From IMG/VR virus record IMGVR_UViG_3300035561_000139, positions 1 through 31,732 of that record: a DNA stretch of 31,732 bases; one strand, written 5' to 3'. Origin of the DNA: a virus (Duplodnaviria; Caudoviricetes). Shown in pieces: positions 1 to 31,732 of the stretch. The position numbers were made by a program, and so were the translations under genes. Positions within the stretch are counted from its first letter, which is position 1; each line of letters opens with the position of its first letter. The notes under the pieces were generated by a model. It had not been told where the DNA came from and did no database searches. It was given only the letters and a program-made list of their open reading frames with translations.

Positions 1-51
1 AAGGCGGTTATGTTAGTGGAACTGGCAATCTTTATTGGGGTGCAATTCCGC
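1..51. repeat. Terminal direct repeat (circular assembly overlap), identical to 31682-31732
   Basis: AAGGCGGTTATG...GCAATTCCGC is identical at both ends, and the endolysin frame runs across the join. Confidence 0.97.
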
Positions 52-338
52 AACTGTTTCAAGATGTGTATATGCATACCGCAATTAATTGTGTAAGCAT
101 ACCTGCACCTTTGGATAAGATAGATGCATTGCTGGCACAGGGTATACCGGCGATTGTAGAAGTTGACTTTCATCCTGCAACTGCTCCAGTAGACCAGCAT
201 TGGGTATTGGTAATTGGAAAAGACGGGGATGATTACATTATCAATGACCCGTGGTATGGAGATACGGCAAGTTTCAAGGAAAGATACGGCTCGCCCAGTC
301 GTTATATATTTTGGATACGAGCCTACGCAAAACAATAG
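3..338 (+). CDS. C-terminal part (C39-like peptidase) of the endolysin starting at 30577
   Basis: In frame with the 30577 ORF through the overlap. Contains HWVLVIG and INDP, the His/Asp motifs of C39-like peptidases. Confidence 0.88.
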   Translation, partial: GGYVSGTGNLYWGAIPQLFQDVYMHTAINCVSIPAPLDKIDALLAQGIPAIVEVDFHPATAPVDQHWVLVIGKDGDDYIINDPWYGDTASFKERYGSPSRYIFWIRAYAKQ

Positions 339-351
339 TATTGGAGGTTAA

Positions 352-510
352 ATGGATAAGAAAGATGTAGTTTTGGTAATGACCGCAGGAAAGCCCATTA
401 TAGGGCAAGTCCAGAAGGTCGACCCGAAAGACGTTACTTCGGGTTGTGAAGCAGGTAAACCGACCTTGAGTCAAGTCAAGGCGGACGATAAAGATAGCAC
501 GGAGGATTAA
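352..510 (+). CDS. 52-aa peptide made of two copies of the 22-aa repeat of the 951-3611 protein (not in the ORF track)
   Basis: GGAGG RBS at 343-347, ATG 352, TAA 508-510 abutting the next ATG. MDKKDVVLVMTAGKPIIGQVQKVDPKDVTSGCEAGKPTLSQVKADDKDSTED. Confidence 0.85.
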   Translation: MDKKDVVLVMTAGKPIIGQVQKVDPKDVTSGCEAGKPTLSQVKADDKDSTED

Positions 511-879
511 ATGGCTGGAACTTTTTCTGATAACACACTGGATGCAGCGCTAAACTATATTAAGACCAATGGTAGTCGGCTCGATATTCTGAGCCAAGCA
601 GTAACTGCTTATAGTCAGATTGCAACTTATACGCTGGGCAATAAGGCAAGCCCGTCTTATACCGGTCCTGAGGACGATACCAGCGGACGCAAGATTACGG
701 TTGATGCAATCTCGGATGGCACGGTTACTGGGACTGGGACAGCGAGTCATTATGCGATTAGCGATGGCTTGGGCGAATTGATTGTGTGCCAGCAGTTGGG
801 TAATACGCAAGTAGTTACCAGCGGCAACCCATTCACCCTGACTGCATTCAAGCTCGCCATTGCCGACCCGACGGCGTAA
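511..879 (+). CDS. 122-aa beta-rich virion protein, probable fibre/filament subunit
   Basis: GGAGG RBS; Gly/Thr/Ala-rich, ending QVVTSGNPFTLTAFKLAIADP. Recalled resemblance to small phage fibre subunits, unverified. Confidence 0.6.
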   Translation: MAGTFSDNTLDAALNYIKTNGSRLDILSQAVTAYSQIATYTLGNKASPSYTGPEDDTSGRKITVDAISDGTVTGTGTASHYAISDGLGELIVCQQLGNTQVVTSGNPFTLTAFKLAIADPTA

Positions 880-890
880 CTGGGTCTATG

Positions 891-935
891 ATGCTGATAT
901 GAGAGCTGCTAAAACAGTGGCTCTTATGTCAGCAT
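891..935 (+). promoter_or_regulatory. 20-bp intergenic RNA hairpin (stabiliser or processing site)
   Basis: 891-910 pairs fully with 916-935 using four G-U pairs; loop AAAAC; no U-tract. Confidence 0.7.
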
Positions 936-950
936 AATTAAGGAGCCACT

Positions 951-3611
951 ATGCGACGTGAGGTCAGGCGAGGGCGACGGTTCGTTGAATACCAAGAGGA
1001 TGATGGTCGACTCACCCAAGAGATTTGCGCAGGTGATGTCAATTATCTCGATGATAATGGCACTTGGCAACCGATAAACTTAGACTGGGAAGACGATAGC
1101 GGTGGCTTCGCCTTCCGTGCCTCTCGCCCCAATCACAAGTTGCGTTTTGATAGCATCGGGGCGTGGCGTTGGTATCCCCGCAGAAATGTAGAAACTGAAT
1201 ATATCGTCATCGGGAGACCGCAATGCTGGTTGGAAGCCACCAAGCGTTGGGGTAATCTGCTGGCTAACGGGATAAGCAGAGATGGCAATGAGATAACGAT
1301 AACCTCTGTGCGCAACGTGACCCGCAAGCTACGTGTGCTTTGGAACGGGTTCAAGACCGATTATATTCTGGAGAATGCTAATGCACCTAAGCGGTATCGC
1401 TATCCTGTCGAGCTGGTTGGCGTTACAGAACAGGACGGATTGCTTTATGGTGCTGACGGTGAAATCGTTGGCATCCTGACACCTACAAGTGCCCAAGATG
1501 CGGACGGCAAGGATTTGGCTTGCACATCCTCTTATGCTAATGGCTATGTCGAGTTCGAAGTAGATCCTGATGGCGCTGCTTATCCTGTTAACATTGACCC
1601 AGATTTTGTGGGCGATACGGCGGATGGATATGTTATGGGCTTTAATAACACGAGTTATTCTGATGCTCGTAATACTTCAATAGCGTTAAATAATACAAAC
1701 ACATTGCTGTCTATTGGTCAATATTATACATATCAATATTTCGTAGGCCGGTCATATCTAAAATTTGACACATCTTCGCTTCCCGATAATGCCATAGTAA
1801 CAAGCACAAAATTAAAATTAACAGTTAACACGAACTATTCTGATACTGACTTTGATATCATCATTAAGAAACAGAATTGGAGTAGTCAAGACCCGTTATC
1901 AGATAGTAATCGAGAAGCTGCCTATGACAATTGTTTGACCGCTACCGATGATGATAACATCTGGAGAAATACCAACGGGATTAGTACCAATACTCCCTAT
2001 GAGAGTGGAGAACTTAATAAAAGTTGGATAAATAAAACAGGTAATACTTATTACAGTCTTTTATCATCGAGAGATAAAAGTGCAACCACTCCAACTGGAA
2101 ATGAATACATTTATATTTATTCTGCCGAATATAGCACGGCCTCTTACCGTCGCCCAACGTTGGTGGTTACGTATAAGACACCAGATGAACTTACTGGCAG
2201 GGATGTAATTGCTGGCAGCTCGATAGAGAAGCCGACGCTTGGGCAAAAACACACGCTTACTGGTGGAAACGTTAGCAGCATACCTTCGGCAGAGAAACCC
2301 GCCTTAGCACAAACGCACTTATTAACGGGCGGCAATGTCAGCGCAATTCCGTCAGCAGAGAAACCGACAATTGGTCAAATGCACACCCTTACTGGTAGCG
2401 ATATTATTGCCGTGCCTATTGCGGAGAAGCCCGACTTAGGTCAAGAGCATCCGCTTATTGGTAATGATGTTATCGCATCGAGTTCAATCGAAAAACCTAC
2501 AATCGGTCAGGAACACACCTTCACAGGCGAGGATGTAATTAGCATCCCGTTAGCTGATAAACCTAATTTGGCTCAAGAGCATAGGTTATCTGGTGGGGAT
2601 GTTAGTTCAGTCTCATTAGCAGAAAAACCTGACTTAGGTCAAACGCACATTCTTAATAGCGGTGATGTTATTGCCGTCCCAATTGCTGAAAAACCGATTT
2701 TAGGGCAGACACACCAATTACTGGGTGGGGATGTTATAGCCGTTCCGATTGCGGAAAAGCCGACAATAGTTTCTGGACAGATATATGATTTAGAAGGGCA
2801 AGATGTTATTAGCATCCCATCAGCTGGCACTCCCGATATTGGGCAGGAGCATCAGCTATCAGGCTCGGATGTTATTGCTATCCCAATTGCTGAAAAGCCT
2901 ATACTTGGTCAAACACATCAGCTTACTTCGCAAGATGTGGTTGCAATTCCAATAGCGGAAAAGCCATTACTTGCCATATTATATATATTTGATGGTCGAG
3001 ATGTTATAGCCATCCCAATTATAGAGAAGCCTACACTCGGACAATCACATTCATTAACTGGTGGCAATGTCAGTTCAGTCCCAGAAGCGGATAAGCCTGA
3101 CTTAGGTCAAACTCATATCCTTACATCTCAAGATGTCGTCAGCATCCCAGAAGCGGATAAACCTGACTTAGGTCAAACTCATATTATTACCAGCGGCGAT
3201 GTCACTGCTATTCCGATTGCTGAAGAACCTGTACTCGGTCAGGAACACGAATTATCAGGCTCAGATGTCATTGCCATTCCTATCGCCGAAAAGCCGATGC
3301 TTGGGCAGGTTCATAATTTGCTCGGCAAGGATGTTGTAGCTCAATCCTTTGTGGAAAAGCCCAGCATTGGGCAGATACACAATCTCGTTGCACTGCCAGT
3401 TGTGGCAGGATCAAGCATTGAAATGGCATCGCTTGGGCAGCTGCACCAGTTAATTGCTCTGGATGTGGTTACAATCAGTTATGCGGGCATGCCTGATATA
3501 CACCTCATTTTCGCTATCCCATTGGTAAGGATTTACAAGGTGCCGTTCAAAGATACTGCCTATCTTGTGCCTCATGATGATACAATTTACAAAGTGCCAT
3601 TGGATAAATGA
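951..3611 (+). CDS. 886-aa fibre-like protein: N-terminal globular domains (incl. DNRLRE/CBM-like) plus ~20 x 22-aa repeats
   Basis: AAGGAG RBS. YPVNIDP motif, then GRSYLKFDTSSLP...RRPTLVVTY (DNRLRE-like), then HxLxGxDVxxxPxAEKPxLGQx repeats. Confidence 0.7.
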   Translation: MRREVRRGRRFVEYQEDDGRLTQEICAGDVNYLDDNGTWQPINLDWEDDSGGFAFRASRPNHKLRFDSIGAWRWYPRRNVETEYIVIGRPQCWLEATKRWGNLLANGISRDGNEITITSVRNVTRKLRVLWNGFKTDYILENANAPKRYRYPVELVGVTEQDGLLYGADGEIVGILTPTSAQDADGKDLACTSSYANGYVEFEVDPDGAAYPVNIDPDFVGDTADGYVMGFNNTSYSDARNTSIALNNTNTLLSIGQYYTYQYFVGRSYLKFDTSSLPDNAIVTSTKLKLTVNTNYSDTDFDIIIKKQNWSSQDPLSDSNREAAYDNCLTATDDDNIWRNTNGISTNTPYESGELNKSWINKTGNTYYSLLSSRDKSATTPTGNEYIYIYSAEYSTASYRRPTLVVTYKTPDELTGRDVIAGSSIEKPTLGQKHTLTGGNVSSIPSAEKPALAQTHLLTGGNVSAIPSAEKPTIGQMHTLTGSDIIAVPIAEKPDLGQEHPLIGNDVIASSSIEKPTIGQEHTFTGEDVISIPLADKPNLAQEHRLSGGDVSSVSLAEKPDLGQTHILNSGDVIAVPIAEKPILGQTHQLLGGDVIAVPIAEKPTIVSGQIYDLEGQDVISIPSAGTPDIGQEHQLSGSDVIAIPIAEKPILGQTHQLTSQDVVAIPIAEKPLLAILYIFDGRDVIAIPIIEKPTLGQSHSLTGGNVSSVPEADKPDLGQTHILTSQDVVSIPEADKPDLGQTHIITSGDVTAIPIAEEPVLGQEHELSGSDVIAIPIAEKPMLGQVHNLLGKDVVAQSFVEKPSIGQIHNLVALPVVAGSSIEMASLGQLHQLIALDVVTISYAGMPDIHLIFAIPLVRIYKVPFKDTAYLVPHDDTIYKVPLDK
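2184..3510 (+). repeat. ~20 degenerate 66-bp (22-aa) coding tandem repeats
   Basis: Counted from the translation, e.g. HTLTGGNVSSIPSAEKPALAQT and HILTSQDVVSIPEADKPDLGQT. Confidence 0.92.
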
Positions 3612-3622
3612 GAGGTGATATG

Positions 3623-3895
3623 ATGAACAAGTATGAGCAAGATGATGATGACAAACTATACCGAGCTTTCGATTGGCAGGAATGGTTAGCTACTGACGAA
3701 ACAATCCTAACCTATGATGTAACTTGCGATGATGATGATTTGGTAATCACAGAAGTCAGCCTCGATGATGCGCTGGTGAAATACAAGGTGGAAGGCGGGA
3801 TTGCGGGCAGGCGGTATACGATAAGCTGCATGATCACCACCAGCGGGGGACAGACGATACAAAGGTCAATATTTTTACAAATCGGGAAACTATAA
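3623..3895 (+). CDS. Small Ig-like virion protein, probable fibre-attachment adaptor
   Basis: GAGGTG RBS. YRAFDWQEWL...GGIAGRRYTISCMITTSGG pattern recalled from fibre-tail adaptor proteins. Start is 3620 or 3623. Confidence 0.6.
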   Translation: MNKYEQDDDDKLYRAFDWQEWLATDETILTYDVTCDDDDLVITEVSLDDALVKYKVEGGIAGRRYTISCMITTSGGQTIQRSIFLQIGKL

Positions 3896-3900
3896 ATATG

Positions 3901-3923
3901 AGAGGCGTCTATACGCCTCTTTT
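3901..3923 (+). terminator. Intrinsic terminator
   Basis: AGAGGCGT-ctat-ACGCCTCT followed by a T run. Confidence 0.7.
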
Positions 3924-3934
3924 CTTAGGAGATT

Positions 3935-5248
3935 ATGGATGCACTTGACAGAGACCTCTTTTCTCTCGGAACAGAAAATCCCATTGACAAAGTTGGACGG
4001 CTTTTAGGTGTTCAGGTTAGCAGTTACGCCAACGCCAAGAAGCTATTGCGTGGCGCAAGGCTATATGCTGAACGAAAGCAGAAACTGCAAGGCTCTGCGA
4101 ACACAGCCCCAGAGGAAGTTAGATATTCAGCCGATGGCACGCGCACCTATTCGCGGGACATTCTGCTATCAGAGGATGAAGCGAATGACCCAGCCAGCGT
4201 AATGCGTAAACTTGGTTTTGATCCACTCAAGTGGGAGTTGATCGATTTAAAGGTAAGAAAGGGAAATTGGGACACCACAGTTAAGGATGCCAACTCAGAA
4301 CCGAAGACAACCATAAATTATACATACTCAGTAACAATAAAAGTAAAACCGATTACTGGCTCAATGCTGACCATAGATGCGCTGATAAACGCATTGGAAG
4401 GCATTGAAATACCCAGCATAGCCAACTCCACGCCACGCCCCAGAGACGGGGAGTATATGCTCGAGCTTCCGATTATGGACGTGCATTTAGGCAAGCTAAG
4501 TTGGGGCGAGGAAGCAGGCGCAGACTATGACCTGAAAATCGCCTCGCAGCTTTATCGTCAGACCATTGACGATTTAATTAGCAAAGCTTCTACTTATCCG
4601 ATTACCCAGATTGTGTTCCCGATAGGTCAGGACTTCTATCACTTTGACACCCCGTTTACCCAGACCACCGGCGGGACACAACTTGACTCCGACACCCGTT
4701 GGCAAAAGATGTACAGAAAAGGATTTGAATTACTATTGGAAGCCATCGAAAAATGTCGCCAGATTGCACCGGTAAAAGTAATGTGGGTTCCGGGCAATCA
4801 CGATGAAATGCTTAGTTACACGGCGGTTGTCGGATTAAGCCACTTCTATGTAGATAAGATAGATGTGAATGTGGATATCAGCCCTACTCCACGCAAGTAT
4901 ATGAAATGGGGTAAAGTTTTGCTTGGCTACTCGCACGGGAGAGAGGAAGGCAAGCGAATAAACAGCCTGATGCAGGTCGAAGCTCCACATCTATGGGCAG
5001 GCTCTGAATTTAGAGAATGGCATATTGGCGACTTACACCACGAGGCGGTCAAAGAGGAAGGCGGGATAATCTATCGAATAGTGTCCACGATTACCGCCCC
5101 AGATGCTTGGCATACCCAGAAGGGTTACATCGGTGCAACCCGCAAAGGACAGGCATTTGTATGGTCCAAAGGCACAGGGTTAGAAGCCGTATTTAATTCT
5201 ATGGTCAAGATACAGTCAAAATCGCCCCAGCCTGCAAAATTCGGCTGA
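3935..5248 (+). CDS. Calcineurin-like metallophosphoesterase with N-terminal extension
   Basis: Motifs DVHLG, GQDFYH, GNHD, SHG and GDLHH in the expected order. Confidence 0.85.
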   Translation: MDALDRDLFSLGTENPIDKVGRLLGVQVSSYANAKKLLRGARLYAERKQKLQGSANTAPEEVRYSADGTRTYSRDILLSEDEANDPASVMRKLGFDPLKWELIDLKVRKGNWDTTVKDANSEPKTTINYTYSVTIKVKPITGSMLTIDALINALEGIEIPSIANSTPRPRDGEYMLELPIMDVHLGKLSWGEEAGADYDLKIASQLYRQTIDDLISKASTYPITQIVFPIGQDFYHFDTPFTQTTGGTQLDSDTRWQKMYRKGFELLLEAIEKCRQIAPVKVMWVPGNHDEMLSYTAVVGLSHFYVDKIDVNVDISPTPRKYMKWGKVLLGYSHGREEGKRINSLMQVEAPHLWAGSEFREWHIGDLHHEAVKEEGGIIYRIVSTITAPDAWHTQKGYIGATRKGQAFVWSKGTGLEAVFNSMVKIQSKSPQPAKFG

Positions 5249-5445
5249 AATTCAAAAGTTATAACGAAATTGGTATAATTACACTCATTGTAAGGAAAGT
5301 GTCAGATTTTGATGGTTTTTTTGACACAGAATATCATTGGATTATATACGCAAGATTGCTAACTTACTGCAACGTCCACTTTACTGATAACAGATGAGAC
5401 ACAACAGATTTTGAGTATAATAGATGAGCCACAATAAGGAGCAGG

Positions 5446-5601
5446 ATGACAGCCTTTTGGACGTTTATTGCAATTTTAGGAATTACGACAATCTATCTGA
5501 CGGTAGATGGGATTGTTCACCCAGCCCCGCCAAAGACAGAAGAAGAATTGAAACGTGAGGAAGAGTGGGAGGAATACTTCCATCGCTGGAGTTGGGAATA
5601 A
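5446..5601 (+). CDS. 51-aa single-pass membrane peptide (not in the ORF track)
   Basis: AAGGAG RBS. MTAFWTFIAILGITTIYLTVDG hydrophobic N-terminus and an acidic Trp-rich tail. Confidence 0.7.
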   Translation: MTAFWTFIAILGITTIYLTVDGIVHPAPPKTEEELKREEEWEEYFHRWSWE

Positions 5602-5607
5602 GAATAT

Positions 5608-5673
5608 GCCGGCGCTATGGGGTTCGGTTGTCTCGTAGGCGACACAACGCAGGTTCGAGTCCTGCCGCCGGCT
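5608..5673 (+). tRNA. tRNA-Thr(CGT)-like, lacking a D-stem
   Basis: Acceptor GCCGGCG/CGCCGGC (7 bp); T-arm GCAGG-TTCGAGT-CCTGC; anticodon arm GTTGT-CTCGTAG-GCGAC; only 12 nt in the D region; no encoded CCA. Confidence 0.75.
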
Positions 5674-5836
5674 ATAACATTATTGTTATAAGATAAGCAG
5701 GATTATGATAATCGTGGCTTTGTTACAATCGTGCTGAAATTTGCAAAGCGATAAGCATCATTGTAAAAAAGTTGCAATGCTTTGTATACGATAATAGACA
5801 GGATTAGCATAATCAGGATTTACAAGTGAGGTAAAG

Positions 5837-6046
5837 ATGAAAAACAAAGTGGATAAGAAAACGGCAAATCATTTAGCTAAAGAATTGTTATATATTTATA
5901 AGGCTCAAGAGGAAGCCTATAACATTCGGAAAAGCAAGAAGTTGAAGGGTCAATATAAGCGGGACTTTGACACTTGCGAAACCGAACTGGGATTGGCTTC
6001 TAATCAACTTAATGATTTGCTTTATAAAATACAATTTGGAAAATGA
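5837..6046 (+). CDS. Hypothetical basic helical protein, 69 aa
   Basis: GAGGT RBS, ATG start, AT-rich. Confidence 0.65.
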   Translation: MKNKVDKKTANHLAKELLYIYKAQEEAYNIRKSKKLKGQYKRDFDTCETELGLASNQLNDLLYKIQFGK

Positions 6047-6198
6047 AAATAATCGCCGAAATTTTACAAAGCTGAAAGACCATTGTAAAAAATTTGCAAT
6101 TATTTGTGCATTATATCTGGGCAATGCACAAAATACAGCAAATCTTGTGTATAATAATTGTGTCACTGCTCTGCGAAAGCATCAGGCTCGAGGCGGGT

Positions 6199-6221
6199 AA
6201 CCGCCTCATTTGTGGTATAAT
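6199..6221 (+). promoter_or_regulatory. Extended -10 promoter, copy 1 of a 23-bp repeat
   Basis: AACCGCCTCATTTGTGGTATAAT; near-identical copy at 6376-6398. Confidence 0.7.
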
Positions 6222-6233
6222 CAATTCAACAGT

Positions 6234-6286
6234 ACCCGCAACGCCTCTGACCAGATTTGAATCAGGTTATGCGCACCGATGCGGGT
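6234..6286 (+). ncRNA. Repeated structured motif, copy A
   Basis: ACCCGCAACGCCTCTGAC-[hairpin]-ATGCGCACCGATGCGGGT; the ends pair; lies just after a promoter. Confidence 0.5.
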
Positions 6287-6375
6287 CATTATTTTAGGTT
6301 ATAATCTATGAAGCGGATTAAAGCTCTATGATAAAATTGGGTTACAGTACCTGCAGAGCCTCTGCCCGATTGGGC

Positions 6376-6398
6376 AACCGCCTCATTTGTGATATAAT
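6376..6398 (+). promoter_or_regulatory. Extended -10 promoter, copy 2
   Basis: AACCGCCTCATTTGTGATATAAT. Confidence 0.7.
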
Positions 6399-6404
6399 GT
6401 CAGT

Positions 6405-6475
6405 AATTCAAAGGTTTGAAGTTGGATGTCAGGCGACATCGGCAAACGGCTCGTAGTGGCGGGCCGTTTTGCTTT
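6405..6475 (+). ncRNA. Candidate ~70-nt three-hairpin small RNA
   Basis: Follows the promoter: TTCAAA/TTTGAA, GATGTC/GACATC, then terminator-like AAACGGCTCG...CGGGCCGTTTT; no ORF. Confidence 0.45.
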
Positions 6476-6494
6476 ATGTTATAACGTTTTTAGC

Positions 6495-6538
6495 ACCCGC
6501 AACGCCTCTGACTTATAAGCATGCGCACCGACGCGGGT
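6495..6538 (+). ncRNA. Repeated structured motif, copy B
   Basis: Same 18-nt arms as 6234-6286 (one mismatch in total) with a different, shorter apical part. Confidence 0.5.
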
Positions 6539-6577
6539 AAGAGCCAGTCTTGGCGCTGCAGAGCCAGCTGGCAAACC

Positions 6578-6619
6578 GACGGGGGTACAGGCTCCATGCC
6601 TGACCCCCGTCATTTTATT
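6578..6619 (+). terminator. Terminator-like hairpin
   Basis: GACGGGGGT-aCAGGC-tccat-GCCTG-ACCCCCGTC followed by ATTTTATT. Confidence 0.6.
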
Positions 6620-6758
6620 GATCCCAAGCGCCACTAATACTTTGGTATTAGTCGAATTTCACGCCATATAACACCAAAATAACACTTAAGTATTATATAC
6701 TTTCCCCCTTTAATCGTGTATTATAATAGTAGATAACCGATAAGGAAAAGGAGCAAAA

Positions 6759-6968
6759 ATGAAAAACAATCGAGTGGTTTTTGGAGTAGAAAATAAAAAT
6801 GGCAAGTTCTGGGTATGGAATATGACCTCATATAATAATGGGACTTGGAGTTCTCATAAGGTCAGCGAAAAATTCGATACTTATGAGGAAGCGGTAGCCG
6901 AAGCTAAGCGGCAAGCCCAATGCCCTGAGTTCAATAATTGGATGGTAAGCTTTTACAATATAAAATAA
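6759..6968 (+). CDS. Hypothetical early protein, 69 aa
   Basis: AAGGAG RBS; TATAAT at 6722-6727; FDTYEEAVAEAK motif common in small phage proteins. Confidence 0.8.
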   Translation: MKNNRVVFGVENKNGKFWVWNMTSYNNGTWSSHKVSEKFDTYEEAVAEAKRQAQCPEFNNWMVSFYNIK

Positions 6969-6987
6969 AGTAGCAGAAAGGAGGCTT

Positions 6988-7176
6988 ATGCGAAAAGACA
7001 TCTTATCAGTAACGATGAACCCGAAGCTCATAAAAGAATTGACGGCGATGGCAAAGCGGGTAGGTGTGTCAAGGTCACGGCTGCTAAGTGCCATAACCCA
7101 AAAGAGCTTGGAAAATCTAAAGTCAAATCCAAGTGAAGTTGATCGTATCAGAACAGAAATTAATCAGAAAAACTAA
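6988..7176 (+). CDS. Ribbon-helix-helix (CopG/Arc-like) regulator
   Basis: GGAGG RBS; LSVTM...L..MAKRVGVSRSRLL pattern. Confidence 0.75.
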   Translation: MRKDILSVTMNPKLIKELTAMAKRVGVSRSRLLSAITQKSLENLKSNPSEVDRIRTEINQKN

Positions 7177-7186
7177 AGGAGTAAAA

Positions 7187-8059
7187 ATGAAAATATCAGA
7201 AACATTAGGAGAATTGGCAGCTGCACTTGCAAACGCACAGGCAGCCATCCAATCAGTCAAGTTTGACAGCGACAACAAGTTTTACGGCTCTCGATACGCA
7301 AGTCTTAATGCTGTAATCGAAGCCATCCGTGAACCCATGAAAGTGAATGGTCTATCTATCGCGCAAGAGCCATTCAGCAAAGAGGTTAATGACACATATT
7401 TTGTGGGCGTAGAGACAATGCTACTCCACAAGTCAGGCGAGTTCATTAGTGAAGTAGTCTCATTACCCGTAATGAATTTAGAAATGCTCTCGCAATTCAC
7501 TTCACGCCACAATCGGGACGGAGACCTGTACTTCACCAGTCCGAATGTACTTCAGGAAAGCGGTAAGATTATCACTTATCTAAGGCGTTATGGGATAATC
7601 TCTATTTTACGGATGTCAGCGGAGGAGGATATCGATGGCAATTCGCCTGACCAGCAAGTCGAACAGCAGGTCGAACGGCGGGTCGAGCAGGGTAAGGTTA
7701 CCAAAACCCAAGCCAAAGCTGAAAAATCCAAGAGCAAATTCGGCAAGCGTCCGTATGACCCAGATACATTGGTTGAAGTACTAAAGGAGCGAGCTAAAAC
7801 CTGCCCGCCTGCCAGCGAGGCTCAAGTAAAGTTGTTGGTACGCAAGATGCAGGAGCTGATCGATGATGATGATTACCGCCATGTTACCAACAAGTACTTG
7901 TTTGGTGCTGAGCATATATCTGAAGCCGATCCTAAAATCGTGGTTGCAGCTATCCGCTGGTTGAACTTAGATGATCAGTATCAGATTGATCCACTGGCAA
8001 AGCAGGAGGTGCAAGCCGTGATCAATATGGTATTGGAACTTGACGAACAACCTGATTAA
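7187..8059 (+). CDS. erf: ERF-family single-strand annealing protein
   Basis: LAAALANAQ...N.FY.SRYASL; GKIITYLRRY...EEDIDG. AAGGAG RBS favours ATG 7187. Confidence 0.88.
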   Translation: MKISETLGELAAALANAQAAIQSVKFDSDNKFYGSRYASLNAVIEAIREPMKVNGLSIAQEPFSKEVNDTYFVGVETMLLHKSGEFISEVVSLPVMNLEMLSQFTSRHNRDGDLYFTSPNVLQESGKIITYLRRYGIISILRMSAEEDIDGNSPDQQVEQQVERRVEQGKVTKTQAKAEKSKSKFGKRPYDPDTLVEVLKERAKTCPPASEAQVKLLVRKMQELIDDDDYRHVTNKYLFGAEHISEADPKIVVAAIRWLNLDDQYQIDPLAKQEVQAVINMVLELDEQPD

Positions 8060-8108
8060 TTAGTGAATGCCCGCCAGTCGGCTAATAGGCTGGCAGAAAG
8101 GAATTGAA

Positions 8109-8276
8109 ATGACCTTTATCACCGCCACGCTTGTAATCTTTGCAGCCCTTGCGATCCCATTCTGTATGCTGCATCTGCTCGACAAGCTGTTCGAGAATAT
8201 AAAGCAAAGTCAAAAAATAGAAGTCTTACTTGACAAGATAATGAACCTTATCAAATGGTTTGAGGAAAAGGAATGA
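8109..8276 (+). CDS. Small membrane protein, 55 aa
   Basis: AAAGGA RBS; hydrophobic N-terminus. Confidence 0.7.
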   Translation: MTFITATLVIFAALAIPFCMLHLLDKLFENIKQSQKIEVLLDKIMNLIKWFEEKE

Positions 8277-8440
8277 TAATGGGTAAGGAAATCCAAAATT
8301 TCATTGCCAGTATGATCAACAAGCTGGAATATAATTATGGAAACCCAGTAGTTATTCAACCGTCGGAAGCTAAAATCCTAAGCGGATTGCTCAGGGAGAT
8401 GCTAAACCTTGTCAAGCGATTAGAAGGGGACTGGAGTTGA
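8273..8440 (+). CDS. Hypothetical protein, 55 aa (not in the ORF track)
   Basis: ATGA overlap with the upstream stop, AAGGA RBS, fills the gap exactly. MIMGKEIQNF...EGDWS. Confidence 0.65.
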   Translation: MIMGKEIQNFIASMINKLEYNYGNPVVIQPSEAKILSGLLREMLNLVKRLEGDWS

Positions 8441-8441
8441 G

Positions 8442-8681
8442 ATGGTAAAGCAATCTGAACATTCAAAGTGCCATTGTTTGAACTGTGCATTGTGGGAACG
8501 ATCGCCGATAGATAACTATGTTGGCTGGTGTCAGTGGGCACGGAATTGGTGTTTTCAGCTTGAGCAATGTGATCATTATTTGCGAGGCGAGGAGCGGAAG
8601 TTGTGCAGATCAGAATCGGGAAATCATACCAACCACAAGGCAAAGGACGTAAAGGTGCCAGTGGAGAAGCTGAAATCTTAA
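8442..8681 (+). CDS. Cys-rich putative Zn-binding protein
   Basis: GGAG RBS; CHCLNC...GWC...C...CDHY. Confidence 0.65.
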   Translation: MVKQSEHSKCHCLNCALWERSPIDNYVGWCQWARNWCFQLEQCDHYLRGEERKLCRSESGNHTNHKAKDVKVPVEKLKS

Positions 8682-8774
8682 AATGTGTGATGTTTTAAGA
8701 TTGGCTGATCGATTTACCATTGATTTATGGATGGTTATGATGTATGATAATAGCATAATTGAAAAGGAGCTAAA

Positions 8775-9122
8775 ATGGAAAATTCACGAGAAACAAATGA
8801 AGTAGTAGTCGTAGAGCTAAGCCCAGAAACCTTAGAGGATTTGAGATGGATCTATCAGGTCACGGGACGCAAAGACACATTCGAGGAATTTATCGACGAG
8901 CTAATCGGAGATGAAGCGTATGACCTCTATCAGTATGCACGGATACACGATGATCAAGAGCATAATCTCTGCCCGCATTCTCATCTGAAAATCGATGATA
9001 ATGGCTTATATCGCTGCACGGTTTGTCATAGAAAATTTGAAGCAATAGCAGAGCAAATAGAAGACCACTTGAATTCGGTTAGCATAGTTCAAGACCCAGC
9101 TGAAAAAATAAAGGAGCAATAA
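8775..9122 (+). CDS. Hypothetical protein with CxH...CxxC Zn-ribbon
   Basis: AAGGAG RBS; CPH...CTVCH. Confidence 0.75.
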   Translation: MENSRETNEVVVVELSPETLEDLRWIYQVTGRKDTFEEFIDELIGDEAYDLYQYARIHDDQEHNLCPHSHLKIDDNGLYRCTVCHRKFEAIAEQIEDHLNSVSIVQDPAEKIKEQ

Positions 9123-9123
9123 A

Positions 9124-9405
9124 ATGGCTGGCATAATTGACGCATCTGACTGGTATGCAGATCACATGGAAGACCGATCCAACAAAGCGGATTGGCCGCT
9201 TAGCTCAGCCCACCCCCAGAAATCGGCAGAATTGCTTGAGGCCGAACACCTTGAGGAAGAGGCGTGGAAAGAATACCTGAAAGCGGTTGATGAGGAGCTG
9301 GAAAGTGGCGAGATAAAGCAGCCTGACTATGATCGCCTCGAGCTGGCACGGGCTACATGGCTGCGGGCAGCTTCACACCGTGATGATGTGGCACGGAATT
9401 GCTGA
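9124..9405 (+). CDS. Hypothetical acidic helical protein
   Basis: AAGGAG RBS; abuts the upstream gene. Confidence 0.75.
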   Translation: MAGIIDASDWYADHMEDRSNKADWPLSSAHPQKSAELLEAEHLEEEAWKEYLKAVDEELESGEIKQPDYDRLELARATWLRAASHRDDVARNC

Positions 9406-9406
9406 T

Positions 9407-9510
9407 TGTGATATAATGTGGTTATGCGGTTGTAAAATGAAAACTAACACAATTGTGAATGTTCCGCCGGCACTTAGCTCAAACCGCATGAGCTGGGTAC
9501 CGGCGGAATG
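9407..9510 (+). promoter_or_regulatory. Extended -10 promoter and structured leader of the replication initiator
   Basis: TGTGATATAAT 9407-9417; hairpin 9462-9508 whose loop AACCGCA is complementary to TGCGGTT 9425-9431. Confidence 0.65.
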
Positions 9511-9531
9511 TTATAAATTATAGGAGTAATC

Positions 9532-10317
9532 GTGACTAATAAGGATTTAATAATTGGACTGATCAAATCACAGGGAAGTGGTGTATTTATTCCTGAAGTA
9601 TTTTTAAGGCTTGCCAAAGGGCGTTATCAATCAGCCTTATTTTTATCGCAATGCGTTTATTGGACTGACAAAATGGGGCGCGCATTTTATAAGAGCTATG
9701 CGGATTGGGAGAGCGATTATTATCTATCCCGTTATGATATCGATAAAGCCCGAAGTGAATTTAGTGAAATTGTTGAAACTGAACTTCGTAAAGCAGATGG
9801 TGCACCAACACTTTGGTATAAGATTAATTGGGATAAATTGATCGATGCTATAACGAAATTAGATGACCCATTAGCAAATGGATTTGCTACCCAGCAGCAA
9901 ATGGATTTGCTACCCAGTGACAAATCCATTTGCGACCCAGTAGCAAATCCATTAACAGAGAATACAACAAAGATTAACAACAATATATCTACTACTGGTA
10001 GCGAAACCACAAAAATTTTTCGAACTTACGAATCGGAGATCGGGATTTTAACTTCATTCATTCGCGATAATATAATCGATGCGATGGAGCTTTACCCAGC
10101 TGAGTGGATTATTGAGGCTATACATGAGGCTGCGCTAAATAACGCACGCAACTGGAGATATGTAGAGGCAATCCTAAAACGGTGGAAGGCGGACGGATTT
10201 AAGAGCGAAAAGGCAAAATCAGCACCTTCGCAAACGCGGAGAAAATCGGCAGGCGGGCTTTCACCTGAAGCGCAAGCGATAGTAGATGATGCGAGAATGA
10301 GAGGAGAGTTAGTATGA
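9532..10317 (+). CDS. Replication initiator (N-terminal wHTH, C-terminal DnaD-like domain)
   Basis: AGGAG RBS, GTG start; EAIHEAALNNARNWRYVEAILKRW is the DnaD/DnaB_2 motif; iterons lie within the gene. Confidence 0.88.
   Translation: MTNKDLIIGLIKSQGSGVFIPEVFLRLAKGRYQSALFLSQCVYWTDKMGRAFYKSYADWESDYYLSRYDIDKARSEFSEIVETELRKADGAPTLWYKINWDKLIDAITKLDDPLANGFATQQQMDLLPSDKSICDPVANPLTENTTKINNNISTTGSETTKIFRTYESEIGILTSFIRDNIIDAMELYPAEWIIEAIHEAALNNARNWRYVEAILKRWKADGFKSEKAKSAPSQTRRKSAGGLSPEAQAIVDDARMRGELV
9865..9956. repeat. Four 23-bp iterons, probable replication origin
   Basis: Units at 9865, 9888, 9911 and 9934 with core CAAATGGATTTGC or CAAATCCATTTGC; A-rich tract follows. Confidence 0.8.
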
Positions 10318-10805
10318 TTACTAAAGCAGAAATGGCAATGATACTTGGAAAAATTGGGGCTATTTATGGCAAGGAGATAAAACCAGAACAAATCAGCAGT
10401 TGGCGTATGATTTTGAATGATCACCCTCGCATGGCGATTGCAGATGCAGCAATGCTCTGTGCACAAAAAAGTGAATTCATGCCCCTTCCTAATCAGATTA
10501 TAAAAACTATAAATGAATTTGATTTGGATACTAAATGGCAGATGGTTGAGCCAAGTATTGAGAGGACATATTGGGTTTTATTTACAAAAGATTATGATTC
10601 TACAGATAATATAACCGAGAAGGAATGCCGTGAAATTTTTAATTCTGATGAGATGCCAAAAGACAAGTTAGCTAATGAAATCACGCCAGCGGATATAAGA
10701 AAGGCTGGTGAGGGTTATCATAAAACTGGACGGGCTATCAGCAAGGATTTGTACATAAAGCAGTGCGATATGCTAAAAGAGGCGTGGAAAAATCACTTGA
10801 AATAA
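10314..10805 (+). CDS. Putative helicase loader/inhibitor (G39P-like N-terminus)
   Basis: ATGA overlap with the initiator; MILGKIGAIY...W..IL.D...FMP.P..I pattern. Confidence 0.55.
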   Translation: MITKAEMAMILGKIGAIYGKEIKPEQISSWRMILNDHPRMAIADAAMLCAQKSEFMPLPNQIIKTINEFDLDTKWQMVEPSIERTYWVLFTKDYDSTDNITEKECREIFNSDEMPKDKLANEITPADIRKAGEGYHKTGRAISKDLYIKQCDMLKEAWKNHLK

Positions 10806-10817
10806 AAGGAGATCATA

Positions 10818-11192
10818 ATGCTTAACGAAATCGAAATCATCGGCTGGGTAAGCCGAGACCCTGAATACAAAGAGCATCCTGATGGCACTCGCACGGCTAT
10901 TCTCTCGGTGGTCACAGAACGTATGGATCGGGGCAAGAAAAATACCGCTTGGTTCACGGTGATTGCTAATGGGAAATTGGTTGGCATTGTCAGTCAGATG
11001 GTAAAAAGGGGCACGCTGGTTCGCATCTCAGGTAATCTAATGCCGGGTGAAGACGGTAACCCTCGAGTATTTATCGGCACTCGTGGCACGGAACAATCAG
11101 CTTATGAGGTTCGAGCGAAGCAAATTCTGGTATTGACACCTAAGCCACCTGATGACCTGATGCAGGAATATGCAGATGAATGGCGAGAATAA
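10818..11192 (+). CDS. ssb: Single-stranded DNA-binding protein
   Basis: MLNEIEIIGWVSRDPE...TAWF.V...KRGTLVRISG OB-fold pattern. Confidence 0.85.
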   Translation: MLNEIEIIGWVSRDPEYKEHPDGTRTAILSVVTERMDRGKKNTAWFTVIANGKLVGIVSQMVKRGTLVRISGNLMPGEDGNPRVFIGTRGTEQSAYEVRAKQILVLTPKPPDDLMQEYADEWRE

Positions 11193-11203
11193 AAGGAGCT
11201 GGC

Positions 11204-11758
11204 ATGCACGTTTACAAAGGGCGCGAGTTTGTAGTTGCAGAGATAACCCAATCTCAAAGGATGTTCGCCGAGTTGGAGTATAAATCACGGTTCGAAAAGA
11301 GCAATATTGTCAATGGGCACACGGTTTATAATCGGAAACGAAGCCGTTTAGCAGGCATCTTGGGTGAGCTGGTCTTTGCTGAGCTTTACCCCGATGCACA
11401 GAAAAGCAAGCGATATGGTTATGATTTTATCCGAGATGGCAAGCGGATAGATGTGAAGTGCAAGTGCCGAAATTATCCGCCGAGAATAACTGATCAAGCA
11501 TCAGTATTTGATTATCAGGATAAAGATCAGATAGATATTTATTACTTCATGAGCACCACGCCACAGTTTGAGAAAGTTTGGTTATGTGGCTGGATTGGAA
11601 AAGAGGAGCTGCTGAACCATATGCAGCTGGAGCACTGGTTACCCGGTCAGGTCGATCATGATAACGGGATGCGTTTTAGGTCAGATACCATTGCGCTAAA
11701 ATACCAGTACTTGCACCCGATTTTACTTGGCAAACTGGTTAGAGATCCAATGAGGTAA
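11204..11758 (+). CDS. PD-(D/E)XK-like nuclease
   Basis: GILGE...YDF...IDVK motif; AAGGAG RBS before ATG 11204. Confidence 0.65.
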   Translation: MHVYKGREFVVAEITQSQRMFAELEYKSRFEKSNIVNGHTVYNRKRSRLAGILGELVFAELYPDAQKSKRYGYDFIRDGKRIDVKCKCRNYPPRITDQASVFDYQDKDQIDIYYFMSTTPQFEKVWLCGWIGKEELLNHMQLEHWLPGQVDHDNGMRFRSDTIALKYQYLHPILLGKLVRDPMR

Positions 11759-11761
11759 CCC

Positions 11762-12112
11762 ATGACCGAACATGACGAGCAAGCCACATTGTTTAGCTGG
11801 ACGCGCTATCGCCCAGAGCTACGCTGGATGTTCGCCATCCCCAACGGCGGGTTGCGCAATAAGGTCACCGCTGCCCGCCTTCGGAGCGAGGGTACTAAAG
11901 CTGGCGTGTGGGACATATTTTTACCGATACCTTCCAAAGGCTATCACGGGATGTTCTTAGAGATGAAATTTAATAAGAACCGACTTACAGAAAGCCAAAA
12001 AGAGTTCGGCGAATTTGTTAACGGCAAGGGTTACTATACGGCAGTGGCGTACAGTGCTGATGAGGCGATGCGAGAGATTGATCAATACTTGGATGCGAAC
12101 GATGCTGATTAA
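11762..12112 (+). CDS. VRR-NUC domain nuclease
   Basis: MTEHDEQ, FAIPNGG, G.KAGVWD, LEMK...LTESQ. Confidence 0.88.
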   Translation: MTEHDEQATLFSWTRYRPELRWMFAIPNGGLRNKVTAARLRSEGTKAGVWDIFLPIPSKGYHGMFLEMKFNKNRLTESQKEFGEFVNGKGYYTAVAYSADEAMREIDQYLDANDAD

Positions 12113-13064
12113 TGCCAATGCTCTATCTATCCCGTTAGCCGATAAATGCGTGCAGCTGGTGGTTACCAGCCCGCCCTATTATGGGCAAAGAGATTACAAA
12201 ACTGACGGTCAGCTCGGTCTTGAGCCTACCCCAGAGCAGTATGTGGAGAACTTGGTGCAAGTGTTCCGTGAACTTTGGCGGGTGCTGAAAGATGACGGCA
12301 TCGCATACCTTAATCTTGGAGATAGTTATGCTGGGTCGGGTTGCGGAACGAATGATTATCGCACAGAGAAAAGCAGAAGCATAAATAAAAGCGATGTTAT
12401 GTTCAGCAAAGCGCCACCCCAGCAGAAGTTGAAACAGTATGGTTATAAGCCAAAAGACCTACTGATGATACCAGCAATAGTTGCCTTTGCCTTGCGCAAT
12501 GACGGCTGGTATCTGCGGGACGACATCATCTGGGCGAAAGGCTATAGTGGCAATATGCGGGGCGGGAGCGTGATGCCAGAGAGCGTGAAAGACCGCTGCA
12601 CCAAAGCCTATGAGCATATCTTTATGCTGACTAAAAGTCCGAAGTATTATTATGACTATAACGCAGTGCTGGAGCCAATCAAACCCGAATCAATTGAGCG
12701 TTCTAATTATGGATGGGATTGTGACCGACCTTCGACTAAAAATGCCAATACAAACGGAAATGGTATTCACGTAAGTAAAATGGGAAATAGATTTGCAAAT
12801 CCTAATGGCGGAAATCCCCGCAATGTATGGCTGATAAACCCAAAGCCGTTCAAGGGCGCTCACTATGCCGTATTCCCGCCCGAGCTGGTGCGGTTACCGA
12901 TATTGGCTGGCAGCCGAGCTGGGGATATTGTTTTAGACCCATTCTGCGGCTCAGGAACGACATTAATGGTAGCCAAAGAACTGGGCAGAGAAGCTATTGG
13001 GCTGGACTTATCGTTCACCTACCTGCACGATATTGCCGAGCCGAGATTGGGAGTGTTATGTTAG
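12102..13064 (+). CDS. DNA methyltransferase 1 (beta class, SPPY, probably N4-cytosine)
   Basis: VTSPPY; HYAVFP; DPFCGSGTT. Confidence 0.92.
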   Translation: MLINANALSIPLADKCVQLVVTSPPYYGQRDYKTDGQLGLEPTPEQYVENLVQVFRELWRVLKDDGIAYLNLGDSYAGSGCGTNDYRTEKSRSINKSDVMFSKAPPQQKLKQYGYKPKDLLMIPAIVAFALRNDGWYLRDDIIWAKGYSGNMRGGSVMPESVKDRCTKAYEHIFMLTKSPKYYYDYNAVLEPIKPESIERSNYGWDCDRPSTKNANTNGNGIHVSKMGNRFANPNGGNPRNVWLINPKPFKGAHYAVFPPELVRLPILAGSRAGDIVLDPFCGSGTTLMVAKELGREAIGLDLSFTYLHDIAEPRLGVLC

Positions 13065-13276
13065 AAAACGGCAAGCCGATCTATTGCGAAATTGACACCG
13101 AAACAAAGCGGATGTGGTGGGTCATGCCTGACTTTGAGACCGTTCGCCTGTTCATTGCAACGGGCAAGGGCTGGCTGGAAATCCCGGAAGAGGAGTGGAA
13201 GGTTGCTGACATTGAGCGAGCTTCAATTCTGCCTGATATTGCCAGAGAGGAATGTAAGAGTGATAAATCTGATTAA
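13058..13276 (+). CDS. Hypothetical protein, 72 aa
   Basis: GGGAG RBS, ATG 13058; overlaps both neighbours by a few bases. Confidence 0.65.
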   Translation: MLENGKPIYCEIDTETKRMWWVMPDFETVRLFIATGKGWLEIPEEEWKVADIERASILPDIAREECKSDKSD

Positions 13277-15491
13277 CGCCGACTGTTTCGAAGCGCTGAA
13301 AGACCTGCCAGAGAACAGCATTGACACTTGCATAACCGACCCGCCTTATGCTTTAGGCTTTATGGGCAAAGAATGGGACTCGTTCGGCTCTGATGCTGGC
13401 AAGTTCCAAGAATGGAGTAGGCAATGGGCGCAAGAAGTCTATCGGGTGCTCAAGCCCGGCGGGTTGCTGCTCTCTTTCGGGGGCACTCGCACTTATCATC
13501 GAATGGCTTGTGGGATTGAGGATGCCGAGTTTGAAATTCGGGACTGCTTCATGTGGGTGTATGGCTGCTTGTCAGAAGATACAGAAATCCTGACAATAAA
13601 CGGCTGGATGCGATACAATAAAAACATAAAAGATTATCCCGTATTGTGTTATAATGTTGTAGATGACACATTCGGATTTTATAAACCAACAGAAGTCTAC
13701 TGTTATGAAAACAAACATACCGCTTACAGAATACAATCAGGTTTTACAGACCAAATCGTCTCCCGAAACCATCGTTGCCTTGTTGAACGAAGCGGAAGAA
13801 AAGTATTCGCTTACGCCGAGACACTTCAATGCGAAGAGAACATACCCGTTTTGGAAAGTCTGCAAGACCTGCCAGAAACCATTTATGACAATGAATCACA
13901 CTCAAGCATTGAGAAATCGTTATTGCAGTTATTGTGCGAAGCGCCAACCCAAAAAGAGAAAGCCACCACAGGAAAGGATGATGACCCTAATAACTTGCCC
14001 AACCTGTGGGAAAGAATTTTACATCCATTCCTGTTGGGAAAACAAAAGTGCAAATCATTATTGTTCTCGAAGCTGTGCGGGAAAAGCAAAGGCAGAGCAC
14101 ATGAGACAAATAGCCCATCTTGGAAAATTGGGGTGGACAGAACAGGGCAAGCGCAAACGCAGAGAGGGGATGCTCGGCGAAAAGAATCCCGCTTGGAAAG
14201 GCGGAGTAACTTACTTCAAAAAGCATGGGAATTATGTTGGCGTAAAGTATGTGCGATGTCCGCAAGAATATTTGGATATGGCTCGCAAGGATGGCTATGT
14301 TATGGAACATCGCCTGATAATGGCGGAAAATCTGGGGCGTCCGCTATTGAGGACGGAAGTAGTGCATCATATAAATCACGACCCATCAGACAATCGTCTG
14401 GAAAATCTGATACTTTTCGAGAACAATCAAGCCCACAAGTTATACGAATCACAAGAGCAAAAGTAACCCCATTTGAATATGATGGCAAGATGTGGTGTGT
14501 TACCGTGCCGACTGGGGCATTTGTAGCTCGGCGCAATGGAAAAATATTTATCACAGGCAATTCTGGCTTTCCTAAATCCTATAATATCAGCAAGGGGATA
14601 GAAGGAAAGTTAAGGACAGGCTCAGCGAACTGGAATGAGTGGAAAGGTCTTGGTGGCGAACCTTACAAAAGTAAGACTGGCTATGTTAAGTTGCAAGCTG
14701 AACAGAAGTATCGAGGCGATTATTCTGATAAGCCAGCGAGTGATGTAGACATTACCACGACTGAAGCCCAACTTTGGGATGGCTGGGGAACTCAATTGAA
14801 ACCCGCCTATGAACCCGTCGTCATCGCCCAGAAGCCCGTCGACCAGAACTATGTCAACAATGCCCTGACATGGGGCGTGGCGGGCTATTGGATTGACGGG
14901 GGGAGGATAAAAACCTCAGAAATAGTTGGTGCCCGTAGGCGTTCAGAAAATGAATCTGGTAAGACAAATATGTTAGGCGTGAATAAACAAATAAAATTTG
15001 GAGGCGCACCGACACAAGGGCGTTACCCAAGTAACTTTGCCCACGATGGTTCGGATGAGGTGATGGCGCTGTTTCCTGAAACGGGCAAATCAACTGGCGG
15101 TAGGATTGGCAATAAAGGTTCTATGCTGAATATGACAGGCACAAACTACGAGGCTGGAGATGCTGGTTATGGCGATGACGGTTCCGCCGCCCGCTTCTTT
15201 TACTGTGCTAAGGCGAGCCGAAGCGAAAGAAATGCAGGGCTGGAAGAAAGCAATCCTCACCCCACCGTGAAGCCCCTTGCCCTTATGCGTTATCTGGTAC
15301 GCCTGACCAAGACGCCCACAGGCGGGGTGGTGCTCGACCCGTTTATGGGCAGCGGAACGACTGGATGTGCCTGCGTGCTGGAAGGCAGAGATTTTATCGG
15401 GATTGAGAAAGAGGCAGAGTATTATGAGATTTCCCAGAAGCGGATTGAACATTACCGGTTGCCATTGGATAAAGCTCAAGCCGAAAAATAG
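13260..15491 (+). CDS. DNA methyltransferase 2 (beta class, DPPY), intein-containing; 743-aa precursor, 411 aa spliced
   Basis: GAGG RBS and GTG 13260; ITDPPY; WVYG|intein|SGFPKS; HPTVKP; DPFMGSGTT. Confidence 0.92.
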   Translation: MINLINADCFEALKDLPENSIDTCITDPPYALGFMGKEWDSFGSDAGKFQEWSRQWAQEVYRVLKPGGLLLSFGGTRTYHRMACGIEDAEFEIRDCFMWVYGCLSEDTEILTINGWMRYNKNIKDYPVLCYNVVDDTFGFYKPTEVYCYENKHTAYRIQSGFTDQIVSRNHRCLVERSGRKVFAYAETLQCEENIPVLESLQDLPETIYDNESHSSIEKSLLQLLCEAPTQKEKATTGKDDDPNNLPNLWERILHPFLLGKQKCKSLLFSKLCGKSKGRAHETNSPSWKIGVDRTGQAQTQRGDARRKESRLERRSNLLQKAWELCWRKVCAMSARIFGYGSQGWLCYGTSPDNGGKSGASAIEDGSSASYKSRPIRQSSGKSDTFREQSSPQVIRITRAKVTPFEYDGKMWCVTVPTGAFVARRNGKIFITGNSGFPKSYNISKGIEGKLRTGSANWNEWKGLGGEPYKSKTGYVKLQAEQKYRGDYSDKPASDVDITTTEAQLWDGWGTQLKPAYEPVVIAQKPVDQNYVNNALTWGVAGYWIDGGRIKTSEIVGARRRSENESGKTNMLGVNKQIKFGGAPTQGRYPSNFAHDGSDEVMALFPETGKSTGGRIGNKGSMLNMTGTNYEAGDAGYGDDGSAARFFYCAKASRSERNAGLEESNPHPTVKPLALMRYLVRLTKTPTGGVVLDPFMGSGTTGCACVLEGRDFIGIEKEAEYYEISQKRIEHYRLPLDKAQAEK
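13645..13655 (+). promoter_or_regulatory. Extended -10 promoter inside the intein, 7 nt before the HNH ATG
   Basis: TGTGTTATAAT matches TGTGnTATAAT at 6211, 6388 and 9407. Confidence 0.65.
13663..14466 (+). CDS. HNH homing endonuclease nested in the +1 frame of the intein
   Basis: Two CxxC...CS..C Zn modules, GEKNPAWKGG, GYVMEHRLIMAENLGRPL...VVHHINHDPSDNRLENL. Confidence 0.9.
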   Translation: MTHSDFINQQKSTVMKTNIPLTEYNQVLQTKSSPETIVALLNEAEEKYSLTPRHFNAKRTYPFWKVCKTCQKPFMTMNHTQALRNRYCSYCAKRQPKKRKPPQERMMTLITCPTCGKEFYIHSCWENKSANHYCSRSCAGKAKAEHMRQIAHLGKLGWTEQGKRKRREGMLGEKNPAWKGGVTYFKKHGNYVGVKYVRCPQEYLDMARKDGYVMEHRLIMAENLGRPLLRTEVVHHINHDPSDNRLENLILFENNQAHKLYESQEQK

Positions 15492-15505
15492 TGTATAATG
15501 GCATT

Positions 15506-16759
15506 ATGGCTGATAAGATAACTTGGAATAATGAGAAGCGAAAATTAAGCGAGCTAATCCCTTGGCCGCGCAACCCACGCCAGATCAACCGAGAGCAGGC
15601 GAAAAGGCTGGGCGAGTCATTCGAGCAGTTTGGGCAGGTCGAGACGATCGCCATTGGGCCGGATAATGAGGTCTACAACGGACACCAGCGGATCAATGTT
15701 TTAGCTGATAAATTCGGTGGCGATTACGAGGTTGAGGTGCGGGTTGCCTCCCGTGCCCTTACTGAGAAAGAGCGCGAGAAGTTGACCGTGTTTCTGCATA
15801 AGGGCGCGGCTGGCGAATGGGATTTTGACGTGTTGGCAAACGAGTTTGAGCTTGACGACCTGCTGGACTGGGGCTTTGACGAGAAGGATTTAGACCTTGA
15901 CCTCTGGGCGCCTGAGCCAGTTGAGGATGTTGAGCCGCAGATTGACAAGGCTGAGGAGCTGCGCGAGAAGTGGGGCGTGGAGCTGGGGCAGCTATGGCAG
16001 CTCGGCTCGCACCGCTTGATTTGCGGGGACTGCACGGATAAGGCGGTTGTGGAACGGGTGATGGGGGGAGAGAATATAAAAACAATATTTACTTCACCAC
16101 CTTATAATATGGCTGGCAATATGTATAAATATTATAGTGATGACCTGAAATCCAATGAATATATCAAATTCAATATAAATGTTGTCAATAATCTTATCCC
16201 TTTTCTGCGCGGATTTCTTTTCTGGAACATTAGCTATAATAAAAACGCAAGATGGGAATTTATGGAGATAATGTATAAATTCATAGAGGAATGCCATTTG
16301 CGGTTTTTAGAATTAATAATTTGGGATAAATGCCATGGTATACCAATAACCTCAGATGATATGCTAACCAGAACTTATGAGGATATTTTACTTGCTTCTG
16401 ATGAAGAAACTTATCAAGACATTGATTTCATAGAACTTCTCGGAACAGAAAAACGAGCGGGTTTTATTAAATCTAAGCAAAAAGGAATTACTAATTATTG
16501 GAAAATTAATCCGAGTAAAATACAAATGGATTCACATTCAGCGATATTCCCAATAGAATTGCCTGAACGAGCAATAAAATTAACAACTAACTCACTCGAA
16601 ATTGTAATGGATCCATTTCTCGGCTCAGGCACCACCCTTATCGCTTGTGAGCGATTAGGGCGCAAATGTCGGGCGGTCGAGCTCTCGCCTGCCTATTGCG
16701 CAGTGGCAATTCAACGCTGGGTGGATGTAACCGGCGGAACGCCTGAGCTGATTGGCTAA
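15506..16759 (+). CDS. ParB-like N-domain plus DNA methyltransferase 3
   Basis: LIPWPRNPR...NGHQR; HRLICGD; FTSPPY; HSAIFP; DPFLGSGTT. Typical pre-terminase position. Confidence 0.9.
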   Translation: MADKITWNNEKRKLSELIPWPRNPRQINREQAKRLGESFEQFGQVETIAIGPDNEVYNGHQRINVLADKFGGDYEVEVRVASRALTEKEREKLTVFLHKGAAGEWDFDVLANEFELDDLLDWGFDEKDLDLDLWAPEPVEDVEPQIDKAEELREKWGVELGQLWQLGSHRLICGDCTDKAVVERVMGGENIKTIFTSPPYNMAGNMYKYYSDDLKSNEYIKFNINVVNNLIPFLRGFLFWNISYNKNARWEFMEIMYKFIEECHLRFLELIIWDKCHGIPITSDDMLTRTYEDILLASDEETYQDIDFIELLGTEKRAGFIKSKQKGITNYWKINPSKIQMDSHSAIFPIELPERAIKLTTNSLEIVMDPFLGSGTTLIACERLGRKCRAVELSPAYCAVAIQRWVDVTGGTPELIG

Positions 16760-16799
16760 AATGAGCCATCTTTGTCAATTTTACACAATGGGTTAGGTT

Positions 16800-17162
16800 A
16801 TGGCAGGCAAAGACCAATATAAAGCAAAGGATTTTATAAAAGCAATCGCTGGGTCAGGCGGTATTATTTCTGTTATTGCTCGGCGGGTCGGCTGTAATTG
16901 GTCTACGGCTAAAAAGTATATTGACGATTATGCAACGGTTAATGAGGCTTATTATAATGAGTGTCAAAGCGTATTAGATTTAGCGGAGTCAACGGTGTTG
17001 CAGAATATTAAAGACGGCAACAGTGCTGATGCTAAATGGTATTTAGCCCGCAAAGGAAAGTTGCGCGGTTATAGTGATGGCATCGATTTAACCTCTGGCA
17101 ATGAGCCGATCACTTTTATAATCAAGAGAGATACGGGCGAGCAGGATGCAGAAGGAAATTAG
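16800..17162 (+). CDS. terS: Probable terminase small subunit (HTH)
   Basis: IARRVGCNWSTAKKY HTH; AKWYL..KGK.RGY; directly upstream of TerL. Confidence 0.7.
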   Translation: MAGKDQYKAKDFIKAIAGSGGIISVIARRVGCNWSTAKKYIDDYATVNEAYYNECQSVLDLAESTVLQNIKDGNSADAKWYLARKGKLRGYSDGIDLTSGNEPITFIIKRDTGEQDAEGN

Positions 17163-18327
17163 GCTCTATCCCGCCCAGTATGATTTTGTAGCCTGTAATG
17201 ATAATTATTCGAGCTTCATTGCTGGCATTGGCTCTGGGAAAACCTTTGCTGGTGTATACAAAACAATGCAGCACATTGCATCGGATAAAAAGACGGTGGG
17301 GATGATAGTAGCACCGACCTATATGATGTTACGCGACTCCACATTACGCACATTTAACGAAATTGCCGAGCCTGCGATAATGTCATTCAATAAGCAAGAG
17401 ATGTTAGCCGTGATGCGAGGCGGTCATGAGATCATGTTCAGGTCAGCGGAAGATCCAGAACGGTTGCGCGGTCCAAACCTGAACTGGCTGTGGATAGACG
17501 AGGCGGGCTTGACACGGGAGCGCACTTGGGACGTGTGCATCGGCAGGCTTCGCTCTGGCAAGGAGTTTGGGGATATATGGATCACCTCGACGCCTTCTGG
17601 CAAACGGCATTGGCTTTACTCCCGTTCGCAAAGAATGACCGTATTCAAAGCTTCCACGCTTGACAATCCTAACGTCTCAGAGGAATGGAAGCAGAGTTTG
17701 CTCGAAGAATACACGGGCAACTTTTTACGTCAGGAAGTTTATGGCGAATTTGTAAGCTATGAGGGGCTGGTCTATGATATGTTCGATGCCAGCGTGCATG
17801 TAAAAGAGCTCGACCTAAGCCAATTCACCTCGCTGACACTTGGCATCGACTTTGGGTATACCAATCCAACTGTTATCCTGAAGGTGTATAAGAATAATGA
17901 CGGGCTCTATTATGTGGCTGACGAATGGTATCAGCGTGGCAAGATCCTCTCCGAGATTGTAGAGGCTGCATATCAGAAGGCTTATGTTGAGGAAAGCCGT
18001 CCAGAGGTGCAATCTGATATTGATGTGGTAGTTGACCAGTCCGCAGCGGTGCTCATTGCTGAGTTGCGCAATAAAGGGGTGGGCTGGACGATCACGGGCT
18101 CGAAAGGGCAAGTGCTGGATGGAATTAGAACATTGCAGAATTTATTTGCTCAAAATAGAATTATAATTAGTCCAAAGTGTGTGAACACGATACGAGACTT
18201 TGAGTCGTATATCTGGAAGGAAGGCAAAGACGAGCCTTTGAAAGAATTTGACCATGCCCCAGATGCATTACGATATGCAATCACTTACGATTGCAATCAG
18301 AGCTCGACTGGAGGTATTTTCGCATGA
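17146..18327 (+). CDS. terL: Terminase large subunit
   Basis: Walker A AGIGSGKT, Walker B WIDEAG, TSTP, nuclease GIDFG...DHAPDALRY. Confidence 0.95.
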   Translation: MQKEIRLYPAQYDFVACNDNYSSFIAGIGSGKTFAGVYKTMQHIASDKKTVGMIVAPTYMMLRDSTLRTFNEIAEPAIMSFNKQEMLAVMRGGHEIMFRSAEDPERLRGPNLNWLWIDEAGLTRERTWDVCIGRLRSGKEFGDIWITSTPSGKRHWLYSRSQRMTVFKASTLDNPNVSEEWKQSLLEEYTGNFLRQEVYGEFVSYEGLVYDMFDASVHVKELDLSQFTSLTLGIDFGYTNPTVILKVYKNNDGLYYVADEWYQRGKILSEIVEAAYQKAYVEESRPEVQSDIDVVVDQSAAVLIAELRNKGVGWTITGSKGQVLDGIRTLQNLFAQNRIIISPKCVNTIRDFESYIWKEGKDEPLKEFDHAPDALRYAITYDCNQSSTGGIFA

Positions 18328-20249
18328 GCATATTTGACCGATTTGCACGCAAGGAAAAGCGCACGTTGGTGATCCCATACTGGGAAGAAGGCAGACCAAG
18401 TTATCCCACAGTCAACTTTGAAACGATGGTCAGTCAGGGCTGGAAAAAGAATGAGCTTATCTATGCCTGTATTGACCGCACTGCACGGACTGCCACGCAG
18501 GTTGCCACTAAGATTGTAGATAAGGACGGCAATGAAGTTGAAGACAATCCCTTGCGCTTACTTCTATCTCAACCCAATCCTTATATGGCGGAGTATGATT
18601 TTTGGCAGGCGGTTATTATTTATCTGAACTTAGCAGGCATCGCATACTTTGAAAAGGAGCGCAGCAATGCTGGTAACGTCGTGGGATTATGGCCGATGCG
18701 TCCCGACTGGACTGCACCTGTAAAATCATCGCAAGAATTTATTAAAGCCTATGAGTATCACGTGCCCGGAAGGGAAAAGATTTACTTAGACCCTAAGGAT
18801 GTTTTAGTATTTAAGAATTATGACCCATTGAACTTGTATAACGGATTTGCCCCTGTGGTTGTGGCTGCACGGGTGGGTGATATTGACAATGCGGAAACCG
18901 ATTTTATCAAGATGTTTTGGGAACATGGGGGAGTGCCTTCAGGGCTGATCACGACCACCCAGCACCTGAACGAGGCTCAGGTTGAACTGATCCGCAAACG
19001 CTGGGGTGAGCGTTATGGTGGGTTTAAGAACTGGATCGAGCCTGCTGTGCTGGACGTAGATGCCAAGTATGAGCGCACGGGGCTGACGTTTGACGAGATG
19101 GGCTTTGAAACCTTAGATGACCGCAATGAAGCTCGTATCTGTATGGTCATGAATGTGCCTCCGATTATCGTTGGAGCTGCTGTTGGGCTGAAGCGCTCGA
19201 CCTACTCTAACTACGGCGAGGCGAGGAAAAGCTGGTGGCAGGATACATTGATTGGGTTGTATGAGCACTTTGATGATGTGATCAACTTACAGCTTGCCCC
19301 TGAGTTTGGCGATGTGCTAATGAAGTTTGACTACTCCCAAGTGCCTGCCTTGCAAGAGGACATGAACACCGAATGGCAGCGTTATCTGCAAGCTGTGCAG
19401 GCGGGGATTATCACGGTAAACGAATTCCGAGATGGCGTTGGCTTGCCAGCGATCAATGGCGGTGATGTGCTGCTCAGGCAATTGAGCGTCTATGAGCAAA
19501 CGGTATCAGTAAAGTCAGTGCCTGATGCTCATGAGGGAAAGCAGTTAGAGAGTAAGGATTTGCGTTTAGAGGATGAGCGCAAGATGACCAAGAAGTTGAC
19601 CAATTTTTTAGAAGATGAATTAGACCGAGTGATTGACGAGGTTGGTAGCGAATATGGCAAGAAATCTATCTTTACTGATGACTTCTGGTTTGCTGAGGCA
19701 GAGGCTCTAAAGGCTGTATTGCGTGGACTGCTCAAGGGCATTTCGACCGCTGCAAGTAAAAGGGCGCTTGACGAGCTGCTTGGAACTGGTGCCCCGATCT
19801 CTATCTCGTGGACGCAAGTTAATCAAGCCGTCAACTTATGGGCTGACCAGTTTGTTGGTGAACGGATTAAGATGATTACTGACTCGACCAAGCGGATGGT
19901 ACAGGATAAGGTGATCAAGTGGAACAATTCAGGTGAACCGCTGAAAAGCCTTGTCAAAGATTTGGAAGGCGAGTTTGGAAAGGTAAGGGCTGAAAGGATT
20001 GCCGTGACCGAAGTGACCAATGCTTATGGGCAAGCTAATCTAATCACTTGGCAAAGCTCTGGTGTTGTGGATAAAAAGCGGTGGTATGGCATTGGTGACG
20101 AACTGCTTTGCCCGATTTGCTCAACACTGATTGGGCAAGAGGTTGCCCTGAACGATTATTTTGTGGATGGTATGGGCGGGATGTATGAAGCCCCTGCTGC
20201 CCACGTCAACTGCCGCTGCTGGATGCAACCTGTGGTGAACAAGGTTTGA
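18324..20249 (+). CDS. HK97-type portal fused to a MuF/SPP1 gp7-like head protein
   Basis: Portal motifs (L..PNPYM, LWPMRPD, TYSN, ITVNEFR...GLP) then RAERIAVTE...CPIC...AHVNCRC, with no stop between. Confidence 0.9.
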   Translation: MSIFDRFARKEKRTLVIPYWEEGRPSYPTVNFETMVSQGWKKNELIYACIDRTARTATQVATKIVDKDGNEVEDNPLRLLLSQPNPYMAEYDFWQAVIIYLNLAGIAYFEKERSNAGNVVGLWPMRPDWTAPVKSSQEFIKAYEYHVPGREKIYLDPKDVLVFKNYDPLNLYNGFAPVVVAARVGDIDNAETDFIKMFWEHGGVPSGLITTTQHLNEAQVELIRKRWGERYGGFKNWIEPAVLDVDAKYERTGLTFDEMGFETLDDRNEARICMVMNVPPIIVGAAVGLKRSTYSNYGEARKSWWQDTLIGLYEHFDDVINLQLAPEFGDVLMKFDYSQVPALQEDMNTEWQRYLQAVQAGIITVNEFRDGVGLPAINGGDVLLRQLSVYEQTVSVKSVPDAHEGKQLESKDLRLEDERKMTKKLTNFLEDELDRVIDEVGSEYGKKSIFTDDFWFAEAEALKAVLRGLLKGISTAASKRALDELLGTGAPISISWTQVNQAVNLWADQFVGERIKMITDSTKRMVQDKVIKWNNSGEPLKSLVKDLEGEFGKVRAERIAVTEVTNAYGQANLITWQSSGVVDKKRWYGIGDELLCPICSTLIGQEVALNDYFVDGMGGMYEAPAAHVNCRCWMQPVVNKV

Positions 20250-20250
20250 T

Positions 20251-20673
20251 ATGACTGAAGGCTATAACTTCGAGATTAAGGGATTAGATAAGCTGAATGC
20301 CAAGCTGAAGGGCTTGAAGGGCGAGCAGATACATAAGCTGCTTAAATCCACAACGGATAAAGCCGTGAAGTATGTGCACAGCCAAGTGCCGCCTTACCCA
20401 GCACCGAAACCTACTTATCAACAAAAAGGCACATTAGGAAGGTCAATAAATGCTGATGTGCGCGAGGTGGGCTCGGAGATACAAGGGTTTATTGGAACGC
20501 CAATAAAATATGCACCGTGGGTCATCAGCAGCGAAGCCGTACCTGAAGTTGGCGCTGGACCACAAGCGTGGATGCACAAAGGACGGTGGTATACTTTACA
20601 AGACGTCGTTAAGAAATCGCTTGCAGAAGTTAAAAGATTCTACAGCAAAATGCTGCAGGATATGCTAAAATAG
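20251..20673 (+). CDS. HK97 gp10-like/virion morphogenesis protein
   Basis: IKGLDKL...GTLGRSI...IGTPIKYAPWV. Confidence 0.7.
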   Translation: MTEGYNFEIKGLDKLNAKLKGLKGEQIHKLLKSTTDKAVKYVHSQVPPYPAPKPTYQQKGTLGRSINADVREVGSEIQGFIGTPIKYAPWVISSEAVPEVGAGPQAWMHKGRWYTLQDVVKKSLAEVKRFYSKMLQDMLK

Positions 20674-20685
20674 CATGGAGGCATT

Positions 20686-21774
20686 ATGGAAGAGAAATCG
20701 TTTTTGAGCATTACCAAGTCGATAGATGACCGCACAGTCACGGGGATTGCATCGGTGTTTGGCAATATTGATCTGGTTGGTGATCGCATCCACAAGGGTG
20801 CTTTTAAGAAGACCATTGCTGAGAATATGCGTCACTTTCGGCACTTATGGCAGCACAATTACAACCTGCCCCCGATAGCCAAGATAGACGAGATTACAGA
20901 GGTTGGCAAGGGTGATTTGCCTGATGAGATTCGTCAAGCGTTTCCTGAGGCAACTGGTGGCTTGCAGGTGAAGCGCACTTACTTGGACACGGAGCGGGGC
21001 AATGAGGTGCTCGAGGCGCTGAAGGCTGGAGCTCTGAATGAAATGAGTTTTGGATTCGATGTAGTCAAGTTCGATATGGCTGACGAGCAAGATCCAACTG
21101 ACGGCAAGAGCAGGCATTTGGTCAGGAATATCCGCGAGGTAAAGCTCTGGGATACAAGTGATGTCAATTGGGGCGCTAACCCTGCCACTGTTGGCGTCAA
21201 AGCAGCCGTGCCTTACAAGGACACTGGCAATGTTGACGAGGATTGGTCAGCCCCTAATCTGGGTGATTTTACTGATGTTGGATTTGCTGAATTATCTGAC
21301 TCTGAGAAGACACGCATCGCTAATCACTTTGGTTGGGCTGAGAACATGCCGCCTGAAAATTATGGACAACTCAAGCTACCGCACCATAAGCCGTCTAAAG
21401 ATAGCATCGGTCCCGCTGTATGGCGAGGGGTTGCAGCTGCGATGGCTGCGCTGCTGGGTGCACGTGGCGGAGTTGACATCCCTGAGAATGAAATGCAAGG
21501 CGTTTACAATCACCTTGCCAAGCATTATAGTGAATTCGACAAAGAGCCGCCTGAGTTCCGCTCGATCTTGGCGGTTAGGAGTATAATTACTACTGATATA
21601 AGCTCATTACTTAAGAGCTATTATATAAATGGCTATGAGTTAGTTCCGCTCATAACAGGGCTGAAGCAAAAGCTTGTGGAAGCCGAGCCGCAGTTCGTGG
21701 AAACGAATCCTGCACTCACTTCGCTGGTGATGATGAAGCTCAAGATAATGGAACACGAATTAGATTTAGTTTAG
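20686..21774 (+). CDS. HK97-type prohead protease with extra C-terminal domain
   Basis: GIASVFGNID..GD, LWQH, MSFGF, GANP. Confidence 0.9.
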   Translation: MEEKSFLSITKSIDDRTVTGIASVFGNIDLVGDRIHKGAFKKTIAENMRHFRHLWQHNYNLPPIAKIDEITEVGKGDLPDEIRQAFPEATGGLQVKRTYLDTERGNEVLEALKAGALNEMSFGFDVVKFDMADEQDPTDGKSRHLVRNIREVKLWDTSDVNWGANPATVGVKAAVPYKDTGNVDEDWSAPNLGDFTDVGFAELSDSEKTRIANHFGWAENMPPENYGQLKLPHHKPSKDSIGPAVWRGVAAAMAALLGARGGVDIPENEMQGVYNHLAKHYSEFDKEPPEFRSILAVRSIITTDISSLLKSYYINGYELVPLITGLKQKLVEAEPQFVETNPALTSLVMMKLKIMEHELDLV

Positions 21775-21783
21775 GAGGTTATT

Positions 21784-23070
21784 ATGGATAGTTTAGAAAA
21801 ATTACGTTCAGAGTTTCGTGAAACCCTGACAAAAGCTAATGTGAAGGCAGCCGAATGGGAAGGCAAGGAAAAAGAAATGCCTGCTGAGGTTGCCAGTGAG
21901 ATTAGTTCATTGATTCGTGAAGCTGAGGCCATCAAAGCCAAAGTTGATATGCTCAAGAAAAAGCAAGAGCTCGATGTTTATGCTATGGAAGGGACAGGTC
22001 CAAAGACCACGCAAACCCCAGCCCCAGAAGCTAAGCAAAGTGGTCCGTTCAAGTCGTTAGGCGAACAACTGGTTGCGATTGCCAACGCAGGCAAGCCTGC
22101 TGGTAAAACAGATCCTCGCTTATATGAGGTCAAGGCTGCCGGTCTGGCGGAATCGGCTGAAGGCGCGTATCTTTTGCAACCTGAGTTCTCACAGGAAATC
22201 TTCCGCAAGGCGTTTGATAGCGGGCAGATCCTCAGCCGTGTAAAGAAAATCCCGACCACGAAAAACGCTGTGAAGCTTCCCGCACTGGTTGAAAGTTCAC
22301 GGGCAGATGGTTCACGTTGGGGCGGTATTCAGGCCTACTGGGCTGCCGAAGCCGCAGAGAAGACCAAATCAAAACCCTCTTTCAATAACATTTCACTTGA
22401 GCTCAAAAAGTTGATCGGTTTGTGCTATGTAACCGATGAAATGCTACAAGACTTACCGGTGCTGCAAACTCTGATCGCCGATCTATTTACTGAGGAATTT
22501 ACATTCCAACTGGAAGAGTCGATCATCAATGGCGCTGGCAGTACACAGCCGATGGGCGTTCTCAATGCCCCTGCGACAGTTATTGTGTCAAAAGAAGGTT
22601 CACAGTCAGGCGGAAAAATCCTGTATGCAAACATTGTCAAAATGTGGTCTCGGATGTATGCTCGCAGCCGTTTGAATGCAGTTTGGTTTATTAATCAGGA
22701 TGTTGAGCCCCAGCTTTATAGCATGGTACTTGAGGGAACAAGCTCCAGCGTTCCTGTTTACTTACCGGCGAATGGACTGGCTGGCTCGCCTTATGGCACC
22801 CTGATGGGACGTCCGGTCATCCCGACCGAGCACAACCCCACGCTTGGTTCTAAGGGCGATATTTTGCTCGCCGATTTGAGTCAGTATGCTGCCATCGATG
22901 CCGGAAATATAAAATCTGACGTTTCGATCCACGTTAATTTTATTTATGATGAGACGGCTTACCGCTTTGTCTATCGCTTCGATGGTGCTCCATTATGGCT
23001 TGCCGCTGTGACGCCCTTCAAGGGTTCGAATACCATCAGCCCATTTGTAGTGCTTGAAGGCGGCCATTAG
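21784..23070 (+). CDS. Major capsid protein (HK97 fold)
   Basis: Coiled-coil N-terminal delta domain, GAYLLQPEF, W.AEA.EK, TLMGRPV, RFDG. Confidence 0.93.
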   Translation: MDSLEKLRSEFRETLTKANVKAAEWEGKEKEMPAEVASEISSLIREAEAIKAKVDMLKKKQELDVYAMEGTGPKTTQTPAPEAKQSGPFKSLGEQLVAIANAGKPAGKTDPRLYEVKAAGLAESAEGAYLLQPEFSQEIFRKAFDSGQILSRVKKIPTTKNAVKLPALVESSRADGSRWGGIQAYWAAEAAEKTKSKPSFNNISLELKKLIGLCYVTDEMLQDLPVLQTLIADLFTEEFTFQLEESIINGAGSTQPMGVLNAPATVIVSKEGSQSGGKILYANIVKMWSRMYARSRLNAVWFINQDVEPQLYSMVLEGTSSSVPVYLPANGLAGSPYGTLMGRPVIPTEHNPTLGSKGDILLADLSQYAAIDAGNIKSDVSIHVNFIYDETAYRFVYRFDGAPLWLAAVTPFKGSNTISPFVVLEGGH

Positions 23071-23079
23071 GAGGTTGAT

Positions 23080-23547
23080 ATGGATAAAATTCCCGGAACT
23101 TTGAATGTAGTACGAGGCTTAGCCCCTACGGCGGGCGGCGCTGATGCCACGGGCGATTACATCACTACCAAGTACGCACATCGGCTTTGGGTAGTCTTTT
23201 TGACTGTGCAAGGTGCCGCTGCTATTCCTACACTTAGCATAATGAAAGCCACTGATGTTGCCGGCACAGGAGCAACCGCGATGACCGAACCGGCTAAAAT
23301 CTACTCCACGCTTGACTGCGCGACCTCTGACGTTTTAGTCAAACGGACAGATGCCGCAAGTTACGCGTTGGATGCTGCGCTGAAAGACAAGCTGGTTGTG
23401 TTTGAGATTGATCCACGTGCACTTGGCTCTTACACTGCCATCGCTGCTAAGGTCAGTGCATCGGCTGCTGGTAACATTACCTCTGTGCTTTATGTAATTG
23501 AGACTCGGTATGGCACGGATGCCCAGCCTTCGATGATTGTTGATTAG
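23080..23547 (+). CDS. Probable capsid decoration protein
   Basis: GGAGG RBS; Ala-rich beta protein directly after the MCP. Confidence 0.6.
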   Translation: MDKIPGTLNVVRGLAPTAGGADATGDYITTKYAHRLWVVFLTVQGAAAIPTLSIMKATDVAGTGATAMTEPAKIYSTLDCATSDVLVKRTDAASYALDAALKDKLVVFEIDPRALGSYTAIAAKVSASAAGNITSVLYVIETRYGTDAQPSMIVD

Positions 23548-23560
23548 TTTAGTGGTTCGA

Positions 23561-23584
23561 AGGGGGCGGGTGAAACCGCCCCCT
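23561..23584 (+). terminator. GC-rich hairpin after the capsid genes (stabiliser or weak terminator)
   Basis: AGGGGGCGG-gtgaaa-CCGCCCCCT; no U-tract. Confidence 0.55.
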
Positions 23585-23597
23585 GATTGGAGCTGTG

Positions 23598-24188
23598 ATG
23601 CCAACGGATTACTGCACGGTTCAGGAAGTAAAGGACATGCTGCCCGATGTGGACTGGGATGGAGCGCATTATGATGCTATTCTCGGTTCACTGATCACCA
23701 GAGCATCAAGGCTGATAGATACATTCACTGATCGAGAGCCTTATGCTTTTACAGCCCAAGCTGTCACGAAGTATTTTGACGGCAATGGCAAGTCCGAGTT
23801 ATACATTGGCGATTTAGCCTCTGACCCTGCTGAAGTTAGCGTGAAATGGAACGGCGCCGATTATGAGGTCGTAGATAAAGCAGATTACTATTGCATCCCC
23901 GTAAATGCTCTGCTGCAATCCCAGCCCTATAATTACATTAGGCTTGAGCGTGGCTATTTCCCATGCTGGAGGAAAGCTGTGAAAGTGAAGGGCAATTTTG
24001 GTTATTCTATTACCGTGCCTGACGATATAAAGCAAGCTGCGATCATTCAGGTTGTACGCTGGTTCAAGCACGGGCAGCAGGCGTTTCAGAACAACGCTGC
24101 CAATAATGAGCTTGGCACGCCTCAGTATGGCGGGTTAGATGATAGCGTTACATCCATTCTGCAGGCTTACAGAAGGCTGGTTATATGA
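23598..24188 (+). CDS. Head-tail adaptor (gp15/gp6-like)
   Basis: YCTVQEVK...ASRLIDTFT...GYS..VPDDIKQA...L..YRR. Confidence 0.8.
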   Translation: MPTDYCTVQEVKDMLPDVDWDGAHYDAILGSLITRASRLIDTFTDREPYAFTAQAVTKYFDGNGKSELYIGDLASDPAEVSVKWNGADYEVVDKADYYCIPVNALLQSQPYNYIRLERGYFPCWRKAVKVKGNFGYSITVPDDIKQAAIIQVVRWFKHGQQAFQNNAANNELGTPQYGGLDDSVTSILQAYRRLVI

Positions 24189-24595
24189 GCTACCAGATAG
24201 AGGATGCACTTGCTTACTTACAAGGTAAGGTTGGCTCAATTAGTGGGATAAAGGAAGCTCCGCCTGCCCCACCTGAGGCAATGGCACAGTTCCCGTTTGC
24301 CTTAGCATATGTCAGCAGTTTTAGCTCAATTGGAGGGAGTTCTGGTTTCGAGGAAGTGCTGGACACACTCGTGGTTGAAATCCACGTAGCCCGTCAGGTT
24401 TTACCAAAGGATTTTGTCAAAGCATTAGGTTATCGCAATGAGGTGATCAAGCTGCTGGTTGACGACCCCTCGCTGGGTGGTACGATTGACACTTACACCG
24501 ATGTGCGTGGCACGTTCGGCTGGCTACAATATGCTGGTGAGAGTCATCTTGGCTGGCGTATAGAAATTGAAGTGAAAGGAAAAATAGGATGCTAA
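24185..24595 (+). CDS. Probable tail terminator
   Basis: Position; FP.A.....DPSLGG pattern. Confidence 0.6.
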   Translation: MSYQIEDALAYLQGKVGSISGIKEAPPAPPEAMAQFPFALAYVSSFSSIGGSSGFEEVLDTLVVEIHVARQVLPKDFVKALGYRNEVIKLLVDDPSLGGTIDTYTDVRGTFGWLQYAGESHLGWRIEIEVKGKIGC

Positions 24596-24789
24596 AATAT
24601 GTTGGCAATGGCTCGCTGGCTGGGATACCCGCCCGTGACCTTACTGATGACGAAGTAAAAAAGTTCGGCGAGGCATTTCTGCTTGCAACTGGACTTTACG
24701 CCAAAGTAGAGGTAAAGCAAGTTAAGGCTGCTCACGAGAATAAGTTAGTGCAACCCGATAATGAAAATAAAGGTTGCGAGAATTGTTAG
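24589..24789 (+). CDS. Small hypothetical neck/tail-module protein
   Basis: Overlaps the upstream stop; AAAGGA RBS. Confidence 0.7.
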   Translation: MLKYVGNGSLAGIPARDLTDDEVKKFGEAFLLATGLYAKVEVKQVKAAHENKLVQPDNENKGCENC

Positions 24790-24797
24790 GAGGCTAA

Positions 24798-25805
24798 ATG
24801 GCTGGTATTAAAAGATTACGAAAATTGCAATTGGGCTTAGAAAACCCTGCTGGCACGCCTGTGGCTGCCACTACGATTTGGCGTGGCACAGGCACGTTAG
24901 AGGATAAACGAGAGCCTTACTTCCCTGATGAGGATATTGGTTATGTATCGCCTGTAAATCGTGCTGTGCACCCCTTCACACTTGGGCAGCTTGACCTTGA
25001 TGAAGTGCCCGCCACATTTCAGCAGTTGCCTTATATCTTGGCGATGGGCGTGGACGGTGTGGTGAGTGGAACATCCGATGGTGCGGGGACTGATAAGATT
25101 TATACCTATACGTTTCCGACTACTGCATTGAAAACGCCTAAAACCTATACATGGGAAGGCGGAGATAATGAGCAGGTCGAGCAGATGGCTTATGCCTTTG
25201 CCGAGAGCTTTAAGATTAGTGGCAAGCCCAAACAGCCGTGGATGATGTCTGCTACACTGATTGGTAATTCTGTGGATGTTTTGCCCGCTGGCTTTACGGC
25301 TGCAATTGCCTTACCAACTGTTGAGGAAATCCTGTTCCAAAAGACTAAGCTGTATATTGACGCAGTCAGTGGAACAATCGGAACGACCCAGATACCTTGC
25401 ACCCTTTACGAATTTAGCTTGGATGTTACAACTGGCTTCAATGCCGTATTTGCTGCTAACGGTGATTTAGGCTTCTGCAAGATCAATGGTGGGATGCCAG
25501 AGATAAAACTGCACTTAGTGTTTGAACATAACGCAACCTCAATTGCTCAGAAAGCAGCTTGGCGTGCTTTGACACCTAAACAAATTCGCATAAAAGGTGA
25601 AGGTTCAGCCTTTACCACTGCCGGCACGAAGTATACCAATCACGCTTGCGTAATTGACCTTGCTGGACTGTGGGAGAAGATCGATAAGTTAGGCGAGAAT
25701 AACGGCAATGATGTTCTCGAGGGTGACTTCCGAGTGGCGTATGACCCCACTGCTGCAAAGTATGCAGTTATCGAAATTGCTAATCAATTGGCAAGCTTAA
25801 CATAA
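24798..25805 (+). CDS. Major tail (tube) protein
   Basis: AGGAGG RBS; LGLE...GTPVA start, YTYTF; lies before the chaperone and TMP. Confidence 0.8.
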   Translation: MAGIKRLRKLQLGLENPAGTPVAATTIWRGTGTLEDKREPYFPDEDIGYVSPVNRAVHPFTLGQLDLDEVPATFQQLPYILAMGVDGVVSGTSDGAGTDKIYTYTFPTTALKTPKTYTWEGGDNEQVEQMAYAFAESFKISGKPKQPWMMSATLIGNSVDVLPAGFTAAIALPTVEEILFQKTKLYIDAVSGTIGTTQIPCTLYEFSLDVTTGFNAVFAANGDLGFCKINGGMPEIKLHLVFEHNATSIAQKAAWRALTPKQIRIKGEGSAFTTAGTKYTNHACVIDLAGLWEKIDKLGENNGNDVLEGDFRVAYDPTAAKYAVIEIANQLASLT

Positions 25806-25814
25806 TATAAGGAG

Positions 25815-26093
25815 ATGACAATGATCAAAATTCAATTACCCACCAAAGACCAGCCCGGCTTTTTGCGCAGGGCTAAGCGCAGCATTGAGCTAATGCAGAA
25901 AGCAGCCGACCCACAGAATAACCCTGATGTTGTAGATGAACTAATCGAGTTCATTCTGGATTATGTCATTGAGCCTGAGGATAGGAACGAGGCTCGTGAG
26001 CAGCTGCTGGATGCCACTGAGGAACAATTCAATGATATTGTGGCTCAGATTGGCGGATTGAAACAAAACCCTACATCTCCGAATCCGAGCTAA
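25815..26093 (+). CDS. Tail assembly chaperone (G-like)
   Basis: Position; slippery heptamer near its 3' end. Confidence 0.8.
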   Translation: MTMIKIQLPTKDQPGFLRRAKRSIELMQKAADPQNNPDVVDELIEFILDYVIEPEDRNEAREQLLDATEEQFNDIVAQIGGLKQNPTSPNPS

Positions 26094-26281
26094 TAGACTA
26101 TCGGTCTTGGAAGCGAGGATTCGGGGATAACCCACCTCTATGGGCTGTTATTTTAGAACTCAGTGCTGATTATGGCATAGCTCCATGGGAATTTGAGGAG
26201 AAGGTTACCCCAGAATGGTTGCACAGAATGCTGCTCAGGCGAGAAGAAACTATAAGGCAGATGGAAAAAGCTAATGGCTGA
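26066..26281 (+). CDS. -1 frameshift extension of the tail chaperone (GT-like)
   Basis: A_AAC_CCT at 26066-26072; the -1 frame is open to TGA 26279-26281 (...YGIAPWEFEE...); stem 26076-26127 lies downstream. Confidence 0.75.
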   Translation, partial: KPYISESELIDYRSWKRGFGDNPPLWAVILELSADYGIAPWEFEEKVTPEWLHRMLLRREETIRQMEKANG

Positions 26282-27809
26282 AAAGAATGTTCTCGAAATC
26301 CTGATAACAGCCAAAGATGAAGCCAGCGGCAAGCTTGGCGGTCTTTTTGACGCACTTGGTGGCATTGGAAAAGGCGCTGGCATTGCTGTGGGTGCGTTAG
26401 GCGCTGCTGGGGGCGCAGTCGTCAAGATTGCAGGTGATTTGGCTATGTCGGCTGCACCTGCCGAACAAGTCCAGAAAACGTTTGAAAACTTAGCCTCTTC
26501 AATTGGCGAAGAGGCAGTTCCGATGCTTGAGGAGCTTAGAGGCGCTACCAGAGGAATGGTGGCTGATACCGACCTGATGCAAGCCTCTAACAAGTTTATG
26601 AGCATGGGCTTGGCAGAAAGCTCTGAAGAGGCAGCTGCATTAGCCGAGATGGCAACCCAGTTAGGCTCGGCAATGGGGCAGGATGCCACTACCTCAATGA
26701 GCGACTTTGCCCTGATGCTCGCTAACCAGTCCATCCCCCGCCTTGACAACTTTGGTATCTCCAGCGGTAAGGTGCGTGAACGCATCGAAGAGCTAATGGC
26801 AGCTGACGAGAATATGACCCGTGAGCAAGCCTTTATGACCGCCACGATGGAAGAGGGTGCGATAGCTATGTCCAGAGTTGGTGAGCAATCAGGCACGACT
26901 GCTTCCACGATGGCTACGATGCAAGCTACATTAGAGAATCTCAAGACTTCAATTGGCACGGCGCTGCTACCGATACTTGCCTCTCTTGCACAAGCCCTTA
27001 CCCCGCTACTTGAGGAACTCGGACCACCCTTGATTGAGGTTGCCACACAAGTTGGCGAAGTGATCACATCCGATGTAATACCTGCACTGGTGCCTATTGT
27101 TGAGGCATTGATCCCGCCCTTGCTGGCAATGCTACCCTCTTTAGTATCCCTGTTCTCGGTTTTAGCAGGCAGCTTGATGTCAGCTTTAGCCCCGATCCTG
27201 AATACACTGGTTATGATCATAACCCAGCTGCTCGGGCAATTGACACCCCTAATTGAAGCCCTGATGCCCCCGCTGATCGAATTACTGGGTGCGGTGCTTG
27301 GATTGGTGAATGCGCTGCTGCCGATTTTCGTTCAGATATTGTCAACGGCGATCATCCCGCTGGTTGAGGCGCTATTGCCCCCACTGATTACGCTGTTAGA
27401 AAAAGTTGTGACAGTTGTTGCCGATGTAGCAAGCTGGCTGAGTACAAAGCTGCAGCCCGCATTTGACGGGATTAGTAATGCAATTAGTGGCGTTGTTGGC
27501 TGGATTGGCAGGATGGTTGATAAGCTCACAAGTATAAAATTGCCAAGTTGGCTAACACCCGGAAGCCCTACTCCATTTGAGCTTGGGTTGCGTGGAATTG
27601 CAGATGCACTGCAGGACGTTAATGCTGATATTGGCGGACTGACTGTGAATGCCTCTCGACCCGTTTTGGCTGGTGCTGGTGGTGCAGGCATGGGCAGCAT
27701 TGTGGTGAACATTAACTCGCCCGTGAATCTGGCTGATAAGTTATGGGTTGAGCAAACCCTTGCCCCATATGTCCGCGATGAAATTCGAAGAGTAGCAGTT
27801 AGAGGTTAA
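26274..27809 (+). CDS. Tape measure protein, 511 aa
   Basis: ILITAKDEAS start, helical amphipathic Leu/Pro repeats, GSP motif near the C-terminus. Confidence 0.9.
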   Translation: MAEKNVLEILITAKDEASGKLGGLFDALGGIGKGAGIAVGALGAAGGAVVKIAGDLAMSAAPAEQVQKTFENLASSIGEEAVPMLEELRGATRGMVADTDLMQASNKFMSMGLAESSEEAAALAEMATQLGSAMGQDATTSMSDFALMLANQSIPRLDNFGISSGKVRERIEELMAADENMTREQAFMTATMEEGAIAMSRVGEQSGTTASTMATMQATLENLKTSIGTALLPILASLAQALTPLLEELGPPLIEVATQVGEVITSDVIPALVPIVEALIPPLLAMLPSLVSLFSVLAGSLMSALAPILNTLVMIITQLLGQLTPLIEALMPPLIELLGAVLGLVNALLPIFVQILSTAIIPLVEALLPPLITLLEKVVTVVADVASWLSTKLQPAFDGISNAISGVVGWIGRMVDKLTSIKLPSWLTPGSPTPFELGLRGIADALQDVNADIGGLTVNASRPVLAGAGGAGMGSIVVNINSPVNLADKLWVEQTLAPYVRDEIRRVAVRG

Positions 27810-27810
27810 T

Positions 27811-29403
27811 GTGAAAACCGATTATCTTTTGACAACTGAAGGCGGCGATTTTATTACTACCGAAGGTGGCGATCGAATAATTGCCTATACACTTTATGAC
27901 GCACAGGAATTTGGGTTAGGAATTGATTGGAACCGTGATGGCGATTACGATATGTTTCAGGAAGCTGACCGATTGCTGCGCTGGAAACTTGAGCGTGGGC
28001 GGGAAAAGATTTACAACCCATCAGGCAATGGCTTCTCTCCATATGATGTTGGGCAATTGGTATTAACTTTGGATAATAATGATGGGCGCTATGACCCGTG
28101 GAATACCTCAAAACCACTATATAATAAAGTTAAGCCCGGTTGCAATGTGCAATTTGTCGTCAAGACTTATGAGGCGCCTGATGTGCGCAATACCTATTTG
28201 TTGTTCACTGGCACGCTGGTTGACATTCGGGTCAATGGTTATCGTAAAACGGTTGACTTGATCGTTGAGGACGGCTGGCGCTTCTTAGCTGATTGGCAAT
28301 TCTTTAGGTTTGCTTTTACTACAAGTGGCTGGGAAGTCCCCGGGGAACTTGAGCTTATTTTAGATTCTGGAATGATATTTAATCAATCAACTATGACTTA
28401 TGACAGAATTTGGCCTTATAAATATCCGTGGGGAACGCTATTAGAGCGCATAGCTGGAATTACACAACTCCCGCGTCACTGGTGGTGGGATGGTACCGCC
28501 AAGGGGGCTATCGAAATGATCGTCTTTGCATCGCTTGGGCGGGCATGGATTAGGACAGATGGTAAATTTGACTTTGCAACCTTGCAAGAAACCGCAGATG
28601 CCCCCGTAGCCACATTGGATGAGAGCAAGTTGCTAAAAGATATATACCTGCCCAATCCGTGGGAAAATCTGCGCTCTGAGGTTGTATTGAAAGGGTCGAA
28701 GAACAATTGGACAGGTAACAAAACCATCACTACTTTGAGAGGGGACCCAATTTTAGTACAAGCTGGGAAGACAGTGGAATTCTCTCTGCCTTATACATAT
28801 GAGGGTATACAATCGCCAATTTGCACACGGGTAAATGGACTTACTTGGCGTGCAAACGCAAATGCTGCTGGTTCTGGCGCTGACCTAACTCCATATGTTA
28901 ATGTAGCAATGCAGCCAGAAATAACTACAATTTCAGTGACAGCTAAGAATAATGGGGCGCAAGATGCTTACGTTGTGCAATTTGACGTGCAGGGCGAGGT
29001 GCTGGAAGTGTTGGAGCATCAGTGGAAATTCGGAAGGGAAGATCCATATCGTGAGGCGTCATTTACGCTGGAGAATATGTGGCTAAGTGAAACAGTGATC
29101 AATGATAGTGGTTATATAAAAGAAACCGAGACCACAATTAACGACAGGAACCGCATTAATCTGGTGGGCAATTCGCTAAAAGAACATTTGTCTACAGTCA
29201 AGCCCTACCCAGTGGTGCAGATGCGAGGGCGATTTAACGAGCAGTTCAAGCTTGAGCTTGAGGATAAGGTAACGTTGGATATCCCGACCTTAGGGATTAA
29301 TGGAAACTTCCGTGTGAGCAAGATCGCACACCAAACGATGGACTCACCACAGGACGTTCTGACAACGCTATGGCTCTATCCGCCAATTGAACCTGCGCCA
29401 TAA
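27811..29403 (+). CDS. Tail tip/baseplate hub protein
   Basis: Follows the TMP; LTLDNNDGRYDP, LFTG, LELEDKV patterns. Confidence 0.7.
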   Translation: MKTDYLLTTEGGDFITTEGGDRIIAYTLYDAQEFGLGIDWNRDGDYDMFQEADRLLRWKLERGREKIYNPSGNGFSPYDVGQLVLTLDNNDGRYDPWNTSKPLYNKVKPGCNVQFVVKTYEAPDVRNTYLLFTGTLVDIRVNGYRKTVDLIVEDGWRFLADWQFFRFAFTTSGWEVPGELELILDSGMIFNQSTMTYDRIWPYKYPWGTLLERIAGITQLPRHWWWDGTAKGAIEMIVFASLGRAWIRTDGKFDFATLQETADAPVATLDESKLLKDIYLPNPWENLRSEVVLKGSKNNWTGNKTITTLRGDPILVQAGKTVEFSLPYTYEGIQSPICTRVNGLTWRANANAAGSGADLTPYVNVAMQPEITTISVTAKNNGAQDAYVVQFDVQGEVLEVLEHQWKFGREDPYREASFTLENMWLSETVINDSGYIKETETTINDRNRINLVGNSLKEHLSTVKPYPVVQMRGRFNEQFKLELEDKVTLDIPTLGINGNFRVSKIAHQTMDSPQDVLTTLWLYPPIEPAP

Positions 29404-29432
29404 TGGTAATAAAATAGGAATGAGGAGTTAAT

Positions 29433-29915
29433 ATGGCAGAAACTAAAATTACACCCTTGACTGAATTGACAACGCCCGCTGCTGATGATTTATTGTTAAT
29501 TGTGGATGCCAGTGAGGCGGTGGAATCTAACAAGACTAAAAAGATTAAGTATGCTAATTTGGGCAAATGGGCAAGTTGGACGCCGTCAAGTTATACAGGA
29601 TGGACAGCATTGCCAACTGGGACTTATATGTATTGTATAATCGGCAAACTGCTTATATTCAACATTGATATGAGCGCCGGAACGAGTAATGGCACGAGCG
29701 CTAAGATAAAGCTTCCACTCACAGTAGCGAATAATCAGAATTTTGGCGGCGCTTGCGGGCTTGCATATGATAATGGAGTCTTGCTTACAGGCGCTGCGAG
29801 GTGGTATGTGCAAAAGAATACAAGCGAGGTGGTATTCCAGAAAGATATGGGCACAGGCGCTTGGACAGCGTCAGGGACGAAACTGATTAGGTGTATAGGA
29901 TTTGCGGAGGTATAA
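29433..29915 (+). CDS. Short tail fibre / receptor-binding protein
   Basis: N-terminal KITPLTEL...DDLLLIVD...TKKI module plus WTPS...GTY..IGKL...KLP head domain. Confidence 0.7.
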   Translation: MAETKITPLTELTTPAADDLLLIVDASEAVESNKTKKIKYANLGKWASWTPSSYTGWTALPTGTYMYCIIGKLLIFNIDMSAGTSNGTSAKIKLPLTVANNQNFGGACGLAYDNGVLLTGAARWYVQKNTSEVVFQKDMGTGAWTASGTKLIRCIGFAEV

Positions 29916-29934
29916 TTCACGTGGAGGTGAAACT

Positions 29935-30207
29935 ATGAACTTTGATGCAATTGTAGCAGGACTGCCGTTAGTTTTGGTGGTCGTTGGATTGGTTGAGTGG
30001 GTCAAGCAGATGGGTGTTCAGGGCAATGCCTTACGCATCGTCAGCTTGGCAATCGGATTGGTCTTCGGTATTGGCTACCAGATTTCTCTGGGCTTGCCCA
30101 CCGATTTTGCAGGTTGGTTTGGCGCAGTCGTATATGGTCTTGGTCTTGGGCTCGTCGCCTCAGGAATCTATGATGCTGCAGCCGATATAGTTAGCAAGCT
30201 GAAATAA
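29935..30207 (+). CDS. Holin
   Basis: GGAGGTG RBS; three hydrophobic segments; GLVASGIYD motif. Confidence 0.8.
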   Translation: MNFDAIVAGLPLVLVVVGLVEWVKQMGVQGNALRIVSLAIGLVFGIGYQISLGLPTDFAGWFGAVVYGLGLGLVASGIYDAAADIVSKLK

Positions 30208-30208
30208 G

Positions 30209-30568
30209 ATGGCAACCCAAACCTCGCCCAATCGGGTAACTAATGTAGAGTTGCGAGATGCGCTTGCCGAATTTGGTGCAAGACTTGGCAGGATTGAGGA
30301 GCGAGTGATGAATATCGAGGAAGTCGTTACGGCTGATAGCGAGCGGGTGCGAAATCTACAGACCGAGTCTGCGGGTCAGAATCCGCTTGTTAACAAACGC
30401 CTCGACCTCGCGGAGAAACGCTTGGATAAACACGGCTGCGAAATTGACGAATTGACGAGGCTTGTAAAAGAGGTAGCGCACTCGCAAAAGATTGTCAACT
30501 GGGTTGCGGGCTTGCTCGGTGCTGGTCTATTCAGCTGGCTTATAGCACAATTGCTTGCGCTGATTTAG
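30209..30568 (+). CDS. Coiled-coil protein with C-terminal TM helix (lysis accessory)
   Basis: Heptad-like core and hydrophobic C-terminus; lies between holin and lysin. Confidence 0.7.
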   Translation: MATQTSPNRVTNVELRDALAEFGARLGRIEERVMNIEEVVTADSERVRNLQTESAGQNPLVNKRLDLAEKRLDKHGCEIDELTRLVKEVAHSQKIVNWVAGLLGAGLFSWLIAQLLALI

Positions 30569-30576
30569 GAGAAACT

Positions 30577-31732
30577 ATGGCATTATCGGATTACGCTTTT
30601 GGGATTGACATTTCACGTTATCAGGGATTGGTGAATTTCAACACAGTCGCTGCGCACCAGCCGAAGGTGACCTTTATTGCTGCGAAGGCATCGGAAGGCT
30701 CAAGTTACAAAGACCCGCAGTTTGCCCGCAACTGGGCAGAGATGAAGCGCATCGGTGTGGGGCGGATGGCATATCACTATGTAAGGTTTGAGTATTCCGC
30801 CGCCGTCCAGAAAGATAACCTGCTCTCCGCCACAACCGATTGGGACTGGGCACACGATAGGCTGGCACTTGACTTCGAGCAGGAAAGCTCAACGGCTTCA
30901 GCAATTACCGACTTAGCTAATACGCTGATGGCTTTACTGCGCACAGTGACTGGACGCCTGCCTATTTTATACTCACGAGCCGAGTGGGTCAACCGCAAGA
31001 TGATTGTGAGCCGACTGCCCAGCAATACCGACTGGTGGCTGGCGCATTATTTGAGACCCTTGCCTGAACCGCAGAACACCCCAGAGAAGACACCGCCGCC
31101 CGCTCTACCTTACGGGGTAACAAAATGGCTGATACACCAGACGGGCGACCATTGCGCGCCATTCGGTGTCCAGAGCGCCCACTTGGATTATGACCGTTGG
31201 AATGGAGACGAGCAGGATGTGCAGGCTTACTTTGGATATACAGAACAGCCCACGCCCGAACCTGAACCAGAACCACCTGCCCCAGAGCCCGAACCTACAC
31301 CTGAGTTCCCGAAAACTGGCATAGTGATTGCCAACCCCTCAGTAAATATCCGCAAAGAGGCATCCATCCAAAGCGCTGATATTGGTGATTTTACCAAAGG
31401 TACGCAGTTGAATATCATTGGCGAACAGGACGATTTCTGGCAAGTATCCGCTTGGGTAGCCAAACAGTGGGTACGGGTCGACGAACCTTACCAGCCTCCG
31501 CAGGGCGCGATGGCGATCCCGCCTTTATCACAACGAGACCCTCGCTGGGCAAACGATAAAATGGGCAACTCAACTTGTACAGTTGGAAGGTTCGGTTGCC
31601 TGATTACTTCGATCACAATGGCACTGCGTTGGTTTGGTAAGGACGTTGATGTAAAGGAATTAAACAATTGGCTCTCAAATGAAGGCGGTTATGTTAGTGG
31701 AACTGGCAATCTTTATTGGGGTGCAATTCCGC
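30577..31732 (+). CDS. Endolysin: GH25 muramidase, PE linker, SH3b-like, C39-like peptidase; continues to 338 (480 aa); only its 66-338 tail is in the ORF track
   Basis: AGGAG RBS; GIDISRYQG, KASEG, LDFEQ, LDYDRW; PEPEPEPP; VNIR...GWV-like SH3; SQRDPRW...GCLITS. Confidence 0.92.
   Translation, partial: MALSDYAFGIDISRYQGLVNFNTVAAHQPKVTFIAAKASEGSSYKDPQFARNWAEMKRIGVGRMAYHYVRFEYSAAVQKDNLLSATTDWDWAHDRLALDFEQESSTASAITDLANTLMALLRTVTGRLPILYSRAEWVNRKMIVSRLPSNTDWWLAHYLRPLPEPQNTPEKTPPPALPYGVTKWLIHQTGDHCAPFGVQSAHLDYDRWNGDEQDVQAYFGYTEQPTPEPEPEPPAPEPEPTPEFPKTGIVIANPSVNIRKEASIQSADIGDFTKGTQLNIIGEQDDFWQVSAWVAKQWVRVDEPYQPPQGAMAIPPLSQRDPRWANDKMGNSTCTVGRFGCLITSITMALRWFGKDVDVKELNNWLSNEGGYVSGTGNLYWGAIP
31682..31732. 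repeat. Terminal direct repeat, identical to 1-51
   Basis: Exact 51-nt match. Confidence 0.97.

What the first reader, a model, noticed from the sequence alone, without database searches (positions are those of the whole stretch)
13566..14561. Intein whose homing endonuclease is a separate gene overprinted in the +1 frame
Seen: the MTase frame is open through a 332-aa insert with all splicing blocks (CLSEDTEILT, SRNH, ...KIFITGN|S). Its central ~200 aa resembles no domain I recognise. The +1 frame (13663-14466) encodes a complete 267-aa Zn-ribbon/NUMOD-like/HNH endonuclease, which stops just before block F and overlaps block B at its start. Both frames are stop-free over 804 nt. Established: canonical inteins carry the endonuclease (usually LAGLIDADG) in frame. 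Inference: the intein makes the insertion harmless to the host protein, while mobility comes from an independently translated nuclease, and the intein frame is tolerated filler. I recall out-of-frame HNH ORFs being reported in actinobacteriophage methylase insertions (unverified), so novelty needs checking.
Basis: partly seen in the sequence, partly recalled or inferred. Interest (0 to 1): 0.92.

Follow-up and report, generated by a model that had tools for sequence, protein, structure and literature searches.

The report
Intein with overprinted HNH homing gene
A phage DNA-methylase gene carries a likely self-splicing insert (intein), and a separate DNA-cutting gene is written one base out of step in the same DNA, likely spreading the insert to other phages; selection keeps both frames readable in about 90 relatives, but this general layout has already been published.

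Summary
Confirmed. The N6/N4 methylase carries a 332-aa class-1-type intein (13566-14561), and the +1 frame encodes a 267-aa Zn-ribbon/HNH protein (13663-14466). Of 91 distinct full-length family members found blind to the +1 frame, 89 keep both frames open; six others are mini-inteins lacking the HNH. The middle is selected only in +1 and the 3' end only in the intein frame. Near-identical inteins sit in unrelated exteins, a homing signature.

(1) About 50 codons of the splicing domain, including block B, are selected in both frames (0 +1 stops vs 122 expected).
(2) A predicted internal promoter feeds alternative starts, likely leaderless here.
(3) The same HNH occurs without an intein as a read-through insert beside the same site, a candidate precursor.

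Out-of-frame intein endonucleases are published (Gosselin 2025; Phillips 2026), the ShiLan methylase has a LAGLIDADG intein at this site, and this scan met the family at least 8 times on other DNA. Splicing, expression and cleavage are untested. New variant of a known kind.

The parts
13260..15491 (+). N6/N4 DNA methyltransferase precursor gene (743 aa from GTG 13260; predicted 411 aa after splicing)
   Evidence: PF01555 E 9.6e-38; phrog_67. The start codon is inferred; the ORF is open from 13092.
13566..14561 (+). Class-1-type intein, 332 aa, Cys1 ... Gly-Asn | Ser+1, at the WxYG|SGFPK site
   Evidence: A profile of 6 mini-inteins hits solved inteins 6zgq (E 2e-7), 9hth and 7cfv. Same site as the ShiLan gp65 intein.
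13566..13859 (+). N-terminal splicing region (codons 1-98), kept by all 6 mini-inteins
   Evidence: Alignment A2; profile match to the ShiLan intein, probability 99.3.
13761..13772 (+). Block B S-R-N-H (equivalent of TxxH), overlapped by the +1 gene
   Evidence: Near-invariant in 120 homologues found by protein search; codon table.
13647..13655 (+). Predicted extended -10 promoter element TG-T-TATAAT, inside intein codons C-Y-N
   Evidence: Sequence; family synonymous bias and -35 enrichment. The window's own -35 is poor (3 of 6) and the simple scan did not list this site.
13663..14466 (+). +1-frame gene: 267-aa HNH endonuclease with two Zn ribbons; the ATG lies 7 nt after TATAAT (predicted leaderless start)
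   Evidence: AlphaFold2 mean pLDDT 91.6 for residues 15-267. Top structural match I-HmuI, Z 6.3, rmsd 3.3 over 74 residues.
13705..13707 (+). Second in-frame ATG, the family's commonest start position; weak Shine-Dalgarno here
   Evidence: ATG in 49 and GTG in 9 of 95 members; SD energy -1.0 in the window.
13663..13857 (+). N-terminal ~65 residues of the +1 protein, overprinted on the splicing domain; predicted two helices plus strand
   Evidence: 0 stops vs 122 expected; both frames constrained; pLDDT 93-98; motif absent from 28 of 28 intein-less relatives.
13861..14076 (+). Two Cys4 Zn ribbons of the +1 protein (C67/70/88/91 and C112/115/134/138)
   Evidence: All eight Cys invariant in 119 aligned proteins.
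14185..14433 (+). NPAWKGG motif plus HNH core (EHR 215-217, HH 235-236, N244, N248); H258 follows
   Evidence: PF13392; PHROG HNH families.
13860..14466 (+). Intein-frame filler: kept open, but amino acids unconstrained
   Evidence: Substitution rate depends only on the +1 class; deleted in frame in 6 mini-inteins.
14467..14564 (+). C-terminal splicing blocks F/G (WCV...ITGN) and the +1 Ser
   Evidence: dN/dS 0.08 in the intein frame; 79% identical over 29 aa to the ShiLan gp65 intein.

Best explanation
This is a likely mobile intein in a phage N6/N4 methylase whose homing endonuclease is a separate HNH gene overprinted in the +1 frame: the methylase frame reads through the insert, which is predicted to splice itself out, while the HNH is likely translated on its own and likely nicks or cuts empty alleles at or near WxYG|SGFPK so that the whole intein is copied in. 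Step 1, the intein frame is open (shown). Step 2, class-1 splicing via Cys1, block-B His, terminal Asn and Ser+1 yields a 411-aa methylase (inferred from motifs and homology). Step 3, a sigma70-type promoter inside intein codons ~21-30 likely makes a short transcript (inferred from synonymous bias). Step 4, translation likely starts here at ATG 13663 on a leaderless message; relatives use a Shine-Dalgarno-led start 14 codons later, or the ATG inside TATGAT (inferred). Step 5, an I-HmuI-like HNH core with Zn ribbons attacks the empty allele (fold predicted, activity untested). Step 6, the intein moves between unrelated methylase alleles (shown by sequence comparison). Because the start signals lie upstream of block B, the +1 protein carries ~65 extra residues on the splicing domain, and both frames are selected there (shown).
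For: Both frames are open in 89 of 91 distinct full-length members from a scan blind to +1. +1 stops observed/expected in 63 members under 75% identity: 147/118 before the ORF, 0/122 over the block-B region, 1/267 in the middle, 43/43 in blocks F/G, 487/495 in the C-extein. In 26 disjoint pairs, the HNH core has dN/dS 0.17 in +1 vs 2.29 in the intein frame, and blocks F/G 0.08 vs 2.34. Homing: L029/L085 inteins are 99.2% identical with flanks at 52-72% (background 47-69%), and identity starts and ends at the intein borders; L067/L013 are similar at 98.5%. Empty sites are common: about 4,800 estimated viral stretches vs 48 with the intein motif (different patterns, a rough ratio). Starts: all 78 representatives have a candidate start. 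All 29 lacking a near ATG keep an upstream in-frame ATG, against 23 of 49 with one (Fisher p 2e-7). SD median is -6.3 where the near start is the only candidate vs -0.5 where a +7 ATG exists (p 0.001). Promoter: TAT in 52 of 63 vs 61% background (p 2e-4), AAT in 22 of 24 (p 8e-4); -35 with at least 5 of 6 matches in 14 of 63 vs 6.9 expected, reached in 0 of 2000 resamplings. Two TGA=Gly-coded members have both frames open under table 25. A phage intein with penultimate Gly splices (PMC5050341).
Against: No splicing, RNA, translation or cleavage data. The window's intein alone hits no Pfam, NCBIfam, PHROG or PDB intein; the best single-sequence hits among relatives are below the curated cut-offs (PF14890 E 4e-4, TIGR01445 E 9e-4). 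The window's own -35 is poor, and the promoter scan found 3 sites vs 2.4 in shuffles, not including this one. The link between a +7 ATG and an open frame is not significant (p 0.06-0.09), and the SD signal for the TATGAT start class is weak (p 0.03 and 0.16). Members are related, so the p-values overstate independence. No near-identical copy of the window's own intein in another extein was found (best 69% nt), so recent homing is shown for relatives only. The I-HmuI match (Z 6.3) is in a range the tool calls common, and Foldseek found no PDB match at E<=0.001.
Confidence: 0.82

Rival explanations
1. The HNH is made by a programmed +1 frameshift from the methylase/intein frame, as an extein-intein(N)-HNH fusion, rather than by independent initiation.
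For: The +1 frame is open from intein codon 45 or earlier in all intact members, and the start position varies between subfamilies.
Against: An in-frame ATG is always available, with compensation between positions; SD strength tracks which start must be used; there is promoter-like synonymous bias just upstream. I did not search for slippery sites.
Confidence: 0.06
2. The insert does not need to splice: the methylase tolerates it as a read-through loop, as the intein-less sister insertions seem to be.
For: 29 of 70 loci with this HNH core have an open host frame and no splicing domain. This methylase family is reported to tolerate the ShiLan loop (PMC11855218).
Against: Blocks F/G have dN/dS 0.08. 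All 120 homologues found by protein search keep Cys1 and GN|S. Mini-inteins keep exactly the splicing parts.
Confidence: 0.05
3. The HNH is kept mainly as a weapon against co-infecting phages that carry the empty methylase allele, with homing a by-product.
For: The empty target is very common among phages. Intein-less carriers often have a changed junction, 16 of 25 vs 3 of 40 controls, as expected for self-protection.
Against: Transfers with borders exactly at the intein ends are fully explained by homing. No data on phage competition.
Confidence: 0.06
4. Chance, or an assembly error that moved an in-frame HNH out of frame.
For: One relative (L116) has a 1-nt shift that puts the HNH tail in the intein frame.
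Against: 89 of 91 members share the phase; contigs show no indels; an error would break one frame, yet both are open.
Confidence: 0.01

Closest known systems
[quoted passage not shown]
   Same: Contiguous intein; same-strand nuclease gene in another frame; intein frame open as unstructured filler.
   Different: [quoted passage not shown] Here it is an HNH_3/Zn-ribbon nuclease in +1, in a methylase, overlapping block B under selection in both frames.
Cyanobacterial dnaX intein with out-of-frame LAGLIDADG (Phillips, DeSimone, Gogarten, bioRxiv 10.64898/2026.09.14.751524; abstract, introduction, passages and section 17 read)
   Same: Out-of-frame endonuclease, frame-dependent dN/dS, putative SD motifs, coexisting mini-inteins and empty alleles.
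   Different: [quoted passage not shown]
ShiLan gp65 methylase intein (Gosselin 2023, PMC9957025; DNMT inteins of Kelley 2016, PMC5050341; passages read)
   Same: Same methylase family, same insertion site (WLYG|C...GN|SGFPKS), homologous splicing blocks.
   Different: It carries an in-frame LAGLIDADG and no +1 HNH within the intein.
ShiLan domain, hidden HNH in mycobacteriophage methylases (Arsenault 2025, PMC11855218; parts 1-4 of 6 read)
   Same: Homologous HNH (33% over residues 111-253, E 1e-10), same host family, host frame open.
   Different: No intein; third frame; inserted further downstream, after GTALKP. The intein-less sisters found here are closer in sequence and in +1.
I-HmuI-type HNH homing endonucleases
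   Same: Top match in the wide structure search (1u3e, Z 6.3, rmsd 3.3, 74 residues); intron-encoded HNHs top the viral fold search.
   Different: I-HmuI is intron-encoded and nicks DNA (recalled). Here Zn ribbons and an overprinted segment precede the core.

Membership tests
Class 1 intein | In-frame insertion at a conserved site with empty alleles | tested here: met
   Empty WxYG|SGFP junctions in 175 of 197 loci examined (the 123 were chosen by that junction).
Class 1 intein | Cys/Ser1, block-B His, terminal Asn, Ser/Cys/Thr at +1 | tested here: met
   C1, SRNH, GN|S in the window and in 120 of 120 protein-search homologues at both junctions. The penultimate residue is Gly, a variant shown to splice in a phage RDF intein.
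Class 1 intein | Hint domain homology | tested here: met
   Mini-intein profile hits three solved inteins, best E 2e-7. Single sequences stay below curated cut-offs. The single-sequence model was uninformative (pLDDT 38).
Class 1 intein | Protein splicing | not testable with these tools
   Needs a bench assay.
Class 3 intein | WCT triplet (Trp B12, Cys F4, Thr G5) without a Cys1 nucleophile | tested here: not met
   Cys F4 and Thr G5 are present, but B12 is Cys/Val/Ile and Cys1 is present (definition).
Canonical full intein | Endonuclease in frame with the splicing domain | tested here: not met
   HNH motifs lie in +1 in 89 intact members plus L111, and in the intein frame only in frameshifted L116.
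Non-canonical intein with out-of-frame HEN (Gosselin 2025) | Nuclease ORF in another frame with the intein frame open | tested here: met
Non-canonical intein with out-of-frame HEN (Gosselin 2025) | Nuclease is EndoVII-like, antisense LAGLIDADG or antisense VSR-like | tested here: not met
   HNH_3, sense strand, +1.
HNH homing endonuclease | Intact HNH core | tested here: met
   HH invariant in 119 aligned proteins; EHR in 85 of 88 and VHH/AHH in 85 of 88; fold matches.
HNH homing endonuclease | Horizontal spread of the element | tested here: met
   Relatives L029/L085 and L067/L013; not shown for the window's own copy.
HNH homing endonuclease | Cleaves the empty allele and spares the filled one | not testable with these tools
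   Needs a bench assay.
ShiLan-type hidden HNH insertion | No splicing domain | tested here: not met
   The window's element has intein blocks; 29 sister loci do meet this feature.
Group I/II intron-borne HEG | Ribozyme structure around the ORF | tested here: inconclusive
   No Rfam match at E<=1 in 6 loci. The open frame and the intein blocks make an intron unnecessary.

The most novel reading that the evidence does not exclude
The family records how a mobile intein is assembled. A ready-made dual-coding HNH cassette, already living as a read-through loop next to the site and already targeting it, moved into a mini-intein (collaborative homing, protein version). It then built its promoter and start signals into the intein's codons and grew a new, folded ~65-residue domain overprinted on the catalytic Hint core, so that one stretch of DNA encodes two functional folds.
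Probability: 0.4. Interest if true: 0.78.

Novelty: new variant of a known kind. Interest (0 to 1): 0.55.

Why it matters
Published out-of-frame intein nucleases are few, and how they are expressed and where they came from is left open in those papers. This family is large, escapes annotation (no Hint hit, HNH hidden), and offers every state at one site: empty, LAGLIDADG intein, HNH intein, mini-intein and intein-less HNH loop. That makes the origin of mobile inteins from a nuclease pre-adapted to the site directly testable. The ~50 codons selected in both frames over a catalytic domain are a natural case of overprinting. Many inteins annotated as 'degenerate' may carry such genes.

Tried and rejected
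The search for related loci with the single intein found no locus and with the HNH only one, so degenerate patterns were used. The single-sequence AlphaFold model of the intein was uninformative (pLDDT 38). The ESM Atlas search of the N-terminal 75 aa gave only scores of 0.80 or less. The wide structure search matched the N-terminal part only weakly (POTRA-like rows, Z 3.7 or less), which is neither evidence of a known fold nor of a new one. No RNA holder was listed. Rfam gave nothing.

Repeated exchange of the HNH between intein and loop forms was considered: the careful tree needed 4 changes and 0 of 200 bootstraps gave one clade, but an AU test on a quick LG+G4 tree without three outlying rows did not reject a single clade (p 0.57). 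The number and direction of transfers are unresolved.

One-sided co-conversion was considered (several pairs share upstream more than downstream flank), but the downstream region is hypervariable and the conserved block was missing in 4 of 13 pairs; not claimed.

A purely nucleotide-level constraint in the block-B region was rejected: changes silent in both frames are frequent (0.76 per site, only 30 sites) and CGA/AGA alternate freely.

Paper searches listed no paper on an intein with a +1 HNH or an intein-internal promoter. The library lacks most subscription journals, and the supplements of the two bioRxiv preprints, which list their inteins, were not seen.

Full report
OBSERVATION. The window is a tailed-phage record (terminase, portal, capsid, tape measure, lysin) with three N6/N4 methylase genes in a row. 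The middle one (13260-15491, 743 aa) holds a 332-aa stop-free insert at 13566-14561, CLSEDTEILT...SRNH...WCVTVPTGAFVARRNGKIFITGN followed by Ser. A 267-aa ORF lies in the +1 frame at 13663-14466 and hits HNH_3. With the HNH protein fixed, 0 of 20,000 synonymous resamplings left the intein frame open. Contigs of two runs span the insert without gaps, though these may include the source sample.

IS IT AN INTEIN? The window's insert alone hits no intein model. A protein search returned 1,324 relatives; the best 120 cover the whole insert at 43-62% identity (apart from the query) and all keep Cys1 and GN|S. Six natural mini-inteins (148-199 aa) keep only the ends, and their profile hits solved inteins (6zgq, E 2e-7). 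Mycobacteriophage ShiLan gp65 has an intein at the same site with homologous blocks, reported as LAGLIDADG-type (PMC9957025). The penultimate Gly is a variant that splices in another phage intein (PMC5050341). B12 is not Trp, so it is class 1. Splicing itself is inferred.

FAMILY. A DNA pattern for block B, blind to the +1 frame, gave 48 viral, 120 metagenome (scan stopped at its limit, about 200 estimated) and 5 genome loci. With the window that makes 174. Of these, 111 held a whole intein, 51 were cut at the 3' end, 7 lacked a recognised 5' end, and 5 had no 3' end despite enough DNA (L012, L117 and L173 are interrupted; L073 and L076 were not examined). The 111 collapse to 97 distinct sequences: 89 with both frames open (87 matching my HNH pattern, 2 with variant motifs), 6 mini-inteins, 1 with a stop in the intein frame (L111) and 1 frameshifted (L116). 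Two members outside this count use TGA as Gly and have both frames open under table 25.

SELECTION BY FRAME. In 63 members under 75% identity (L093 left out), +1 stops observed/expected were 147/118 before the ORF, 0/122 over codons 47-97, 1/267 in the middle, 43/43 in the last 20 codons and 487/495 in the C-extein. In 26 disjoint pairs, the HNH core has dN/dS 0.17 in +1, and the rate there does not depend on the intein frame (0.089 vs 0.102 per site), so the intein frame is true filler. Blocks F/G are the reverse. Over codons 47-97 both frames matter: changes silent in the intein frame but not in +1 run at 0.21 per site, against 0.36 and 0.51 in the flanking intein regions, while changes silent in both run at 0.76 (30 sites). 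Leu, Asn and Glu residues of the +1 frame are kept in 66-76 of 78 members through otherwise free third positions. AlphaFold2 models this segment at pLDDT 93-98 as two helices and a strand; covariation imposed by the intein frame could inflate this. The segment's motif is missing from 28 of 28 intein-less relatives and from all listed annotated-phage matches except one record that carries the same intein, so it is likely overprinted. [quoted passage not shown]

EXPRESSION. Intein codons 29-30 spell TATAAT or TATGAT in 53 of 78 members, with synonymous bias (TAT 52 of 63, p 2e-4; AAT 22 of 24, p 8e-4). A -35 of at least 5 of 6 matches occurs in 14 of 63 against 6.9 expected. Three candidate start classes appear and no member lacks one: an ATG 7 nt after the hexamer (19 of 78, including the window), an ATG or GTG 14 codons later, and the ATG inside TATGAT. 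The later start has a strong SD where it is the only candidate (median -6.3, n=32) and none where the +7 ATG exists (-0.5, n=7; p 0.001). All 29 members without a near ATG keep an upstream one in open frame, against 23 of 49 with one. For the window, TG-T-TATAAT at 13647-13655 and ATG 13663 suggest a leaderless message; that this spacing suits leaderless starts is recalled knowledge. Against this: the window's -35 is poor, the simple scan did not list the site, two sub-tests were not significant, and no RNA data were available.

MOBILITY. Empty junctions are about a hundredfold commoner than the intein motif in the viral collection (different patterns). L029 and L085 share a 99.2% identical intein in flanks at background identity, and the identity stops at the intein borders; L067 and mini-intein L013 behave the same way. 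The window's nearest relative is 69% identical, so its own recent movement is not shown. The nuclease core matches I-HmuI best (Z 6.3) and intron-encoded HNHs in the viral fold library, so nicking is plausible but untested.

ORIGIN. A pattern for the HNH core, blind to the intein, gave 119 loci; the 80 with flanks collapse to 70. Of these, 40 are intein-borne, 29 are +1 insertions in the same methylase family with an open host frame and no splicing domain, and 1 has a closed host frame. Nearly all of the 29 sit just after GFPKS; L405 sits at the intein site itself. In 16 of the 25 with the junction in view the G|S junction is changed, against 3 of 40 HNH-less controls (p 2e-6; the controls were chosen by likeness to the window's extein), as expected if the nuclease targets this site. 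This fits the 'collaborative homing' model proposed for introns (PMC2988022, passages) and would explain why the filler frame was already open. The direction is not resolved: one tree needed several changes, but one clade was not rejected.

COMPARISON. Inteins with out-of-frame nucleases are described: EndoVII-like in actinophages and LAGLIDADG in cyanobacterial dnaX, with frame-wise selection and earlier proposals traced to 1998. The homologous ShiLan HNH hides in the same methylase family without an intein. Five paper searches listed no account of this +1 HNH intein family, within the limits given. The scan has noted the family at least 8 times and intein-less hidden HNHs at least 16 times.

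VERDICT. Real and selected; a new variant of a known kind. What I did not find in the papers read is the dual selection over the splicing core, the embedded promoter with alternative starts, and the intein-less sisters at the same site. Interest 0.55.

Noticed in passing
L379, L383, L384, L396, L397, L450, L451 and others: Many intein-less HNH insertions have Cys pairs (CxC and CxxC) in the host frame at the two ends of the read-through loop, like a zinc clasp closing it: 15 of 25 by pattern, at least 2 of them doubtful.
   Followed up: partly
L054, L058, L171: Members in phages that read TGA as Gly; in L054 and L058 both overlapping frames use TGA codons and are open only under table 25.
   Followed up: partly
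L405: Intein-less HNH insert placed at the intein site itself, with the methylase W-x-x-G motif rebuilt at the insert's 3' end.
   Followed up: no
L116: A 1-nt shift puts the HNH tail into the intein frame and breaks the methylase; a dead allele or an assembly error.
   Followed up: no
L013, L079, L099, L107, L132, L137: Mini-inteins made by in-frame deletion of the HNH. Most keep the +1 frame open over block B (4 stops vs 16.5 expected), suggesting recent loss. L013 is 98.5% identical to full-length L067 in a different extein.
   Followed up: partly
L497 (CP018784, Curtobacterium plasmid): A close HNH relative (52% identity) sits free-standing right after the stop codon of a methylase gene.
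   Followed up: partly
window 12015-16759: Three N6/N4 methylase genes in a row before the terminase; the third has an extra N-terminal region of about 190 aa that I did not examine.
   Followed up: no
window 26153-27220 (-): A 355-aa antisense ORF opposite the tape-measure-like gene; no Pfam or PHROG hit.
   Followed up: partly
window 951-3611: An 886-aa ORF with no Pfam family and only a 13-residue PHROG match.
   Followed up: no
window 14906-15950: Contigs identical over the intein differ in the methylase C-terminal variable part and the next gene. Runs X5 and X6 also hold another methylase with an empty junction at 14561.
   Followed up: no
L001 4133-5360: In this relative the methylase ORF ends early, and a 214-aa ORF with Cys/His motifs lies between it and the methylase C-terminal part; possibly a second nuclease insertion.
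   Followed up: no
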